A stretch of DNA of 64,000 bases from a virus (taxonomy: Duplodnaviria; Caudoviricetes): positions 64,001 through 128,000 of IMG/VR virus record IMGVR_UViG_3300042275_000518. One strand, written 5' to 3'. The position numbers were made by a program, and so were the translations under genes. The notes beneath the pieces are model-generated. The model made no database searches. It was not told where the DNA came from and saw only the letters and a program-made list of their open reading frames with translations. How positions within the stretch are numbered: the stretch's first letter is position 1; the number at the start of each line of letters is the position of its first letter. Shown here piece after piece: positions 1 to 64,000 of this stretch.

Positions 1-188
1 CTCTATCGAAGCTATCAAAAACTCCAAAGTCATCGAATAAACCTCTCATAAAATATCAAAGCCTCCTTAAAAATATTAAAATATTATTTATAAATCTTGT
101 TGCAAAATATAAAATATGAAAATATAAATAACGCTCTAATATATTGTTCTTAGGCTTTTTAAATTTTTAATTTTAAAGGTTTAGGATA

Positions 189-458
189 TTATATATCCTC
201 TTTGATTACTAAAACAGCCATGCTTATTCCTAACAAAGTTACTAATTCTAATGCTACTATTAGAACTACATGAACATACGTTTGTATTTCCTTAACAAAT
301 GGTACCAAAATTCCAACACTAAGAAATAACATTATAAGCAATACACCTAACAATTTTCTATTTTCTTTTTGGAATATTGCTTCTAATACTCCTAGTATGA
401 CTATTCCTACTGCAGACATTGCAAAAATTGTAATTAATATACTTTTTAAAATTTCCAT
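189..458 (-). CDS. small membrane protein
   Basis: 89-aa ORF, three hydrophobic segments, GGAG RBS. Confidence 0.7.
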   Translation of the reverse strand: MEILKSILITIFAMSAVGIVILGVLEAIFQKENRKLLGVLLIMLFLSVGILVPFVKEIQTYVHVVLIVALELVTLLGISMAVLVIKEDI

Positions 459-468
459 TTTTATCTCC

Positions 469-1512
469 TTAATTTAACATATCCAACACTACATGAGATT
501 GTAAATCTTCATTTAGTCTGAAAGGGTCAAATTTTAACCCTTCTTCTTCTAAAATATCTTTCAATCTACTGTATGTTGAAAGGAATTGTTTTCTCTTTTT
601 GCCTTTATAGTGAGTTGTATTGAGATAATCGTACATAATATTTTGTGTTTTTTCTGAATCTTTTCTGAGCATATCTTTTAGAATCTTTGCAAATTCATAG
701 TTAAATACTCTAAAAACTCTGTCTTTTGCTACTGGATCCGATTCAACTAAATCAAAGTTGTTAATCATCGGAGCCTTATCTTTTTTCTTCATTCTTCCAT
801 CCTCTACAAAGAAACTTGATGTATCAATAGTTTTAATAATATCTCTGTATTTCTTATAGACTCTGCTATAGAAATTTCTATTGAATTCATTTTTGAAATA
901 TCCAGTTGTATTATAGATAGAACGTATATATGATTCAAGAACAAATTTATTTATATTATTTTCTGTTTGTTTTTCATAATAGTTAAACACAGGAATGTAT
1001 TCATTCGAAACAGAACTTTCTATACTAACAATATATCTATCTTCATAATAATAACCTCTACTGCGCTCATTAGACGCTGCTACAAATTTTCCAAATACCA
1101 TTTCAGCTTTTTCCATGTTATTTTTTCTAGTAAAATAACTGTATAAAATCTGTGTTGATGTTATGTCTTTACAAGAAATTTCATCCGCTACTTCTTCTAC
1201 TTCTTCTTCCGTCCAATTATATAAATCAAACATTGTAACCTCTTCATCTCCTACAACATAGGTTAATCTGTAATTTATATCTCCTAAACTACCATCAAGT
1301 GGGATTTTATTTCCATAACCCAAATAGAAATTGTCAGATTCCTCAAAAGACTGTTTTAATTTCTTTATATTGTGGTCTCTTATAGCCTTTAATAAACTTG
1401 GAAGCGCTTCTGACCTTCCAAATATAAAGAAAGTTGTATTATCAATTTTCTTTGTTGCTTCATCAAATGCTTTTTTTAGTTCTTCTTTACTTTCATAGAT
1501 TTTTTCAATCAT
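469..1512 (-). CDS. hypothetical protein
   Basis: 347-aa ORF with RBS in a co-directional run. Confidence 0.75.
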   Translation of the reverse strand: MIEKIYESKEELKKAFDEATKKIDNTTFFIFGRSEALPSLLKAIRDHNIKKLKQSFEESDNFYLGYGNKIPLDGSLGDINYRLTYVVGDEEVTMFDLYNWTEEEVEEVADEISCKDITSTQILYSYFTRKNNMEKAEMVFGKFVAASNERSRGYYYEDRYIVSIESSVSNEYIPVFNYYEKQTENNINKFVLESYIRSIYNTTGYFKNEFNRNFYSRVYKKYRDIIKTIDTSSFFVEDGRMKKKDKAPMINNFDLVESDPVAKDRVFRVFNYEFAKILKDMLRKDSEKTQNIMYDYLNTTHYKGKKRKQFLSTYSRLKDILEEEGLKFDPFRLNEDLQSHVVLDMLN

Positions 1513-1526
1513 TTCTATTCTCTCCC

Positions 1527-1934
1527 TTATTGTAATTTTAATAATAATTTAAATGAATCTTCGTCCATTTCGTTGTATTCCTTTAATAATTTGTACATTT
1601 CTGGTGTTATATAAAACCAAGCATCAAGTAGTTGATATTGTTGTGCTACAAAATATTCGTAATCTTCCCTAAATATAAATTTAAGAAAATTACGTATTTT
1701 TTTAGTCTCTTCATATATATCTAACATATCACCTTCGATTTCTGTTTCATAGAACGAAAAACCTATGCTTATTTCTTCTCCTGGTGGATCTGCAATATCT
1801 GAAGCGTCAATATCTATCAGTATGTCAGCCTTTTTGATTAAATCTGTTATTAAAATTTTACACTCAAACACAAGATTATCGGCTTCAATTCTATATAATT
1901 TCCTTTTTTCTTCTGCACTCTTAAATCTATCCAA
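1527..1934 (-). CDS. hypothetical protein with C-terminal LxxKL motif
   Basis: ends DEDSFKLLLKLQ. Confidence 0.7.
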   Translation of the reverse strand: MDRFKSAEEKRKLYRIEADNLVFECKILITDLIKKADILIDIDASDIADPPGEEISIGFSFYETEIEGDMLDIYEETKKIRNFLKFIFREDYEYFVAQQYQLLDAWFYITPEMYKLLKEYNEMDEDSFKLLLKLQ

Positions 1935-2274
1935 TGTTATTACCCCTTAATTTTATTAATAGTTTAATATCTTCTGTTAACTCATCTTGTTCAAGTACAA
2001 ATTTACATATTTCTTCAATTACTTGAGTATGACTTTCAAGAGGAGGTTGATATATTCTCATTCCAATGTTTGAAATAAATCTAGTTGTTCCAAAGCATAT
2101 GCCTTCTAATTGTTTAACCTTAATGAATGAAATCATTATATTAGAATTTTTTAAAACAACCTCTTCTATTGTGTCAAAAGATTCAAGAATAATTTTTTCT
2201 CTATCTTCTAAAGTATCTCTGCTGCCTGCTGTTATAATTACTTCAATAGTCTCCTTAGAATTATAAGGTATCAT
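1927..2274 (-). CDS. hypothetical protein with C-terminal LxxKL motif
   Basis: ends TEDIKLLIKLRGNNIG; AGGAGG RBS. Confidence 0.7.
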   Translation of the reverse strand: MIPYNSKETIEVIITAGSRDTLEDREKIILESFDTIEEVVLKNSNIMISFIKVKQLEGICFGTTRFISNIGMRIYQPPLESHTQVIEEICKFVLEQDELTEDIKLLIKLRGNNIG

Positions 2275-2297
2275 ATATTTTCTCCTCCTTTATAATA

Positions 2298-2687
2298 TTA
2301 TAGTAATTTTATTAATAATTCAAAACCTTCTAAATCGTGTGAATGTAGATCATATACTGCATCTAGCAAATAATCCATTTTTCGTTTTTGTGCCACCGGA
2401 TCTATAGTTGTAGTCATTACAAACATAATATTTCTGCTATCACTATTATTATCAAGTATTACAGTACCATAATTTTGAAGCATCTTAAATAATCTACTTT
2501 CTAATATTTTAAGTACCTCATTATAAGTAGTGCCATAAAACTCAAATAAAAATCCTGCAAAGCCATATACCATTATTGTTGGACATTCAATTCCATCAAG
2601 TTTCATAATATCTCTACAAAACTTCTTAAACTTTTTTAATTTTTTCTTTCTCAATTTTGAGTGTTCTTTATATTCGCTAAACAACAT
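2298..2687 (-). CDS. hypothetical protein with C-terminal LxxKL motif
   Basis: ends EGFELLIKLL; AGGAGG RBS. Confidence 0.7.
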   Translation of the reverse strand: MLFSEYKEHSKLRKKKLKKFKKFCRDIMKLDGIECPTIMVYGFAGFLFEFYGTTYNEVLKILESRLFKMLQNYGTVILDNNSDSRNIMFVMTTTIDPVAQKRKMDYLLDAVYDLHSHDLEGFELLIKLL

Positions 2688-2757
2688 AATCTCCTCCTTA
2701 TTAATCTTCTCAATATCTCAAATTTATTATATATATTTATATGGAATTTTAGTACTG

Positions 2758-2769
2758 AACAATATTTTA
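2758..2769 (+). promoter_or_regulatory. AACA-N6-TA putative late (non-virion RNAP) promoter, representative copy
   Basis: AACAATATTTTA upstream of the 2798 gene; the motif recurs before >10 minus-strand genes and matches the AR9 late promoter consensus. Confidence 0.6.
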
Positions 2770-2797
2770 TATGAAACGTTTATAAGGAGGAGATATT

Positions 2798-4237
2798 ATG
2801 GCCAGTAAATTAAGAAGACAAAAAGATTTGATTAGAAGAAAAACTAGCGAGTATATCGATGCAACCACACAAGATTATGCTAAATATCTAGAAGGTAGTC
2901 CAACATATATTACATACTATAGATTAGACGATATTGCAACCAAACAAGACAGTTCATTAGAAAATGTTCATAGTCTTACAGGTCCAAATACACCTAATAA
3001 ATATCAAAAAATAAATGATGTTGTTATATATGGTGTTGATGCTATGGATATTAGCAATGAATTAAATGAAAAAGGTTTAGAAAGTATGGTTAGTGGTGAG
3101 TTCATCATGTTGCCAGATACTATTAAACCATATCCAGGTGACTTTTTCACATTTGATTATGAAGGAATTAGTGACCATCTCTTCCGCGTAGATGAAGTTC
3201 AATTTGACCGTGCAAGTCCTAGAAAATTCTATCGTCTATCATATGCGCTTTATCCAGACAATGCAGATGAAATTTTTGATAATGTTAGCGATGACTATGT
3301 TCTAAACTATGATGCTGTCGGTGGAAGTATTGCAACAATCGTTAAAAAGGCCAGTCAAGAAACTGCTGAACGTGCAAAAGATTTAGTCGATAGTTTAATT
3401 AATAAATTTGCCGAATTATTCTATGATGAAGACCTAGATGTTTTTGCATTGGAAACTATCAATCTATTCCCAGATGCAGAAAATCAAAAGCTTCATATAT
3501 GGTCACCATATCTTCAAAAATTCCTTCACGATAACAAAGTATTAGAAAAATATAATCGTGAAATTCTTGAAGAGTTCTATATTGTCGATATCAATGAGAG
3601 AAGTAATCCAGATTTCTTCAAAGATTTGGCTTATCGTCAAAGTTTATTTAGAAAAATTGAAACTCAAGATAGGACACTAACATTCCAAGATAGCCTAATG
3701 GGTGTTGTTATGGGTTATAATATGAATGAGATTAGAAATCTACCTTTCTTTCATACACAAGAAGATTACAGATTTGCAAGACCTCATGACGGAAATGAGT
3801 TCTATTTTGAAGCGTTCCATATTCTAAATCAAGAATATTACAATACTTTTGAAACTTTACCTGAAACTCATAAGTTCGTTGATTCCAGCGAATTAAATGC
3901 AAATGAAGCAAGTATTGCCGTAGGTGACGTTATATATCGTGTTAATGCAACAAGTAGAATCATTCCAGAAGATGTGTTCTTAGCAACAGACAGAACATAT
4001 TTTAGTATATCGTTCAACTCATTAATGCAGGACCTTACAGGTACAGATGCATATTTAGCTAATGAGGAATTATTTGCAATTGTTAGAAGTTATCTTAAAG
4101 ATGAAATAGTTCTAAATGATGACCTAATCATTCAACTAAACGATTTCTATTACGATATATCATTCAAAAACTATATCTTAGTTCCAATCGTTATATTCAT
4201 AATCAAGCAATTAATCAAAGATGCTTTTGAGAACTAA
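2798..4237 (+). CDS. putative virion structural protein (jumbo phage)
   Basis: 479 aa, strong RBS, late-type promoter; N-terminal PYPGDFF/FRVDEV region resembles phiKZ/AR9-like virion proteins (recalled, not searched). Confidence 0.55.
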   Translation: MASKLRRQKDLIRRKTSEYIDATTQDYAKYLEGSPTYITYYRLDDIATKQDSSLENVHSLTGPNTPNKYQKINDVVIYGVDAMDISNELNEKGLESMVSGEFIMLPDTIKPYPGDFFTFDYEGISDHLFRVDEVQFDRASPRKFYRLSYALYPDNADEIFDNVSDDYVLNYDAVGGSIATIVKKASQETAERAKDLVDSLINKFAELFYDEDLDVFALETINLFPDAENQKLHIWSPYLQKFLHDNKVLEKYNREILEEFYIVDINERSNPDFFKDLAYRQSLFRKIETQDRTLTFQDSLMGVVMGYNMNEIRNLPFFHTQEDYRFARPHDGNEFYFEAFHILNQEYYNTFETLPETHKFVDSSELNANEASIAVGDVIYRVNATSRIIPEDVFLATDRTYFSISFNSLMQDLTGTDAYLANEELFAIVRSYLKDEIVLNDDLIIQLNDFYYDISFKNYILVPIVIFIIKQLIKDAFEN

Positions 4238-4313
4238 AAATTTAATATTTTAAATAATAAACAACATAATTTTATATAAATTGTTTTACACAAACAAGAG
4301 GAGGAAGAAAACT

Positions 4314-5024
4314 ATGCCAGATAACGGTTTTGTCAAAGTAAATATTCATAATGAAGGTCGTATTCCTTGGTTGAATATTCAAGGACCAAGATACAATATT
4401 AGTGTATCAGCAACGATCTACAGACTACTTAGAGAAGACGGAAGAGTAGTTGTTCACCCAGTTGATAATGACCCAGTAATGAGAGCAAAAGAAGCAGCTA
4501 AGAAAGAAGAGCAGGTTGTAGTTCAAGATGAAGTAGTTGTACAGGCTACTGTTGATGTTGAACCTGAAATAGTTGAGGAAGAGGTAGCTGAACCTGAAAT
4601 TCAAGAAGAAATTGTTGAAGAAGAAGTTTTAGATGAAGTTACTGAACCAGATGTTATTATTGAAGAAGAGGAAGAAGAAGTAGTTGAAGAAATTACTCCT
4701 GAACCTGAAATTCGAGAAGAACAACCAATTATGCAAATCTTAGAACCAGACGAAGAAGACTTAGCTATCGAACAAGCTCTAGAAGAACTTCCTGAAGAGG
4801 AAGAAGAAAATATCGTAATTACTGAAGAAGAATTAATTGAGGAAGCACAAGAAATTTCGAACTTTACTGTTTACACTGAAGATGAATTATTACAATTAAC
4901 AAAAGAACAACTAAAAGTTATTTTAAATGAAGACCGTGGATTCGAACCTGGAACTGAGTTCTATGGTAGATACCATGATAATCATGACGTTCTAGTTGAA
5001 AAAGTTTTAAATTCACAACAATAA
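4314..5024 (+). CDS. acidic low-complexity hypothetical protein
   Basis: Glu-rich centre; ATG at 4314 follows GAGGAGG. Confidence 0.7.
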   Translation: MPDNGFVKVNIHNEGRIPWLNIQGPRYNISVSATIYRLLREDGRVVVHPVDNDPVMRAKEAAKKEEQVVVQDEVVVQATVDVEPEIVEEEVAEPEIQEEIVEEEVLDEVTEPDVIIEEEEEEVVEEITPEPEIREEQPIMQILEPDEEDLAIEQALEELPEEEEENIVITEEELIEEAQEISNFTVYTEDELLQLTKEQLKVILNEDRGFEPGTEFYGRYHDNHDVLVEKVLNSQQ

Positions 5025-5050
5025 AAAAGATAATCGAAAGATTATCTTTT
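5025..5050. terminator. bidirectional intrinsic terminator
   Basis: AAAAGATAATC-GAAA-GATTATCTTTT hairpin between convergent units. Confidence 0.7.
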
Positions 5051-5240
5051 CTTTCCAAAAAAAAAATTTTTTTATGACCTTGAAGGTGTCGGTCCGACCT
5101 TACAGTGATTTTTGCTCCCATCCAACGGGGTAACCAATTCTATAATATTTGGCTAGGGTTTCACTGCTCCCTATCTATTCACATTTATAATATATATTTA
5201 TAGATAGTCCAAATACAAAAAAAAAAAGATAATCAAATGA

Positions 5241-5624
5241 TTATCTTTTATATTCCCAAATTTCTAATAAGCAGATTTTTCCAATAACTGTTTGATTAGT
5301 TCTTTTAAAGCCGTTCATAACAGCGAACTTTCTAATCTTTGGGTCATTTGGACTAACTGCCATGGTAACGTATTCTCGATTCTTTACAATCCTGAAAACA
5401 TGTGGAAGCAACTCCCTTGAATACTTTCTCATATCTTCTTGTATAAATAAACTCTTGAAATGCGTTCCATCTATTACGAAGAAACCAACCATTTCTCCCT
5501 TAAATATAATTGGTTTTAACTTTCCTTCTAGATTATATCTTAGTAGTTCCTTTATTGTCATGAACTTAGGGAACTGATGTGAATAATCTGTAATGAATTT
5601 ATCTTCTCTTGTTAGTAGTTGCAT
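5241..5624 (-). CDS. GNAT-like protein
   Basis: VGFF...LFI...N..IRKFA..NGF pattern typical of the GNAT fold. Confidence 0.45.
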   Translation of the reverse strand: MQLLTREDKFITDYSHQFPKFMTIKELLRYNLEGKLKPIIFKGEMVGFFVIDGTHFKSLFIQEDMRKYSRELLPHVFRIVKNREYVTMAVSPNDPKIRKFAVMNGFKRTNQTVIGKICLLEIWEYKR

Positions 5625-5632
5625 GTTCCCTC

Positions 5633-5827
5633 CTAAAATAACTTTTTGCGGATTAGAATAAAGTTCTTTATTATTATTCCACTAATGTCTGCTTTTTGCT
5701 TAGTTTCATCAATAAGAGCAACCACTTTATTGTAATTCTCAACGCTGTCCACTTTATACGGCACTGTAATAATAACATTTCCACTACCTTTTGTGTGGTC
5801 GTATGATACAAAATAAACATATTTCAT
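5633..5827 (-). CDS. hypothetical protein
   Basis: 64 aa, ATGA-coupled to the upstream gene. Confidence 0.65.
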   Translation of the reverse strand: MKYVYFVSYDHTKGSGNVIITVPYKVDSVENYNKVVALIDETKQKADISGIIIKNFILIRKKLF

Positions 5828-6369
5828 ATAGATTCCTCTCCCTCTTCAAATCTTAGCAATAACAATATTGCCGGATGATTAAAAATTTCCTTAGCGTCTT
5901 CTAATTCAATATTTTCTTCATCGATATATTCCTTAAAGTATTTCCAGTTTGTAGTTATGATATCTGCAAATTCATCAGTTATTTCTCTTTTAAATGTTGC
6001 TAATTGATAGATAAATGCACTAAATACATCTGGGTTTTTGAGTATTCTGGTTTTATAAGAAAGTATTAAATCTGTCGGTACACGTTGTGCCCACAATAAT
6101 CTTTCTAATCTGAAATAACTATTAAAAATTATTTTTCTATGTTTATACAACATTTTATCAGAAAATGTCTTCCCGCCAGTCATCATATGAGAAATAGCGT
6201 CTAACAAATATGGTTTGCCTCTATAATATGACATATCTTTATCTTTTCTTTTTAGAGTTCGCCAATGAGACTTCCATTCTTGATATTGTTTTTCTCTTGA
6301 ATCGTTATACTCTTTTGCTGATTTTAGACCTTTTTGGAAATCTTCTTCTGTTATTTCTTTACTGAACAT
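5824..6369 (-). CDS. hypothetical protein
   Basis: 181 aa; near-terminal AILLLLRF. Confidence 0.7.
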   Translation of the reverse strand: MFSKEITEEDFQKGLKSAKEYNDSREKQYQEWKSHWRTLKRKDKDMSYYRGKPYLLDAISHMMTGGKTFSDKMLYKHRKIIFNSYFRLERLLWAQRVPTDLILSYKTRILKNPDVFSAFIYQLATFKREITDEFADIITTNWKYFKEYIDEENIELEDAKEIFNHPAILLLLRFEEGEESI

Positions 6370-6385
6370 AGCGTATAAAACCTCC

Positions 6386-6610
6386 CTATTCTATTTTTTC
6401 TATTTGAATGTCTGTATAAGCATCTGGACTACCATAATCTTCTTTTGATGCTTTTTCTTTTAGCTCAAATAATTTCTCAATTGTCATTTCTCCTTCAACT
6501 TCAATTTCATCGCTATACTCAAAAGTTGTTGTACTACCAACAGGGTTTTCATCCCAGTCACAATCTTCTTCTTCATAATTGTATGAAAATGTTATTCTAT
6601 ATTTTGACAT
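6386..6610 (-). CDS. hypothetical protein
   Basis: 74-aa acidic ORF with RBS. Confidence 0.6.
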   Translation of the reverse strand: MSKYRITFSYNYEEEDCDWDENPVGSTTTFEYSDEIEVEGEMTIEKLFELKEKASKEDYGSPDAYTDIQIEKIE

Positions 6611-6809
6611 TATCAGAGTCCTCCTTATTTTCTCGTATTAGAACATTGTCTGCTTTAATTCCATACTCACTACAAAGTGCTTTAAGTTTGTCTTTAAACT
6701 CATTTGCTTTGTCACTATCTAAATCATATTTTCTCATTTTCTTAATTTTATTATCTTCCATAACAAATGATGCATGATATATATCTAGTGTCTTAAATAG
6801 TCTCTTCAT
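6597..6809 (-). CDS. hypothetical protein
   Basis: 70 aa, GGAGG RBS. Confidence 0.6.
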   Translation of the reverse strand: MKRLFKTLDIYHASFVMEDNKIKKMRKYDLDSDKANEFKDKLKALCSEYGIKADNVLIRENKEDSDNVKI

Positions 6810-6810
6810 A

Positions 6811-7274
6811 TTATTTCCTCCCTTTAAAATAAAGAGAATAGTTGTAGTTATTCTCTATTTTTTTGAAACCACTCTTGAAATTCTTCATTTCCATAAAAAT
6901 CACCATTCTTATTATTATAAGAATTGATATAATAATATTCATCAATATTATTTAAAATATCTAGACTATTAATATCAGATATTAATACAAAATCTTTTTT
7001 TCTAGAATAATGCATCTGTACATCATATGGTAAATCAAATTTGAAAAATAATAATTCCCCATCTATTCTAAATAAAAAGTGGTGTGTGAACTCACAACTA
7101 TATGCAAATACAAGTTCTACATCTGCTATAAGTGGTTCTATTATAGTATGAGTATACTGAATACTACTTCCATAAAACATCATAGGTTCTAACATCTGTA
7201 TTATCATTTCTGTTTTATTCATTTTATTTCCTCCCTTAAAAATAAAGAGAATAGCCGAAGCTATTCTCTATTTT
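6811..7274. repeat. 51-bp imperfect direct repeat (6811-6861 and 7224-7274) flanking one gene
   Basis: 46/51 identical; each copy has a terminator-like hairpin plus RBS. Confidence 0.85.
6848..7222 (-). CDS. hypothetical protein
   Basis: 124 aa, lies between the direct repeats. Confidence 0.65.
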   Translation of the reverse strand: MNKTEMIIQMLEPMMFYGSSIQYTHTIIEPLIADVELVFAYSCEFTHHFLFRIDGELLFFKFDLPYDVQMHYSRKKDFVLISDINSLDILNNIDEYYYINSYNNKNGDFYGNEEFQEWFQKNRE

Positions 7275-10200
7275 CTTTTCTTTTCAATTTCTTCAATTAA
7301 CTCTTCCGTAGATGGAAGATCGAAATATTTTTCACCAATTCTGGTAAAATCAAAACTCATAATCGAATCTACAAGTGTTGGTCCTAAATCTGGTGTTGTT
7401 CCATCGCCTTCAGCTGCTGCTTCATTTTTAGATACCGGAAATAAATCGTCATAGTCGTATTCATTTAACAATTTTTGTTTAATGTGGTCATCAACTAAAA
7501 AGAATTTTCCAACTTGTGTATTCTTATCTAAGTTGTATGCACGAATAATTGATGGATACAATGAAGCAAAGTCTTCATCGAAGACGTTCTCAAACAAGAA
7601 GTTTGATTTTTTACCATTTAACATAATACCATTATCTGGTAAATTTTGATTTGGCGTTTATCTTATTATCTTTCGATAATAAACTGACTATATCTTCAAT
7701 TTATAAAAAGTTATAAATTGCACTATACTTCGGGTGCTAACCCTACTCTACTCGCTTCTTCACTTAGGCTGTTCCCTAAGTTATGCTTTCGATAGTCGAT
7801 GAACGTTCCTCTTAATTGAGGCTTCGCTGCGGATTGTCCAATCTTTAACCTTTTTACCATCTCTAAGGCATTACCCTTCGATTAGCAGGTAGTTAAAGCT
7901 CTAAGGAGATCCCCGCAATTCATAGTGTTTATTTTAACGTTGCGAACCAAATCTTAGTCTATTTAATATAAGATATTATTCTATCTATCTTAAACAGTTT
8001 TTAAATCCGCAACGAACGCACCGAAATTTTCGTTAGTTTCAAATAAGTGCTTGTAAATCTGTTCATGTTCAATAAGCGTATTACTATTCATGAAGTTCTT
8101 TTCATAAAAGAAACTATCTTCACCATATTTGGCATTTTTATTATTATTCATAACAAATCCGTTATCTTGTGCAAACTTGTTAACGAAGTTCTTTAACGAT
8201 ACTGTCTTAGCGAATACTTTCTCTTTACGAGTATTTGTAATTTCAGAAAGACGTTGTACCATGTCCATATCCAAGTTTTTGTCTTCTAATAAATGTAGAA
8301 GAATAACGTCTTTAATATTATACTCACAGAACTTAGCAAAATTCGTCCAAGGTAAAGTCTTGATTGTTTCACCTGGTCCGAATTCTAATTTCTCTTTATC
8401 CAATTCTTCGTTTGCAATTGCATCAAGTGCATATGATTCTTTTTGACCCGAAACTTTCCTAATGTTAGCATAATAAAGCATCTGGTCACACCAGTTTATA
8501 CCATCTACAACCTGAAACTCATCAATACGATTTACGAATGATAAATGTTTCTTAGCACGGTAATATGCTTTTGGAGCAATATAAGCTGTTTGACCCTGGC
8601 TATCTTTCTGCACGGTATATTTAACATCTGACATAGTTGTAACCATCGCATCATATGAACTGCGCTCTTGGTCTTTTAATCGACCATAAAGTCTTTTTAA
8701 TCTATTTTGCAAGGTGATAACATCAAATGCTGCATTCCACTTTTATTACGTTTAATCGCTAATTAAACTCTATATATTTCTATATAGTTTAGACTATATC
8801 TTCACCTTTCAGTGCCTTATGTTTCGAATTCGCTTGAATTCTACTCTACTCACTTCTAGATATTTTTTGATAATATATTCCATCTTTTATTATCGTTACA
8901 TCTATGTTTTCGATAGTCGTTGAACTATTTATTAAAATTTCATCTAATATAAACTGTATATTTTCTTGTTCCCAATAAGGAATGATTACGAAAAATAAAT
9001 TATTTTCTAATGCGAACTTTTCTTTAAGTAAATCATTTTCAATTGTTTCATTTACTCTGTGATAATACTCATTAAGGTTATCTGCATTGTAGTGAAATTC
9101 TCCATTATACTCTATTCGAATTAATGGCTTATTCACTAAGAAATCAAATTCAAGATTTCATTTTCCTCTTGTCCCTTTTAATTCTTCTTCCTTATAATGA
9201 ATTTCATATTCAAAATTATTATCTTTTAAATACTCTTCTATAACTATTTCTGGTTTACTTTTTATACAATATGGACAAAGGTTTTTATTATAAAATAAAT
9301 TTCTTCCTCTTGTCAAGAATTCCTGTCCACATGATAAATGTTTAACTAATAAGTTTTTAGTATGAACATCTACATATTCATTCAAATTCAATAATTCATA
9401 ATCATTATATATTACATTTTCTAATTTTTTTGTTATATCATCTTTAGATAGTCTACAACGATTTCCGTTTTTTTCATGCCCACATTTAGGACAACCATTT
9501 CCTTGTTTTAATCTGTCTCATGATGTTAATCAAGACTCATGCATACAATCATTGTCATTTACTAAAATCTTAGTTTTTGATGTTATATCCACTTCATCAG
9601 AAATTATTATATATTTACCATGATATTTTCTATTAAGTTTTTCCTGTACTATATCTTTTGATAAGTTTTTTATACCTTCATTACAAACAGGACACTTTTG
9701 TACTCTTAGAAATGTATTCAAATTATTATAATTAAATTTCCATCCACACGAATGTTCCAGTATATTATCTGAACGTCCATTATATTGTATAAGTTTAAAT
9801 TCATTATTTGTTTCTTTTTTAATTCGTTCATATCAGTTTATTTTTTTAGACATAGGAATCACCTCTAATTATTTGTTCCTATATCAAATTCGAAATTTTA
9901 ACAATAGCTGCGGATTGCCCAATCTCTTGCCTTTTTACCATCTCTCCGACGTTACTCTTCGATTAACAGGTAGCTAAGAGCTCTAAGGGGTTTCCCGCAA
10001 TTAATAAGGTTTTAGTTGACCTGGAATACTCAGTTAAGCCAACATAAAGTCTGGATCAAGTTCATGAACCTTCTCAAAGAAAGCCTCAATTGCTTCTAAT
10101 TCGTCATCATAGAAATAAAACTTCATATCATTCATCATTATTAGATCTTCTTCAAGAATCTTTTTAGAAAGATACGTTTCAAATTTGTCAATATTAATTT

Positions 10201-10846
10201 CAAAATCTGTTAGTGTTTTATTATCTTTATTTCTAACAACAAATGTGTGAGATACTTTTGCCTTTTCATCAAAAAGAGTAATGATATTTACTGGAACTGG
10301 CGCCATTTCCTCATCTGGGAAGCCCATGTATCCAATATTTCCTTTACTATCTTTCTTCCATCCGTTAGGCATCAGATCAACTTCGATATCATAATAACAT
10401 TTATGAAGTTTATATGCTTCATCTGGCTCAAACTCTTCATGGAATTTCGCAATATATCTGTCTGCAACGTCCATGTCAGTATCATACAGCCAATTGTGTT
10501 TAAATAGATTCTTCATTGTATAACTACCAGACCCCCAAGTTGTGAGAACTCTATCGTAATAATGAAGTGAATCTGTTTTGATTGCAATTTCTCGATACAA
10601 CAAATCTGAGAATGTTGTATTCTTAACCAATTTATCTCTCTCAATAAACATTGGCGGAGAAACTGCTGCTTCTGACTCTTTATCTTTAATTACATAGTAT
10701 GGCACTTCGGCACGGTCAACAAATCGTGTTCTTTTAACTCCATCTTTGTCTCTGTAAATTAATAATATTGAATCATACTGTGTCGTGTCATTAATATTTC
10801 GTTTACTCGAAATTACTTTAATCAATGTTCCAATTTTCTTTTCCAT
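7268..10846 (-). CDS. polB: family B DNA polymerase, N-terminal (exonuclease + motif A) subunit; exons 10846-10037, 8739-8005, 7654-7268 (~643 aa)
   Basis: YYDIEVD (Exo I), DPDFMLA|WNAAFD (Exo II across splice), YNIKDV (Exo III), GAFVAD|PN, DFASLYPSIIRAYNL; ends before motifs B/C as in phiKZ-like split polymerases. Confidence 0.9.
7655..8004 (-). mobile_element. group I intron (polB intron 2, no ORF)
   Basis: exon ends in U, intron ends in G; P/Q/R/S-type elements AAUUGCGGG, CAAUCCGCAGC, UCAUCGACUA, GAUAUAGUC; splicing restores frame. Confidence 0.9.
8740..10036 (-). mobile_element. group I intron (polB intron 1) carrying a homing endonuclease gene
   Basis: U|...G| boundaries restore LA-WNAAFD; same conserved core elements. 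Confidence 0.9.
8846..9853 (-). CDS. intron-encoded endonuclease (Zn-ribbon repeats + PD-(D/E)XK/Vsr-like C-terminus) with 4 in-frame TGA
   Basis: ORFs 9530-9721, 9158-9391, 8846-9136 and ATG 9853 share one frame separated only by TGA; CPxC repeats; FDF..IEYNGEFHY motif. Confidence 0.75.
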
Positions 10847-10927
10847 CGTGTCAACTCCTTAAATTCTTGTTGTGTAGAAATTGGAATTTTAAAATTTCTT
10901 TTTTCTAGTTTATATTTATTGTTTTAA

Positions 10928-11176
10928 TTATTCTCTTTCAAGCTCATCTACTACATATTCAATTTCACTTGGTTTATATCCATTTCTAGTTACCAATAGT
11001 TCTTCATGCCAACTTCTAAGTTGTGAGATTCTTGCATCAACCATATCTGGTCTTCCACAGAAGCTCTTGTTTATTAGTTTGCCACCTGCATATAGTATAA
11101 CTACATGTGTATAATCTCTGTAAGATTTTCTTGTAATCTCAGGGTGTTTTTTACCCTTATATTTGTATATTTTCAT
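10928..11176 (-). CDS. hypothetical protein
   Basis: 82-aa ORF in operon. Confidence 0.6.
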   Translation of the reverse strand: MKIYKYKGKKHPEITRKSYRDYTHVVILYAGGKLINKSFCGRPDMVDARISQLRSWHEELLVTRNGYKPSEIEYVVDELERE

Positions 11177-11177
11177 A

Positions 11178-11495
11178 TTATTTCCACTCTACCCAGTCTG
11201 GATGTATAAGATGTGCGTCCTCAATTTCAGAAAAATCATTCCAAATAGGAACTGCAAATACACTATCGACATTCCATTCATCTAAGATATGGATTTTATC
11301 ACTAGTTATAGAGTATTTATTAAATACATCTCTTATATAATAATATCTATTAAGAGGCTCGCCTTCGATTTTATCTAAGAAATCATTATTGAAATAATTC
11401 AATAAACCCTCTTCTTCCATATTATTATCTAGCATCCATTGAGCGTATTTACCTCTGTCAAAATACGGTAATCTTTCGTCTAACATTTGTCTCAT
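11178..11495 (-). CDS. hypothetical protein
   Basis: 105-aa ORF. Confidence 0.55.
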   Translation of the reverse strand: MRQMLDERLPYFDRGKYAQWMLDNNMEEEGLLNYFNNDFLDKIEGEPLNRYYYIRDVFNKYSITSDKIHILDEWNVDSVFAVPIWNDFSEIEDAHLIHPDWVEWK

Positions 11496-11543
11496 CCTGC
11501 CTATTCTTGATGTAAAATAAAGAAGGTATATTTCTATACCTTC

Positions 11544-12494
11544 TTACCATTTCATAAATTTGTTTCCATCTGCCGCAAAGATTCTGTCTGTGAATTCTTG
11601 TGGCTCTGTATTGTCCAACTCTTTATTAATTGATTCAATAACTGCATCCATTGCATCCGCTTTGGCTACAACCACTGCTTCAAGTGTTGCCGGAGTCGTT
11701 GGTGAACCCCATTCTAATTTTTCATGATGCGAAAGAATAATATGTTTAATAACTAATATCTTTCTGTCAGAATTTGCGCTCACGCCTTTTGTGGCACAAT
11801 AGTCTGTGACTCTTTCTACACCATCAACTAAATGAGATATCATATCTCCAAATGCTGTGCGGCTTCCATCTTCATTATATTCAGAAAGTTTTCCAATATC
11901 ATGAAGCATTGCGCCAGCAATAACAACTTCAATATCAAGATTTTTACCTTGATAGTTATTCCAAATTCCCACTGCATTCTTTACAACCTGTGTTGTATGA
12001 ACTGCAAGTCCACCTTTATAAGCATGGTGCAATTTTGTTGCAGCTGGCCATTTGAAGAAGTCTCTGTTATTAATTACTAAATCTTCCAACATATCTCTAA
12101 TAAGAGGTGTTTGAATATATTTAGTTATGTAACTTTCTAATTCACGTTTTAATGCGACCGCATCAACAATCTTCAATATTTTCTTTTCAGATTGTTTATT
12201 TAATTTGCGAACGTTTCCCATTCTTATTTGTTCTTGGTCTCTGTAAACAGCACCAATACCTTCTACAAGAAGCACATCGAGTGTGTCAACGCTTTCCTTA
12301 ATCAAATCTAATGCATCAAAATTCCATGATACAACATCTTTTCTCTCGCCGCTTCCTTCAAGTTTAAGTATTACTCTGAATGGAACTTTATTTTCAAAAG
12401 AACCTTCATTTGGCACTTCAAGAACTGTTGCTTCGAATTCAATTGCATCGCTATTTTCAAAATTAATTTCTTTTAAACTCGATACTCTCTTCAT
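11544..12494 (-). CDS. yhaM: YhaM/Cbf1-like OB-fold + HD 3'-5' exoribonuclease
   Basis: WPAATKLHHAYKGGLAVHT, LHDIGK, HIILSHH..LEWGSP motifs. Confidence 0.85.
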   Translation of the reverse strand: MKRVSSLKEINFENSDAIEFEATVLEVPNEGSFENKVPFRVILKLEGSGERKDVVSWNFDALDLIKESVDTLDVLLVEGIGAVYRDQEQIRMGNVRKLNKQSEKKILKIVDAVALKRELESYITKYIQTPLIRDMLEDLVINNRDFFKWPAATKLHHAYKGGLAVHTTQVVKNAVGIWNNYQGKNLDIEVVIAGAMLHDIGKLSEYNEDGSRTAFGDMISHLVDGVERVTDYCATKGVSANSDRKILVIKHIILSHHEKLEWGSPTTPATLEAVVVAKADAMDAVIESINKELDNTEPQEFTDRIFAADGNKFMKW

Positions 12495-12528
12495 TTTTTC
12501 ATCTCCTTATAAAATGAATAGATGAGCC

Positions 12529-12990
12529 CTATTCATCATCCTCATCTGGATAATCTTCTAAGAGCTCATCTATTTCTGCGTCTAAACTTGTATCTTCAAT
12601 CTTAGTTGCAACCTCTTGGTGCTTTTGATTGCTTTTGTCGATTTTTTTCTTGCTATCTTGAACTAATTTTTGAAGTTCTTTAAATAAGTTTTGTTCTGAG
12701 CCTTCATCATCATCTTTGAATGTATAATCTAGTATTGCTTTCTTAATAGAAAACTTGTCTTTGATTATGCTTTGTCTTTGACTTTGAAGGGTAATTGCAT
12801 TTCTAATGTGCTCAATCAAATAGTGTTGTCCACCTTTTGAATTTGCAAAGTCAGAAAATTTCTTTATTTCGTCATCAATTGTTTTAGAATATTCATTTGA
12901 TTTAGCAAACTCTTTTTCAAGCTCATCTAAGATTTCTTGAAAATATTGCTCATATTCTTGCTTTTTATCTGCCATAATAACCCTCCTCAT
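12529..12990 (-). CDS. hypothetical coiled-coil protein
   Basis: ~147 aa (start likely MADKK), late-type promoter upstream. Confidence 0.7.
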   Translation of the reverse strand: MRRVIMADKKQEYEQYFQEILDELEKEFAKSNEYSKTIDDEIKKFSDFANSKGGQHYLIEHIRNAITLQSQRQSIIKDKFSIKKAILDYTFKDDDEGSEQNLFKELQKLVQDSKKKIDKSNQKHQEVATKIEDTSLDAEIDELLEDYPDEDDE

Positions 12991-13025
12991 AGGTCTATAT
13001 AAAGAATTGTTATTATAATTTTAAA

Positions 13026-14732
13026 TTATAAAGAGCAAATAATTACAAGTTCGTCTCTTGCTTTCTCAACGTTATCTTTCATTACTGATTCTGGATTTAG
13101 TTCTTCAACGAAATCTCTTAATGCATTAAACTTGCGTGCAACTAAAGTTTGTAAATCGCTTTCATTTAATTCATTAACAACGTCTCTTCCAATTTTATCT
13201 GTATTAAGTATAGTCGAAACTTCTGTCACCATATCATTCATATAGTCGTCATCTTCAAATTTAATGAAGTATTTGTTATATAAATATGGTTTAAACGCTG
13301 GATTAGATTTTGTTACTCTTTTGAATATTGGAATTATAAAATCAAAGAAATTCTTAATATCATGTGCAACGTCATCTCCTGCACGCCATCCGTTTAAATC
13401 AGAAACCATTCCTAGTTTTGAAAAGTATTTTTCTGAGAATAACTCGAATTTTTGAATATTATCTTCTTTTAAGTTTGAAAGGAATTTAACAATAGAATCT
13501 CCACGGCTTAGATTATTACCATAATATCTTCCTGAGTTTTCTAATCTATATGAATTTCTAAAAGATTCAGAGAATATATCTGGATATTTATTCACATAGT
13601 GCATTGTAAGATCGAAATCGTTATCTAACATGATTGAAAGGCTTGAACTTACATTAGTCATATAATCAAAATATAATCTTTCTAGTTTCTCATCGCCTTT
13701 AATTTCTTCTGGCATTTCTGTAAGATTAGAAAATAATTTTCTACCGATATCACTACTAGCTCTCGACACAATCATCTTATGTTCAAAATCTTGCTCTTTA
13801 AACAATTGAGATATAAAATGTACTACGTTTCTTTGAGAACGCCAGTCTGAACGTTGAATCATATCTTTTACCATTCCTGTTGAGAAATAGTCTTTATATT
13901 TTTCAACAAATTCTTTTACATGTAATATGTTGTCTAATTTGTTTTCAACATAGAAATACTCACCGCGCATTCCAATAAATATTCTTCTAATTAAGTCCAT
14001 AAAGCCTTCTTCTTCTTTACGAACGCGGTTATTTTGTAAGATAGTTGCTTCGATGAAATCATCTAAATCATTCATATCTGTCAGATTTTCCCTAATAAAT
14101 TTTGTATATTTATTTAGATCTTTCTTACGATATGTTGACTTAATCATTTCTACTTTATCTTCTTTTTTAAGATTCTTATTAATAATAACTAATGGGTAAT
14201 CCACGTAAGTTGAGCTAAAATAACTATCCGCTTCAAACGCATCTTTAATTTTATTAATAGTTTCTAGGTCTTCATAAGTCATTGCATGATTTGCCGCAAT
14301 TTTAATGAAGTCTTCATAGTTATCATGGAATCTGTCAAGTAAATTATTATCGATAATCTTAACTAAGAACTCAGATAATTCACTTTGCTTAAGATTCAAA
14401 GAGTTTCCTTTAACTTTCATAGTTGAAATTTTCATTTTTTCAATTATTTTGTCATAAACTTTTGATCGCTCTTCTTTATCAAGTTTCCCCATAAAATTAC
14501 TGACTTTGTTTTCTTGAACCAATAACAAGAATTTGTCATCATTATTTTTTGGTGTTTGATAATAATATCTATCTGAAACTAATTCGACAAACTCATTTTC
14601 AAATAATGGGTCTAGAAAATCTTCTACTGAAACCGTTTCTATTAATTGTCTCTCATTTATAGATATCGTGTAACTATTAAATACTGATTTGAATTCTTTT
14701 ATCATATCAATTTTTTCTTTAAAGTTCTTCAC
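13026..14732 (-). CDS. large hypothetical protein
   Basis: long ORF; GTG at 14732 after GAAGGAG chosen as the likely start. Confidence 0.7.
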   Translation of the reverse strand: MKNFKEKIDMIKEFKSVFNSYTISINERQLIETVSVEDFLDPLFENEFVELVSDRYYYQTPKNNDDKFLLLVQENKVSNFMGKLDKEERSKVYDKIIEKMKISTMKVKGNSLNLKQSELSEFLVKIIDNNLLDRFHDNYEDFIKIAANHAMTYEDLETINKIKDAFEADSYFSSTYVDYPLVIINKNLKKEDKVEMIKSTYRKKDLNKYTKFIRENLTDMNDLDDFIEATILQNNRVRKEEEGFMDLIRRIFIGMRGEYFYVENKLDNILHVKEFVEKYKDYFSTGMVKDMIQRSDWRSQRNVVHFISQLFKEQDFEHKMIVSRASSDIGRKLFSNLTEMPEEIKGDEKLERLYFDYMTNVSSSLSIMLDNDFDLTMHYVNKYPDIFSESFRNSYRLENSGRYYGNNLSRGDSIVKFLSNLKEDNIQKFELFSEKYFSKLGMVSDLNGWRAGDDVAHDIKNFFDFIIPIFKRVTKSNPAFKPYLYNKYFIKFEDDDYMNDMVTEVSTILNTDKIGRDVVNELNESDLQTLVARKFNALRDFVEELNPESVMKDNVEKARDELVIICSL

Positions 14733-15390
14733 CGTTGTATTTCTCTCCTTCATCGTGTAATATCGTGCTAGTAATGGTGTCAATTAACATCTTGTATTCT
14801 GGTGAATGTAGGTCTGGCAGACCTTTAAGATGTATAAATTTTGAATTTGGAAAGTATTTTTCCAAATATTGTTTTCTAAACAATTTGAAATCTTCAATAT
14901 GTTCATACATATATGAAAGATCTCCTAATTCTAAATTTCGATTTCGATGCATGATTCTTTCAATTGTTTCATCCGCACTTTCTTCTAATAGAATAATGTA
15001 ATCAAAATGAAATGGTCTTGAAATTCCATCAATCGCTAATCTTTCTTCTTCTGTTAAACGACCTGCTTTTGCATGAATATTACAGTATATGAATGACGAA
15101 TATGGAGCATCAACAAGCGCCACACTGTATTCACTACCATCTTCCTCATGATCAATTATATCTGTGTATATTCCCTCATGTGCTGCTGAAACCCCGCTCT
15201 GCAACGCATAAGCCCAACGAGAAGTATTTTTATAAAATTTTCTCAGTATTTCATTTAGGTCCCCGTGAATAATACTTGGTTCACCATATGTTATTGTGAG
15301 TTCTCCTAATTTGTTAAATTTTTCAGCTAACCTCTCTAAAAAAGTTGACTTTCCTACACCGATCGTTCCTATAACTCCGATTCTTTTCAT
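14719..15390 (-). CDS. deoxynucleoside kinase
   Basis: GTIGVGKST P-loop, EP, FY....RWAY.LQ, RI..RNR..E. Confidence 0.85.
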   Translation of the reverse strand: MKRIGVIGTIGVGKSTFLERLAEKFNKLGELTITYGEPSIIHGDLNEILRKFYKNTSRWAYALQSGVSAAHEGIYTDIIDHEEDGSEYSVALVDAPYSSFIYCNIHAKAGRLTEEERLAIDGISRPFHFDYIILLEESADETIERIMHRNRNLELGDLSYMYEHIEDFKLFRKQYLEKYFPNSKFIHLKGLPDLHSPEYKMLIDTITSTILHDEGEKYNGEEL

Positions 15391-15692
15391 TACTTCTCAC
15401 CTAGATCGTCTAAGAATTTTTGAAATAACGATACTTCTATTTTATAGTCTTTATTTCTATATACTAGATTTTCTAATGAAAATTTCCCAGCTTCAACTAA
15501 ACCCATTAGTATTCCGCCTTCTATGCTTTTATCTCTAACAAAAATTTCAAAATTGTTATCATCGTCAATATTATCTATAAAAGTTCTATAAAAATTCTGT
15601 TCGTCTCTTTTATTAATTGCAGATAATATAATTTTTTTAAATTCACTACATATTTTCTTTTTATTATCTTTTTCCATGTTGTCTCTCCTCAT
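15390..15692 (-). CDS. hypothetical protein
   Basis: ~95-100 aa ORF in operon. Confidence 0.6.
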   Translation of the reverse strand: MRRDNMEKDNKKKICSEFKKIILSAINKRDEQNFYRTFIDNIDDDNNFEIFVRDKSIEGGILMGLVEAGKFSLENLVYRNKDYKIEVSLFQKFLDDLGEK

Positions 15693-15749
15693 GTTGTAAA
15701 AATACTGGATACAATTCTACGTCATATCCAGTATTATAATATATATTTC

Positions 15750-16313
15750 TTACTCTTTTAACTTAAACAGTAATTCAACTGACTCTGTCATTTCAAGAGC
15801 CCTATTCTTTTTTAATAAATCTTTGTCAAGATATTCATAATATTCTAAAATAAATGCTTCTTTTAATGGATAGTATTCTGATATATTCTTCCAACTAACT
15901 TTTTCAGTTTTCATTAAATCTTTTATCAAACTCAAACTAATGTCTTGATAATATGGAAGATATGAGAAGTCAATGTATTTCTGGTGTTCTCTAATAAATT
16001 TCTCACTCATAGTTTGATTAATGGAAACAAATATCCATATTAATTCGTCTTTGTATTCATCCATAAAATCTTCGCTGAGTTTTTGATACATAGAGATAGA
16101 TATTCTATGAAGATTGGTTGTTGCTTTGTACATATAACGTCTTAAAAGTTCATCATCAAAATCAAAGTGCTTAAAGACCATTGTCCAATCCAATTTATCT
16201 GCGTACAGATTCAAGAAGCCATCATCTATTTCATCTAAATGATTTATAAAAAGTAATTCGTACTCTTTCGGCGTCAGTATCTGACCTGACTTCACTCTTT
16301 CTATCAGATTCAT
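15750..16313 (-). CDS. Trp-repeat (W..IS..Q.LSE.F) protein with C-terminal LxxKL motif
   Basis: tandem ~24-aa repeats; ends ESVELLFKLKE. Confidence 0.7.
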   Translation of the reverse strand: MNLIERVKSGQILTPKEYELLFINHLDEIDDGFLNLYADKLDWTMVFKHFDFDDELLRRYMYKATTNLHRISISMYQKLSEDFMDEYKDELIWIFVSINQTMSEKFIREHQKYIDFSYLPYYQDISLSLIKDLMKTEKVSWKNISEYYPLKEAFILEYYEYLDKDLLKKNRALEMTESVELLFKLKE

Positions 16314-16314
16314 A

Positions 16315-17196
16315 TTAAATATGACAGTCTACAATAACTAACCAATCATCAGAGTCTTTTTTAGACTCAAAATAATCTGCGATTTTTTGCTCATACAGAG
16401 CACGGGTTTCATCAGTTTCGTCAGACATTGCCCACCAGCCCATTTTTCCTGGTTCAATCCATTCGCCGTCAATCAACATAGCATATGTTAAAGAGTTATT
16501 ACCTTCTTCTATTTCTTTAATATATTCATCAATACTAGAATATTTTTCGTCAATATATTTTTTGAGCTCTTCGTCTGTGTTATATCTATTGATAACATCT
16601 TTCTTTGACTCAAAATCATACTTGAAGTATTTTGAAAGTTGAAAATCAATATCTTTAAATCTTGCGCCATTGACTCCTTCATATTTGTCGGTTTCTCTCT
16701 TAGGAATTTTTCCCTCAATAAAATCAAATGAACTTAAAGTTGCTCTTGAAGAACCAATTCCTTCTTTTCCAAGTTCTATTGCTAACATATTTGGCCAACG
16801 ACCGCCGATAGTATACCAATCCCATTTTGATTTTGGATTATAAGTTGACAAAACGTTTCCGTCATCATCAGTTTCATATCCATCGATATATTCTTCATAT
16901 AGTTCAATTTCGGTCTTATCTTTGATTTCTTCGTATCTCTTTAAGATATAATCTTTATTATATCTCGGATATAATCTATCAAATTCTGCTTCATCTTGTT
17001 TTATAAGTCTATAATATTCTTTATACTCTTCTCTTTGATTTAATACTTTTTGAATAATATCTGCTTTATGTTCAGATATATATGGGTCCATTTCTAATGA
17101 TTCATCAAATGGCGCTAAAACTTCTTTTAATTTGTATTGAACGTCGCTTATATCATACGAACCATCAATTACTACGCCTACTGTATAATGTGACAC
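16315..17196 (-). CDS. conserved phage hypothetical protein
   Basis: YNPKSKWDWYTIGGRW, GKMGWW and terminal VDCHI motifs. Confidence 0.75.
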   Translation of the reverse strand: MSHYTVGVVIDGSYDISDVQYKLKEVLAPFDESLEMDPYISEHKADIIQKVLNQREEYKEYYRLIKQDEAEFDRLYPRYNKDYILKRYEEIKDKTEIELYEEYIDGYETDDDGNVLSTYNPKSKWDWYTIGGRWPNMLAIELGKEGIGSSRATLSSFDFIEGKIPKRETDKYEGVNGARFKDIDFQLSKYFKYDFESKKDVINRYNTDEELKKYIDEKYSSIDEYIKEIEEGNNSLTYAMLIDGEWIEPGKMGWWAMSDETDETRALYEQKIADYFESKKDSDDWLVIVDCHI

Positions 17197-17254
17197 TTTA
17201 CTCTCTCCTCTTGTTGTATTTAATATGAGGGATGATTTCTCATCCCTCTTTTAT

Positions 17255-17761
17255 TTAACTTACTAATTTAATAAACAACAGCAACGACTCAGAAACCCGC
17301 TCTGGGTTATTCTTTGCAAATTGTCTAATCTTTCTTTTCAGTTTCTCTCCGTATGAAGGAAAGTCCCCAATAATTTCTTCATCATCAATAACGCCATACT
17401 TCAATCTCTTTATGACTCCTAGTCTTAGATAAAAGAGATTTCTGGTTTCCTCTGAAAGTCTCGGATAGTTATCCAATATTGTCTCAGGAGTTAGCGCTTT
17501 AATATATTTCTTGATAAAGTCTTCTGTTAGGAAATCGAATTTTGAAATTCTCTCCCAACGTAAATTCATACCTCGTTCAATTAATTTTTCCAAAACAGTC
17601 ATTGTCATATCATCGAAAAATTTATCGTTTAATAACAACTCTTGTTCTATTTCTGAGCGTCTCTGGTTATATGGTTTGCTACTTTTTCCATAATAGTTCC
17701 CCATTTTATTTGAGATATAATCTTCTATTTCCTGTAACAATTTGTATTCTTTATCCGTCAT
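17255..17761 (-). CDS. Trp-repeat-like protein with C-terminal LxxKL motif
   Basis: WERISKFDFLTEDFI; ends SESLLLFIKLVS. Confidence 0.7.
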   Translation of the reverse strand: MTDKEYKLLQEIEDYISNKMGNYYGKSSKPYNQRRSEIEQELLLNDKFFDDMTMTVLEKLIERGMNLRWERISKFDFLTEDFIKKYIKALTPETILDNYPRLSEETRNLFYLRLGVIKRLKYGVIDDEEIIGDFPSYGEKLKRKIRQFAKNNPERVSESLLLFIKLVS

Positions 17762-17773
17762 ACTTTCTCCTTT

Positions 17774-18343
17774 CTAGAAACCTAAATCGGTATCATCGTC
17801 AATTTTAAATGAATAATCTATATTGCTGTCTCGTACTTCTTCTGGTTCAGGTATTCTAACTGTTGAAGCTGAATAATCAACTGAACTGAAATAATTTGTA
17901 TCATAGAAGTATGGCACATTTTCTGGAATGATTATGAAATCATCATAATCTGTTATTCTGAACCATGGTTTTAATACTCCTGATGATTGAAAACCGTTAA
18001 ATATTTCACTACTTTTGCTAACACTTCTTTGATACAGGTCTCCACCATGTTTATAAAAGAATGTTATTTTAGTTGTTCCCTTGTTTTCGTCACTATCTAC
18101 TACTTTGAAAATCTTTTCGAAGAATATTCCAGTGACTTCCTCTTTCTTATTCAATATCATAGTGACAAGAACAGCAAAAGAGGTTTCAAGTTTTTGTTTA
18201 ATTTCATGTATTTGATATGGTTTTAGTTCTATCGATCTTTCACCTAGATATACTACACTGTTGACATCGTCATAAGACAATGAATGTAAGAATACATCTT
18301 GTGTTAGTATACCATAAATGACTTTTCCTTTATTGAAAAACAT
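17774..18343 (-). CDS. hypothetical protein with acidic LGF tail
   Basis: ends DDDTDLGF. Confidence 0.7.
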   Translation of the reverse strand: MFFNKGKVIYGILTQDVFLHSLSYDDVNSVVYLGERSIELKPYQIHEIKQKLETSFAVLVTMILNKKEEVTGIFFEKIFKVVDSDENKGTTKITFFYKHGGDLYQRSVSKSSEIFNGFQSSGVLKPWFRITDYDDFIIIPENVPYFYDTNYFSSVDYSASTVRIPEPEEVRDSNIDYSFKIDDDTDLGF

Positions 18344-18352
18344 GTGACCTCC

Positions 18353-18655
18353 TTATGTGATATTTAGTTTAAAATATAATAATGCTGAATCATTGTCTTC
18401 GAGTTCTAAAAGTTGCATAACATCTTCATGTGTTAAGCAATGTTTATAACCTTTTTGACCTTTCCATTTCCATTTATAATACTTAGTTCCATTTTTAATG
18501 AAATATTTGTATTGTACAAATTCGGACTTTTGGACTATTTCCAGTATATTATATCTCTCAAATCCAATTTCTTCAACTCTGTATATTGGATAAGTCCCTT
18601 TATTAGACTTAACATGAAGATACCCGCAAAATGCGTATTTATTTAGTCCGTCCAT
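18353..18655 (-). CDS. hypothetical protein with C-terminal LxxKL motif
   Basis: ends DNDSALLYFKLNIT. Confidence 0.65.
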   Translation of the reverse strand: MDGLNKYAFCGYLHVKSNKGTYPIYRVEEIGFERYNILEIVQKSEFVQYKYFIKNGTKYYKWKWKGQKGYKHCLTHEDVMQLLELEDNDSALLYFKLNIT

Positions 18656-18656
18656 A

Positions 18657-18962
18657 TTATGTAAAAAGTGCTAGGGCCCCAAAAATTATTCCGAGATACA
18701 CTATTAATATGATTAAACTAGCACCAATAGTACTTGTTGTACGAGATTTTCCGAGCGTTAATAATGAGTATAAAAATAGACCCAGCATCAAAACAAAGGC
18801 AAAACCAGCACTAATCCATAAAGGCGAAACTATCCACCACCATGACCAATCAATAAGATTAGTCAATTTTAAAATCAAAAATACCACGAATACTACACCT
18901 CCAAGAGTCATTCCACTACTTGTTGATGAGCTGTTGCTTCTTCTTTTATCGTTATAATACAT
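18657..18962 (-). CDS. small membrane protein (common phage LKL...IDWSWWW..PLW family)
   Basis: LILKLTNLIDWSWWWIVSPLW and hydrophobic helices. Confidence 0.75.
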   Translation of the reverse strand: MYYNDKRRSNSSSTSSGMTLGGVVFVVFLILKLTNLIDWSWWWIVSPLWISAGFAFVLMLGLFLYSLLTLGKSRTTSTIGASLIILIVYLGIIFGALALFT

Positions 18963-19229
18963 ATAATACCTCCTTAAAGTTCAGTATGAGTCCATCTAAC
19001 GTAAGCACGCTTTATGTCTTCATAATATTTGAATGTTATTTTCTTATACTTTCCGTTTGTTTTGTTCACGAAATCATTGTATCCAGAACTTTTGATTATT
19101 TCGTTAACCATATTTTCTTTATACAACATCATATATCTTTTCGAGATTTTTAATTCTATGAATCTACTTATCTCTACAATAATACTAAAACCTGAGCTCA
19201 TAATAAATAAAGAGAACCCGAAGGTTCTC

Positions 19230-21953
19230 TTATTCTGTCTCCTCAACTTCAAATATAATCTTTTTGTTGCTCATAAAATCTGGACCTTTTTGCTTAACGT
19301 TTGAATTTTTAAGCAAGATTAAGTCCATTTCCTCAGTATCAAACGCATCATTATGTGAAATAACGAATACTTGCTCAATTCCGAGCTTATCAATTTGTTT
19401 GTTAAGAATTTCAAGGAAACTCTCTCTGTTATCGCTGTCAAGTGGACCATCAATTTCATCTAATGCTAAGATGTTATAATTTCCGATTGACTGTTCGATA
19501 AGTGCCAAACTAATTGAGATAGTTGTTAAGGCTGTTTCACCTTGACTTGCGTCACTAATATCGTTCTTGATATGACTTCCTGAACGAACTCGAATGAAGA
19601 ACTCTCTTGCACTTGTTATGAAATCAATTTCGAAATCATCATCAAAAGCAAGCGCTAATAATTCATTTGTAATGTCTCTTGTCTTTTCAAGATACGCTTT
19701 AATGAAATATAGCGGAATTCCCTTGTTTGGATCCAACGCATTTTTAAGAGTTTGATAGTCAGCATAATCGCTGTTTAACTCTTCTTGTTTTGCTTTAAGA
19801 TTTGTTATAGTTGTTAGAACCATTCTTGAATCCATTAAGCCTGAATTAGCTTCAGTTTTTCTGGTTCTCAAATCTGTTAGATTGTCATTTTCAACTTGAA
19901 GCGATGCTTGCTTATCTTTAATAAGCTGAGCTTTTTCTTTATAATCCGCTTCTTGCTTCTTCAAATCTTCAACTTCTGAGACTAAGTCACGAATAGTTTG
20001 TTTTCCATGAAGATATGTTTTATAGTCTTCAAGAATTTCTTTCTCATCTTCTAAGTCAGCGTTCTTGTTCTTGCCGTCACTAATAAGTTGAGTTAACTCA
20101 CCATTTTTAGTTGCAATTTGCTTATTCTTTTCATCTATATTGTCATTGATTTGCTTTTTAAGCTTTTCATTATTGACAATTAGATTTTTCTTGTATTCAT
20201 AATTTTGTAGAGAAGCCTCATATGTTGAGATTTCCTGAATAGTTCCGATTGTGTTATTTACAGTGTCAATGACATCTTCCATATTCGCTTTGAAGTCATT
20301 ATAGTTTCCTAAAAGTCCTTCAACAACAGAACCGAATGTATCCACAAAATATAGATATACTTTGTTCATACGTGGATTGAGATTTGTATAATAAGCGTTA
20401 AATGATTTATACAGATTTTTTAGTTCACCAAATCGTTCGGCTTTACCTTCGAATTCTTCTAAATCGTTTTCCATTTGCTCAATATTTGTTTTCAATTCTT
20501 CAATTTTATCTGGAAGATTCTTATATTCTAGCACATCTTGAATCAATGGACAGTCTTTACAACGTTCATCAAATCCATCTGCATCTAGTCCATCTTTACC
20601 TTCGTAGAAGTTGCTGAACTTAATATAATCTGCTTCTTTTTGTTGAAGCTCACTGTTATAATTAGCAATCGCTGTTTGCTTACCTGAAATCAAGTTTCTA
20701 ATAGTCGTTGTTTGACCGTTAAGTTTTGCTTCGATATCGTCTTCTAGGAAATACTCAATGTTAGCCTTTTCCTTAGATATATCATTCGCTTTTAACTCGC
20801 TAAAACTTTTTACTAAGAAGTTTTTGAAGTCTTCGAATCTTGACAGATAAGTCGCAATATTCTTTTCTTCTTCAATCATTTCTCGAATAGTTTTATTTTC
20901 ATTAGAACGAAGAGATTTCAGTTCGTCATTAATTGATTTTATATTTCTTTCGATTTCTTCTAGACTTTCGCTAATATCAAATTCAGATAAACTGAACGTT
21001 AACTTCTGAACTTCATTTTCTAGTGAAACAATTGATGCACTAGTATTTTGACGATTAGCTGTTATAGTTGCAATTTCTTCTCTTAGATTTCCAACTGTCT
21101 TTTCTTTTTCAGAAATCATTGCCTCACATTCGTCAATAGTTTTCTTTCCATACTTATTGTTGAACGCAATTCCTTCTTGCATGATATTTATCTTTTCTTG
21201 CTCTTTACCACTTCGAATGATTTCTAGTGCAGCAAGATTAGTTCCTTTAATTTCAGTATTCAATCCATTTATATCCGAATTTAGAACTGCGATTTTACCT
21301 GAAACTGTTTCAATTTCTTTGTCGATATTCGCAATTAATTTTTCAAAGCCTTGGATTCTTAAATTTACTGTTTCTTCATCTTCAAGTTTATCTAAATCTT
21401 TTGAGACTGTTTTAATATTATTACTAAGCTCATTGAACTTAGTTTTAACAATTTCAAATTTTTCTAAATAATCTTCAATATCTGGCAGGAACTTAGAAAT
21501 ATACTTCTTTCTGTCAGTTGCGGTGAACTCAATAAAGTTCTGAGTATTTGAACCAATTTTACCGATTTTGAAATAGTCTGTTGTTAGTCCAAACTCATTT
21601 TCAATATATTCGTTAAAAGTTCTAACTCCGCCATTTTCATTCATTTCAACTCCATCTTTTTTGATGAAGCTCTTTGCACTTTTTTCATAAGTATGCACAA
21701 TTTCATATATGCTTCCTTCATGCTCAATATCGATTTCTTTTAATCCATCTTTATCTTCTAAGATAACAGATTTTCTATTGTCAAAAGAATCTTTGAACGG
21801 ATGAAGTTGACTTAGCAACGTTGTTTTTCCACTGCCGTTTCCACCATTAAGCATAATGATCTTACCATCTTGAAGTCTAATTTCTACTTCGTCAAGACCC
21901 ATACCATGTTTTATACCTATGAAATTTACAAGTTTTAATCTGGTAATTCTCAT
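19230..21953 (-). CDS. sbcC: SbcC/Rad50-like SMC ATPase
   Basis: GGNGSGKTT Walker A, long coiled coil with CKDCP Zn hook, ASQGE signature, LALDEIDGPLD, ISH. Confidence 0.9.
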   Translation of the reverse strand: MRITRLKLVNFIGIKHGMGLDEVEIRLQDGKIIMLNGGNGSGKTTLLSQLHPFKDSFDNRKSVILEDKDGLKEIDIEHEGSIYEIVHTYEKSAKSFIKKDGVEMNENGGVRTFNEYIENEFGLTTDYFKIGKIGSNTQNFIEFTATDRKKYISKFLPDIEDYLEKFEIVKTKFNELSNNIKTVSKDLDKLEDEETVNLRIQGFEKLIANIDKEIETVSGKIAVLNSDINGLNTEIKGTNLAALEIIRSGKEQEKINIMQEGIAFNNKYGKKTIDECEAMISEKEKTVGNLREEIATITANRQNTSASIVSLENEVQKLTFSLSEFDISESLEEIERNIKSINDELKSLRSNENKTIREMIEEEKNIATYLSRFEDFKNFLVKSFSELKANDISKEKANIEYFLEDDIEAKLNGQTTTIRNLISGKQTAIANYNSELQQKEADYIKFSNFYEGKDGLDADGFDERCKDCPLIQDVLEYKNLPDKIEELKTNIEQMENDLEEFEGKAERFGELKNLYKSFNAYYTNLNPRMNKVYLYFVDTFGSVVEGLLGNYNDFKANMEDVIDTVNNTIGTIQEISTYEASLQNYEYKKNLIVNNEKLKKQINDNIDEKNKQIATKNGELTQLISDGKNKNADLEDEKEILEDYKTYLHGKQTIRDLVSEVEDLKKQEADYKEKAQLIKDKQASLQVENDNLTDLRTRKTEANSGLMDSRMVLTTITNLKAKQEELNSDYADYQTLKNALDPNKGIPLYFIKAYLEKTRDITNELLALAFDDDFEIDFITSAREFFIRVRSGSHIKNDISDASQGETALTTISISLALIEQSIGNYNILALDEIDGPLDSDNRESFLEILNKQIDKLGIEQVFVISHNDAFDTEEMDLILLKNSNVKQKGPDFMSNKKIIFEVEETE

Positions 21954-21963
21954 TATATCTCTC

Positions 21964-22326
21964 CTATTCTCTTAGTTTTAATAATAATTTAACACTGTCA
22001 ATATCCATCTCTTCTAATATACGGTCAAATTCATCTTCATATTCTAATTTAATTTCCATAAATAATTCTCTATAATCAGCAAGATTTGGAAATTGTAAGG
22101 TCTCTTGATGTTTTAGAAATGGAAATAATAATACTATATTTTTCATGATCTTCACATATTCTCCAACAGATAATTTACTTTCATTTAAATCAAAATAAAT
22201 CTTAGTTGAATTATTTAACACTTCTACCTCTTTGAACTCTAACCTCCAACTTATTACAGGTGAAAGCTCTTTCATTTTTTCTGAAACCATTTCATTATAT
22301 TTTAATATACCTTCATGTATTCCCAT
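21964..22326 (-). CDS. hypothetical protein with C-terminal LxxKL motif
   Basis: ends DIDSVKLLLKLRE. Confidence 0.7.
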   Translation of the reverse strand: MGIHEGILKYNEMVSEKMKELSPVISWRLEFKEVEVLNNSTKIYFDLNESKLSVGEYVKIMKNIVLLFPFLKHQETLQFPNLADYRELFMEIKLEYEDEFDRILEEMDIDSVKLLLKLRE

Positions 22327-22427
22327 AATAACCTGTTCCTTTCATTCTATTATATTAAAGTCTCATAAACTCATGATTATAATATATACATATAAAAAAA
22401 ATTAAGACCCGAAGATCTTAATTTTAA

Positions 22428-22721
22428 TTAATCTTGTTCATCCCAGAAATTCCAACTTCCCGGATTTCCAGGTTCGGCATTCTGATTGCCTTTACCTTTT
22501 CCAGTTCTTACGTAATAATTGCCTTCCCAGTATACAACATCGCCTTCTTCATAGGGTTCTTCTGGATTTGGTTCCCATACAGGAGCATAAAACCACTCAC
22601 CTATAGTTAGTGAATTAGTCATGCTATAATTGGAGATATTCCAATATGCATAAGTCGTTGTTATACCAGCAAATAATACAAAAAGATAGACAAGTAAAAA
22701 TAATATAATTTTTCTCATCAT
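22428..22721 (-). CDS. secreted protein: SipW-type signal peptide + CBM5/12-like module
   Basis: hydrophobic leader ending TYAYW; W....Y..GD.V.WEG..Y...EPG...W. Confidence 0.65.
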   Translation of the reverse strand: MMRKIILFLLVYLFVLFAGITTTYAYWNISNYSMTNSLTIGEWFYAPVWEPNPEEPYEEGDVVYWEGNYYVRTGKGKGNQNAEPGNPGSWNFWDEQD

Positions 22722-22735
22722 GTTGTTACTATTTG

Positions 22736-23236
22736 TTAGGCTATAGTAAAAACTATATCAAATATAATATCTTTATTTTTAATTGCATCATATACTGTTT
22801 GACTAGGTGGTTCAGTTAATGTGACTTTCACGCTAACTGCAATTGCTCCAGTACTTTCAAACGTATATGTTTCGTTGGTAATATTAAAATTTACTAAACT
22901 GCTATAATCTGAGCTACCACCGATTAAAACATTTTCAATATTAACTGTTAAATGTGTAGCGCCTGCTTCAAGAGCCTCATTATTTATAGAAACTTCATAA
23001 ACGTAGGTAATTGAAGTTACTTCATTACCTGTTGCTGTTTGAGTATCTGGAATTAAAATGCCAGATCCTGTTGTTGTTTCGCTTACAATTAGTTCGTCCC
23101 CTTCACCAAGAGTAATTGTTTCACTTTCTGTCTGTGTAAGCATATTCCACCAAGCATATGTTACCCCCACTGTCGATACAAATGCAAATATCATTACGAT
23201 AAATGCTGATACTACTTTTCTTTTTAATTTTTTCAT
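22736..23236 (-). CDS. secreted TasA/CalY-like protein with SipW-type signal peptide
   Basis: KK-hydrophobic-GVTYAWW leader, beta-rich body. Confidence 0.6.
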   Translation of the reverse strand: MKKLKRKVVSAFIVMIFAFVSTVGVTYAWWNMLTQTESETITLGEGDELIVSETTTGSGILIPDTQTATGNEVTSITYVYEVSINNEALEAGATHLTVNIENVLIGGSSDYSSLVNFNITNETYTFESTGAIAVSVKVTLTEPPSQTVYDAIKNKDIIFDIVFTIA

Positions 23237-23278
23237 AATCTTTTACCATCCTTTTCTAATTTTTTTTTAGAATTAAAT

Positions 23279-23341
23279 GGTAGTCTGGCGATCCCTTAGG
23301 GACCCATGACTTTGTGCCCATACATTACTGCATGTTTACCC
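23279..23341 (-). promoter_or_regulatory. c-di-GMP-I (GEMM-I) type riboswitch
   Basis: GGGUAAAC-AUGCA-GUAA-UGUAU-GGGCACAAAG-UCAUGGGUCC-CUAA-GGGAUCGCCAGACUACC fits GEMM-I architecture; 5' leader of the 22736-23236 gene. Confidence 0.7.
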
Positions 23342-23393
23342 TTACATTTTTTTCTTATTATTTAAATAATTGTTATAAATATTTTAAATATTT

Positions 23394-23467
23394 TGGAGGC
23401 CAATACCAGATTCGAACTGGTGCTCAGGGAGTTGCAGTCCCTTGCCTTACCACTTGGCTAATTGGTC
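23394..23467 (-). tRNA. tRNA-Cys(GCA)
   Basis: cloverleaf, encoded CCA. Confidence 0.95.
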
Positions 23468-23471
23468 TATA

Positions 23472-23565
23472 TGGCGGAGAAGGTGGGATTCGAACCCACG
23501 CACCGGATATTAACCGGTCTACTCCCTTAGCAGGGGAGCCCCTTCAGCCTCTTGGGTACTTCTCC
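23472..23565 (-). tRNA. tRNA-Ser(GCT)
   Basis: cloverleaf, long variable arm, CCA. Confidence 0.95.
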
Positions 23566-24217
23566 AAATAAACAACCTAGTGAAACTAGATTCTATTATT
23601 CTTGATGTTGTCTGGACCGTATAATCTCATATGTCTTAGAATTGAGAATAATGATCTAGATTGATCCTCCCTTGACATTCTCATTACTTCAATGTCCATT
23701 AAATTCATACTGAAAAACATTTTTACACTCTCCTTTTTATAGTAATATTATTAGAATAAACTTCCAAATAGATTGTTCTAATAAGACTAATATAAATTCC
23801 TAGAAGGAGAAAAGAGCAATTCCCTGGCTGCAATAGCGGGAATCTCTGGGTCTCTTTTCAATAGCCCCGACAATATAGTCGATGGTTTGACAGTCCATTC
23901 GTCTGGCTCAGGTTTGAGGCATTGGCACGCCATTTTATTAACTACGTGTGGATACTATCCACATCATAGTATAAATTATATGTTTAAAAGAAAATTTTTC
24001 TTTTAAATTTGTCCATACTCAGAAATGTTCCCTCATACCATTTCTAAGGAATGTAATCTCCCTTACCATAATATGAACTCCCTGGACTTTGTTCACATCT
24101 GTAATCCACTGGCTGGGACCAAAGCACAGCATAACGACCTGCACTTGAAACTTTTTATTTATAGTCGCTACAATAGATTACATCCTTTAATATATTTTAT
24201 TTCTTATTTCTTAATGA

Positions 24218-24294
24218 TGGCCGGAAGAGTGAGAATTGAACTCACCTACTCCGGATTTTCAGTCCGGCGCTTGAACCTACTCAGCTATCTTCCG
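24218..24294 (-). tRNA. tRNA-Phe(GAA)
   Basis: cloverleaf, CCA. Confidence 0.9.
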
Positions 24295-24308
24295 ATTAGA
24301 TGCAAATC

Positions 24309-24617
24309 CTAGAGGATTTTTGTTACTTTACCATATATATTCTTTTTAGTAACCCAACCATTAACATGTTTATGGTTATTACTAATCTGAAATTGATTAC
24401 CTTTAATTGCTGAAATCAAATGTAAATAATGGTGTCCTCTTACTTTGCACAAAACAATATCGCCCTTATTTAAAGATGAATAATCTTCAATTGGAGATAC
24501 TTCACAAACTTGACCAGATTTCAAGATTGGGGTCATAGAATTTCCAAAACCTTGAACTAAACAAGTTTCTCCATTAAGAAGTTTTTGTGCAGTAATTGCA
24601 TTTTCTTTGTCATACAT
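24309..24617 (-). CDS. S24/S26 peptidase-like protein (no membrane anchor)
   Basis: GNSMTPIL..G, GDIVL, LHLI, YGKV; likely start MYDKEN. Confidence 0.7.
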   Translation of the reverse strand: MYDKENAITAQKLLNGETCLVQGFGNSMTPILKSGQVCEVSPIEDYSSLNKGDIVLCKVRGHHYLHLISAIKGNQFQISNNHKHVNGWVTKKNIYGKVTKIL

Positions 24618-24641
24618 AATTTTATTTCCTTTCTTTAAAAA

Positions 24642-24728
24642 TGGAGCGGGGAAACGGCATTGCACCGTACTCCTTCTACATGAAGCATCTAGAATTCATG
24701 CATCTGTTCTACTCATAAAACTACCCGC
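24642..24728 (-). ncRNA. aberrant tRNA-like RNA
   Basis: GCGGG...CCCGC-UCCA end, D-like and T-like hairpins, non-canonical middle arm. Confidence 0.5.
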
Positions 24729-24731
24729 ATA

Positions 24732-24808
24732 TGGTAGCAGTGGTTGGACTTGAACCAACGCTCCCGGAGGTATGAGCTCCGTGCTTTGACCATCTAAGCT
24801 ACACTGCC
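24732..24808 (-). tRNA. tRNA-Met(CAT), elongator-like
   Basis: cloverleaf, CCA. Confidence 0.85.
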
Positions 24809-24962
24809 ATATATTTTTGACGAATTTTTGAAAATTAGGTAAGTTAATGATGGAGTTGAACTTATCTCGTTGAGAAGCTTCGTCTTCTCCTCTTATCCTG
24901 GTTTGCAAAGTTCTACCGCTTAACCTTGGACCCTTCCATCACTACTACTTTACCTTTTGTTG

Positions 24963-25169
24963 CTATTGAACAGGATACATAATAATTCTAGATGCACTGT
25001 CTTCACACACATATTCCTCAACAGAATCTGGTCGTTCAATAATATTTCGAACTTGTAGATTATGTTGATCTAGGACTTTAAGCATGAAACGAAGTGCGGA
25101 TTTTTCCGATTTAAAAGTTTTAGGTTTTAGATCCGTTCTGTTAACAACTGGTTGTACAGTATAACTCAT
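24963..25169 (-). CDS. hypothetical protein
   Basis: 68 aa, AGGAG RBS. Confidence 0.6.
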   Translation of the reverse strand: MSYTVQPVVNRTDLKPKTFKSEKSALRFMLKVLDQHNLQVRNIIERPDSVEEYVCEDSASRIIMYPVQ

Positions 25170-25293
25170 AGCATTAATCTCCTTTAAATTTATTTGACTT
25201 TTAACGACTTGCTTAGGTCGAGATAAAGAAGATTAATGTGAGTCTAAAATTTATTGTTTAAGATTTTCTATTACATTTTTTATAATATTATTT

Positions 25294-25370
25294 TGGCACG
25301 CCGAGTAGGATTCAAACCTACGACCCTCTGATTCGTAGTCAGATACTCTATTCAGCTGAGCTATCGGCGC
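25294..25370 (-). tRNA. tRNA-Arg(ACG)
   Basis: cloverleaf, CCA. Confidence 0.9.
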
Positions 25371-25884
25371 ATTTTTCTAATAATATTTTTCTATTTTTTA
25401 ATTCATGTAATCCCAATGTTATTTTTCTATGGCATATAGGGCATAAAACAATTAGATTCTCTAGACTATTGTTATCTCTATTAGAATCTATATGGTGAAC
25501 TTCCAAAATTCTATTATCTTTATCCCAGCCACAAACAGCACATTTGTGGATATATACTTTTAATGCTCTTTCTCTATATCCGTTAGAGCCATTTATATAA
25601 TTTGGATGATTTTCACCTGTTCTTATATTTAATTTATTTGTATAACTAGCTGAACAACTTTTATTACAGAATACATTTCCATGTTTTGTTTTATTTATCT
25701 GGGATTGAGTACGATATATAATCTTCCCACATGATGCACATGTTTTTTGAATTTTACCTTTATTCTTTCGACACGTATCAGAACAATAAAAATTGTAACC
25801 ATTTTTAATATATGCATTATATTTCTTTAAAGGTACATTAAATGGCTTACCACATTTCCCACATTCTACTTTTACTTTTGTCAT
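25348..25884 (-). CDS. free-standing HNH endonuclease with Zn-finger repeats
   Basis: CxxC repeats, LEVHHID.NRDNN..ENLIVLCPICH; stop lies inside tRNA-Arg. Confidence 0.85.
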   Translation of the reverse strand: MTKVKVECGKCGKPFNVPLKKYNAYIKNGYNFYCSDTCRKNKGKIQKTCASCGKIIYRTQSQINKTKHGNVFCNKSCSASYTNKLNIRTGENHPNYINGSNGYRERALKVYIHKCAVCGWDKDNRILEVHHIDSNRDNNSLENLIVLCPICHRKITLGLHELKNRKILLEKCADSSAE

Positions 25885-25943
25885 TTTATTTCCTCCTTTT
25901 AAATAGTTGTTCTCATATTTGGGAAAGAAAATGTCTTATGAGA

Positions 25944-26019
25944 TGGGGTAACTAGAGGGAATTGAACCCTCGATGCCGGAGTCACAATCCGGTGCGTTAA
26001 CCACTTCGCCATAGTTACC
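25944..26019 (-). tRNA. tRNA-His(GTG)
   Basis: cloverleaf with G-1, CCA. Confidence 0.95.
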
Positions 26020-26033
26020 ATGTAGAAGAAGAG

Positions 26034-26519
26034 TTATCTTCTTCTTTTACTAAATCTATCCGCTACAGTTGATGCAGCTAAACTATCTGGTTTGATTCTA
26101 TAATCAAATCCGTAAGCTTCAACATATCCTGTAATTTCAGATATGAACGCAGAAGTCGGTCCATTTTCACCGATGTCAATATCGATAGTAATCTTAAAAT
26201 CAAGATCTCTATTGAATAAATATTTCAATAACCTTTCACCAGTTTGAATACTTTGTGTAGCTTCATGATACATCCTATCTCTTAACGTATGGAATTTCTT
26301 TTCAACTCCATTTAACCAGAAGAATATTGCGCCTTTGCCTTTTCGATATAATACAATAACGTTCGAAACGCTAGTGTTACTATATTGTTGACTATCAGTT
26401 CCAATATAAATTTTGAATGTATCTGGCGGATTATTTTCGATACTGTCTGCAATTATTTCAAACACTTTCTGTTCGCTTATACGACCATAAGTGAATGAAT
26501 TATAGACTCTCTCTTTCAT
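26034..26519 (-). CDS. RNase H-like YkuK (DUF458) family protein
   Basis: IYIGTDSQ, R...EA..S, IDIG.NG.T, IKPDS.AAS.VAD. Confidence 0.85.
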   Translation of the reverse strand: MKERVYNSFTYGRISEQKVFEIIADSIENNPPDTFKIYIGTDSQQYSNTSVSNVIVLYRKGKGAIFFWLNGVEKKFHTLRDRMYHEATQSIQTGERLLKYLFNRDLDFKITIDIDIGENGPTSAFISEITGYVEAYGFDYRIKPDSLAASTVADRFSKRRR

Positions 26520-26559
26520 GATGTATCATCTTCTTCCTGTATATTTGTCTATATTTATT

Positions 26560-27255
26560 TTATACCCATTTTAAGAGTATTTCTCTTTTAAAAATATTTT
26601 TATTCTTGCCGAATAATTTCTTCTGCGTGTCAAACCACTTTTTACTAAACCCAAGTTTTTTCCAGGTATACTTAATAATGTTGAACATTCCTACTCCTTT
26701 AAAATCAATTAGATTCTTTAAGAATATAGAGTTAAACTTATTAGTTGGTCCTGCAACTGTTTCCATTATAATAGCATCCCATCCCTCAAGCATTGAGATA
26801 TAAGGATTTCCATCTGGAATAAATGCTGCGTCAGAAACAACTAACCTTTTCCCTAGTCTTTCATCTGATGTCATCTTATCAACCGCATTTGCAGTTTTAA
26901 AATGAATCTTTTGACGACCGTTAGTTATCATGTTCCTTTTTATGGTAATATTATTAATAAAAGAGTTTAATTGTATAATTTCTTTTATTTTCAATAATAT
27001 CATCATATTATCGTGCATTGTTCTGGAAATTACAATCGTATCATTCCAACAAGTATTACTAAAAAGGTCATAAATTAGATTTAGTATTATTGAAGTAGAG
27101 CGACCACTTTGCCTCGGACTTATTAATATGAAATTTTCACCCTTATCAAAACTCTTAATAACAGATTCTTGAAGTGGGCTGTAATTTAATTTTATCCCTT
27201 TCAGAACACCAGGCATTGGCACTCTGACAGTTTTAATAAAATCTTCTCTTGTCAT
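26560..27255 (-). CDS. terminase-large-subunit-like ATPase domain only
   Basis: Q motif, SPRQSGRST, SDAAFI Walker B-like, FKRE end; no nuclease domain. Confidence 0.6.
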   Translation of the reverse strand: MTREDFIKTVRVPMPGVLKGIKLNYSPLQESVIKSFDKGENFILISPRQSGRSTSIILNLIYDLFSNTCWNDTIVISRTMHDNMMILLKIKEIIQLNSFINNITIKRNMITNGRQKIHFKTANAVDKMTSDERLGKRLVVSDAAFIPDGNPYISMLEGWDAIIMETVAGPTNKFNSIFLKNLIDFKGVGMFNIIKYTWKKLGFSKKWFDTQKKLFGKNKNIFKREILLKWV

Positions 27256-27282
27256 AATTTCTCTTCTTTCTTTTATATTATA

Positions 27283-27655
27283 AAATATTCATAACCCGGA
27301 TTCTGTTTATCTTTTATCTCAATCTATACAATAGAATTGCTGAATCATCGTCTGGTAAATCAACAATTTCAGGTGTATTATTACTGAGAAATCCAAGTCT
27401 ATTCCCTATCGCACAATTAGAATCGTCTGAACCAAATTCCAATATCCTTATTATTTTAACGAAGTATTTTGAGGGGTTTATAAAAAATTTGCTAGTTTCC
27501 CCAGGCACTTCCTCAACTTCAGCAAGGTAATCGTATTTTGTAACCTTAACTATACTTTTACCGTTACTATATTCCCAGGAGTCTCCTATATAATATTTGA
27601 TATTGATCTCTCCTTTTTATATTTTTAAATATTCATAACCCGGATTCTGTTTATC
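27283..27655. repeat. 29-bp direct repeat duplicating the RNase P RNA 3' end (27283-27311 and 27627-27655)
   Basis: aaatattcataacccggattctgtttatc identical in both copies. Confidence 0.9.
27314..27601 (-). CDS. hypothetical protein with C-terminal LxxRL motif; start appears non-canonical (ATC)
   Basis: frame open up to an AAGGAG RBS near 27610 (IKYYIGDSWEY...); ends DDDSAILLYRLR. Confidence 0.5.
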   Translation of the reverse strand: MKYYIGDSWEYSNGKSIVKVTKYDYLAEVEEVPGETSKFFINPSKYFVKIIRILEFGSDDSNCAIGNRLGFLSNNTPEIVDLPDDDSAILLYRLR

Positions 27656-28009
27656 CTATGATTTATCTAAGCCTCTACCATAATTTGAGTTGCTATCCAG
27701 CCAGTGCCAGCCGTTTCATTTAGTATTGGAAATATCTCAACTATATATTACCTTTATAATGGAGTTTAGGCAATTGCTTTCGCATCTCTCCAACTCATTC
27801 CCCAGGCCATTAAGAAAACCTGCACTATAAAGAACCAATCTAACTCGTCTCTGTTCCAGCACTGCCATAGTTTATTAAACTACAGCGTTGAACCGTTTTA
27901 ACCTTTCGGTGATAGTCCGGAGTTTCCTCACAAACCAGTGTCAATTATAGAATCTCTAAAGAGTTCCCACATTGTATCGTTTTAAGTCTGTGCCATAGGT
28001 TGAATATTT
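27627..28009 (-). ncRNA. rnpB: RNase P RNA
   Basis: GAGGAAACUCCGGAC (CR-I), UGAAACGG, AGAUAAAU, ACAGAAUCCGGGUUAU (CR-V), P1 AAAUAUUCA/UGAAUAUUU. Confidence 0.85.
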
Positions 28010-28293
28010 TAAAATCTATTTAATACTTTCAATATTGTTTCTTTATAATCTTCGTTCATACTTCCAGAGTTATAAATGCGAATTTGATCTGAATCTATAT
28101 TAAACACAGCTGAATTTCTAAACTCGCATATTTCAATTTTTATAGAAGATATTTCATTATCATCCATAACTATAGAAATATTAAAGAGTGAATCCCAGAA
28201 TTTAAAAGTTGATCTAAACTCTTTATCTAATTCTCTCTCTAACTCTTTAACAAAATTAGTTATTTCTGAATTTATCTCTTGAATTCTTTTCAT
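28009..28293 (-). CDS. hypothetical protein
   Basis: 94-aa ORF in operon. Confidence 0.6.
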   Translation of the reverse strand: MKRIQEINSEITNFVKELERELDKEFRSTFKFWDSLFNISIVMDDNEISSIKIEICEFRNSAVFNIDSDQIRIYNSGSMNEDYKETILKVLNRF

Positions 28294-28295
28294 AT

Positions 28296-28787
28296 TTACA
28301 CCTTTGGTGTTTCTGAACCTGCAAATTCCAGATATTCTAATAATTGATCTCTACTTGTAAATATTTCGCCATTCTCTTTAATAGCTCCAACTACAAATAG
28401 ATTCACATAACTAAATTGATTTTCTAATGGTACATCTAATGCATTGATTTTTTGCGTGTTACTAAAACCTTTTGAGCAATCTCTACTATCTGTATATAAA
28501 CCAATAATAAGTTTCCCTCTTGCTGCAAAATAACCAATTTCTGCCGCTACACCTGGATCGACAACTGGTCCATCTAAAACTGCTACTAAACAGTCTGCCC
28601 AATCAAGTTGTTCTCTGTCGCCATTATAAATCATAATACTATCTGCAAAATTAGATTTGTCATTGATAGCATCGTTCTTTTGAGGTGCATATACTTCATG
28701 ACCTCTTACAATCATCTCATCAAATAATAATGAGTTGTACATAAGATCTGCCTCTGAAAACAAGGCGTTCGCTAAATAAATCTTCAT
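28296..28787 (-). CDS. nucleoside 2-deoxyribosyltransferase family protein
   Basis: KIYLAN.LF, YAPQ, D...LD....DPGVAAEIGY, NLFVVG. Confidence 0.85.
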   Translation of the reverse strand: MKIYLANALFSEADLMYNSLLFDEMIVRGHEVYAPQKNDAINDKSNFADSIMIYNGDREQLDWADCLVAVLDGPVVDPGVAAEIGYFAARGKLIIGLYTDSRDCSKGFSNTQKINALDVPLENQFSYVNLFVVGAIKENGEIFTSRDQLLEYLEFAGSETPKV

Positions 28788-28788
28788 G

Positions 28789-29169
28789 TTATTTTTCATC
28801 CTCTTCTTTGTTAATTTGATCTTTACTTTCATATAGTTCAATAATTTCTAAAATATTGCACATATCTGTATCTGGTTCTAAGTTGTATTCTTTTACAAAG
28901 TCTTCAGTTACCCATATGAAATCTATTTCATCTGCATGATTGATAATAAAGTCTTTGCTTTCAAGGACTCTTTGTTTATTATTTAGTATATAATAAGAAT
29001 AAATATCCAGATTTCCTAGTGGAAATATTTCTTCAAATGTTAGTGTGTCTAATAATTTTTGGAACTTTTCTTCTTTACACATAAGATTAACAACATCCCA
29101 ATAGTCATCACAATCTAAATTTTTAGAGAATTCGCCTAATAAGAATTCTAATAATTCTGCTGTATTCAT
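28789..29169 (-). CDS. hypothetical protein
   Basis: 126-aa ORF. Confidence 0.65.
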   Translation of the reverse strand: MNTAELLEFLLGEFSKNLDCDDYWDVVNLMCKEEKFQKLLDTLTFEEIFPLGNLDIYSYYILNNKQRVLESKDFIINHADEIDFIWVTEDFVKEYNLEPDTDMCNILEIIELYESKDQINKEEDEK

Positions 29170-29429
29170 TATTTTTCTCCTTTCTCTATTAGTCTTATAT
29201 GGATAGAATTAATTCCATGACCATATAAATCTTTTATTTCATAACCTAAATATTTTTGGTCCATCGGGATTTTCGCTGCATTTTCCATTAAATCACTTAA
29301 GGACACAAAATTATCTCCAATATTGTGTGTATCTGCTACTGGTTTTCCCCATGATTCTTCATCGGTATAGATACTTATTTTTAGATTACCTTTCAGTATT
29401 CCGGATTCTAATATATCATTTAGTGTCAT
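29169..29429 (-). CDS. hypothetical protein
   Basis: likely start MTLND after GAGG. Confidence 0.6.
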   Translation of the reverse strand: MTLNDILESGILKGNLKISIYTDEESWGKPVADTHNIGDNFVSLSDLMENAAKIPMDQKYLGYEIKDLYGHGINSIHIRLIEKGEK

Positions 29430-29607
29430 ATTTATTCCTCTTTCACTTCTGATTCTTTCCAAACAAGTTTCTTCTCTAAACCAGTTGGGTCTTTACTTTC
29501 AAAATTCTCTTCTAAAACATTGCAACAATAATTAAGAATATCTTCTTCCTCATAATCTTCAAATTCATTGCCATCAACTTCAACTGTAATTTCTAATTTA
29601 ACTCTTT

Positions 29608-29826
29608 TCATAATATTTTCTCTTGTTTCCAGTTAAATATATCATGTTCAATGATTTCTGATTGAAAACTACAATCATATTTTGATTCTACTGCTTCAAT
29701 AATATCAATGGCGCTTCCATCTAATTCATGTATAAATTCGATAATTTTCTTTTTGTCTTGTTTATTACTTATCATATATAAACTGATTTCTGGCCCTAGA
29801 ATAATTTTACTAACTTCTTTTTCCAT
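29608..29826 (-). CDS. hypothetical protein
   Basis: 72 aa, GGGGAG RBS. Confidence 0.6.
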   Translation of the reverse strand: MEKEVSKIILGPEISLYMISNKQDKKKIIEFIHELDGSAIDIIEAVESKYDCSFQSEIIEHDIFNWKQEKIL

Positions 29827-29945
29827 ATTACTCCCCTTTTAATCTAATATCTTTTAATATCTTTCTCTTCAATAAGTTTTTCACCTTCATAATAATTGCG
29901 ATAACTCTGAACTGGGTCGTGATTTAAATAAAATATATTTAATTC

Positions 29946-30275
29946 TTATCCTCCATAATTCAATCTAAACCATAATTTTGCTGATTCGTCATCCTCAAAT
30001 TCTAATAATATAGATCCTTCACTTTTCTCAAATAATCCAATATTAAAATCTTCTATTCCATCTGCAAACGTCCACATATAATTTTTACCAATCTTTTTAA
30101 ATTTTATCTGTTCATTTCCAACTAAAACTTCTTTAATATTATAAACATGAGAATAGTCATGATAAAGTACATTATAATCATTATATTTTATAGGGTATAG
30201 TTGATCTATTCTATATAAACAATGGAATTTAGGACCTGAATAGTATTTATATTCTGCTACTGTATATTTTTTCAT
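29946..30275 (-). CDS. hypothetical protein, paralog of 30285, C-terminal LxxRL motif
   Basis: MKKY start; ends EFEDDESAKLWFRLNYGG. Confidence 0.7.
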   Translation of the reverse strand: MKKYTVAEYKYYSGPKFHCLYRIDQLYPIKYNDYNVLYHDYSHVYNIKEVLVGNEQIKFKKIGKNYMWTFADGIEDFNIGLFEKSEGSILLEFEDDESAKLWFRLNYGG

Positions 30276-30284
30276 TATTTTCTC

Positions 30285-30611
30285 CTAATTTAACCTGAAC
30301 CATAGTAAAGCCGTTTCGTCATCCTCAAATTCTTGAAGAAAGTGACCTTTATCAGTTCTTTCTTTATCTAATTGTATTACATCATAGTAAACAGAATCTC
30401 CTAAATACTTACTCCATTTAAGCGTGCCATTTATTATTTTAGTATTAAAATGATATTTATTATCATCATCTCTGATATTCTCATATAACGATTTATTAAA
30501 TTTAAATATATAATATTCTTTACCAACGCTATCTGTAATAATATTCTGAACTATGACTTCTAAAAATGCAAGAGGTCCTAAATTATCTCTAATTACTAAA
30601 TATTTTTTCAT
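30285..30611 (-). CDS. hypothetical protein with C-terminal LxxRL motif
   Basis: ends EFEDDETALLWFRLN. Confidence 0.7.
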   Translation of the reverse strand: MKKYLVIRDNLGPLAFLEVIVQNIITDSVGKEYYIFKFNKSLYENIRDDDNKYHFNTKIINGTLKWSKYLGDSVYYDVIQLDKERTDKGHFLQEFEDDETALLWFRLN

Positions 30612-31265
30612 TTATTCATCCTCAAATTGATCTAGAACTCTTTGTGGTTTTATTTCCTTCCAAAGTTCTTTAGTTTTCTCAACATCAATACTTCCATCAT
30701 TTTTTAATACTAAATCACTCGCATCTCTTCCATCAGGTTTTTGTTGATCTTTATACCATTCTTGAAGAAATCTTCTATTCAGTCCTGGAATTTGTCCAAG
30801 CATATCAATAAATTTCTTTATAGGAACTGGTTTATAATCTGTATGCTCAACACATACATTAAAGTGTTGTCCAGTTGTTAGACTTATTAAATGAGTGTGT
30901 CCATGAATATTAATCATTCCCGGTTCAACTGGCATTGGGTGATGCGAAATTAAAATTCTCTTATTATAAAATATTCCCGCATCATGGACTTCATCAAAAT
31001 ACTTTCGATAGAAACTTTTTCCATATTTGTCATGGTTTCCAAGTATTAATATTTTATATCCCTTCATTTGTGGAAGATATTTTTCTATTGCTGCTTTGTC
31101 GCCCAAGTCTCCCATCCAATATACTCTGATACTAGGATGTGTGATGACAGAATTATATTGCTTTAACATATAATCATTCATCTCGTCATCAGAGGAAAAT
31201 TTAGGACGGCTTTTGATTCTTAGTTTTGTGTGACTAAAATGTGGGTCACTAAATAAATAATCCAT
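30612..31265 (-). CDS. calcineurin-like metallophosphoesterase
   Basis: SDPHFSH, GD, GNHD, SHHP, HGHTH. Confidence 0.85.
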   Translation of the reverse strand: MDYLFSDPHFSHTKLRIKSRPKFSSDDEMNDYMLKQYNSVITHPSIRVYWMGDLGDKAAIEKYLPQMKGYKILILGNHDKYGKSFYRKYFDEVHDAGIFYNKRILISHHPMPVEPGMINIHGHTHLISLTTGQHFNVCVEHTDYKPVPIKKFIDMLGQIPGLNRRFLQEWYKDQQKPDGRDASDLVLKNDGSIDVEKTKELWKEIKPQRVLDQFEDE

Positions 31266-31266
31266 A

Positions 31267-31593
31267 TTATTCCTCCTTCTTCTGGAATCCCAGATCCGAT
31301 TCTTTAGAAACTAACATATTGAAGTATCCAACTTCCTTATATGTATCAGTTTCTCTTTGATACTCAAATATTCTAATAGGATCATGCACTGCGCCAACAC
31401 TATTTAAGTTAAGAGTTACAAGTGCAATATACGGATAAACAGTTTCCCATAAATCCGACCAATTAGATTTGATGATATTTTCTATTTTTTCTAGATCATC
31501 AGTAGCATAATAGAAATATATGCCACCTTCATAAATCATTTCATCAGTTATTTCTCTTGAATTTAATTGTCGGATCATATAAATTTTATCCAT
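31267..31593 (-). CDS. hypothetical protein
   Basis: 108 aa, RBS. Confidence 0.65.
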   Translation of the reverse strand: MDKIYMIRQLNSREITDEMIYEGGIYFYYATDDLEKIENIIKSNWSDLWETVYPYIALVTLNLNSVGAVHDPIRIFEYQRETDTYKEVGYFNMLVSKESDLGFQKKEE

Positions 31594-31604
31594 AATCTTC
31601 TCCT

Positions 31605-31940
31605 TTACATATTTAATTTTATAAATAATTCAAATGTTTCATCATCCATCTCAGTTATAAAATCTTTAAACTCAAAGATAATATATCTCTTCATAGAAAA
31701 ATCTTCCTCAAAAGCCAACTCAATTTCTATTGCTTTGAACATTATATTTTCTCCAAGTTTTAAGAGAAATCTAGAATTTCTAGTCTCAATAGGAACTGGA
31801 CCGCTTGGACCATCTAGATGCATATCTAGATCCATAAGCATTTTTATTCGTCCATCATCCATAAGTACTGGACGATTGCTTCCAAACTTTTCGTACTCTT
31901 TTTGTTTTAGTATTTCTATAAATTTGTCTAATTTTTCCAT
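31605..31940 (-). CDS. hypothetical protein with C-terminal LxxKL motif
   Basis: ends DDETFELFIKLNM. Confidence 0.7.
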   Translation of the reverse strand: MEKLDKFIEILKQKEYEKFGSNRPVLMDDGRIKMLMDLDMHLDGPSGPVPIETRNSRFLLKLGENIMFKAIEIELAFEEDFSMKRYIIFEFKDFITEMDDETFELFIKLNM

Positions 31941-31948
31941 TTTCTCTC

Positions 31949-32353
31949 CTATAATATCCAGTCAAAAGTTATAATTTTTAAATCTGAAATCCAATTAACA
32001 CCATTAATTCTGTCAATATTACCAACTGCTCTAATAGTGAACTTAGGATTTACACCTTGCTTTATTAAATTTTCTAAATCTTTCCCTATTTTTGTTGGGA
32101 GTATCTCAATAATTCCATACAAATCTTTATCTTTGAAATAGAGATTTTTTATTGAATGCGTTACACGGTTTAAATTAAACTTAATTAATTCTTCATAAGA
32201 ATCCGGTGTATCTGCCTCTCCATACAGTATATTATTTGAAATCTTATTTTGTATGGATTCATCTTCAATACATTTCTTCACTAATTCATACAGATAAAAA
32301 TTTCTTGAAGGTAATACTTGATCTGTTTTTAATAATAGAGCTTCTATTTCCAT
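31949..32353 (-). CDS. prohead protease-like protein (T4 gp21 family fold), catalytic residues apparently replaced
   Basis: GEADTP, VTHSI, TKIGK.L..LI..G, FTIRAVG, IITFDW. Confidence 0.65.
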   Translation of the reverse strand: MEIEALLLKTDQVLPSRNFYLYELVKKCIEDESIQNKISNNILYGEADTPDSYEELIKFNLNRVTHSIKNLYFKDKDLYGIIEILPTKIGKDLENLIKQGVNPKFTIRAVGNIDRINGVNWISDLKIITFDWIL

Positions 32354-32375
32354 ACAAAACTTCCTTTCTTTTTAT

Positions 32376-32715
32376 TGGTGGAGGTGAGGGGAGTCGAACC
32401 CCTGTCCAAAACAAAATTCATTAGACTTTCTACATAGTTAGATTATTGTTTGATTTTCGTACACTGATAACAATATTCTAAAATCAAGTGTATATAACTC
32501 CCCTTATTTCTTATACTGCTCGGAGTACCGCAAGTATAAACAGTCTGATAACTGGCGTTAGATATAATACTCAGACGATATTATAGTAACGTTCGACCTC
32601 TTCTTAGGCGAAAGCTAATTCTTGTGTGTTTGCGTTTATATTTTGTTTGATGATTACGTCATCGCTCGCTATGCTTATCTAATTTCATTCATCCTGTCGA
32701 AACCATTACACCCCC
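32376..32715 (-). ncRNA. ssrA: tmRNA, tag ANTQELAFA (32633-32604)
   Basis: GGGGGUGUAAUGGUUUCGAC 5' end, GGUUCGACUCC...CACCUCCACCA 3' end, Ala-ending tag ORF. Confidence 0.95.
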
Positions 32716-32770
32716 GTATACAAAGTTATAATATATAAGTGAAAATAGTTTTATAAAAAAGATCTACTAT

Positions 32771-33424
32771 TTACAGTAGATCTTTTATAATATTTTCAAA
32801 TAAATAGTCTTCTGCCATTTTAATATTTTTAGATTGATTGTTATATGATTCCTTATATCTTATAGATGTACTTGAAACGCCTGCTTCACTAAAAGGAACT
32901 AGATAACCTTCCTCTCTTGTAGTACTAAAAAGATAATAAAACTCAAATGAACCTTTTTCATATTTACCACTTCTATAAACACCATTAACTAGCTGTGATT
33001 GACTTGTTGAAAAAATTATAGTGCTACCAGTATCAACTGTTGAGGTTTTTACTTGTACCCTATAGAGTTTTTTATTTAGCTCTATTATAAATTCATAAGG
33101 TGAATTATCTCCCAAAACTTGGGCGTTTAGTATATCAAATTTAGCACACTCATATTTAAAATAATTTTCGCCTATATCTCCTATTTTTTTATAATTCTTT
33201 AAGTCTTTTAATTGTTTGCTTTTTCTTTCTTCCAATGAAAGAGATGGCCTATCCTTTAAACTAATATTTAAACTCTCTATCCTATTGTTTATTTTATTTC
33301 TAGTATTTAATCCTGGTGCATTTTTGTAACCCATTTTTAAAGCTAATTCATTTATGGATATAGATTTACTAACTAGTTCTATAAAATCCTCATCTAGAAT
33401 ATTATCAACTATAGATTTATTCAT
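32771..33424 (-). CDS. free-standing PD-(D/E)XK homing-type endonuclease
   Basis: IGDIGE..., YEFI...KLYRVQVKT; own late-type promoter. Confidence 0.7.
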   Translation of the reverse strand: MNKSIVDNILDEDFIELVSKSISINELALKMGYKNAPGLNTRNKINNRIESLNISLKDRPSLSLEERKSKQLKDLKNYKKIGDIGENYFKYECAKFDILNAQVLGDNSPYEFIIELNKKLYRVQVKTSTVDTGSTIIFSTSQSQLVNGVYRSGKYEKGSFEFYYLFSTTREEGYLVPFSEAGVSSTSIRYKESYNNQSKNIKMAEDYLFENIIKDLL

Positions 33425-33499
33425 AAAAAAAAAATCCTCCTTATTTTATAGTATTAATTATTTGTTCTATAAAATAAGTTCGATTTTTGTTCGTCTTAA

Positions 33500-33575
33500 T
33501 GGTAGGAAGAGGGGGAGTCGAACCCACCGTAATCACGATTAAAAGTCGTGTGCATAACCGTTTTGCTATCTTCCC
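33500..33575 (-). tRNA. tRNA-Lys(TTT)
   Basis: cloverleaf, CCA. Confidence 0.9.
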
Positions 33576-33624
33576 ATAAATAAAGGTTTACTCTAGAAAG
33601 AGCAACCTTTAATGTTAAGTTTGA

Positions 33625-33825
33625 TTACTGAACTACAGTAACTTCAACTGCTTGTAGACCACGGTCAGACTCTTGAGTTTCAAACGTTACCGCTTGACCT
33701 TCTTCAAGTGTCTTGAAACCTTCTGCTACGATGTTTGTGAAATGTACGAATACATCTTTTCCGTCTTCTGCTGTGATAAAACCAAAGCCTTTCTCAGCAT
33801 TAAACCATTTTACAGTTCCATTCAT
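33625..33825 (-). CDS. csp: cold-shock protein
   Basis: [17 protein letters not shown]...DVFVHF; AGGAGG RBS. Confidence 0.95.
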
Positions 33826-33952
33826 TAGGGTGTTTCCTCCTTTTTTAGTGTTGCTTAGTGTTGATAAAAGGAGCAAATCCCTTTATTACTACTAGCTTAA
33901 ATTGAGCAGTTAAAAGCGTGCTCAGGCTAGACTTTTTAGGACTTTTCGGTCC

Positions 33953-34815
33953 GCCTGAGATAGGTTTAGAGTCTCTATTCCGACTATATCGCCCATATAG
34001 TATTTTCAATGCAAGAAGTTCGTTAGGCTCCGATACCAGTTCTGAGCTGGCGTGCTACAATCTACACTATTACATTTTTATGTGAAGAGTAATTCCTCTT
34101 CGGCGATATGCTCTCATTCCAACCAGGTCACCTCTGGAAGCTACAAGGCTTGTGAGTCTCTGTATGTGTTTGCTTAACGTCCCTGGAATGAAGGACATAA
34201 CTCTTTCAAGTCATTTACGGATGATTCTCTTTACATCCATCAAGGATAGTTTGGTAAACCTACTATCAAGGTTGAATAGCTTGCCGCACTATTCTATCCG
34301 CTTCCCCGGTTAACCAAGTCCAATTAAGGTTCCGGGAGTCTTGGCTTTATAGTATCTTTAGTTCGGGTTTTCCACCCATGGCTCGGATATAGAACCTGAC
34401 TCTGTCATGACGCTGGACAACGTATATTGATCTTTGTTACTATTTCTAGTAGACCAACTAGAGACAACCTGTTTGGATCGTGCCTTGATCCTCCGTGGAA
34501 GTTTTATAACTGTACGGAACTAGTTAGATGAAGGCTAGCCGCTTTTGCCTTCTACTACCATAATACTGGGAATTTCCCCGTGGGTTTCTTTCCATTTAAG
34601 GAGTGGACGGTAGATTACACCCTGAACCAATAACGGCTTCCTGGAAAGTATACAACTAATTTACGGTTTTGGGTGTCAGCCAAAGAAAGAAGTAAGTATA
34701 TACATAGCCAGGAAAAAATGCGCCCTTTTCTGGACGACTTTGGCTTGTTTTGGAGACCTAACTGAGATTCCCCTCAGTAACGCTAATGGATGCCACTCCT
34801 CACGTATATTGGCCA
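33953..34815 (-). ncRNA. large structured ncRNA, GOLLD/ROOL-like
   Basis: ~860 nt without a >=60-aa ORF, GC-enriched, many hairpins and long-range pairings, immediately 3' of tRNA-Asp; family not confirmed. Confidence 0.55.
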
Positions 34816-34817
34816 TA

Positions 34818-34894
34818 TGGCGGTCCTGACGGGAGTTGAACCCGCTACCCTCTGAGTGACAGTCAGAGATGCAAAACCGTTACACCTCAGGACC
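34818..34894 (-). tRNA. tRNA-Asp(GTC)
   Basis: cloverleaf, CCA. Confidence 0.9.
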
Positions 34895-35068
34895 TTGTAT
34901 GGAAACCGACTCCGCCTGGTATCGGGTACTATTTTTGATGGTTTGTATTACTCCACCTGTGATTATTTCCATTTTAACACGACAGTAATGTAGATTTAAA
35001 GGAATTTTTCATAAGTTGTTACCTCCATGTAGCATATTCCCTTTAATTTGGCGCTCTAAATGAGCATA

Positions 35069-35142
35069 TGGAGCAGATAGTCGGGATCGAACCGACATTG
35101 TAAGATTGGAAGTCTTAGGTCTTACCATTAGACGATATCTGC
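35069..35142 (-). tRNA. tRNA-Gly(TCC)
   Basis: cloverleaf, CCA. Confidence 0.9.
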
Positions 35143-35148
35143 ATATTT

Positions 35149-35237
35149 TGGCGGAAGGAAGAGGTGTCGATCCCCATACCCGTAAAGGTACGATCAGTTT
35201 TCAAGACTGTCCTACAGGCCGCTGCAGTTTTCCTTCC
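35149..35237 (-). tRNA. tRNA-Ser(TGA), atypical D and T loops
   Basis: long variable arm, G73, CCA. Confidence 0.8.
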
Positions 35238-35246
35238 AAATATTTT

Positions 35247-35320
35247 TGGCGGGAGTTAAAGGATTTGAACCCTTATCAACGCTTTTGGAGAGCGGCATGC
35301 TACCATTGCACCAAACTCCC
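35247..35320 (-). tRNA. tRNA-Trp(CCA)
   Basis: cloverleaf; C27-U43 mismatch. Confidence 0.9.
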
Positions 35321-35340
35321 GATAATAATAATAATTTAAA

Positions 35341-35419
35341 TGGTCGGGGAGACAGGATTTGAACCTGCGAAATCTCCTGGTCCCAAACCAGGCGCCTTAC
35401 CAAACTTGGCCACTCCCCG
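35341..35419 (-). tRNA. tRNA-Pro(TGG)
   Basis: cloverleaf, CCA. Confidence 0.95.
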
Positions 35420-35426
35420 TAGTATA

Positions 35427-35502
35427 TGGCGGCCCCAGCAGGTCACGATCCTGCGACACCGTGATTAACAGTCACGTGCTCTACCAACTGAGCTATGGAG
35501 CC
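35427..35502 (-). tRNA. tRNA-Asn(GTT)
   Basis: cloverleaf, CCA. Confidence 0.9.
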
Positions 35503-35508
35503 ATGATA

Positions 35509-35583
35509 TGGTGCTCGTTGAAGGGATTGAACCTCCGACATCCTGGATGTAAGCCAGGCGCTCTCCCGCTGAGCTAAACGAGC
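35509..35583 (-). tRNA. tRNA-Val(TAC)
   Basis: cloverleaf, CCA. Confidence 0.9.
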
Positions 35584-35586
35584 ATT

Positions 35587-35665
35587 TGGTGGATCTACGG
35601 GGATTCGAACCCCGCTGAATTCCTGTGTGCAAGACAGGTGAACACCCCAAGCATTCCCTAGACCC
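35587..35665 (-). tRNA. tRNA-Ala(TGC), atypical D arm
   Basis: G3-U70, TGC anticodon, CCA. Confidence 0.8.
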
Positions 35666-35787
35666 ATATATAATGAATTCCGCCACAAAAATACTATATT
35701 CTGAACTTGACCAAATTCAAAATAATTTTCTTTGTTATTATTTTCTTTTACTAGCTTCTTCAGAGCTAGGCGAAGGTCAAATATCAT

Positions 35788-35863
35788 TGGTGGACTCGAT
35801 GGGGAACGATCCCACAACCTCCTGCGTGCAAGGCAGGCGCTCTCCCAGCTGAGCTACAAGCCC
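35788..35863 (-). tRNA. tRNA-Ala(TGC)
   Basis: cloverleaf, G3-U70, CCA. Confidence 0.9.
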
Positions 35864-35935
35864 ATTTTAAAGAAATTACAAAGCAGAATATCTGGCCTTC
35901 ATAATTTCAAAATCCTTTCGGATTTATAGATATTT

Positions 35936-36009
35936 TGGTGGAAATGGGAAGAATTGAACTTCCATTGCACGATTATCAGTCGTGAGTTCTGCCATTAAAC
36001 TACACTTCC
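35936..36009 (-). tRNA. tRNA-Ile(GAT)
   Basis: cloverleaf, CCA. Confidence 0.9.
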
Positions 36010-36011
36010 TT

Positions 36012-36087
36012 TGGTAGGGAATACTGAAATTGAACTATCGACACCATGCTCTTCAGGCATGTGCTCTACCAACTGAGCTACAGGTCC
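36012..36087 (-). pseudogene. chimeric tRNA-Phe(GAA) pseudogene
   Basis: intact D and anticodon arms; acceptor and T stems do not pair. Confidence 0.7.
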
Positions 36088-36216
36088 ATATATATTAAGC
36101 ATGAGTTGACCCTTCTCCTCGCATTAATCTCCTGGTCAGGTTAAGATTAACAACTGAGAGTATATTTATCCTACCCCCTTGAGTGCTTACGGTAGGTCAT
36201 GCTTAATTACTTTTAA

Positions 36217-36302
36217 TGGTGGGCAGGGTTGGATTTGAACCAACGTACCCGTGAGGGAGCAGATTTACAGTCTGCCGCGTTTAACCACTTCGCTACCTAC
36301 CC
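36217..36302 (-). tRNA. tRNA-Tyr(GTA)
   Basis: cloverleaf, long variable arm, CCA. Confidence 0.95.
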
Positions 36303-36547
36303 AAAATGCGGTGAGAGCTTTGCTCTCCTTACAAATAATATCAGTTAAGACACTATATGCGAAACTCCGACTTAGTTTCCGTCCTATAGAAAGGTGATAG
36401 AAATACCACATCAGTAAAACCAAAAAGCATAATTATTCCACTCTAGCACTTTATCTAGTCCCGGGTTTCAAAGTCTCTGAGGGTTTCTGCGGTATACTCT
36501 TGCAAGTAGTATATTATCCGCCATTTTCTTCTTCTTAGTTTTATTCA

Positions 36548-36695
36548 TGGTAGGAATAGAAGGATTCAAACCTTCACTTCAAGTGAAATACACATGTCCT
36601 AATTGTTTTATCTGCAGTTATTATCAATTAATCGTATATATACCCACTTGACACGGCCCTACGGGCGCTGACTTTATCAATTTGCCTATATTCCT
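36548..36695 (-). ncRNA. expanded tRNA-like RNA (148 nt)
   Basis: AGGAAUA/UAUUCCU-ACCA acceptor, D and T arms, but no normal anticodon arm and a ~70-nt insert. Confidence 0.65.
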
Positions 36696-36700
36696 ATATA

Positions 36701-36777
36701 TGGTGCCTAGGGTGGGATTCGAACCCACACTGTCTAGTTTCTAAGACTAGTTCCTCTACCAGTTGGGATACCTAGGC
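36701..36777 (-). tRNA. tRNA-Leu(TAG) with short variable loop
   Basis: cloverleaf, A73, CCA. Confidence 0.85.
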
Positions 36778-36790
36778 TGAGAAGCTAAAT

Positions 36791-37534
36791 TTATTTAGCT
36801 TTCTTTCTTCTATGCTCTCTTCCATTTCCTTTATTAGCACCTTTATAAGTTGCTGTAAGACTATGGCAATTTGGGCATAGTAATGTAAGATTTTCCTCTT
36901 TATTATTTTTATAATTTCCATCAATATGTTCCACTTCTAGTGGAATATTTCCTGTATGAGGATTAACTGAATTCCAATTACAAATCGCACATGAGTTATT
37001 GTATTTTTTATAAAGATATTTACGAATATATGGAGATATTTTAAAACCATTTCCAATATTTTTTTCAATATCTCCAGATAACCATGAATTAATTCAATTA
37101 TTATATTTGTAATCATTTTGACATTTAATATCACAAAATTTTTTTTGATACCGTGTCTTAAGCTCCTTACCACAATTTAAACAAACTTTTTTTTCTGCTC
37201 TTTTAGAATTATTTTTCTTAGCAGAGCAACTTTGAGAGCAGAATTTTTTAGCTCTAGTATAGTTAGCTGTAGTATCAAATTTAATTGGTTTTCCACAATA
37301 CTCACATAATTTTGGATGCTTCTTATAATCTTCTTCTGTTTCTACTCTGCATTTTGGACACTGGTTTAATCTACCTTCCCTAACTAAACTCGCAGCTAGA
37401 ATAGTGTTTTCATGCCCATTATGACACACTACAGTCATCTTTTGTTTGGTATTGATAAAATTTTCTTTAATTTCTTTTATCCATGGCTTCATAGATAACA
37501 CTTTTTCTTTAAATTCTTTTTCTGTATATTTCAT
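36791..37534 (-). CDS. HNH endonuclease with one in-frame TGA (37096-37094)
   Basis: Zn-finger N-half continues in frame past TGA into LEVEHIDGNYKNNKEENLTLLCPNCH. Confidence 0.75.
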
Positions 37535-37599
37535 TATTTTCCTCCTATTATAAGATAAAAAATTGTTCTCATAATCGGTGCGGAAAAAACTTCTTGAGG

Positions 37600-37676
37600 T
37601 GGAGCTGGTGGCAGGAATTGAACCCGCGACATCGTCATTACAAGTGACGCGCTCTGGCCTGCTGAGCTACACCAGC
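37600..37676 (-). tRNA. tRNA-Thr(TGT)
   Basis: cloverleaf, CCA. Confidence 0.9.
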
Positions 37677-37685
37677 AATTAGAGT

Positions 37686-38156
37686 TTATTTAATAAACTC
37701 TTTTAAATATTCACCAAATTTTGCAACTTGGTCTTCTGTCATTATTATACCTGCTAAATATATTTCCTTTTTAAATTTGTTTCTAGTGATGATATCAAAG
37801 ATATCAAAGTAATAATCTGCATCATTAGTCCAACCATCTCTCTTAAAAACAAATTTTATTTGATCTTTATTAACTGTAAGCATTACAATGTCTTCAATAT
37901 CAAGATCAATTTTATCAATTGTAACATGATTTTTTCTATTATCAACAGCCTCTACTAAATATAGCATTTCCTCTTTAGTAAGTATAAAATTTCTTAGCTT
38001 CTTCATATTTCTTTTTGACAATGGTTTATTTCCAACGCCATGATAGACATCAATATAATATTCACCATCTTCTAGATCAAATATTCTAAAAATAGTGCAT
38101 CCACATTTACATGTTAAATAAATACTATCTTCTGTCATAGCTACTAAATCTTTCAT
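37686..38156 (-). CDS. hypothetical protein
   Basis: 156 aa, AGGAGG RBS, CxCGC. Confidence 0.7.
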   Translation of the reverse strand: MKDLVAMTEDSIYLTCKCGCTIFRIFDLEDGEYYIDVYHGVGNKPLSKRNMKKLRNFILTKEEMLYLVEAVDNRKNHVTIDKIDLDIEDIVMLTVNKDQIKFVFKRDGWTNDADYYFDIFDIITRNKFKKEIYLAGIIMTEDQVAKFGEYLKEFIK

Positions 38157-38174
38157 AATTCCTCCTTTTATTAA

Positions 38175-38250
38175 TGGCAGGGATGCCTAGATTCGAACTA
38201 GGGATCTCGGAGTCAAAGTCCGATGCCTTAACCAACTTGGCTACACCCCT
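38175..38250 (-). tRNA. tRNA-Gln(TTG)
   Basis: cloverleaf, CCA. Confidence 0.95.
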
Positions 38251-38328
38251 ACAACGTAGACAAATATAAAAAGTTTGCCTACTGAATTTATATAGATATC
38301 TGTACCAATAAGATATTATATACTAATT

Positions 38329-38404
38329 TGGTGACCTATACAGGACTTGAACCTGCGAATGCCAGGATGAAAACCTGGTGTGTTAACCTCTTCACCAATA
38401 GGCC
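38329..38404 (-). tRNA. tRNA-Glu(TTC)
   Basis: cloverleaf, CCA. Confidence 0.9.
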
Positions 38405-38437
38405 AAAAGTAAGGGCAGGCGAACCCGCCCTTGTTAT

Positions 38438-40576
38438 TTACATGTAAGTTGCAATCTTTTCTAGGTCATACGGAGTGATGTCTCCATCTTCCGCAATCAC
38501 TATGTCTGCATCTTCTCGGTTATCAACAATTTCACCACGAGCTTCGGCATTTAGCACAAAGATATCGTATACACTCAATCTGTTACGATCGATGTAAGAA
38601 CGAATATGGTCGAAGATTGCGTCACTTTGAGATGTTGCAACTCGTGTAGAACGGTTAGCATGCATATTCACATCTAACCAAACAACTTCTTTTTCTTCAA
38701 GATTGATAAGATAACTTATCGCTGATCCTGAAGGAGAAGTCATTCTAAAGATATTTTCAACCGTTTTAGGGTCAAAAGTTTTACCTTTAGTTAATTCTTC
38801 TCTAGGCATAAATCCACCAAAGACTTCATGGAATTCCTTGAATTGTGGGCCGCTAAAGACATTATTTGTCAACGCAATGTAATGAATACCTTGTGCAAAT
38901 GCTTCATCAAGTTTTACGTCAATGAATTCACTTGCTCCGCGGCTTCCATCTACGATGTCACCTGAGTGAGTTACGACTGTGCTGTAATCACGACTATAAC
39001 TATGCCAGCTAACTTCACCAATATATTTACCGTTTTCATCGTAGAACAATGCAGCGGTATCAATGTCAGTACGTTGTCCTGGCGTATGCCAATAAGTGAA
39101 GAATCGAACGTTTTTACCTTCTATTTTGAATTTACTACCTTTAGCTGGAATTTTCACTCCATCAGAAGCAGTTCTTTCATCAGTAGGTAGAGCATAGTTT
39201 TTCATTTCTTCCGAAATGTAGACTTTACCCATTTCTTCACGTTCTGCGTATGCATTACGCAATGCAGTCTTAACAGAGTCTTGAATGTTAAGAACAAGTT
39301 CAGGTGCAAGAGCTCCTAAGTTATTGTCGATGACTTTAACTTTTGAAGATTTACCTTTGAGTACGAATACTCTCTTGTCTTTTTGTTCAAGTCTGTCTTC
39401 AAAGTGTTCGAATAATTGAATAAGTACTGGACTAGCCACTTCTTTTCCAACTTCTCCAAATGCTTCTAAAACTGCTTTTGTATCAAATCCAGCTTCTCTG
39501 ACTAGTAAGTCAAGCTTTCTAGCAAATTCACCAGGTCTTGATTTCAACATTTTAAGTACAGATTCAGTATCTCTCTCAGCTAATGCTTTTTCAAGATTAG
39601 AATTGAAAGTACGAATTTTTCCATACTCATTTTCGTTTCTAAGTTTTTGGAACGCTTTGAAAGCCTTTGTATAACGTTTAGAATATTCACCTGGGTGAAG
39701 TCTTTCTCCTAAACGAGTCCATTGACCTTGGTAACGTTTCATATCCTCAGTAACGTTTTTCTTGCTTGCTACTGCATCGATTAAAGATAACAATGTTCTA
39801 CGAGTAGAACGATTGAAATTTTTGAATCGAGTGTTTTCAGTAAGCGTTTCATCACCATTTGATAGTGATGCAGCAAGGCGTAAGACATCATTGACTTGAG
39901 CTTTTTCAAACCATTTTGTCATATAAGATGCTTTAGTATCTCTGTCGAGAACTGTTGTATCTTTATGATTAATGAAATAAGAAGTTACAAAAGCCAGATT
40001 TTCTTTCATAGGTACTTCTTCTGGAAGAGCTTTTGCGCCATATGTGTTGATTAATTCAAGAACACGTTCTTTATTAGCATCAGAGATACTAGTACGTGAG
40101 CTTAAGAAATCAACAGAGATTTGTGCAAGAACTTTATCAGTTTCTTCCATTGTGATTACTGACAACACACGAGGTTTTGTCTTTTCATCAAATGGCAAAC
40201 GATGTTGCTCATCTTGGAAGTCTGATAGTTTGAATTCTCCACCAGTTAAATAATGCATGATTGCATTAAAATACCATTGGCCTTCCTCAAGGTTGTAAAC
40301 ATCCTCTGGGAAGTTTTTATAGAAAGTCACATGTTGAACGTGATCTCCCTTGCTTTGTTTCAATAGTCCAAATGTTGAACTATAGAACTCTGCCAAATCT
40401 TGTTCACTAAATGTTGAGATTTTTTCGATACTTTCAGTATCAAGAATATAACCAACACTTGCAAAACTTTCTAATAATTTTCCGATAAGTGTCTCTCCCA
40501 CACCTTCGGTACTTGGAGTTGAACTAGTTGCTACGTAACCTTTTACTAACAATAATTCTTTAATTTCTTTCTTCAT
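38438..40576 (-). CDS. 712-aa protein: large helical N-region + C-terminal TerD-like domain
   Basis: LGERLHPGEY, RPGEFARKLDLL; C-terminal DIDTAALFY...HSGDIVDG..GASEFIDV TerD-type motifs. Confidence 0.7.
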   Translation of the reverse strand: MKKEIKELLLVKGYVATSSTPSTEGVGETLIGKLLESFASVGYILDTESIEKISTFSEQDLAEFYSSTFGLLKQSKGDHVQHVTFYKNFPEDVYNLEEGQWYFNAIMHYLTGGEFKLSDFQDEQHRLPFDEKTKPRVLSVITMEETDKVLAQISVDFLSSRTSISDANKERVLELINTYGAKALPEEVPMKENLAFVTSYFINHKDTTVLDRDTKASYMTKWFEKAQVNDVLRLAASLSNGDETLTENTRFKNFNRSTRRTLLSLIDAVASKKNVTEDMKRYQGQWTRLGERLHPGEYSKRYTKAFKAFQKLRNENEYGKIRTFNSNLEKALAERDTESVLKMLKSRPGEFARKLDLLVREAGFDTKAVLEAFGEVGKEVASPVLIQLFEHFEDRLEQKDKRVFVLKGKSSKVKVIDNNLGALAPELVLNIQDSVKTALRNAYAEREEMGKVYISEEMKNYALPTDERTASDGVKIPAKGSKFKIEGKNVRFFTYWHTPGQRTDIDTAALFYDENGKYIGEVSWHSYSRDYSTVVTHSGDIVDGSRGASEFIDVKLDEAFAQGIHYIALTNNVFSGPQFKEFHEVFGGFMPREELTKGKTFDPKTVENIFRMTSPSGSAISYLINLEEKEVVWLDVNMHANRSTRVATSQSDAIFDHIRSYIDRNRLSVYDIFVLNAEARGEIVDNREDADIVIAEDGDITPYDLEKIATYM

Positions 40577-40624
40577 TTTTGTTCTCCTTTTCTGGCCTCA
40601 TTGACCGATAAATTTTTTATAATA

Positions 40625-41564
40625 ACCTGGGAATGCTTTAACTAATTTGTAGTAGGTCCAGGATCATAGGAAACCCATGATCTCCGGATCTTTCGATCTA
40701 TTAGAAGTAAGCTAAAAGATAGCCAGGTGTATTAACGAAAGAAAGCCGGTAATTAAATAACTTTTATTCATCCATTTGAGTTTTTAGAAGTAAGTATATT
40801 ATAGCCGGCAATTGTAAATATACAAAATCTGATTGGTTTGATTCCTAGTCAAATTATTTTTCTTAAGTAGAGTGTTAAAAGCATAAATAAGTACACAATC
40901 AGAATTGCATTTATAAAAATAAGGTAATTTCATCACTGAAGTCAATTTAACGGATTGGTGGGGATACCCCCTAGAAGTAAGTAAATTGAATAGCCTTAAT
41001 TTTTAACAAAATAATGCTTGGAAAGTATTTATCTATCTTTACTAATGCTCTACCAGTTGAGCTACATGACCGTGGTCATGGCTGGATTCGAACCAACAAC
41101 CCTTAGTCCCTAATAGAAGTAAGACACAATATAGCCAAGCGTTATAAATATAATTTAAACTGGTAAGTCTATATCCTTTTATCACCCTAATCGCTCGTGT
41201 TACGGAGCGAATGTTGGATTCGAACCAACGATCTTATTAGAAGTATGATATTAGATAGCCAGTATTAAAATCAAATTTTACAGGTAATTTTACAACTATT
41301 ATATTATTGTATTATATTAGAAGTAAGTATATAAATAGCCTGCTTATAATAATCCGGTAAGTATTTGAGATTCAAAAAACGTTGTAATACAAATTGTAGA
41401 ATCTCCGTAGAGATTCCTCTCATCATATTATAAAATAGAAGTAACTCGAGATTTTCTTTATTTTTCAACGCGCCCATCTCTATAGCCGGAATTATAAATA
41501 TATTAAATCCAGGTAATTACATAACTATCTTTTACCAATTAGAAGTAAGTATAGCATAGCCTGG
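40625..41564 (-). ncRNA. tandem array of 8 related small structured RNAs (Y-RNA-like)
   Basis: each unit: terminal stem-GG-CUAU...UACUUCUA-variable insert...UU[A/U/C]-CC-stem; units 40625-40728, 40745-40809, 40920-40998, 41011-41145, 41159-41263, 41281-41342, 41353-41490, 41509-41564. Confidence 0.8.
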
Positions 41565-41576
41565 TTTTTAAACAAA

Positions 41577-41662
41577 TGGTAGGGGTGGGGAGACTTGAAC
41601 TCCCACGAGCCAATGCCCAACGGGTTTTAAGCCCGTCGCGTCTACCATTCCGCCACACCCCC
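41577..41662 (-). tRNA. tRNA-Leu(TAA)
   Basis: cloverleaf, long variable arm, CCA. Confidence 0.95.
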
Positions 41663-41935
41663 ATAAATATTTATATTTATTTGTTTAATAATAAATTAAA
41701 AATTTTTTTCTTTTAAAAAGAATGGAATATTCTCACTTGTTATCCAAGGTGATATTCCGCTTCCATCTCTATTAACCTCCCAATAGAGATCACCTAGGTC
41801 TGTATCTTACTTTCCTCCATACAGAAACTGAGAAACACTGAAATAACCCTTTTAATTTGCAGCTTAAAATGGACTACCAATGTACAACAATAACACCTGC
41901 AAGTATTATCACCGCATTTTTTATTCTCCCTCTTC

Positions 41936-42011
41936 TGGTTGCGGGGGTGAGATTCGAACTCACGACCTTCAGCTTATGAGGCTGACGAGCACTCCGCTGC
42001 TCTACCCCGCA
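41936..42011 (-). tRNA. tRNA-Met(CAT), initiator-like
   Basis: GCGGGGUAGAGCAG...GCUCGUC body typical of fMet tRNA; anticodon stem lacks the three G-C run. Confidence 0.8.
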
Positions 42012-42407
42012 ATATTTATAAGTCAGCCCACCTCTAGACTTACTGCTACGTACCCCATTACCTTTGTACGTGCTCCCATCTTAAATGACAACTCTAGATA
42101 TTTTTCCCTCAAAGACAAATTTTGTGTTGGCCAAACACATTAGAATCATCAACTGCCTTCATTATAAGTCTTCAGCTTGCTCAGCAGTAAAGTTCGCTTG
42201 CACGCAGATATAATATTATATTATATAATTTATCATATATGGCCTCGGAATACTCTTGGCTCTGCGTGGCTAATCCCAAGGTTTTCTGTGTTTTTTTGTG
42301 GTTATTCCTCTTTCGATAATAACCTGCTCTCAAGGGAGCGTTTCTATATTTTGTTTTTAAATATTAGTGGACCACAGATAATCCGTTTGGCCGCCTAAAA
42401 GGCGATA

Positions 42408-42484
42408 TGGTGGATCCTGAAGGGCTCGAACCTTCGACCGCCCGGTTATGGGCCGGATGCTCTGACCAACTGAGCTAAGGATCC
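42408..42484 (-). tRNA. tRNA(CAT), probably Ile2 (lysidine type)
   Basis: body resembles Firmicute tRNA-Ile2; C33. Confidence 0.75.
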
Positions 42485-42629
42485 AATTTAGTAACTCCTA
42501 ATTGCAAAATTATTATATATGTTTAAAAACTGATTTAAAATAAAGATAATCCATTGGATTATCTTTTATTAGAACGAACTTAATAAATACTGTACTGCCT
42601 TCGGCAACTATAGCCACCGCTATAGTATA

Positions 42630-42788
42630 TTATACAATATCAATTTTATTGCGCACTAATAAAAGCTGTCCGAGTTCCCATGCTGTCCCCTCTAAACGAG
42701 GATCAAAATTTTGCGATACGGCTCCGCCAATGACTGCTACATTGTTTTGATAACTTTGTTTTGTTGATAAGAAATTTATTAACATCAT
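42630..42788 (-). CDS. small hypothetical protein (52 aa)
   Basis: AAAGGA RBS, open frame MMLINFLSTK...KIDIV. Confidence 0.4.
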   Translation of the reverse strand: MMLINFLSTKQSYQNNVAVIGGAVSQNFDPRLEGTAWELGQLLLVRNKIDIV

Positions 42789-42986
42789 AACAATCATCCT
42801 TTCTTAGTGCTTATATTAATTTGTTTAATAATTGAAATCATTTTTTAAAATTTTAAAATAACTACTGTCATATAATTATGTTCATTTAATTTTAAACTTT
42901 TAAATTTTAAGGTTCACAATGCTAGAGGTATAATAATATATTTATAGAAACTTCTTTAAAAAATATAACTAGATAATCTAGTTATA

Positions 42987-43175
42987 TTAGTAGTTTTTAT
43001 TGCGTTGACTGTTTCTTTTTGCTTCTTTAATTCTATTTCTTTTTTGGACACCAGGTTTTTCATAGTAATTATGTTTCTTAACATCTTGCATCTTACCAGA
43101 TCTTCTAACCTTTTGATTAAATTGCTTAATTACATCATCAATTGACTGTCCAGGTTGTACTTTTATCTTAGACAA
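42987..43175 (-). CDS. rpsU: ribosomal protein bS21
   Basis: SIDDVIKQF..KV..SG...D.KKH.YYEKPG. Confidence 0.9.
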   Translation of the reverse strand: MSKIKVQPGQSIDDVIKQFNQKVRRSGKMQDVKKHNYYEKPGVQKRNRIKEAKRNSQRNKNY

Positions 43176-43232
43176 AACTTCTCTTCCTTTCTATATCGGA
43201 TTATAATTTATTGTTTAACTAGAACATAAAAG

Positions 43233-44986
43233 AAAAAAGAAGGAATTATTTTCCTTCTTTCTTTAATTCATAAACTAAATTTCCGCAATCCCAAATTCTG
43301 TTATAATTAGTTTGGTCCATTATTTCAAATTCAGTTAATGATGAATCATATAATTCTGGAAATTTTTCTTTTAATAATTGCTTTCTGAAGCCGTACCTAT
43401 GATACCTGTAATTTCTATCAGCATACCAATAATTTGGTTCTGTTTGTCTTTTTAGAACAAATCCAGTCTTTTCATAAATATTTGATTCAATACTCCATCT
43501 TAAATCCGCATACGTTATTATTCTGTCGAATTCATAGTTTCTTAAAAAATGTTTTAGTAACTTACTAAATGCACCTATAACTATTTTGTTTTTGTCAGAT
43601 GCAAATCTAACTAATTCATACATATTTTCTTTTTTTGTATTTTTCCCAATACCACTTCTAGGACGTGAGAATGTCATAACTGAGACCAGTAAATTATTGT
43701 AATATAGACCAAGTCTTACTCCACTTTTATCTTCACCTTGAATATGGTTTTCATTAAGAAATTTATTCTTATCTTTAGTTGATATTTGTTTTATATTACA
43801 TTTTCTAGCATATATTTTACTATTTTTATTCAATTCTAAAATATGTGTTAATTTAGATTTAACTATGTCATTTTTATTTACCCACTCATCTTCAAATATA
43901 TGAATCAACCTAATATTATTTTCTTTGCATTTATTCGTTTTATTTAAATGATATGTTTTGTCTCTACCATTTTTTTCTGAATGCCAATAAAGACCATTAT
44001 ATTCGATTGCGAGTTTTAAATCTGGAAGGTAAATATCTAACTCTATTTCATTATTTAATTTATAGTTATGTTCAATAGTTCCTGAATATATTTCTTTAAT
44101 AAATTCAAGAACTTCTATTTCTTGACCTGATTTATTTTTTAACGCACAGTATGGACACCTATTATTTAAATTTAAAAAATTTCCTGGATTTGCTAAAAAT
44201 ATATTACCACATTCTATATGTTTTATTCTAATAGAAGTTTTGTTATTTTTATAAAATAATTTATCCCTATTAATGATTTCATAATCTTTAGAATCTTTTA
44301 AAGTATCAAATTTTTCTAAAAATTCTTCTTGGATTTTCTTTTGCTTCTTTTCTAGATCCCATGGAAAATCTCGGTACCCACCTTTTGAAAAAATTTGTGG
44401 GTTCTTAATTTTATGAATTGTATTTGTTGGTAAATGCTTAACATTCATTGGTTTTTTCATTCCAGAAAATTCTAATATTTTGTAGTCCTCAATATCATCT
44501 CTTTCAGATTTTTTAATAAAATTTTTTCTAGAATTTTCTATTTTTTTTAAACTTGTTTTTTTAACTGAAATTTCTTTTGGTTCCATTCCATTCATAAAGT
44601 TATTAAGATAAATCTCATAATTCTTATTTTCAAATTCTATTACTATTTTTGTCTTTTTTCTTTTTATAAATTTATAGTTTCTTTTTTCACATTCTTCAAT
44701 AATCATTTTTTCAGATACTCTATTTGATTTTGGATTTAAATATATATAATTTTCAGCTTTAATATTATGTATTTTACCAGTTAATTTATTTTTTATTTTA
44801 ACTTTGGATTGCATCCCATTATCAAATCCAGATATATACAAAAATTCTGGTGGAAGCATTTTTTTAAATTCTTCTAATGTTTTTTTCATATTTTCATCTC
44901 CTTATAACTATAATATATAGTTGAATGAACTTTAATATAAAAAATTACTTGAAAAAATAAAAAAGAAGGAATTATTTTCCTTCTTT
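43233..44986. repeat. 28-bp identical direct repeat (43233-43260 and 44959-44986) flanking an endonuclease gene
   Basis: aaaaaagaaggaattattttccttcttt; encodes KEGK-stop plus a terminator hairpin in both genes. Confidence 0.9.
43246..44889 (-). CDS. Hef-like free-standing homing endonuclease
   Basis: CPYC, ELDIYLPDLKLAIEYNGLYWHS, IFEDEW, YADLRWS, RIWDCG. Confidence 0.8.
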   Translation of the reverse strand: MKKTLEEFKKMLPPEFLYISGFDNGMQSKVKIKNKLTGKIHNIKAENYIYLNPKSNRVSEKMIIEECEKRNYKFIKRKKTKIVIEFENKNYEIYLNNFMNGMEPKEISVKKTSLKKIENSRKNFIKKSERDDIEDYKILEFSGMKKPMNVKHLPTNTIHKIKNPQIFSKGGYRDFPWDLEKKQKKIQEEFLEKFDTLKDSKDYEIINRDKLFYKNNKTSIRIKHIECGNIFLANPGNFLNLNNRCPYCALKNKSGQEIEVLEFIKEIYSGTIEHNYKLNNEIELDIYLPDLKLAIEYNGLYWHSEKNGRDKTYHLNKTNKCKENNIRLIHIFEDEWVNKNDIVKSKLTHILELNKNSKIYARKCNIKQISTKDKNKFLNENHIQGEDKSGVRLGLYYNNLLVSVMTFSRPRSGIGKNTKKENMYELVRFASDKNKIVIGAFSKLLKHFLRNYEFDRIITYADLRWSIESNIYEKTGFVLKRQTEPNYWYADRNYRYHRYGFRKQLLKEKFPELYDSSLTEFEIMDQTNYNRIWDCGNLVYELKKEGK

Positions 44987-46606
44987 TGTTAATTCGAATA
45001 ATGCCATACTTGCTTCCTTGCCAATAGCTCCTATACCACGAGTTGGTTCACCAGATGCTCCAAGAAAATTACCTTTACCTTTAATAAGTTTAGCAGCTTC
45101 TTGATTGGCTTCTTTCGTAAATAAACCTCTCATATACAACATATCACCATCATAGTCACCACCCATTGCTTTTATATAGATATTTCCAGGGATAAGAACG
45201 TTAATAAAGTTATAGTCTGGGCCTTTGCCAGGGTTTGGATCCTCATCAAATTTTATATAAGGATAGTCACTGTAATAAGTAACTTCTTCACTTTGTGGAA
45301 ATAATTTTAGGTAAACAGATCTTGTCTTAGAAGTGCTCATCAATCTTATTTTAACAGGTGTAATATTTTGAAAGTTAATAACAGGATAACGTGTCATATA
45401 AATATGTTTATCTGGTACGATATCTTCAGCAGTTATCATATAGAATAAATCTGTGAGTGTCATATCACGTTCAATATACTTATCATCTTTCAAATTTGGT
45501 TTTAAACCTTTGAAATCACTTCTATATTCATATATTCTAAAGCTCTTTTCAACGGTTTTCCCTTCAGTATTAGTATAAGAATATGTAATAGGTTTAAATC
45601 TTTCAGTCTCAGATTTAATAAATAATTTTATTAATTTTTCAGCATACTTATTATTAAATTGATTCTTACTAATTCTTTCAATATCATAAGAATCTGCAAC
45701 CTCTGCGTATCTCAATAATCCTGACAATATTTCTGTTATTCTACTCACATAAAATGGAATGAATAAAGAAATTACCGTAGCAATAGGGAATGATGCATAT
45801 CCAAAATTAACTGGCATATCTTCTGGTCTATTTGCTTTTGAGATCTCAGGTGCTGTAATAACATTTGAAGAACTGTAATCAATTGTTTTACCTAACATAT
45901 GTTTACGTAGTAAACTATTTTTGCCCTTAATAGGTTTAGTAGTTTCAGTAAATATTTCTAATAATGTATTTTGTATCCTAAGTTTAGTTTGATTACCAAA
46001 TAGCCCAATCCCAAAACTTGATTTCATTGAGTTTGTTCTGTTTATCAAGTCCTTATACATTCTGTTTATCTCTTCACCCATAGTTCTATCTTCTGTACTT
46101 TCTGCACGATAGAATGGCGGAATAACTAACCATTTTGTAATAAAGAACTCATCTTTTTTTAATGATCTTAAAAATTTTAAACGAGTCTTCTTATCGATTG
46201 AATCAATATCCGCCTCTTCAACTTCATCAATCCAGTTTATATTATCATAGTTTTTATATAGGAAATCAAGACCTGTGTCCGCTCCTTTGAAATCTTCGTC
46301 TACAATTGTTATCTTTCCATTAGCAATAACTGCATATTTGTCACCAGCAAGTATATCTCGAATACTTCCCATACGTCCAACCATCATTGAATAGATAAGT
46401 GGGTGAATATAATGACCGTTTAAGTCAATATACCCAAAAATATTTTGTCTTTCTTTATCCGTTACGCCAAATAGTTCATATGAAAATAAACCATCTGCTG
46501 TTGGAGTCTTATCAAAATTAAAGAAGACCGGGTTCTTAACTTGTGGACAATTATTTTCTTTAACAAAATCGTCTATATTAAATAAATCTACCTTCATGCT
46601 GCCCAC
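44972..46606 (-). CDS. multisubunit RNA polymerase beta'-like subunit (catalytic part)
   Basis: DGLFSYELFG, GYIDL, VIPPFYR, LGKTIDY, RYPV, GGDYDGD metal-binding motif. Confidence 0.9.
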   Translation of the reverse strand: MGSMKVDLFNIDDFVKENNCPQVKNPVFFNFDKTPTADGLFSYELFGVTDKERQNIFGYIDLNGHYIHPLIYSMMVGRMGSIRDILAGDKYAVIANGKITIVDEDFKGADTGLDFLYKNYDNINWIDEVEEADIDSIDKKTRLKFLRSLKKDEFFITKWLVIPPFYRAESTEDRTMGEEINRMYKDLINRTNSMKSSFGIGLFGNQTKLRIQNTLLEIFTETTKPIKGKNSLLRKHMLGKTIDYSSSNVITAPEISKANRPEDMPVNFGYASFPIATVISLFIPFYVSRITEILSGLLRYAEVADSYDIERISKNQFNNKYAEKLIKLFIKSETERFKPITYSYTNTEGKTVEKSFRIYEYRSDFKGLKPNLKDDKYIERDMTLTDLFYMITAEDIVPDKHIYMTRYPVINFQNITPVKIRLMSTSKTRSVYLKLFPQSEEVTYYSDYPYIKFDEDPNPGKGPDYNFINVLIPGNIYIKAMGGDYDGDMLYMRGLFTKEANQEAAKLIKGKGNFLGASGEPTRGIGAIGKEASMALFELTKEGK

Positions 46607-46609
46607 CTC

Positions 46610-47023
46610 CTAAATTTCGTATCGTTCATTATTTAAAATATGTATCTCATATTGTAAAGTTTTCTTTTTAGTTTCTTCTCTTTTAACTAGATAGTATTCA
46701 TCATCATTTATTTCTTCGTCTATTTCTCTTGATCGTTCCATTATAACTTCTATCATAATTTTATTTACAATACTATTTGGAACTAGTTTCTTTTTAGTAA
46801 AAATACCAATTTCAGTTGTTTCTGTTAATTTTTTCAAATCTATTAAATCTAAGTCTTTTCTATGACCATATAAATTAATTTCTCTAACATCATTAAGAGA
46901 ACCTTCTCTTAAGATCATTTCAAGTGCGTTAAGATATACCACGGTTGTTAAATTTTTTATCCATTCTGGCTTCATTTTTTTATCTTGTGAGTTAGAAATC
47001 TTTGCATCAAATTTGTTATACAT
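46610..47023 (-). CDS. hypothetical protein
   Basis: 137 aa, late-type promoter upstream. Confidence 0.7.
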   Translation of the reverse strand: MYNKFDAKISNSQDKKMKPEWIKNLTTVVYLNALEMILREGSLNDVREINLYGHRKDLDLIDLKKLTETTEIGIFTKKKLVPNSIVNKIMIEVIMERSREIDEEINDDEYYLVKREETKKKTLQYEIHILNNERYEI

Positions 47024-47117
47024 AATAACACATCCTTTCAGTATATCTTCAATATAAAGAATTGTTCATATAGAAAATTGATTTAGAAATAAAAAAGATA
47101 ATGAATATTCATTATCT

Positions 47118-47729
47118 TTAAAATTCTAATTTCTCCAAAATTTCTTCTGGTATATAATCTTCTTTAACAATATTAGCAAGACCATCCATAACTCTTCTTG
47201 AAACTATGCGTCTATTTCTGTAAATAGTTGCAATTAATTTTATAACTCTCTCGATTGCATAAACTGCATCTTTATATTTCTTTTGGAGTTCTGGGTCATT
47301 TAAGTATTTTCCTTGTCTCTTAAGATTTTTCATTATTAATTGAACTTTTCTTAGTTTGCTTTTCATAGTATTAAATTTTTTAGAATCAAGTGACCTTTGG
47401 ATATTCTGTATGATTGCTTTAGATACAGGTCCTTTGAAACTTCCTTCGCCAAGCCCCATAGAGCTAAATAAACTATTCATTCTTTCTTCATTTTGAAGTA
47501 TTTTTTCTACCTCACCAGATTCGAGCATATATAGCAATTTATCCATTAGTTTATCTAAATTACTTGAAAATAGGAAGTCAATAGCTCTTGAATTTGTCAC
47601 TCCTGAAAGCATAAGTTGTAAATTACTTGGAAGATCTGAATCTTTGATTTCTGCTTTTTCAGTATTTCTCATACTCTCAATAGAAGCATTAATACTATCT
47701 ATCATTTGATCTAGATCTTGTGTTGGCAT
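47118..47729 (-). CDS. hypothetical protein
   Basis: 203-aa ORF. Confidence 0.7.
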   Translation of the reverse strand: MPTQDLDQMIDSINASIESMRNTEKAEIKDSDLPSNLQLMLSGVTNSRAIDFLFSSNLDKLMDKLLYMLESGEVEKILQNEERMNSLFSSMGLGEGSFKGPVSKAIIQNIQRSLDSKKFNTMKSKLRKVQLIMKNLKRQGKYLNDPELQKKYKDAVYAIERVIKLIATIYRNRRIVSRRVMDGLANIVKEDYIPEEILEKLEF

Positions 47730-47730
47730 A

Positions 47731-48603
47731 TTACTTACCTTCTTCTAGACGTTTTAGATTTCTATTTTTTCTTTTCATAAATCTAATCTTTGGTAGCCTT
47801 GGTCCTATTTTACTTTTAACTTGAGTTTCATTCATTTCATTTCTTTCTATAACAATAGGAATTTGATAGGTAAATATGATTGCTAGAACCACTGCAAGTA
47901 TAATTTGGTAAAATAAAAGTGTACCGACAGCTTTAAATTCTCCTTCTTCATTGAAGAATTTACCCATATAGATAGAGAATGTTTCTCCTTCGCCATCATT
48001 ATATTTTTCAATCATAAAGTTAATATTATAAAGAGCCTTATATGCATCTTTATTATACATTTCGATAAAATCTGCTCTTGTTTCTGTATTGTAGCTATTC
48101 ATAATTCCAGCAATATCATAACCGTTTAAATCATCAATATCTTTTTCTGCAATAATAACAATTACATCCTCTGGAATAAAGTCTTTATCGTAGTAAATAT
48201 ACATATCGTTTGCTGTATAAACTGGCGCTACAATTGGCGTTGCTATTTCAGTAACATATGTTACCGCCCAATCGGCCCATTCCATTCCATTTTGCCACCA
48301 TTGCCACTTAAACCATCCGCGAATAGTCATTTTTGGTTCATCAAGATCTTTTAAGATACTAATATTTGTGGACCAAAAACCAGGTGCATCTGAATATACT
48401 ACATCAGTTATTTCTGTTTCTAATAATTGTACCCTTTCTACATCACCATCTGAAGGTAATGCTAAACCCGCCAATACAATATACTGTGCTGCAATAATAA
48501 TTACAAACCACACCATAAATTGAATTGATGTTAAAATTAATTTTGCTATGTTTTTCATAATAGACCTCCTTAAAAATTTTAGTTCATATAAATAATTGTT
48601 CAT
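47731..48603 (-). CDS. membrane protein (true start probably MKNIAK)
   Basis: N- and C-terminal TM helices, basic tail. Confidence 0.7.
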   Translation of the reverse strand: MNNYLYELKFLRRSIMKNIAKLILTSIQFMVWFVIIIAAQYIVLAGLALPSDGDVERVQLLETEITDVVYSDAPGFWSTNISILKDLDEPKMTIRGWFKWQWWQNGMEWADWAVTYVTEIATPIVAPVYTANDMYIYYDKDFIPEDVIVIIAEKDIDDLNGYDIAGIMNSYNTETRADFIEMYNKDAYKALYNINFMIEKYNDGEGETFSIYMGKFFNEEGEFKAVGTLLFYQIILAVVLAIIFTYQIPIVIERNEMNETQVKSKIGPRLPKIRFMKRKNRNLKRLEEGK

Positions 48604-48637
48604 ACAGATATCTTAAAATACAAAAAAAAAGATGATG

Positions 48638-49105
48638 CTAGAACCCTAGGCCATCATCTTTATCATCAAATTTAAATTTCTTTCGTATTTTTAATTCTTT
48701 GGTAAGCTTCAAGACCAAATCTCCTTCAGTGCTTTTAACTAGAACTTTTTCCATGGTAGGCTCTTTCCCAGAAAGCATTTCAAAGAAATCTACTGGGCTC
48801 GGAACCTCTTCATATTCGCCAATAGTAACTGGCCCTATTTTAATTGAATCTGCGTCCATATTGATATCAAATATTTTAATATTGTCAAATGATGTATCTT
48901 TACCTGCAACGAGGGTTCCCATAGCAATAACATCAAAGTATCCGTCGTTTAAATCATCCTTAAAATAAACTTGGTATTCACCAGTACTTAGTTTTTCAAT
49001 TAAATCATAAGTCTTACTTTGTCTTGTTTGTAGCTGTCTTTTTCGCATTTCTAGCCGAGCAATTTCTTGCTCTAACCATCTGATTTCATCTCTATTATCC
49101 TTCAT
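48638..49105 (-). CDS. hypothetical protein with acidic LGF tail
   Basis: ends DDKDDGLGF. Confidence 0.65.
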   Translation of the reverse strand: MKDNRDEIRWLEQEIARLEMRKRQLQTRQSKTYDLIEKLSTGEYQVYFKDDLNDGYFDVIAMGTLVAGKDTSFDNIKIFDINMDADSIKIGPVTIGEYEEVPSPVDFFEMLSGKEPTMEKVLVKSTEGDLVLKLTKELKIRKKFKFDDKDDGLGF

Positions 49106-49114
49106 TTCTAGTTC

Positions 49115-49363
49115 TTAGTGAAAACCAAAACCTGTAATATTAGAAACATAAGTGTCATTTATGTATGCAAATATATAAACAGAGTTTACAGTTCTTACTA
49201 TGATTCCTCCTTCCATAAGGGCTGTTGAATCTACAACTTTACTAGTTGAAAAACCCTTTCCATCTTTGTTTAAAGCTGTTAGAGATTTTTCTACATATAC
49301 ATCAAATTCTTCTTGTAAATGATGAGTCATATTCGGATTCGACGTATAAACTAATTTATACAT
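49115..49363 (-). CDS. hypothetical protein
   Basis: 82 aa coupled to def. Confidence 0.6.
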   Translation of the reverse strand: MYKLVYTSNPNMTHHLQEEFDVYVEKSLTALNKDGKGFSTSKVVDSTALMEGGIIVRTVNSVYIFAYINDTYVSNITGFGFH

Positions 49364-50010
49364 TAGTCTAAATGACCTCCATCAGTTGGAGATACTGGAT
49401 TTCTCAGAACTCCACCACTTGTATCAACATAACCATCCATCATTGGCTCTGCAAATCCTCTGCTATTTGCTGGAATTCTTTCAGACTTATCTATATATAA
49501 GACACCTTGTAAATGGTCATATTCATGTTGGAATACAATTCCTAGATAACCTTCCATTCTAGACATTTTCTTATACTCATAAGTTCCATCTTCAAGATTA
49601 ATTAAATAACCAGTCCAACGAATTTTCTCATGTCTAAATACTTTTTCAGGTTCTCTGTTTGGAAGGGATAGACAACTTTCCCCATCTGTAAGGGCAATCA
49701 TTCTTTTTGATCTTTCTTCAATAACAGGATTTACAACTGCATATACAAATAGATCACCTTCATCATCTGGCATTGCAATTACAAACATTCTCTTATTAAT
49801 TCCAATTTGAACAGCAGATAACCCAACAGCCGATGTATATTTATCGCCATTGTCATCAACTTCCTTAGTTTGACTCTGCATAACAAATGCCGCCATACCT
49901 TGGAGTAGTTCTAGATTTTCTTCTGAGAGAGGTAGTTCAACCTCAATAGATTTTTGTCTTAATCTCTTATCCTCTTTTGGAATAAGGTCCTTCATTGTTA
50001 TAATCTTCAT
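49363..50010 (-). CDS. def: peptide deformylase
   Basis: GLSAVQIG, ESCLS, QHEYDHLQG. Confidence 0.95.
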   Translation of the reverse strand: MKIITMKDLIPKEDKRLRQKSIEVELPLSEENLELLQGMAAFVMQSQTKEVDDNGDKYTSAVGLSAVQIGINKRMFVIAMPDDEGDLFVYAVVNPVIEERSKRMIALTDGESCLSLPNREPEKVFRHEKIRWTGYLINLEDGTYEYKKMSRMEGYLGIVFQHEYDHLQGVLYIDKSERIPANSRGFAEPMMDGYVDTSGGVLRNPVSPTDGGHLD

Positions 50011-50495
50011 TTTGTTTCCTCCCTTAGTATTTTTTCTACAGTTTTGAATATTTCATTCAATTTTTCAATTTCATTATTGGTAAAATCCGAGAGTACGTAA
50101 TCAATTATTTCTCCAGATTCTGGAAAACCAATACCTATTTTAATTCTTTTGAATTCAGTAGTATTTAACTCTGAAATAATAGATTTAATACCATTATGAC
50201 CGCCTGCTGAACCTTTTTCACGGTATCTAATAGCGCCAAAAGGTATGCTGATATCATCATAAATAACTATTAATTTGTCAGTTGATAAACCTAAACTTTC
50301 TAATTTTCGCTTAATTCCTTTTCCTGAACTATTCATCATAGTCTGCGGTTTAAATAATATGAAATCAGTTGTTTCTGAATTTATACCAAAAGATCCTCTA
50401 TTAAGATAATCAAGAAACATAAATCCTGCGTTATGCCTATTTTTTTGATATTCACTTGGATAGTTTCCTAGCCCAACAATAAGATATTTTTTCAT
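50007..50495 (-). CDS. pth: peptidyl-tRNA hydrolase
   Basis: IVGLGN, RHNAGF, KPQTMMNSSG, GSAGGHNGIKS. Confidence 0.95.
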   Translation of the reverse strand: MKKYLIVGLGNYPSEYQKNRHNAGFMFLDYLNRGSFGINSETTDFILFKPQTMMNSSGKGIKRKLESLGLSTDKLIVIYDDISIPFGAIRYREKGSAGGHNGIKSIISELNTTEFKRIKIGIGFPESGEIIDYVLSDFTNNEIEKLNEIFKTVEKILREETK

Positions 50496-51097
50496 GATCT
50501 TAGCCTTAAGAACAATTTTAATTCATCACTCATATTTTCAGGTTTAAGCCATGGATTTAAATCACGACTTAAAAACTTTGGGTCTAGCTTTCCGTTTAGA
50601 TTCATAAAGAGTTCTTCACTAATTGGGATTAGGGTTAAAGGCGAAAAGTCTGAAATCTTGTCTCGCATTTCTATAAAAAATGATTCTGAAAGTTTTTCAA
50701 TATTATTAGCAATAATTCTTTTTTGCTCCCCTTTGTCAAACTTAGAAAAATATATTTTAATAACTTCTTCGCTTAACCTACCATTTCTGGAAAGGTGAGA
50801 CCATTCAATATCGCTTTCAAAATCTTTAATAAACTCATAGCTTAGTAACGAATTAAAAGATACAATTTCCCAAAACCTTTTTTTAGTTGATGTAGCATAT
50901 GAATCCTTATTATAAAATACTGCGCTAACTCTTATTAGGTCTTCACTAGCATTATAAAAGTCTTGTGCGCTTTTTCCACTAATGCCGTCAATACCATAAT
51001 CGGCTATATAATTTTGAATTCCTAGGATATTTTTAGCATCTATTTTTTCTTTGTGTCTCATCAGCTGTTTTCCTTTTTTATTATTCTTCCAAAACAA
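50492..51097 (-). CDS. Trp-repeat protein with C-terminal LxxRL motif
   Basis: WEIVS..LSYEFI, WSHLS..LSEE; ends SDELKLFLRLRS. Confidence 0.7.
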   Translation of the reverse strand: MFWKNNKKGKQLMRHKEKIDAKNILGIQNYIADYGIDGISGKSAQDFYNASEDLIRVSAVFYNKDSYATSTKKRFWEIVSFNSLLSYEFIKDFESDIEWSHLSRNGRLSEEVIKIYFSKFDKGEQKRIIANNIEKLSESFFIEMRDKISDFSPLTLIPISEELFMNLNGKLDPKFLSRDLNPWLKPENMSDELKLFLRLRS

Positions 51098-51129
51098 GTT
51101 AATCCCTCCCTTTAATAAAAAAGAAGGAC

Positions 51130-51645
51130 TTATTGTCCTTCTTTTTGTTGTTTTTCTTCAAATCTTCTTTGAGCTTCTTCAGCTTCTCTTTTTTGTTTTC
51201 TGAATTCTCTTTTTGCTAAACGTTTTTCTTTTCTTTTTTGACGTTTCTCAGCGCGTTTAGGCGCACCTTTTTTCCATATCGTAATAATTGGAATTCTAGA
51301 GTAGATTATAGTTCTTTCAATAAATAGAACATACACTAAAAATACACCCAGTACAATATATGCAATAAGTTTATCATGTTTAAATAATTCATATTTATCT
51401 GTCAAAATAAAGAATACTATTAAAAGTATAAGCAATGCTATGCTTGCTATACCTTTAAAAAATCGCTTAGTAGAAAGGTTTTTAATAACACTGAGACCAT
51501 TTGTTTGGTCTCCTCTATTGTTAACACTTTTTTCTTCTTCTTCAACTGCCTTAATTTCATAAAAATGGCTAAGAATGATAGTTGTAAATACACTACCAAG
51601 TAAGAAGAATAGTGAATACAATATAACTAAGTCTACTGTAAACAT
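51130..51645 (-). CDS. membrane protein
   Basis: three TM helices, charged tail. Confidence 0.7.
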   Translation of the reverse strand: MFTVDLVILYSLFFLLGSVFTTIILSHFYEIKAVEEEEKSVNNRGDQTNGLSVIKNLSTKRFFKGIASIALLILLIVFFILTDKYELFKHDKLIAYIVLGVFLVYVLFIERTIIYSRIPIITIWKKGAPKRAEKRQKRKEKRLAKREFRKQKREAEEAQRRFEEKQQKEGQ

Positions 51646-51661
51646 ATTTTCCTCCTCGGAA

Positions 51662-52144
51662 TTATTCTTTAATAATAATTCCTAAATCTACTAAAATTTC
51701 TAAAACTGTTTCTACATTGTAGTATGAGATTGCATTTATCCATTGTTCCATTGACATATCAATTCGATAACCATCAATTTCTACACTACTGTATTCATGA
51801 TCTAAAAAAAGCTGATTCTTCTGATCAATATAACCAATATTAAGATATGTAATATAAATAGACTGTTCGTTTTCTGCTTCAGAAACTTCAAAATCAAGCA
51901 TTGCAAGTTTTCCTTCACTTGCATAGTCTACCATTAACATATCATAAGTAGGTTCATACATAACAATTGAACCGCGACCAGCGATTTCAACACCATCGTA
52001 ATCTTCTCCTGCATAGTCTTCATCCGCATAGTCTAACTGCATCGAAGAGATCATCGTTTTTAATTCATCAATGTCTCTACTGCCGCATGCGGATAATGAT
52101 AATACGAAAAGAAGTGTTAATACAAAAATAACTAGTTTTTTCAT
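51662..52144 (-). CDS. lipoprotein
   Basis: MKK-hydrophobic-LSAC lipobox. Confidence 0.75.
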   Translation of the reverse strand: MKKLVIFVLTLLFVLSLSACGSRDIDELKTMISSMQLDYADEDYAGEDYDGVEIAGRGSIVMYEPTYDMLMVDYASEGKLAMLDFEVSEAENEQSIYITYLNIGYIDQKNQLFLDHEYSSVEIDGYRIDMSMEQWINAISYYNVETVLEILVDLGIIIKE

Positions 52145-52173
52145 ATTTTTCTCCTTATAAGTAAGATGAGGAA

Positions 52174-53829
52174 TTATTCCTCATCTTTTTTTATATGTTT
52201 TTGCTCTGCAAAGAAATTATCATATAATTTAACAAATGGTGTAAGTGTTCCAGAGATACCCGGATCCGATGCACTACTTGCAACTAAACTTAACCTTCCA
52301 ACATAACTTGGATGAATATCTCTTTGATTTACAGAAACAATTTTGTTAATACTTTGTGGACCTCTAAATGTATATTTCAATAAGCAACTGTATAGATTCA
52401 TTTCATTTGTCGAATTATAATATCTTAATAATTCGTTAACGACAGTCTTTTTAATAATATACATAGGTTTAAGATTCGAAAATATTCTGTTCAGAATCAA
52501 TTTAGATCTTGTTGGTGAATTTAATACACGATAGATTTGATCTGAGAAATATTTTCTAAGTGGATATAGTTGATATTCGTAAAGTCGAATTCTCTTGTTT
52601 TCCAAATCTTGATTATCTTCTTGAGTCAACTCATCGAAATTTTTCAACATATATTTGATAACAGATAAAGTATTTTGTTTGTCTTCATCTGCAATATTTA
52701 AAATCTTACGAGTTGCATCGTCCATAAGTCGATCTAGTGAGATCAACATAGTTTTAATCTTATTGAACTTTTTAATTGGATCGTTATTAGTTGTAAAGAA
52801 CTTGGATAGTTTATCAATCCAGAAGTTAGGACTGTTGAAGTCATCGGCTGTAAACCAGATTCTTCCATCTTTACCTTTTAACTTCATATCTGCAAGACTT
52901 CCTAAAACCATCATAAGATTTTGATCTCGATTTTTTAGTTTTTCAGAATCAACAGATATATAAGTTGAAACAACTTTCTTATCCTTTAACAATTTTAATA
53001 CAGTTCTTCCTTCTTCTAACAAATCATTTGGTTCATCTGAAACTTTAATATCAACTCCAAAGAATTTATTCATCTTGCCAAGAAGGGTCGCGTCTTTATA
53101 ATCTTGACGTTTTCTAATGATATCAGGATCTTTCTGATCTGGATATGCAACTACAAGTGAATTATAGGCATACTTTCCTAGTACATAAAGAACTGGACTA
53201 ATTCTTTTTGAGAATAGAAGTAAATCATATACTGGTAGATCATCAAATGTTTCTGTACTATCAAAGAAATTTTCAATAGTATATCCTGTTTGTCTACGCA
53301 TAACCGTGATTGGCATAAGTAGACTTTTTAGCGAAACTGCATCTCTTGTACCATATGTTGAATTGTCAACAATCTGATAAATCAAAAAGTATCTAATTCC
53401 TTCATTAATATAGAAAGAGTTATCTATTAGTTTGTTAATATACAGATCTTTTTCAATAATGAAAGAGTCATTATCGGCAAGTTCTTCTTTATCATCAAAT
53501 TTACTCATATCGATATTTTCGAAATCATCAGGAAGTATCGGTTTTAAGACACTTTCCTTAGATGGAGTAATTTTAATTTTATAGTGAATTTTATTAAGAC
53601 GACTTGGAAGAATTGGTTTATAATATCTGCCATTATTCACAACTGGCAGAAAATTGCTTTCGTCTGTATCCAAACGAATATCAAGGATTTCGATTTCGTT
53701 CAAAATTTCTAGTGCTTTGAAGATATCTTTAATGTATTCTAAAATATCATCATCATTTCTAGATAAGATGAAATCTTCATTGAATTTTTCTTTATTTTGT
53801 TGTGAGTAAGCTTGTAAGTACTTGTACAT
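52174..53829 (-). CDS. RNA polymerase beta-like subunit, N-terminal part
   Basis: FYINEG.RY..IYQIVD; RDIHPSYVGRL....SSASDPGISG.LTP. Confidence 0.85.
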   Translation of the reverse strand: MYKYLQAYSQQNKEKFNEDFILSRNDDDILEYIKDIFKALEILNEIEILDIRLDTDESNFLPVVNNGRYYKPILPSRLNKIHYKIKITPSKESVLKPILPDDFENIDMSKFDDKEELADNDSFIIEKDLYINKLIDNSFYINEGIRYFLIYQIVDNSTYGTRDAVSLKSLLMPITVMRRQTGYTIENFFDSTETFDDLPVYDLLLFSKRISPVLYVLGKYAYNSLVVAYPDQKDPDIIRKRQDYKDATLLGKMNKFFGVDIKVSDEPNDLLEEGRTVLKLLKDKKVVSTYISVDSEKLKNRDQNLMMVLGSLADMKLKGKDGRIWFTADDFNSPNFWIDKLSKFFTTNNDPIKKFNKIKTMLISLDRLMDDATRKILNIADEDKQNTLSVIKYMLKNFDELTQEDNQDLENKRIRLYEYQLYPLRKYFSDQIYRVLNSPTRSKLILNRIFSNLKPMYIIKKTVVNELLRYYNSTNEMNLYSCLLKYTFRGPQSINKIVSVNQRDIHPSYVGRLSLVASSASDPGISGTLTPFVKLYDNFFAEQKHIKKDEE

Positions 53830-53835
53830 GTTGTT

Positions 53836-55206
53836 CTACACCTCTTCTTCGTCAGTTTTTGTAGTAGTTACTTTCCCTCGATCTTCTAATTCTTGAATTT
53901 TTTCATCAGATATTAGATTATATTGTTTTAGCGTTGATTCAAAATTCTTGATTAATCGAAGAATTTTTCCACTATAATCAACCATTGTTGCATGTGCAAG
54001 CTGACCTTGTAATTTCTTCAAATTAAATGTAACTTCACCAATGTACAACTTATGAATTTTAACCCTAAGGTTTCTATAAAACTTTCTATTGATTGTCATT
54101 TCATCATTATGATTTATAGTGACACCAGTTATATGTCTTCTAGCTCCTGACATTCCATGAGATTTATCAGCATTTAAACTGAAATCATCAATCATTTCAT
54201 ATCTATTGAATGCTAAATTAAATAATGCTGTGATGAAGTCCTTCGAAATGAATCTATCAGACGAGAACGCCATATCATCAGCATAAACTGAGAATTCCAT
54301 ATCATAACCGTTCGTAATATTTTTAATATATTGAACTGGTTTACTAATAATAACATTTGCAAGTGTACCAGAAATCGGATTTCCAATAAACAAAGCATCT
54401 GTGTCTTTATCCAGAATAGTATCTAGAAAATCATTTTGTAGCACTTCTTTATTCGGCGAATTCTTGAAAAACATTTTTAAATATTTCTCTACATATTCTC
54501 TTTTACATGAAGGGAAAAAGTCTTTTAAGTCAACTTTGTACATATATTTCTTTTCAATATGTCGTTGTGCATTGTTTACAATATTTTTACCTTTTTTGTA
54601 TGCAACTTGAAAATCGCTGTTTCTTTTATCGTAAATATATTGCAGCATTTTATTAAAGTCTTTTAAAGGTCCTTTAATTTCTTCATGTGGGGCGGTAATA
54701 TCTCTAAACTTAAGAGGTTTTCCTTTTTGAGTTTTCTTTTTGATTTTAAACTTGTTAAATACTATTTCTCCCCGATGTTTCAAGTCTGCGTTTACAAACA
54801 ACGTTTCAAGAATCGGAGCTGCGGTAATAAAATTAAAATGGTTCTGGTGATTACCAATAATTACCCTCCCAGAATTATCCTCAATACCAAAGTATTTTTT
54901 GATTGCATCTGCAATTCCGTCATGTTCCATTTTGTAAAACGCTACAAGTTTATTATCAAACATCATTTCTTTTACTGCTACCATAAGATAATCATCTGAT
55001 AGAAATAAATAATAATATTTTTCAGTTTTACTGAATGTCTCTTTTTTCAATTTTTTTAATAAGTCTCTGTAAGTTTCGACTTTTTGTTTTTCGCAATTTT
55101 CAAGAAGCTTTTCTTGATTAAGCTCTCCAAAATTTTGATCAATAAAATCTACTTTTCCATCTTCGTAGACTACTGCTTGTTTGTCTTCATAGTTAAAGCG
55201 TAACAC
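53836..55206 (-). CDS. retron-type reverse transcriptase with ~150-aa N-terminal extension
   Basis: R.ITAP...K, NAQRH (retron region X), DLKDFFPS, GNPISGTLAN, YADD, ITG (region Y-like). Confidence 0.85.
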   Translation of the reverse strand: MLRFNYEDKQAVVYEDGKVDFIDQNFGELNQEKLLENCEKQKVETYRDLLKKLKKETFSKTEKYYYLFLSDDYLMVAVKEMMFDNKLVAFYKMEHDGIADAIKKYFGIEDNSGRVIIGNHQNHFNFITAAPILETLFVNADLKHRGEIVFNKFKIKKKTQKGKPLKFRDITAPHEEIKGPLKDFNKMLQYIYDKRNSDFQVAYKKGKNIVNNAQRHIEKKYMYKVDLKDFFPSCKREYVEKYLKMFFKNSPNKEVLQNDFLDTILDKDTDALFIGNPISGTLANVIISKPVQYIKNITNGYDMEFSVYADDMAFSSDRFISKDFITALFNLAFNRYEMIDDFSLNADKSHGMSGARRHITGVTINHNDEMTINRKFYRNLRVKIHKLYIGEVTFNLKKLQGQLAHATMVDYSGKILRLIKNFESTLKQYNLISDEKIQELEDRGKVTTTKTDEEEV

Positions 55207-55459
55207 TTTCTATTAACTCCTTTTTGTCGTTTATTTTTGTGATTTTTATGTGTTGCTCATTTTCAAATTTATTGTCTAAAACAATAATCTCTCCAATATT
55301 TATATCAGGATCTGTCCATACTGCTAAATGTACATCTTCATCTTTCAATGAAAGTAAAAAATTGTCTATAACTTTGTTCATATTTTCTTCATAGAACTCT
55401 TTACAAACTAATGTATCATTTTTAATGTACTCAATTTCAACCGTAAATTTGTTCTCCAT
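55193..55459 (-). CDS. hypothetical protein overlapping the RT start
   Basis: ATG (MENKF) after AGGAGG; 14-nt overlap with RT. Confidence 0.65.
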   Translation of the reverse strand: MENKFTVEIEYIKNDTLVCKEFYEENMNKVIDNFLLSLKDEDVHLAVWTDPDINIGEIIVLDNKFENEQHIKITKINDKKELIESVTL

Positions 55460-55590
55460 GTATCCTCCTAATATTTTTTTAATGAAGAGAGGGAAGGTGG
55501 TAAGCCCTCCGGAATATCGCCACAATACTCTTTTTCCTCTCTATTATATAAAAAGCTGGGACTATCAATCCCAGCCTTTTTAACTATTTT

Positions 55591-56256
55591 TTATTGTTTA
55601 TTGTTTCCTGGTCGTTTCTTATTTTTGTTGAACACTTTTACTTTGCTGTTATCTGTTATTTTCTTAGTGGATGTTATATCAAATCCAAGGTCTCTTAGTA
55701 TTTTATGATTGCTTGTTTTATAAACATGCTTCCTTGAATTATAAGAATCAAATATGTGAGAAATTTTTGAAGGTGTAAAGCCTGGATCAAATGCGTCCCC
55801 GGCTTCAATCTTCGTAATATTATTTCTCAATGATTCATATAAGATAAAATATTTTCCATAATTTCTATAGCTGACTTTCTCTGATGGGAATCGACTGGCA
55901 ATCGTCTCCGACTTATTCAAAGATACTCGCATAGTTCCGAGCAGATAATAATCAAACGAAGTATTGTGTACAAAGAATATAAACTCTCCATACGGAGAAT
56001 TCTTTTTATTAGACTTTTTAGGTATTTCGAACACGTCATATTTGTTATCCAGAACGAAACAGGACCCGCCTGTTCTTGTATTATACGAAGTATTATTTCC
56101 TGTCATATTATGTCCTGACGTGTCATATGCTGTCATATTAAACAAATCATACTGATGAACTGGAATTCCTTCATATTCTGCGATTTCTGTTACAACTTCA
56201 CGTATTCTTCTAAAATGTGCTCTTTGGTGTAATGGTATATCATTATTCTTACCCAT
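55591..56256 (-). CDS. hypothetical protein
   Basis: 221 aa, RBS, downstream terminator. Confidence 0.7.
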   Translation of the reverse strand: MGKNNDIPLHQRAHFRRIREVVTEIAEYEGIPVHQYDLFNMTAYDTSGHNMTGNNTSYNTRTGGSCFVLDNKYDVFEIPKKSNKKNSPYGEFIFFVHNTSFDYYLLGTMRVSLNKSETIASRFPSEKVSYRNYGKYFILYESLRNNITKIEAGDAFDPGFTPSKISHIFDSYNSRKHVYKTSNHKILRDLGFDITSTKKITDNSKVKVFNKNKKRPGNNKQ

Positions 56257-56284
56257 AATAATATTCCTTCCTTTCGTATTGCAG

Positions 56285-59200
56285 CTAGTCTTCTAAACTT
56301 AAATCAAGAATATTTAAATATTTTTCTAATATCTGTCTATTCATAGATTGGTCTCGATTAAGCTGAATATCTAAATTTAGTGGTGTTTTATGCGTTAATA
56401 GATCTTCAATTAAACTATGTCTATTCTCTTCAGCTGTCGAATAAGATTTCAATAGTTTCTCTACAAGATCTCCTCTTTTTGGTCTCTTTTGTTGCGAATC
56501 AAGCCTTTTCTTGACCCTTCTTTATATTTCTATAAAGGACAGACTATATCTTCATCCTATAAGGATGCACTGCGCTTCGATTTTAAGGATTTTAAAATCT
56601 ACTCGGTTAAACTCATCGCCGATAGTCGTTGAAGTTAATTAATCTATATATTTTCAAATGTGACCAGCCGAACTTTTTGTTCTACCTCGACAACAATTTG
56701 TTATACATGATGAATTTACTAAATTAAAAAATTCTGCTGCCTCTTGAACTGAATTAAATACTTTTGTTTTGTCTCCAGTTTCTATATTATAGCCGATAAC
56801 TTTTTTCCCTTTAATATTTTTCATACGTTCAGATATCTTTCTTTTAGTTTCTTGTTTCATAATAATACCGGTATGAGATATTCTATTTTTTTCAATAGCA
56901 CTCTCAGTTCTTTTCTTTCCAGTATTAGCCTTTGAAATTTTCTCTTTAGTTTTATTAGAAACCAAATGCCCTTTTCCTCTATTTGGAAATTTTCTCCCTG
57001 TAAGAGAAGCTGATATCTTTTTTTTATGTTCATCTGATAAAGGTCTTCCTTTTCTTGAAAGATTTATTTTTTTCATTCTTTCAGAATATTCTGCTTTAAC
57101 CTCTTCATTTAAAATTAAAGGATTCTCTCCACCTAAAGTCTTATTATAACCTCTAGATTTATCAAAAGTTTTATACATATTTATATAATATGTTTCTTTA
57201 GTAAGTGCATCACTTAGAGCTAGTGACTCTTCAATGATTTCACTATCAAAACTATTCCAGCCATATTTTTTTATTGCAGCAAAGAAATGTTTATTCCTAG
57301 TATAACCCCAACCACTTTTAGTTCGATCTTTTAATTCTTGTTGTGTTATACCAATATAAACTTTTCCATTTATAGAATTTGTATGTTTATAAACTTTATA
57401 ATTATTAAGATTTTCCATATAGATCAACTCCTTAATAATTTGTTCTAAAAATTTATTATTAATTTAGCAACTTCCATTTGATTAAATAACCTGCTGATTG
57501 CCCAATCTTTCAGATTTTCAAACCTTCACGATTACCTTTGCAGGTTGCGTTGTGGTTCTGAAAGCTCTAAGGGGTTTCCAGCAATTCACAGTGTTCTCAA
57601 TTATATATTACTATATAACGTGACTAAAATTAATCATTAAATTTGTTACTTCCATCTCGCCAAGTCTCAATGGCGTCTGTGACACTAAAATCTTTTTCTG
57701 TTTCTTCAATGTTGATTTTGAAGGTAAATTCTTAATATTGTTTAAACCAGTTGCACGAATTGATGTCTTATTAGCAGTTTCATGTTTAAGCCTGATAAAG
57801 TACATGTCACCCATAACCATTGATTTTTCAATATTTTTGAATTTATACTTTTCTACAAGATGCGGGAACTTTTTATAGATTTCCACGAAATCATCCATAT
57901 CTGCATTTTCCATATACGGACTTTGATGGATATAAATACCATTCTCGATAATATCTTTAAAGAAATCTTCTTTTTCAGATCTATTCATCATAATATATTC
58001 CATATCTAAGAAATCATATTGTTCTTTATTTACAAGTTTAAGGAATCCGAAGAATTCATCTTCCATCTCAAACAAGTCATCTTGTTTCTCTTTAAGACTT
58101 TTAACAAGGTTTTCACACATAAATGTAATGTGCTGCTCAATAATTTGAGCTAAGTTAAGTCTATTTAATACACCTAATGGATTTAGAATTGCTTCTACCT
58201 TGACTCCGTCTTCGGTTTCTGGCATTTCATCATCAGGTAATATCATTGAAATTGTACCTTTATTACCATATCGACCTGTAAGCTTAGCCCCAGGTGTCAC
58301 TGGATTTTCTTTCAATATTGTAAACTGAATCTTGAAACTATCAAAAGTTTTTCCTTCATGTCTCCAATAAATCTTTTCATTAATTTCCTCATGAGTTTTC
58401 TTCCACCAGTACGCTAATTCATCAGTATATTTATTTGGATTATCTTCACGAAGCACTGGATGTTTAATCAACATTCCATATTTCTTAATTTCTTCTTTTT
58501 CTTCATCTTCTGTCATGATTTTGACTGGGATGATTTTTTCTAGTTCTTCTGCAAGGGTTTTATAATAATTATATTGCCCTTCATAAACCTCAATTATTTC
58601 TCTTGTGAATTCATTTTCTTTTTCTTTAAGACGTCCAAGTGGAATGTTACTGAAAATGTCAATATCAACAACTTCTCCGCCACCTGTATAGATAACAGTG
58701 TCATCAAGATTGTCAATTTCACGTAGTCTTTCACTTTGGAAATCAAATAGAATTCTGTCATGTTGAATTCTTCGGATGGCTGCCAAAATTCGATTATCAA
58801 TTACATCCCCAACACGTGGAAATGATTTATAATAATATTCGCCACCATAAAGGTTGATCAAAATATCATTACTATTGATTGAGAAAATTGTTTGCTCAAC
58901 TTTATACGCATCTAATTTCTTAGCTGCGCTTTCACTGATTACAACGCCATCCTCGTAAGTAAGATTCTTATAAGGTAAAAACACAGATTTCAGATTTACG
59001 CCATATGAGAAGTTTTTCTGGTCATCGTAGTTTGTTGAACGATAAACATAATCTCCTTTATGAATAGTGTCACCAATAGTTTTATCAGAAACACAATCTT
59101 CAAGCGCATAACCATAATCTTCTGTAATATTCACGGCGCGTCTATAATGTAAAATATCATAGACTTTTGAAGAACGATATTGAACTATAAGGTCATAGTT

Positions 59201-59803
59201 ATATTTATTCTTTGAAACCTTAGCAATAATATCGAAATCTTCTTTTGCTTCTTTATACGCCACACTATATTTACCAACTTGATTTTCAAAGTTTGTAAAC
59301 ACGCGTGGAAATTCTGGTTTTACTAAATGAATAAACTGATTAATATGATTTGCGAACATATTAATTCTTTGCGTCGATTTTGTTACGATAGAATTCGCTA
59401 TTTTCTACCTTCTTTATATTTCTATAAAGTCCAGACTATATCTTCACCCAATCTTCATTGGGGTTCTGCATTTCGAGTCGCTTGACTCTACTTCCTTATG
59501 GAATAGTCGTTGAACTACTTGTAATCTTTATAAATACTACCATTATACTTCCATAAATAATTTTTTACAAATAGCTGCGGATTGCCCAATCTCTTGCCTT
59601 TTTACCATCTCTCCAACGTTACTCTTCGATTAACAGGTAGCTAAGAGCTCTAAGGGGTTTCCCGCAATTAACAGAATTTTTCACATTAATTACTTAACGC
59701 GGTGACTATGCAATTAATCACTATTGTTTACTCTTGGGACTAATAATTCCTCACTCATAAAGAAATGAGGATTTTCCTTGTTGTTTTCAAAATTATAATA
59801 CAT
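56285..59803 (-). CDS. RNA polymerase beta-like subunit, C-terminal part; exons 59803-59717, 59374-~57633, ~56484-56285
   Basis: SD|TQRINMF, TYEDGVVISES, GAKLTGRYGNKG, NPLGVLNRLN, YFIRLKH, RLGEME. Confidence 0.9.
56485..57632 (-). mobile_element. group I intron carrying a GIY-YIG endonuclease (boundaries +/-2 nt)
   Basis: P/Q/R/S-type elements; frame resumes as ..PKRGDLVEKLL. Confidence 0.85.
56639..57418 (-). CDS. GIY-YIG homing endonuclease with NUMOD3/NUMOD1 repeats; TGA at 56656-56654
   Basis: VYKHTN..NGKVYIGIT, GYN.T.GG, S.E.K.KIS repeats; SAGHI-TGA-KYID fits the NUMOD1 G..W.Y end. Confidence 0.85.
59375..59716 (-). mobile_element. group I intron (no ORF) in the RNAP beta gene
   Basis: U|...G| boundaries, conserved core elements. 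Confidence 0.9.
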
Positions 59804-59838
59804 CTGATCTCTCCTTGTTGTTTCGGATCATAGAAATA

Positions 59839-60498
59839 CTATTCTGTTGGATCCTCTTTTTCTTTATCAATGTTTTGTTGTTCCATTATACTATTTACTA
59901 ATTCTTCCGTTCTCTGATTAATTTTTTCTAAAAGTTGACTCAATGGTTTTGTATCATCTAATAAATCAATTTCATATCGTTCAAAATATAATTCTCTTAC
60001 AGGAATAACTATTTCAAGTATATCAATGATAACTTGCATTCCATTGTCGAGATCAATCGATTCGCAGATTTCAATTAATTCTTCTAATAATGACGAAATA
60101 ATTTCCTTGTCTTCTTTTACATCAACATCTTTCATAATCGCTAAGATTGTAAGATATGCTGATATTTTTGAAAACAGAACTCCTTCATCCTTCATTAAAA
60201 TGATTTTCTCTTTAACTTCTTCAAGAGTAATTTCTTCATGTACAAGTCTTTCAAGATAACCATCTATTTGTTTTTGAACTTCCTTGAGTTGATGACCATA
60301 TTTGACTGGAAGCAAGATATCAAATAGAGTATCATTACTTCGGGTTTCAAATAGATGGGCCGCTAACTCAGGAGTAAACATTTCAAGAAGTTTCTCATCT
60401 TGAACGATTTGCAATAAAGTTTCTTCGGTCCAATCTTCATATTGTCCCAACAGTTTTTCTAATTCTTGTAAATTTGATATCATAGTTTCTCCTCTCAA
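59839..60498 (-). CDS. hypothetical helical protein
   Basis: ~214 aa, directly upstream of RNAP beta. Confidence 0.7.
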   Translation of the reverse strand: MRGETMISNLQELEKLLGQYEDWTEETLLQIVQDEKLLEMFTPELAAHLFETRSNDTLFDILLPVKYGHQLKEVQKQIDGYLERLVHEEITLEEVKEKIILMKDEGVLFSKISAYLTILAIMKDVDVKEDKEIISSLLEELIEICESIDLDNGMQVIIDILEIVIPVRELYFERYEIDLLDDTKPLSQLLEKINQRTEELVNSIMEQQNIDKEKEDPTE

Positions 60499-60556
60499 AT
60501 ATGAAAATAAAGAAGAATCACTTGGATTCTTCTTTTATTTTTTAATCATCTCTTTC

Positions 60557-60841
60557 TTAAGCTTGTTCAGTTTCCTCAGCAGGTGCTTGAGGTGCTTGTT
60601 GTTGTGCTACATCTTGATAGAATTTTGCAACTCCATTATAACCTGCAACAAATGCTGCATCTTGAATTCTCTTAAGTTTTACTTTTTCAGAAACATCTAC
60701 AACGTCGTCATAAATTTTATCTGTTGTAATCGCTTCTACTCCTTCAAATGCTTCGCTGTTGTCAGCCACATCTACTGATCCGTCTGTGTTACGAGTAACT
60801 GTGTAAGAGTATAATACTTTTTTTTCTTGTTGTTCTGCCAT
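60557..60841 (-). CDS. hypothetical protein
   Basis: 94 aa, AGGAG RBS. Confidence 0.7.
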   Translation of the reverse strand: MAEQQEKKVLYSYTVTRNTDGSVDVADNSEAFEGVEAITTDKIYDDVVDVSEKVKLKRIQDAAFVAGYNGVAKFYQDVAQQQAPQAPAEETEQA

Positions 60842-60981
60842 GTTGTTTTTCTCTCCTTTTTGAATGTCGTAAATGAGTTCATTTACGCAATGTTATAATA
60901 TATTTTTTAGACAATTTTTAATCTAAAAGATTATATTTAATCTTTTAATTTTTAACAATAAAAGCGGAAAATTAATTCCGC

Positions 60982-61476
60982 TTACTGTAACTTTCTTAAT
61001 AATTTGTAAGATGGAAAATCATCTAAATTATAGTGATCTTCAATACTAAATGTATATTCTCTTTCTGCTTTTTCAATATCCACAGCAATTTCTGTAAGAT
61101 ATTCATCTGTTAACATTCTGAAACCAGTATGCGTAATGACATCTGTAATTGCCATAAGATATTTATCATAGTCGTCTTCTTTCATTGTTTCTAAAACAAT
61201 CACAAAGCTTTCAAAAGAAAGTTTTCTATGATTCTTATTAAAATTTTGGTGTGGTGAAGCAAAAGTAGAACTCATTAAACCATCCCAAGTAACACCATTA
61301 TACTGCAAGTATGTTGATGATGTTGATGTGGTAAGAGGAATTGTAACATAATTACTACTGTTACTGCTTATAGTATCTGTCAGTTCTGTTAAACTTTCTA
61401 ATAGTTCATCTGCTAATACGTCATTATCTCCATCAGTATCTCCAAAATTACTTAGTTTATTCTTCTCCGGCCACAT
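60982..61476 (-). CDS. hypothetical protein with C-terminal LxxKL motif
   Basis: likely start MWPEK; ends FPSYKLLRKLQ. Confidence 0.6.
   Translation of the reverse strand: MWPEKNKLSNFGDTDGDNDVLADELLESLTELTDTISSNSSNYVTIPLTTSTSSTYLQYNGVTWDGLMSSTFASPHQNFNKNHRKLSFESFVIVLETMKEDDYDKYLMAITDVITHTGFRMLTDEYLTEIAVDIEKAEREYTFSIEDHYNLDDFPSYKLLRKLQ

Positions 61477-64000: not shown

Follow-up and report, generated by a model that had tools for sequence, protein, structure and literature searches.

A c-di-GMP-I riboswitch ahead of two putative SipW-type secreted protein genes in an AR9/PBS1-like jumbo phage

An uncultured AR9/PBS1-like jumbo phage carries, on the minus strand, a c-di-GMP-I riboswitch aptamer followed by two small genes for predicted secreted proteins, and we consider it rather likely that the phage lineage captured this two-gene cassette from bacterial operons that combine a riboswitch, a fibre subunit and SipW, and rewired it as an ON switch. 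Under such control, the surface proteins would probably be made only in host cells in the sessile state. All the elements described in an initial annotation of this DNA are present in the sequence on the minus strand, and its overall interpretation, that the phage senses host c-di-GMP and adds surface or matrix proteins, is supported. Among open-access papers and bioRxiv preprints, the literature covered by our searches, we found no account of this arrangement.

Results

The phage record and the layout of the cassette

The source record spans 189,901 bases (~190 kb) with a CheckV completeness of 74%; the window, to which all coordinates refer, is the whole stretch of 64,000 nucleotides analysed here (positions 64,001 to 128,000 of IMG/VR record IMGVR_UViG_3300042275_000518). 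Split multisubunit RNA polymerase genes are present in the record, with best matches in PBS1 and AR9 (38% identity), and the lifestyle of the phage is probably lytic. Read along the minus strand, the cassette consists of a candidate late promoter, the aptamer, an expression platform hairpin, gene 1 (P0001, an ORF of 166 aa at 22736..23236), gene 2 (P0006, an ORF of 97 aa at 22428..22721), and a hairpin resembling an intrinsic terminator (22394..22425) that closes the two-gene unit. This last hairpin has a UUCG loop and a U8 run and folds with −12.3 kcal/mol; it was missed by a consensus scan because it contains only 2 G-C pairs. The start of gene 2 lies 14 nt past the stop codon of gene 1, with no evident Shine-Dalgarno (SD) sequence of its own, so that gene 2 is probably translated by coupling to gene 1.

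The aptamer matches the c-di-GMP-I family

The initial annotation had described a GEMM-I-like aptamer and had named the lack of an Rfam hit as a result that would speak against it. The cmsearch comparison with Rfam bears the description out: RF01051 (c-di-GMP-I) matches positions 23276-23350 of the minus strand with 55.8 bits, above the gathering score of 35, over model positions 1-87 of 87 (E = 3.2 × 10−8 for the whole window and 1 × 10−10 for the local search). This is the only RF01051 match in the 189,901-base record. In a MAFFT alignment of 54 aptamer sequences (the phage aptamer and 53 bacterial ones), covariation is seen at 11 of the 15 consensus pairs, and the phage aptamer forms 12 of 12 P1b and P2-base consensus pairs, three of them with pair types that are unique among the 54 aptamers and compensatory relative to the 53 bacterial ones. 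The distal P2 pairs were misaligned by MAFFT, yet they form in the minimum free energy (MFE) fold. The P1b loop of the phage aptamer is GUAA, of the GNRA type, and both the CAAAG motif, whose intercalating A we take to be A47 of the A-triplet, and the 3' ACC are kept. Judged by sequence and pairing, the phage RNA is a genuine c-di-GMP-I sensor RNA, which would be expected to bind c-di-GMP.

We also considered whether the aptamer might instead serve another cyclic dinucleotide (e.g., 3'3'-cGAMP from CBASS) or a variant-class ligand, in which case the phage would read defence signalling; we regard this as very improbable. When models were ranked by E-value, the one kept for the site was RF03167 (c-di-GMP-I-GGC) with 51.0 bits, and the column equivalent to Vc2 G20 holds A or C in 10 of the 53 aptamers of the bacterial relatives. 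According to PMC6140456, the ligand contacts G20 and C92, GEMM-I relatives with A20 bind cGAMP, and wild-type aptamers with G20 discriminate against cGAMP. The phage aptamer, however, has G in this column, immediately before the first P1b pair, and it has CAAAG at the place where the GGC consensus has CGAAG; moreover, the RF03167 score is under that model's own cut-off of 59, whereas RF01051 passes its threshold.

The expression platform suggests a translational ON switch

As the initial annotation had noted, UACCAU at the 3' end of the aptamer is complementary to AUGGUA next to the RBS (ribosome-binding site) of gene 1, in the SD region. The unconstrained MFE fold (−29.2 kcal/mol, z = −4.06, with 0 of 200 shuffled sequences folding as well) makes exactly that hairpin (23281-23245). 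Its arms are the aptamer tail ACCAUUU, which contains the P1 3' strand CAUUU (23279-23275), and the SD region GGAUGGU (23251-23245). In thermodynamic modelling, the unpaired probability of the SD was at most 0.10 in the unconstrained fold vs. 0.47-0.99 when P1 (AAAUG at 23349-23345 with CAUUU) was enforced, a constraint that costs 7.8 kcal/mol (−21.4 vs. −29.2 kcal/mol). No terminator was found between the aptamer and the AUG, and the phage leader has no arrangement in which the aptamer tail pairs into a terminator. From the pairing of the aptamer tail with the RBS, together with this lack of a terminator, we infer a translational switch of the ON type. We dropped the idea that control is translational because the phage polymerase ignores terminators; a terminator-like hairpin closes the cassette.

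A candidate late promoter precedes the aptamer

The AACA-N6-TA promoter proposed in the initial annotation is present as AACA-ATTATT-TA at 23374-23363 on the minus strand, 13 nt 5' of the aptamer, with the predicted start site at the A at 23363. It matches the consensus of AR9 late promoters, AACA-(6N)-TA/G, in which the last base is the start site and which are used by the non-virion RNA polymerase (PMC5312081); the core motif is identical. Across the phage genome, the motif occurs in the sense orientation within 150 nt upstream of 68 of the 271 called genes, compared to 22 in the antisense orientation and 44.5 ± 5.8 in 200 shuffles (maximum 63). In its core, and in being enriched and positioned upstream of genes, the motif corresponds to an AR9-type late promoter. 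The cassette's site also agrees with the extended local consensus of the phage genome. The distance of the motif from start codons peaks at 20-49 nt, whereas the site of the cassette lies 138 nt upstream of its start codon, leaving room for the riboswitch. No sigma-70-like site was found upstream of the aptamer on the minus strand. We treat the motif at 23363..23374 as a candidate late promoter, which the non-virion RNA polymerase encoded by the phage would recognise.

Homologous bacterial operons combine riboswitch, subunit and SipW-type peptidase

Gene 1 belongs to a family of 516 cluster representatives that carries no annotation; searches of gene 1 against Pfam, NCBIfam and PHROG gave no match. 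The family is present in 63 of 399 genomes from the class to which an Acholeplasmatales MAG belongs, compared to 16 of 106 in the order, so that no enrichment is seen at the order level and no host clue results. Same-strand c-di-GMP-I aptamers occur upstream of the gene at 27 of 29 bacterial loci, one to four at each and often in tandem, and in 25 of these 27 loci the distance from aptamer to gene is at most 120 nt. The output of at least 20 of 30 bacterial switches is a terminator whose 5' arm is formed by the 3' strand of the aptamer; the ligand would therefore prevent termination, making these switches ON, as proposed for the phage.

A signal peptidase of the SipW/archaeal type (TIGR02228) is encoded in 31 of the 31 genomes with gene-1 homologues. 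In 22 of these genomes, its gene and the homologue share a strand and are at most 500 nt apart; the distance is at most 2 kb in 27. At one locus (L003), the order is riboswitch, subunit, peptidase, subunit, peptidase, and the peptidase scores 59.6 bits vs. 51.85 for TIGR02228. Some bacterial operons also encode a leader-bearing CBM5/12 protein. These observations suggest that Acholeplasma-like bacteria with small genomes possess a large family of secreted proteins, as yet unannotated, which is linked to SipW and controlled by c-di-GMP.

The phage cassette has in common with these operons the homologous subunit gene, the leader motif, the riboswitch class directly upstream and the inferred ON polarity. 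The bacterial operons differ in that most use intrinsic terminators, that two to four aptamers often stand in tandem and that a peptidase is encoded next door, whereas the phage has a single aptamer, apparent translational control, a phage-type promoter and no peptidase in its record. Indeed, TIGR02228 gave no match at E ≤ 1 in the 74% complete phage record, nor were GGDEF or EAL genes found there, so that both the signal and the processing would come from the host. A comparison of the 947-base cassette DNA with the 399 genomes yielded short AT-rich or Lys-codon matches only, and nothing near-identical. At the protein level, phage gene 1 is 30-40% identical to its bacterial homologues. In a quick tree with midpoint rooting, a single clade (SH-aLRT 97), nested among the bacterial sequences, unites the phage proteins with seven metagenome sequences; the residue after the conserved Trp is N in the phage clade and D in most bacterial members.

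Phage relatives and the case for a passenger cassette

A single metagenome locus was recovered (L001), on a phage-like contig that carries both genes (66% identity), with no aptamer in the 85 nt present upstream of the gene pair, and one diverged contig from one sequencing run has a different sequence just before the start codon; hence, the riboswitch does not invariably accompany the phage genes. A search of IMG/VR with the gene-1 alignment returned no relatives, and the core of the bacterial-type aptamer, scanned for as an exact pattern, occurred 0 times. Among 50,697 phage records, none was matched by gene 1 in tblastn; blastn of the region against isolated phages matched the tRNA genes only. 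The tRNA genes directly precede the cassette in the same orientation, and no terminator separates the two.

The cassette could be a passenger, a neutral piece of host DNA that plays no regulatory part in the phage, is read through from the tRNA genes and has an RBS hairpin that is incidental. The absence of the aptamer ahead of the L001 gene pair, the single riboswitch in the record and the placement of the tRNA genes are compatible with this reading, as is the rarity of riboswitches in phages: a 2017 census lists c-di-GMP-I in only two C. difficile prophages (PMC5473149). Several observations nevertheless make it improbable. A good phage late-promoter site stands 13 nt ahead of the aptamer, and the platform is unlike the terminator type of at least 20 of 30 bacterial relatives while keeping the same logic. 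All consensus pairs of the aptamer are kept by compensatory changes which, together with the 30-40% identity of the proteins to the bacterial ones, indicate long residence under selection. In addition, the riboswitch has one and the same sequence in contigs from four wastewater runs.

The known prophage examples, Cdi1_4 and Cdi1_5 of phiCD119-like Clostridium difficile prophages (Sudarsan 2008 via PMC5473149; PMC3649979), belong to the same Rfam class and are likewise phage-borne, with a small accessory gene of the phage behind them. Those switches, however, reside within the lysis module of temperate prophages that depend on the host polymerase, whereas the jumbo-phage switch is associated with the phage's own multisubunit polymerases, a late-promoter motif, an SD-sequestering platform and putatively exported, fibre-like proteins.

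Leaders that probably work like SipW-cognate signals

The T-Y-A-W/Y-W leaders reported in the initial annotation are found in both proteins. Gene 1 begins with MKKLKRK and continues through a K-rich N-region and a hydrophobic core to VGVTYAWWN, with the predicted cut in TYA|WWN; gene 2 begins with MMRK and reaches GITTTYAYWN, its N-terminal segment (TYA|YWN...IGEW) being followed by an aromatic module resembling CBM5/12. Within the gene-1 family, A28 and W30 are nearly invariant, and phage gene 1 keeps all the nearly invariant residues. The nearly invariant Trp is the P2' residue of the predicted cut, i.e., position 2 of the predicted mature protein. TasA also has an aromatic P2' residue, and it is cleaved by SipW and poorly handled by LepB (PMC10269814).

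The direct HMM test of the SipW-class signal did not bear out the annotation: against TIGR04088 (cut-off 19), gene 2 reaches 11.1 bits (E = 0.35), and gene 1 is not matched at all. Within the gene-1 family, TIGR04088 is touched by 3 of 92 members (best E = 0.0022), and TIGR04089 and TIGR04090 by one each. With TIGR04088 below its cut-off, we class the leaders as working like SipW-cognate signals and not as members of the family. In this form, the SipW reading of the phage leaders is strongly supported by the genomic context, given that the homologues of gene 1 stand beside the TIGR02228 peptidase (27 of 31 within 2 kb), and the phage proteins would be processed accordingly.

Gene 1 as a candidate TasA-like subunit

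In the structure model of gene 1 (pLDDT 89.4), the mature part is an Ig-like β-sandwich, and the conserved N-terminal segment is free and unpaired. In the comparison with TasA structures that the initial annotation had proposed, TasA is among the fold matches, although the matches are generic and not distinctive. For model 1, VIA ranks TasA (5of1_A; Z = 6.7, rmsd 3.8, 118 aligned residues) first. Model 2 (the pLDDT 89.4 model) matches the TasA fibre 8aur_A with Z = 6.3 and rmsd 2.8 over 107 aligned residues at rank 19; its top match has Z = 7.9, none reaches 8, TasA lies within 1.6 Z of the top, and the matches are generic Ig-like sandwiches. PliG lysozyme inhibitors, the top Foldseek match of the weaker first model (E = 7 × 10−4, TM 0.31), are also a generic sandwich and were lost with the better model. 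Links to TasA by sequence comparison are absent or below cut-off: PF12389 has no match in gene 1 and matches 1 of 92 family members (E = 0.0036), a profile of the 92 members finds no TasA chain among PDB sequences at E ≤ 10, and TasA proper (PF12389) was seen in none of 301 genomes from the class in which the gene-1 family occurs, so that the bacteria with this family appear to lack it. A trimer prediction for the mature gene-1 protein scored 0.01 against a mark of 0.42, a result that is uninformative either way.

Among the closest known systems are the tapA-sipW-tasA operon of Bacillus subtilis and the TasA superfamily (TasA, AbpA, AbpX and Tafi), whose donor-strand fibres have a dedicated TIGR02228 peptidase; according to bioRxiv 10.64898/2026.01.04.697558, the N-terminal strand acts as donor in these fibres, mature position 2 is aromatic, and a TIGR02228 peptidase is encoded next door. 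Common features, as predicted for gene 1, are a small, secreted β-sandwich subunit, an aromatic P2' residue at an unusual cut site, a conserved N-terminal strand, the TIGR02228 neighbour that the bacterial homologues have, and accessory proteins with the same strand. Unlike members of the superfamily, gene 1 has no Pfam or NCBIfam membership, its structural Z is only 6.3-6.7, and its polymerisation is only a proposal. Kinship of gene 1 to TasA is, on this modelling, plausible but unproven. McrBC-linked pilus systems (CoCoPALM; PMC11090510) were weighed as a frame and set aside.

Gene 2 combines the shared N-terminal segment with a CBM5/12-like module

The gene-1 family profile also matches the first 43 residues of gene 2 (23.4 bits, E = 5.5 × 10−6). 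The CBM5/12-like module that the initial annotation saw in gene 2 stands as a lead through homologues and clustering, whereas the phage protein itself has no match to PF02839 at E ≤ 1. P0008, 53% identical to P0006, scores 14.4 bits vs. 26.2 (E = 0.04), and a protein from a bacterial operon, with 30% identity to P0006 over 104 aa, exceeds the cut-off (33.5 bits vs. 26.2). The Atlas cluster nearest to P0006 (0.93) has CBM_5_12 (PF02839) on 69% of its members, and the best PDB sequence match of P0006 is a chitinase chitin-binding domain (E = 0.64).

Discussion

In the mechanism that we favour, the late RNA polymerase of the phage would initiate at AACA-N6-TA, and the leader would fold into the c-di-GMP-I aptamer. 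Without ligand, the tail ACCAUUU would pair with the SD region GGAUGGU and block translation; with c-di-GMP bound, P1 would hold the tail, leaving the RBS free, so that gene 1 would be translated and gene 2 probably along with it by coupling. Both products, with their Lys-rich hydrophobic leaders and T-Y-A|(W/Y)-W sites, would be exported via the host Sec pathway, where a SipW-type peptidase of the host would cleave them. The small β-sandwich of gene 1 would then form fibres by strand donation, in the manner of TasA-superfamily subunits, and gene 2, with the same N-terminal strand and a CBM5/12-like glycan-binding module, may serve as tip, cap or anchor. The net effect would be that fibre and anchor proteins of the phage are added to the cell surface or matrix at a late stage of infection, and solely where host c-di-GMP is high, as in the sessile or biofilm state. 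The full scenario, in which a lytic jumbo phage reads host c-di-GMP late, decides on that basis whether to deploy a two-part kit for SipW donor-strand fibres, and remodels the matrix, we put forward as possible but tentative.

The same switch and export route could also serve the opposite aim: the phage proteins might cap or mis-anchor the c-di-GMP-induced fibres of the host or mask a surface receptor, and so loosen the matrix for the release of progeny or exclude superinfecting phages. Gene 2 comprises little beyond the shared N-terminal segment and the binding module, a shape that would suit a protein ending a chain or serving as an adaptor; strand complementation is the way in which TapA acts on TasA (PMC10151520). 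The divergence of the phage clade from the bacterial subunits (30-40% identity) and expression from a late promoter, shortly ahead of lysis, would be equally in line with interference. Gene 1, however, retains the full subunit fold and all the nearly invariant residues, as a functional subunit would, and building and blocking look alike in silico; we consider interference unlikely.

Under the favoured reading of capture and rewiring, the different type of virus, the phage promoter and a platform unlike that of most bacterial relatives would together amount to a virus re-engineering a sensor of its host. If this is true, a virus reads the biofilm or planktonic state of its host directly through RNA. 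Should the mechanism hold, a 150-nt leader and two small genes would constitute a compact system for the sensing of host state by phages, and would offer a way to ask why phages add to, or sabotage, the biofilm matrix.

An aptamer of the c-di-GMP-I class

A search with the Rfam c-di-GMP-I model (RF01051) matched positions 23276-23350 (minus strand) over the full length of the model at 55.8 bits (gathering score 35), confirming the GEMM-I-like aptamer proposed in the initial annotation; this is the sole such match in the whole 189,901-base record. In E-value mode, the clan filter retained RF03167, the model of the c-di-GMP-I-GGC variant, whose 51.0 bits are under its cut-off of 59, and the phage RNA has CAAAG, the consensus of this GGC variant being CGAAG. 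In an alignment of 54 aptamers, covariation was detected in 11 of 15 consensus pairs overall; the phage row keeps 12 of 12 P1b and P2-base pairs, and three of its pairs are of types absent from every bacterial row. We conclude that the riboswitch is real and of a known class. According to PMC6140456, the two guanines of c-di-GMP are recognised by G20 (Vc2 numbering) and C92, one each, with A at position 20 in cGAMP sensors. Because, by this numbering, the phage aptamer has a G at the G20-equivalent position, which directly precedes the first P1b pair, and its 3' end reads ACC, its sequence looks like that of a c-di-GMP sensor rather than a cGAMP sensor.

Promoter, leader fold and predicted output

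The annotated AACA-N6-TA motif is present at 23374-23363 (minus strand; AACA-ATTATT-TA) and fits the late promoters of phage AR9, given in PMC5312081 as AACA-(6N)-TA/G, in which transcription starts at the last base. This motif occurs in sense within 150 nt upstream of 68 of the 271 called genes of the phage genome, compared to 22 cases when the same regions are read in antisense and 44.5 ± 5.8 (maximum 63) in 200 shuffles; it peaks 20-49 nt 5' of start codons and has an A/T-rich extended consensus, with which the site at 23374 agrees. No sigma-70-like site was found upstream of the aptamer on the minus strand, and the tRNA-Cys gene, with its end at 23394, could by read-through be an alternative source of the transcript. 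The AACA-type site itself lies 138 nt from the start codon of gene 1 (22736-23236, minus strand, 166 aa), which leaves space for a leader RNA.

Folded without constraint, this leader forms two aptamer helices and a hairpin between ACCAUUU (23281-23275) and GGAUGGU (23251-23245) in the Shine-Dalgarno (SD) region (-29.2 kcal/mol, z = -4.06, with 0 of 200 shuffles as stable), so that the previously noted complementarity between the aptamer 3' end and the ribosome-binding site of the first gene is realised as a helix in this predicted fold. The CAUUU of this hairpin also belongs to aptamer helix P1, as its 3' strand; AAAUG (23349-23345) is the 5' strand. With P1 enforced (-21.4 kcal/mol), the SD bases are unpaired with a probability of 0.47-0.99, vs. 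≤0.10 in the unconstrained fold. In the c-di-GMP-I class, ligand binding stabilises P1. Since enforced P1 opens the SD bases, bound c-di-GMP would stabilise P1, release the ribosome-binding site and allow translation of gene 1, and from these models we infer a translational ON switch. Gene 2 (22428-22721, minus strand, 97 aa) starts 14 nt past the gene-1 stop with no visible SD, and its translation is therefore expected to be coupled to that of gene 1. A predicted UUCG-loop hairpin with a U8 run (22425-22394, minus strand) ends the two-gene unit.

A protein family with putative SipW-type features

Both proteins remain under every Pfam, NCBIfam and PHROG cut-off, and word-based searches recovered few relatives, 4 for gene 1 and 2 for gene 2. 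When 1.84 billion representatives were searched with a profile, 516 gene-1 relatives emerged at E ≤ 1e-3, 237 of them at E ≤ 1e-10. These proteins, of about 165 aa, are rich in Lys at the N-terminus, contain a hydrophobic stretch and carry the motif [TS]-[FY]-A-[YF]-W-[DN], with near-invariant A28 and W30 (gene-1 numbering). Known models touch the family weakly (TIGR04088 in 3 of 92 members; TIGR04089, TIGR04090 and PF12389 in single members). The T-Y-A-W/Y-W leaders of the two minus-strand genes are present as annotated; their reading as SipW signals did not reach the NCBIfam cut-off and draws its support from bacterial homologues, which adjoin TIGR02228 (SipW-type) peptidases. At the cut site of TasA, according to PMC10269814, an aromatic P2' suits SipW, not LepB; the cut predicted for gene 1, between TYA and WW, likewise has an aromatic P2', and in addition an aromatic P1'.

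A gene-1 model built from 5 sequences (pLDDT 73) had PliG inhibitors as best Foldseek match (E 7e-4, TM 0.31); a VIA search with it was headed by TasA 5of1_A (Z 6.7, rmsd 3.8, 118 aligned), level with other sandwiches. The model from 92 sequences (pLDDT 89.4) has an Ig-like sandwich at residues 46-166, with residues 31-48 unpaired; against all structure representatives its top Z was 7.9, with none ≥8, and pilus subunits and chaperones are frequent among its matches, which include the TasA fibre 8aur_A (Z 6.3, rmsd 2.8, 107 aligned). Both TasA matches (Z 6.3-6.7) are of a generic kind, and the models are compatible with, and not proof of, gene 1 being a TasA-superfamily or donor-strand subunit. 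AbpX-type fibres, as described in bioRxiv 10.64898/2026.01.04.697558, have a donor strand with an aromatic at mature position 2, an adjoining TIGR02228 peptidase, and minor, tip or anchor proteins with the same strand. By its predicted cut and its bacterial neighbourhood, the family would match the first two features and, through gene 2 as a putative strand-sharing protein, the third.

The evidence on gene 2 is of several kinds. Its residues 1-43 are matched by the gene-1 family profile (E 5.5e-6), and its C-terminal half, (E/D)GDVV(Y/F)WEGNYY...PG.PGSWNFW, is invariant in its three known members. Pfam gives no CBM_5_12 match on gene 2 itself; leads for the annotated CBM5/12-like module come from its relatives: the homologue P0008 scores E 0.04 with CBM_5_12 (PF02839), locus L030 encodes, directly behind two family genes, a bacterial protein of 435 aa that is 30% identical across all of gene 2 and passes PF02839 (33.5 bits vs. 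26.2), and the nearest ESM Atlas cluster (score 0.93, 196 shared features) carries PF02839 on 69% of members. The best PDB sequence match, a chitinase chitin-binding domain, is not significant (E 0.64). We infer that gene 2 combines a donor strand with a glycan-binding module, i.e., a tip, cap or anchor. A 57-base part of the CBM-like core, at 22522-22578, matches with 5 differences contigs of 5.5 and 6.1 kb from two wastewater runs, the flanks of which are unlike the phage; at the DNA level, this module may be common to another organism, possibly the host.

Bacterial loci

Two loci came out of a pattern scan across GTDB species genomes, L003 (Acholeplasmatales MAG) and L004 ('Bacilli bacterium' MAG), both with c-di-GMP-I aptamers upstream of family genes; L003 has the order aptamer, subunit, peptidase, subunit, peptidase, and its second peptidase matches TIGR02228 at 59.6 bits vs. 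51.85. The family is present in 16 of 106 genomes of the order of the Acholeplasmatales MAG. In the class of this MAG, a search for TasA proper (PF12389; E ≤ 1e-10) gave no match in any of 301 genomes, whereas 63 of 399 contain the family (E ≤ 1e-8), which may be the counterpart of TasA in this group.

At least one c-di-GMP-I-clan aptamer above the gathering score is present in 27 of the 29 best loci scanned, and none was found in L032 and L039. All aptamers in the 27 loci lie upstream of, and on the same strand as, a family gene. In 25 of these loci no more than 120 nt separate the closest aptamer from the gene, the distance being larger in L021 (295 nt) and L031 (436 nt); for L036 it is from profile coordinates, the called ORF having overrun the start. 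TIGR02228 matches are present in 31 of 31 genomes examined; in 22 of them a match lies on the strand of a family gene at a distance of up to 500 nt, and extending the distance to 2 kb raises this to 27. The genomes lacking a match within 2 kb are G280, G329, G095 and G002, with a contig break at least in G329.

Tandem arrays of two to four aptamers are frequent. Four precede one family gene at L025:2044-2467 (minus strand), and for two of these the GGC variant model scores best (60.5, cut-off 59). Among 53 bacterial aptamers upstream of the family, 10 depart from G at the G20-equivalent column, 8 with A and 2 with C (L015:2197-2283, L017:1201-1287, L018:2209-2295, L021:176-261, L022:2229-2315, L028:1167-1254, L033:2783-2865, and three in L038). 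Six are the 5'-most of a tandem array (L015, L017, L018, L022, L028 and the outermost of L038); the gene-proximal aptamer has G in the first five, and all three are non-G in L038. By sequence, such non-G/G tandems may form a two-ligand logic gate, cGAMP-like plus c-di-GMP.

Of 30 bacterial aptamers closest to the gene, at least 20 contribute their own 3' strand as the 5' arm of a following terminator by a simple rule (a downstream segment forms ≥6 contiguous pairs with the last 22 nt of the aptamer, with a U-run directly after); of the remaining 10, several look similar by eye, but bulged. This rule found no such arrangement in the phage leader. Bacteria would thus mostly control termination, whereas the phage would control translation initiation; since the aptamer 3' strand is competed for in both designs, we predict ON with ligand for both.

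The phage and the origin of its cassette

The window covers bases 64001-128000 of the source record, one IMG/VR virus sequence of 189,901 bases (74% complete by CheckV; G+C, 31%), and contains 24 tRNA genes, one tmRNA, group I introns and split multisubunit RNA-polymerase beta genes (phrog_2986, phrog_3295), closest to those of Bacillus phages PBS1 and AR9 (38% identity; 50,697 phage records searched). The stretch is present in wastewater metagenome runs, and contigs from four runs are identical to the window across the riboswitch. No SipW, GGDEF or EAL genes were found in the phage record. A 118-aa ORF between tRNA genes (24309-24665, minus strand; Peptidase_S24, 23.9 bits vs. cut-off 23.3; GNSMTP motif) was ruled out as a SipW substitute, as it has no membrane segment. 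The tRNA region also holds an RNase H-like protein (26034-26519, minus strand; PF04308, E 1e-41), and about 23 bases are shared between an HNH endonuclease ORF (25348-25884, minus strand; phrog_1271, E 1e-24) and the tRNA-Arg gene at its 5' end (25294-25370, minus strand).

In a quick ML tree (rows ≥100 bits, duplicate loci dropped, SH-aLRT support only, midpoint root), one clade (support 97) comprises the two phage proteins together with 7 metagenome sequences and lies within bacterial diversity, sister to a bacterial clade; phage and bacterial proteins are 30-40% identical. The sole related contig recovered, the phage-like L001 (1-1481), has both genes at 66% identity followed downstream by three tRNA genes, in a gene order unlike that of the window; no aptamer was found within its 85 nt of upstream sequence.

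The switch mechanism and its role for the phage are proposals. The setting of the riboswitch is new in three respects (phage type, promoter and output platform), and its cargo genes are, as judged from sequence, members of an unannotated, c-di-GMP-controlled, SipW-linked family.

What the first reader, a model, noticed from the sequence alone, without database searches (positions are those of the whole stretch)
34638..34714. A ninth copy of the array module is built into the large ncRNA
Seen: UUCCUGG-CUAU-GUAUA-UA-CUUACUUCU...AGUUGUAUAC-UUU-CCAGGAA matches the array consensus, 6 kb from the array. It is enclosed by a long-range helix (AGGAGUGG 34800-34793 with CCACUCCU 34606-34599). Its variable loop is complementary to both flanks (CUUUGGCU with upstream AGCCAAAG; ACACCC with downstream GGGUGU). 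Inference: the large RNA carries a docking site for the same 712-aa protein, linking a GOLLD/ROOL-type RNA to a protein partner.
Basis: partly seen in the sequence, partly recalled or inferred. Interest (0 to 1): 0.82.

Follow-up and report, generated by a model that had tools for sequence, protein, structure and literature searches.

The report
Orphan Y-RNA-like handle beside tRNA-Asp
A ninth, solitary copy of the small RNA "handle" that travels with a Ro60-like phage protein really does sit 6 kb from the main array, but related phages show it is a separable hairpin slotted between independent conserved RNA pieces, not a built-in part of a GOLLD/ROOL-type giant RNA.

Summary
The hairpin at 34637-34715 (minus strand) is a true ninth copy of the array module. 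A covariance model built without it scores it at 51.3 bits (E about 8e-11). It is the only copy outside the array in the 190-kb phage record.

The module family lies beside homologues of the 712-aa protein in four bacterial loci from three phyla and in five phage lineages. The protein's helical half is closest in fold to Ro60 (VIA-align Z 9-12), with TerD in place of vWA. This scan has already found the same protein-RNA pair on other DNA, in at least 14 genomes.

The rest of the finding holds less well:
- No Rfam family, GOLLD and ROOL included, matches 33870-34830.
- Six related lineages show a patchwork there: a 100-nt element A in all, the module in some, and elements B, C and D present or absent independently.
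- Three lineages keep the module core unchanged but carry unrelated loops. One lineage replaces the module.
- The enclosing helix is not conserved, and its 5' strand pairs locally with compensatory changes.
- The loop-flank complementarities are at chance level.

Best reading: an autonomous, selectively kept handle RNA in the tRNA island. Whether it is released or acts within a long transcript is untested.

The parts
34637..34715 (-). Ninth (orphan) handle module. P1 34715-34708 / 34644-34637; CUAU 34707-34704; P2 34703-34695 / 34657-34650; UACUUCU 34694-34688; variable loop 34687-34658; 3' internal loop ACUUU 34649-34645.
   Evidence: (51.3 bits, E 8e-11). Orthologues: L140 1607-1661 (59.3 bits) and L146 1819-1886 (56.1 bits).
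34719..34818 (-). Element A: a conserved 100-nt structured RNA directly after tRNA-Asp. It holds GAGGAGUGG (the claimed 5' strand of the enclosing helix) and AGCCAAAG.
   Evidence: Present in all 7 lineages, at 82-87% identity even in the otherwise unrelated contigs L157-L159. Consensus fold with covarying hairpins and a local GGA/UCC pairing that changes A-U to G-C. No Rfam hit.
34818..34894 (-). tRNA-Asp(GUC), the last tRNA of the island before the non-coding stretch.
   Evidence: The order tRNA-Asp, then RNA stretch, then cspA is the same in L138, L140/L142 and L146.
34527..34636 (-). Element B: an optional segment 3' of the module. It holds CCACUCCUU (34606-34598).
   Evidence: Present only in the window and the L146 lineage. 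Absent in L140, L138 and the X19 contig.
34246..34526 (-). Element C: a conserved structured core.
   Evidence: 92-95% identical in L138 and L140, about 76% in L146. 14 predicted pairs change on both sides. Contig depth 362 in a sediment RNA library.
33899..34245 (-). Element D: an optional segment ahead of the cspA leader.
   Evidence: Present in the window and L138. Absent in L140 and replaced in L146.
40625..41564 (-). Array of eight handle modules upstream of the protein gene. Inserts are variable and two are tRNA-like.
   Evidence: The insert of module 5 hits the tRNA-like part of Rfam YrlA at E 3e-8, below gathering.
38438..40576 (-). 712-aa protein: an N-terminal helical Ro60-like ring and a C-terminal TerD domain. 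It is the presumed partner of the modules.
   Evidence: TerD Z 14.8; Ro60 Z 12.0, 11.0 and 9.3; domain alone: Ro60 Z 10.3 and 8.8, ranks 1-2 of 48,161.
33625..33825 (-). cspA-like gene (66 aa) that bounds the non-coding stretch.

Best explanation
The hairpin is a functional, selectively maintained ninth paralogue of the phage's Y-RNA-like handle RNA.

The handle consists of P1 ending in GG/CC, the CUAU/NNUUN internal loop, P2 and UACUUCU. It is inferred to be the docking site of the Ro60-like/TerD protein encoded 4 kb away, and the apical loop is a freely variable cargo.

The copy is an autonomous unit. It lies in the tRNA island immediately 3' of a conserved 100-nt RNA (element A), at a junction where related phages carry different pieces. 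The flanking RNA does not need it in order to fold, and it does not need the flank.

Most likely it is transcribed with the tRNA-Asp/non-coding precursor and works, released or not, as one more small partner RNA of the protein, not as a structural part of a giant RNA.

Shown here: identity with the module family, conservation of the core with a hypervariable loop, separability from the flanks, co-occurrence of the module with the protein family, and the Ro60-like fold.

Inferred: protein binding, co-transcription, processing, and the biological role (RNA surveillance or repair around phage tRNAs, by analogy with Ro60/Y RNA).
For: - Model R1, built without this copy, scores it at 51.3 bits. No other copy lies outside the array in 190 kb.
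- Three lineages keep the orphan copy at the same site. Their partner proteins are 100% and 88% identical, plus a 76%-identical protein found in the same sample as the third lineage. P1 and P2 are nearly unchanged, but the loops are 30, 14 and 27 nt of unrelated sequence, while the flanks are 76-95% identical.
- The flanks vary independently. L140 and the X19 contig keep the module without element B. X19 has a 91-nt insert between element A and the module. L138/X14 replace the module and B with a 79-nt unrelated hairpin. L157-L159 have element A only.
- Element A closes on itself, with covariation.
- The module family covaries strongly: 94.7% of cells are paired, and the covariation score is 0.745 against 0.163 in shuffles (0/500).
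- The module lies next to the protein gene in 4 bacterial loci and 5 phage lineages. Several of these were found by the RNA pattern alone.
- The protein has a Ro60-like fold.
Against: - No RNA ends are known. The only RNA-library data are contigs, and one such contig runs from element A through the module into element C. A long transcript that contains the module is therefore possible.
- In this window a 9-bp helix does enclose the module and is in the MFE fold. Only 2% of shuffles reach its energy, and the L146 lineage keeps a weakened version.
- Protein binding is inferred from co-occurrence only.
- The Ro60 likeness rests on VIA-align Z 9-12 for a helical repeat, which is a range where chance arrangements occur. 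Neither Foldseek nor Pfam sees Ro60/TROVE.
Confidence: 0.55

Rival explanations
1. The stretch from tRNA-Asp to cspA is one long multi-domain RNA, and the handle is a built-in docking arm that recruits the Ro60-like/TerD protein to it. This would make a large RNA-protein particle.
For: - The stretch is ORF-free in all six frames, with all three stop codons in every frame. Its GC content is 43% against 31% for the window.
- Elements A and C show covariation.
- The element order is syntenic in four lineages.
- In this window a 9-bp helix encloses the module.
- An RNA-library contig spans element A, the module and the start of C.
- The orphan copy has been kept at this exact site through three lineages.
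Against: - Elements B, C and D and the module assort independently among relatives, which an integrated fold should not tolerate.
- The enclosing helix is absent or at chance level elsewhere, and its 5' strand has a covarying local partner.
- The loop-flank pairings are at chance level.
- The whole-region fold gives only z -2.5 against -1.8 for the opposite strand.
- No GOLLD/ROOL or other Rfam match.
Confidence: 0.3
2. The copy no longer serves the protein. It is either a relic of recombination between the array and the tRNA island, or it has been taken over as a plain stabilising or processing hairpin at the junction between RNA elements.
For: - It lies at a junction that is clearly prone to recombination.
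- One lineage has swapped it for an unrelated hairpin of similar size.
- The A that follows UACUUCU in all eight array copies is U or C in the three orphan orthologues.
Against: - The unpaired signature nucleotides (CUAU, UACUUCU, NNUUN) are invariant in three lineages while the loop between them is completely replaced. A mere stem would not require this.
- Its model score is as high as that of the array members.
Confidence: 0.1
3. The handle-plus-variable-loop units are guide-like RNAs. The hypervariable loop of the orphan copy would then target another nucleic acid by base pairing.
For: The scaffold is conserved and the loop is fully replaced between close relatives, as with guide RNAs.
Against: - No match of 13 nt or more to the orphan loop, in either orientation, anywhere in the 190-kb record.
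- Some loops are tRNA-like domains, not plausible guides.
- The protein shows no recognisable nuclease domain.
Confidence: 0.05

Closest known systems
Ro60 (Rsr) with Y RNAs, especially bacterial and phage YrlA/YrlB (Chen et al. 2014, PMC4201824; Rfam RF02553; Thermus phage phiLo Ro60, PMC12135203)
   Same: - A ring-shaped helical protein encoded next to one or several small stem-loop RNAs.
- A conserved stem or internal loop serves as the handle, and the distal part is variable and sometimes tRNA-like.
- It occurs in phages among tRNA genes.
- One bacterial locus has a sigma-54 activator upstream, as RtcR is for rsr-yrlBA-rtcBA.
- Structural matches are to the three solved Ro60 proteins.
   Different: - No TROVE signal by Pfam in any of 50 homologues.
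- A TerD domain stands where Ro60 has vWA.
- The RNA signature GG-CUAU...U(A/C)CUUCUA is unlike the GNCGAA / GGUCCGA Ro site.
- The orphan copy has no tRNA-like domain and gives no YrlA hit.
GOLLD and ROOL large ornate RNAs (Rfam; RNA-only multimers by cryo-EM, PMC12286853)
   Same: A long ORF-free, structured, GC-enriched stretch in a phage next to tRNA genes. Relatives are abundant in an RNA library.
   Different: - No match to any of the 4227 Rfam models, even at E up to 10.
- The stretch is a mosaic whose pieces come and go among close relatives.
- GOLLD and ROOL are reported as RNA-only assemblies with no known protein partner.
The eight array modules of this same phage, and dispersed 'handle' RNAs of the same protein family noted elsewhere in this scan (e1-5746337, e1-5824430, e1-5341766)
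   Same: The same handle anatomy and model score range. The location among tRNA genes fits the dispersed copies reported for other giant phages.
   Different: - It is solitary, 6 kb from the gene.
- It is flanked by GC-rich conserved RNA elements, not AT-rich spacers (in this window).
- Its P1 is longer, at 8 bp.
- The base after UACUUCU is U or C, not A.

Membership tests
Handle (Y-RNA-like) module family of the Ro-like/TerD protein | Terminal stem P1 ending in GG...CC, with covarying outer pairs | tested here: met
   UUUCCUGG/CCAGGAAG, 8 bp. In the family the GG/CC pairs are invariant and the outer pairs covary.
Handle (Y-RNA-like) module family of the Ro-like/TerD protein | Asymmetric internal loop: CUAU on the 5' side, 5 nt NNUUN on the 3' side | tested here: met
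   CUAU at 34707-34704 and ACUUU at 34649-34645. Array module 5 has the same ACUUU.
Handle (Y-RNA-like) module family of the Ro-like/TerD protein | P2 of about 8-9 bp followed directly by U(A/C)CUUCU(A) | tested here: met
   GUAUA[U]ACU/AGUUGUAU followed by UACUUCU. The following base is U, not the usual A. P2 pairs covary across the family.
Handle (Y-RNA-like) module family of the Ro-like/TerD protein | Significant score against a model built from other members | tested here: met
   51.3 bits, E 8e-11 with R1, which excludes this copy and its orthologues.
Handle (Y-RNA-like) module family of the Ro-like/TerD protein | Lies beside, or in the same genome as, the ~600-740-aa helical+TerD protein gene | tested here: met
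   Same genome, about 4 kb from the gene end and 6 kb from the array. The orthologous orphan copy in L140/L142 belongs to the phage of L115, which has the 742-aa gene. The L146-lineage RNA (contig L147) and a 76%-identical protein come from the same sample.
Handle (Y-RNA-like) module family of the Ro-like/TerD protein | Physically binds the protein | not testable with these tools
   Inferred only from co-occurrence.
GOLLD / ROOL (Rfam large ornate RNAs), for the surrounding 33900-34820 stretch | Match to the family covariance model | tested here: not met
   No hit at gathering score, nor at E up to 1 or 10 with lax filters, on 33870-34830. None in the relatives either.
GOLLD / ROOL (Rfam large ornate RNAs), for the surrounding 33900-34820 stretch | One coherent conserved multi-domain fold | tested here: not met
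   Elements B, C and D and the module are independently present or absent in close relatives. Only the 100-nt element A is shared with more distant ones.
Y RNA / YrlA (Rfam RF02553) | GNCGAAN0-1G (or GGUCCGA) Ro-binding motif near the 5' end, and a tRNA-like T/D domain | tested here: not met
   Neither the motif nor a tRNA-like domain is in the orphan copy, and there is no YrlA hit at 34637-34715. Only array module 5 hits the YrlA tRNA-like part, below gathering.
Ro60/TROVE protein family (for the partner protein) | TROVE domain detectable by sequence profile (Pfam) | tested here: not met
   No TROVE hit at E up to 1 in any of 50 family members. The PDB sequence search finds only TerD.
Ro60/TROVE protein family (for the partner protein) | Ro60-like helical ring fold | tested here: inconclusive
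   VIA-align over the whole PDB set: Ro60 of phiLo, Xenopus and D. radiodurans score Z 12.0, 11.0 and 9.3, with the next hit at 6.8. For the N-terminal domain alone, Z is 10.3 and 8.8 at ranks 1-2. Foldseek shows no Ro60 match, and Z below about 13 can be non-specific for helical repeats.

The most novel reading that the evidence does not exclude
The tRNA-Asp-to-cspA stretch is made as one long modular scaffold RNA. Element A is a universal 5' domain, followed by exchangeable cargo domains. One cargo slot carries a handle that loads the Ro60-like/TerD protein. This would be the first large phage non-coding RNA with a defined protein partner. The hypervariable handle loop would tune what the particle acts on.
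Probability: 0.2. Interest if true: 0.8.

Novelty: new variant of a known kind. Interest (0 to 1): 0.55.

Why it matters
I found no paper describing the handle RNA and its Ro60-like/TerD partner, and no Rfam or Pfam family matches them. The pair looks like an undescribed cousin of the Ro60/Y-RNA particle. It is widespread in bacteria and large phages, and it is tied to tRNA islands.

This orphan copy adds three useful facts:
- Handle RNAs can be kept as solitary genes far from the protein gene.
- Selection holds the handle fixed while the loop turns over completely between close relatives. This marks the loop as the cargo or specificity part.
- The copy sits in a recombining patchwork of conserved, apparently abundant non-coding RNAs, elements A and C. 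These belong to no Rfam family.

The copy gives a compact natural substrate of about 80 nt for binding and structural work. It also sets up a simple test, by end mapping, of whether such handles act free or inside long RNAs.

The attractive idea that it links GOLLD/ROOL-type RNAs to a protein is not supported.

Tried and rejected
- Known RNA family for the stretch: Rfam at gathering score, and at E up to 1 and 10, gave nothing for 33870-34830 or for the module. The relatives gave nothing either.
- Hidden protein gene or recoded ORF: all three stop codons occur in all six frames, and the longest open run is 75 codons.
- Homologues in the deposited phage collection: none by blastn.
- IMG/VR scans with a 20-mer and a 21-mer from the RNA: 0 hits.
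- Protein-based locus search in IMG/VR: none.
- Relatives of a virus record cannot be drawn.
- Near-identical contigs L117-L122 carry no variation.
- The first RNA-pattern scan of IMG/VR was mostly chance hits. Only L009, L025, L093, L108 and L109 were real.
- Terminator reading of the hairpin plus U6 at 34736-34721: the U-run is not conserved in relatives, and part of it is P1.
- Guide-RNA reading: the orphan loop has no match of 13 nt or more, in either orientation, in the 190-kb record.
- Ro60 by sequence or by Foldseek: not seen. Only VIA-align shows it.
- Literature search for a TerD / Y-RNA link: nothing relevant. The jumbo-phage review treats TerD only as part of Ter systems.
- RNA ends and expression level: only assembled contigs of RNA libraries were on offer, so no ends or strand could be read.
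- The MAFFT alignment that mixed bacterial and phage modules was offset by one column at the 3' end. It was not used for the model.

Full report
CONTEXT. The window is bases 64001-128000 of a 189,901-nt IMG/VR virus record, estimated 74% complete. All features below are on the minus strand. Rfam finds 24 tRNA matches, a tmRNA (32376-32715), three group I introns and a c-di-GMP-I riboswitch. The finding lies between tRNA-Asp (34818-34894) and a cspA-like gene (33625-33825). This is a stretch of about 900 nt that has all three stop codons in every frame and 43% GC, against 31% for the window.

THE OBSERVATION. The palindromic ends TTCCTGG...CCAGGAA occur once against 0 expected. The word CTTACTTCT occurs exactly seven times, all on the minus strand: six in the array at 40625-41564 and one here. 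A looser pattern hits eight times in the whole 190-kb record, all in the array or this copy. The eight array units precede a 712-aa ORF (38438-40576).

Parsing all the copies gives the shared anatomy. P1 ends in GG/CC. The internal loop is CUAU opposite five nucleotides NNUUN. P2 is 8-9 bp, often with one bulge. U(A/C)CUUCU(A) follows, and then a free loop of 10 to more than 100 nt. I built covariance model R1 from 11 phage-type modules, leaving out this copy and its orthologues. R1 scores 34641-34711 at 51.3 bits (E 8e-11), within the range of array members. It finds no other copy in the record. Alone, the hairpin folds as drawn, with z -3.84. The module claim is therefore confirmed.

WHAT THE MODULE IS. 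The 712-aa protein has more than 550 homologues of about 690 aa. Where they carry a name, it is 'TerD family protein' or 'stress response protein SCP2'. The RNA module lies beside the gene in four bacterial loci:
- Bacillus solimangrovi (two copies downstream, L116)
- Niallia taxi (two copies, L127)
- a Verrucomicrobiota MAG (one copy upstream, L128)
- a Chitinophagales MAG (one copy, L129)

It also lies beside the gene in these phage contigs:
- L115, with an 88%-identical protein and five modules
- L093, L108/L109 and L025, which were fetched by the RNA pattern alone and then turned out to encode a 28%-identical homologue next to the modules

R1 was trained on phage copies only, yet it recovers the bacterial ones. 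Across 27 distinct copies, 94.7% of cells pair. Ten of twelve pairs change on both sides, and the covariation score is 0.745 against 0.163 in shuffles (0/500). Slid controls score 0.09 or less. The caveat is that this alignment is fitted to the model.

An AlphaFold model of the protein (pLDDT 87.8) has a C-terminal TerD domain (Foldseek E 5e-5; VIA Z 14.8). In an all-against-48,161-chain comparison, the next three hits are the three solved Ro60 proteins: Thermus phage phiLo Z 12.0, Xenopus Z 11.0 and Deinococcus Rsr Z 9.3. The following hit scores 6.8. The N-terminal 470 residues modelled alone again rank phiLo Ro60 and Rsr first and second, at Z 10.3 and 8.8. Pfam sees no TROVE domain in any of 50 members, and Foldseek sees no Ro60. 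The relationship is therefore structural and of moderate confidence.

One array insert hits the tRNA-like part of Rfam YrlA (E 3e-8, below gathering). The handle signature differs from the Ro site GNCGAA/GGUCCGA described by Chen et al.. The pair thus works like Ro60/Y RNA but is not a member of that family by sequence. Earlier follow-ups of this scan reached the same reading on other DNA, in at least 14 genomes. I found no paper describing it.

IS THE COPY 'BUILT INTO' A LARGE RNA? No Rfam family, GOLLD and ROOL included, matches 33870-34830 even at E up to 10. To get comparative data I fetched contigs through the neighbouring CspA protein, with homologues at 94%, 89% and 85% identity. I also scanned for an invariant 21-mer and laid contigs of four public runs on the stretch. 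The stretch turns out to be a mosaic:
- Element A (34818-34719) is present in all seven lineages. It is 82-87% identical even in L157-L159, which share nothing else.
- The module is present in the window, in L140-L142 (the same phage as L115) and in L146-L151. It is also in an X16 DNA contig and an X19 RNA-library contig.
- The module is absent from L138/L139 and X14, where a 79-nt unrelated hairpin replaces the module plus element B. It is also absent from L157-L159 (no R1 hit).
- Element B (34636-34527) exists only in the window and the L146 lineage.
- Element C (34526-34246) is in four lineages.
- Element D (34245-33899) is in two.

The X19 contig reads as follows: element A, a 91-nt insert, the module closing with AUUA-CCAG, 20 nt, then element C. 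In that contig the module's flanks are both different.

Between the window and L146, the handle and its flanks are about 95% identical. The loop, however, is 30 nt against 27 nt of unrelated sequence, and L140 has a 14-nt loop. All three fold as the same hairpin, with z from -3.5 to -5.4. This pattern indicates selection on the handle, free turnover of the loop and independence from the flanks.

1. The enclosing helix GAGGAGUGG/CCACUCCUU is in the MFE fold, and only 2% of shuffles reach its energy here. In L146 the corresponding partner is no better than chance. In L138, L140 and L157-L159 no better-than-chance partner exists, although the 5' strand is invariant. A consensus fold of element A pairs the GGA of that strand with a local UCC, and this pair changes A-U to G-C in L146 and in L157. 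Two further hairpins covary.
2. The loop-to-flank complementarities are matched or beaten by 57% and 12% of shuffled loops, and they vanish in the orthologues.

Neither argument holds as evidence that the module is integrated.

WHAT REMAINS OPEN. Elements A and C are real structured RNAs. Covariation supports this, and relatives reach contig depths of 166-362 in a sediment RNA library. The region is therefore an island of non-coding RNAs that belong to no Rfam family. Only contigs were available, so neither transcript ends nor strand can be read. One RNA-library contig does bridge element A, the module and element C. I therefore favour the autonomous handle RNA reading at about 0.55 and keep the embedded docking-arm model at about 0.3. 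A relic or plain structural hairpin (0.1) and a guide-like role (0.05) are less likely. The orphan loop has no match of 13 nt or more in the phage record.

VERDICT. The ninth copy is real and conserved, and it is very probably a partner RNA of the Ro60-like/TerD protein. The link to GOLLD/ROOL and the 'built-in' architecture are not supported. The wider RNA-protein pair seems undescribed in the literature, but this scan has met it repeatedly. What is new here is a conserved solitary copy with a hypervariable loop, placed in a recombining non-coding RNA island.

Noticed in passing
window 34719-34818 (-); also L157 783-882, L158 271-370, L159 199-298: Element A is a 100-nt RNA directly after, or close to, a tRNA gene. 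It is 82-87% identical between otherwise unrelated phage-like contigs. It has an invariant GGUCUCCAAAACAAGCCAAAG and three hairpins that covary. It matches no Rfam family, and what follows it differs from lineage to lineage.
   Followed up: partly
window 34246-34526 (-): Element C is a conserved structured core with 14 predicted pairs changed on both sides among four lineages. Near-identical relatives form a contig of depth 362 in a sediment metatranscriptome and are also present in wastewater RNA and DNA runs. It matches no Rfam family.
   Followed up: partly
L158 843-1144: A metagenome contig that carries element A also has a weak bacterial RNase P class A match (42.7 bits, E 1.6e-10, below gathering) among tRNA genes. 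This echoes the phage RNase P RNA noted earlier for this genome.
   Followed up: no
L116 2501-3892: In Bacillus solimangrovi a sigma-54 enhancer-binding activator (PAS + Sigma54_activat + HTH_8) lies directly upstream of the Ro-like/TerD gene and its two handle RNAs. The layout recalls RtcR with rsr-yrlBA-rtcBA.
   Followed up: no
window 41349-41491 (-): Array unit 2 escapes both the sequence pattern and model R1. About 27 nt separate CUAU from UUACUUCU, and the unit carries a long insert. The count of eight array units therefore rests on manual reading for this unit.
   Followed up: partly
window 23276-23350 (-) and 63050-63995 (-): A c-di-GMP-I riboswitch (55.8 bits) and three tandem group I introns (81-111 bits) are present in this phage.
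   Followed up: no
window 35153-35237 (-): A tRNA-Sec model match just below gathering (44.6 against 47 bits) lies in the tRNA island. L138 and L140 have the same match where ARAGORN calls tRNA-Ser(UGA).
   Followed up: no
L138 1873-1951: In the lineage that lacks the orphan handle, the slot holds an unrelated 79-nt hairpin (UCUAUAG...CUAUAGA) of similar size.
   Followed up: no
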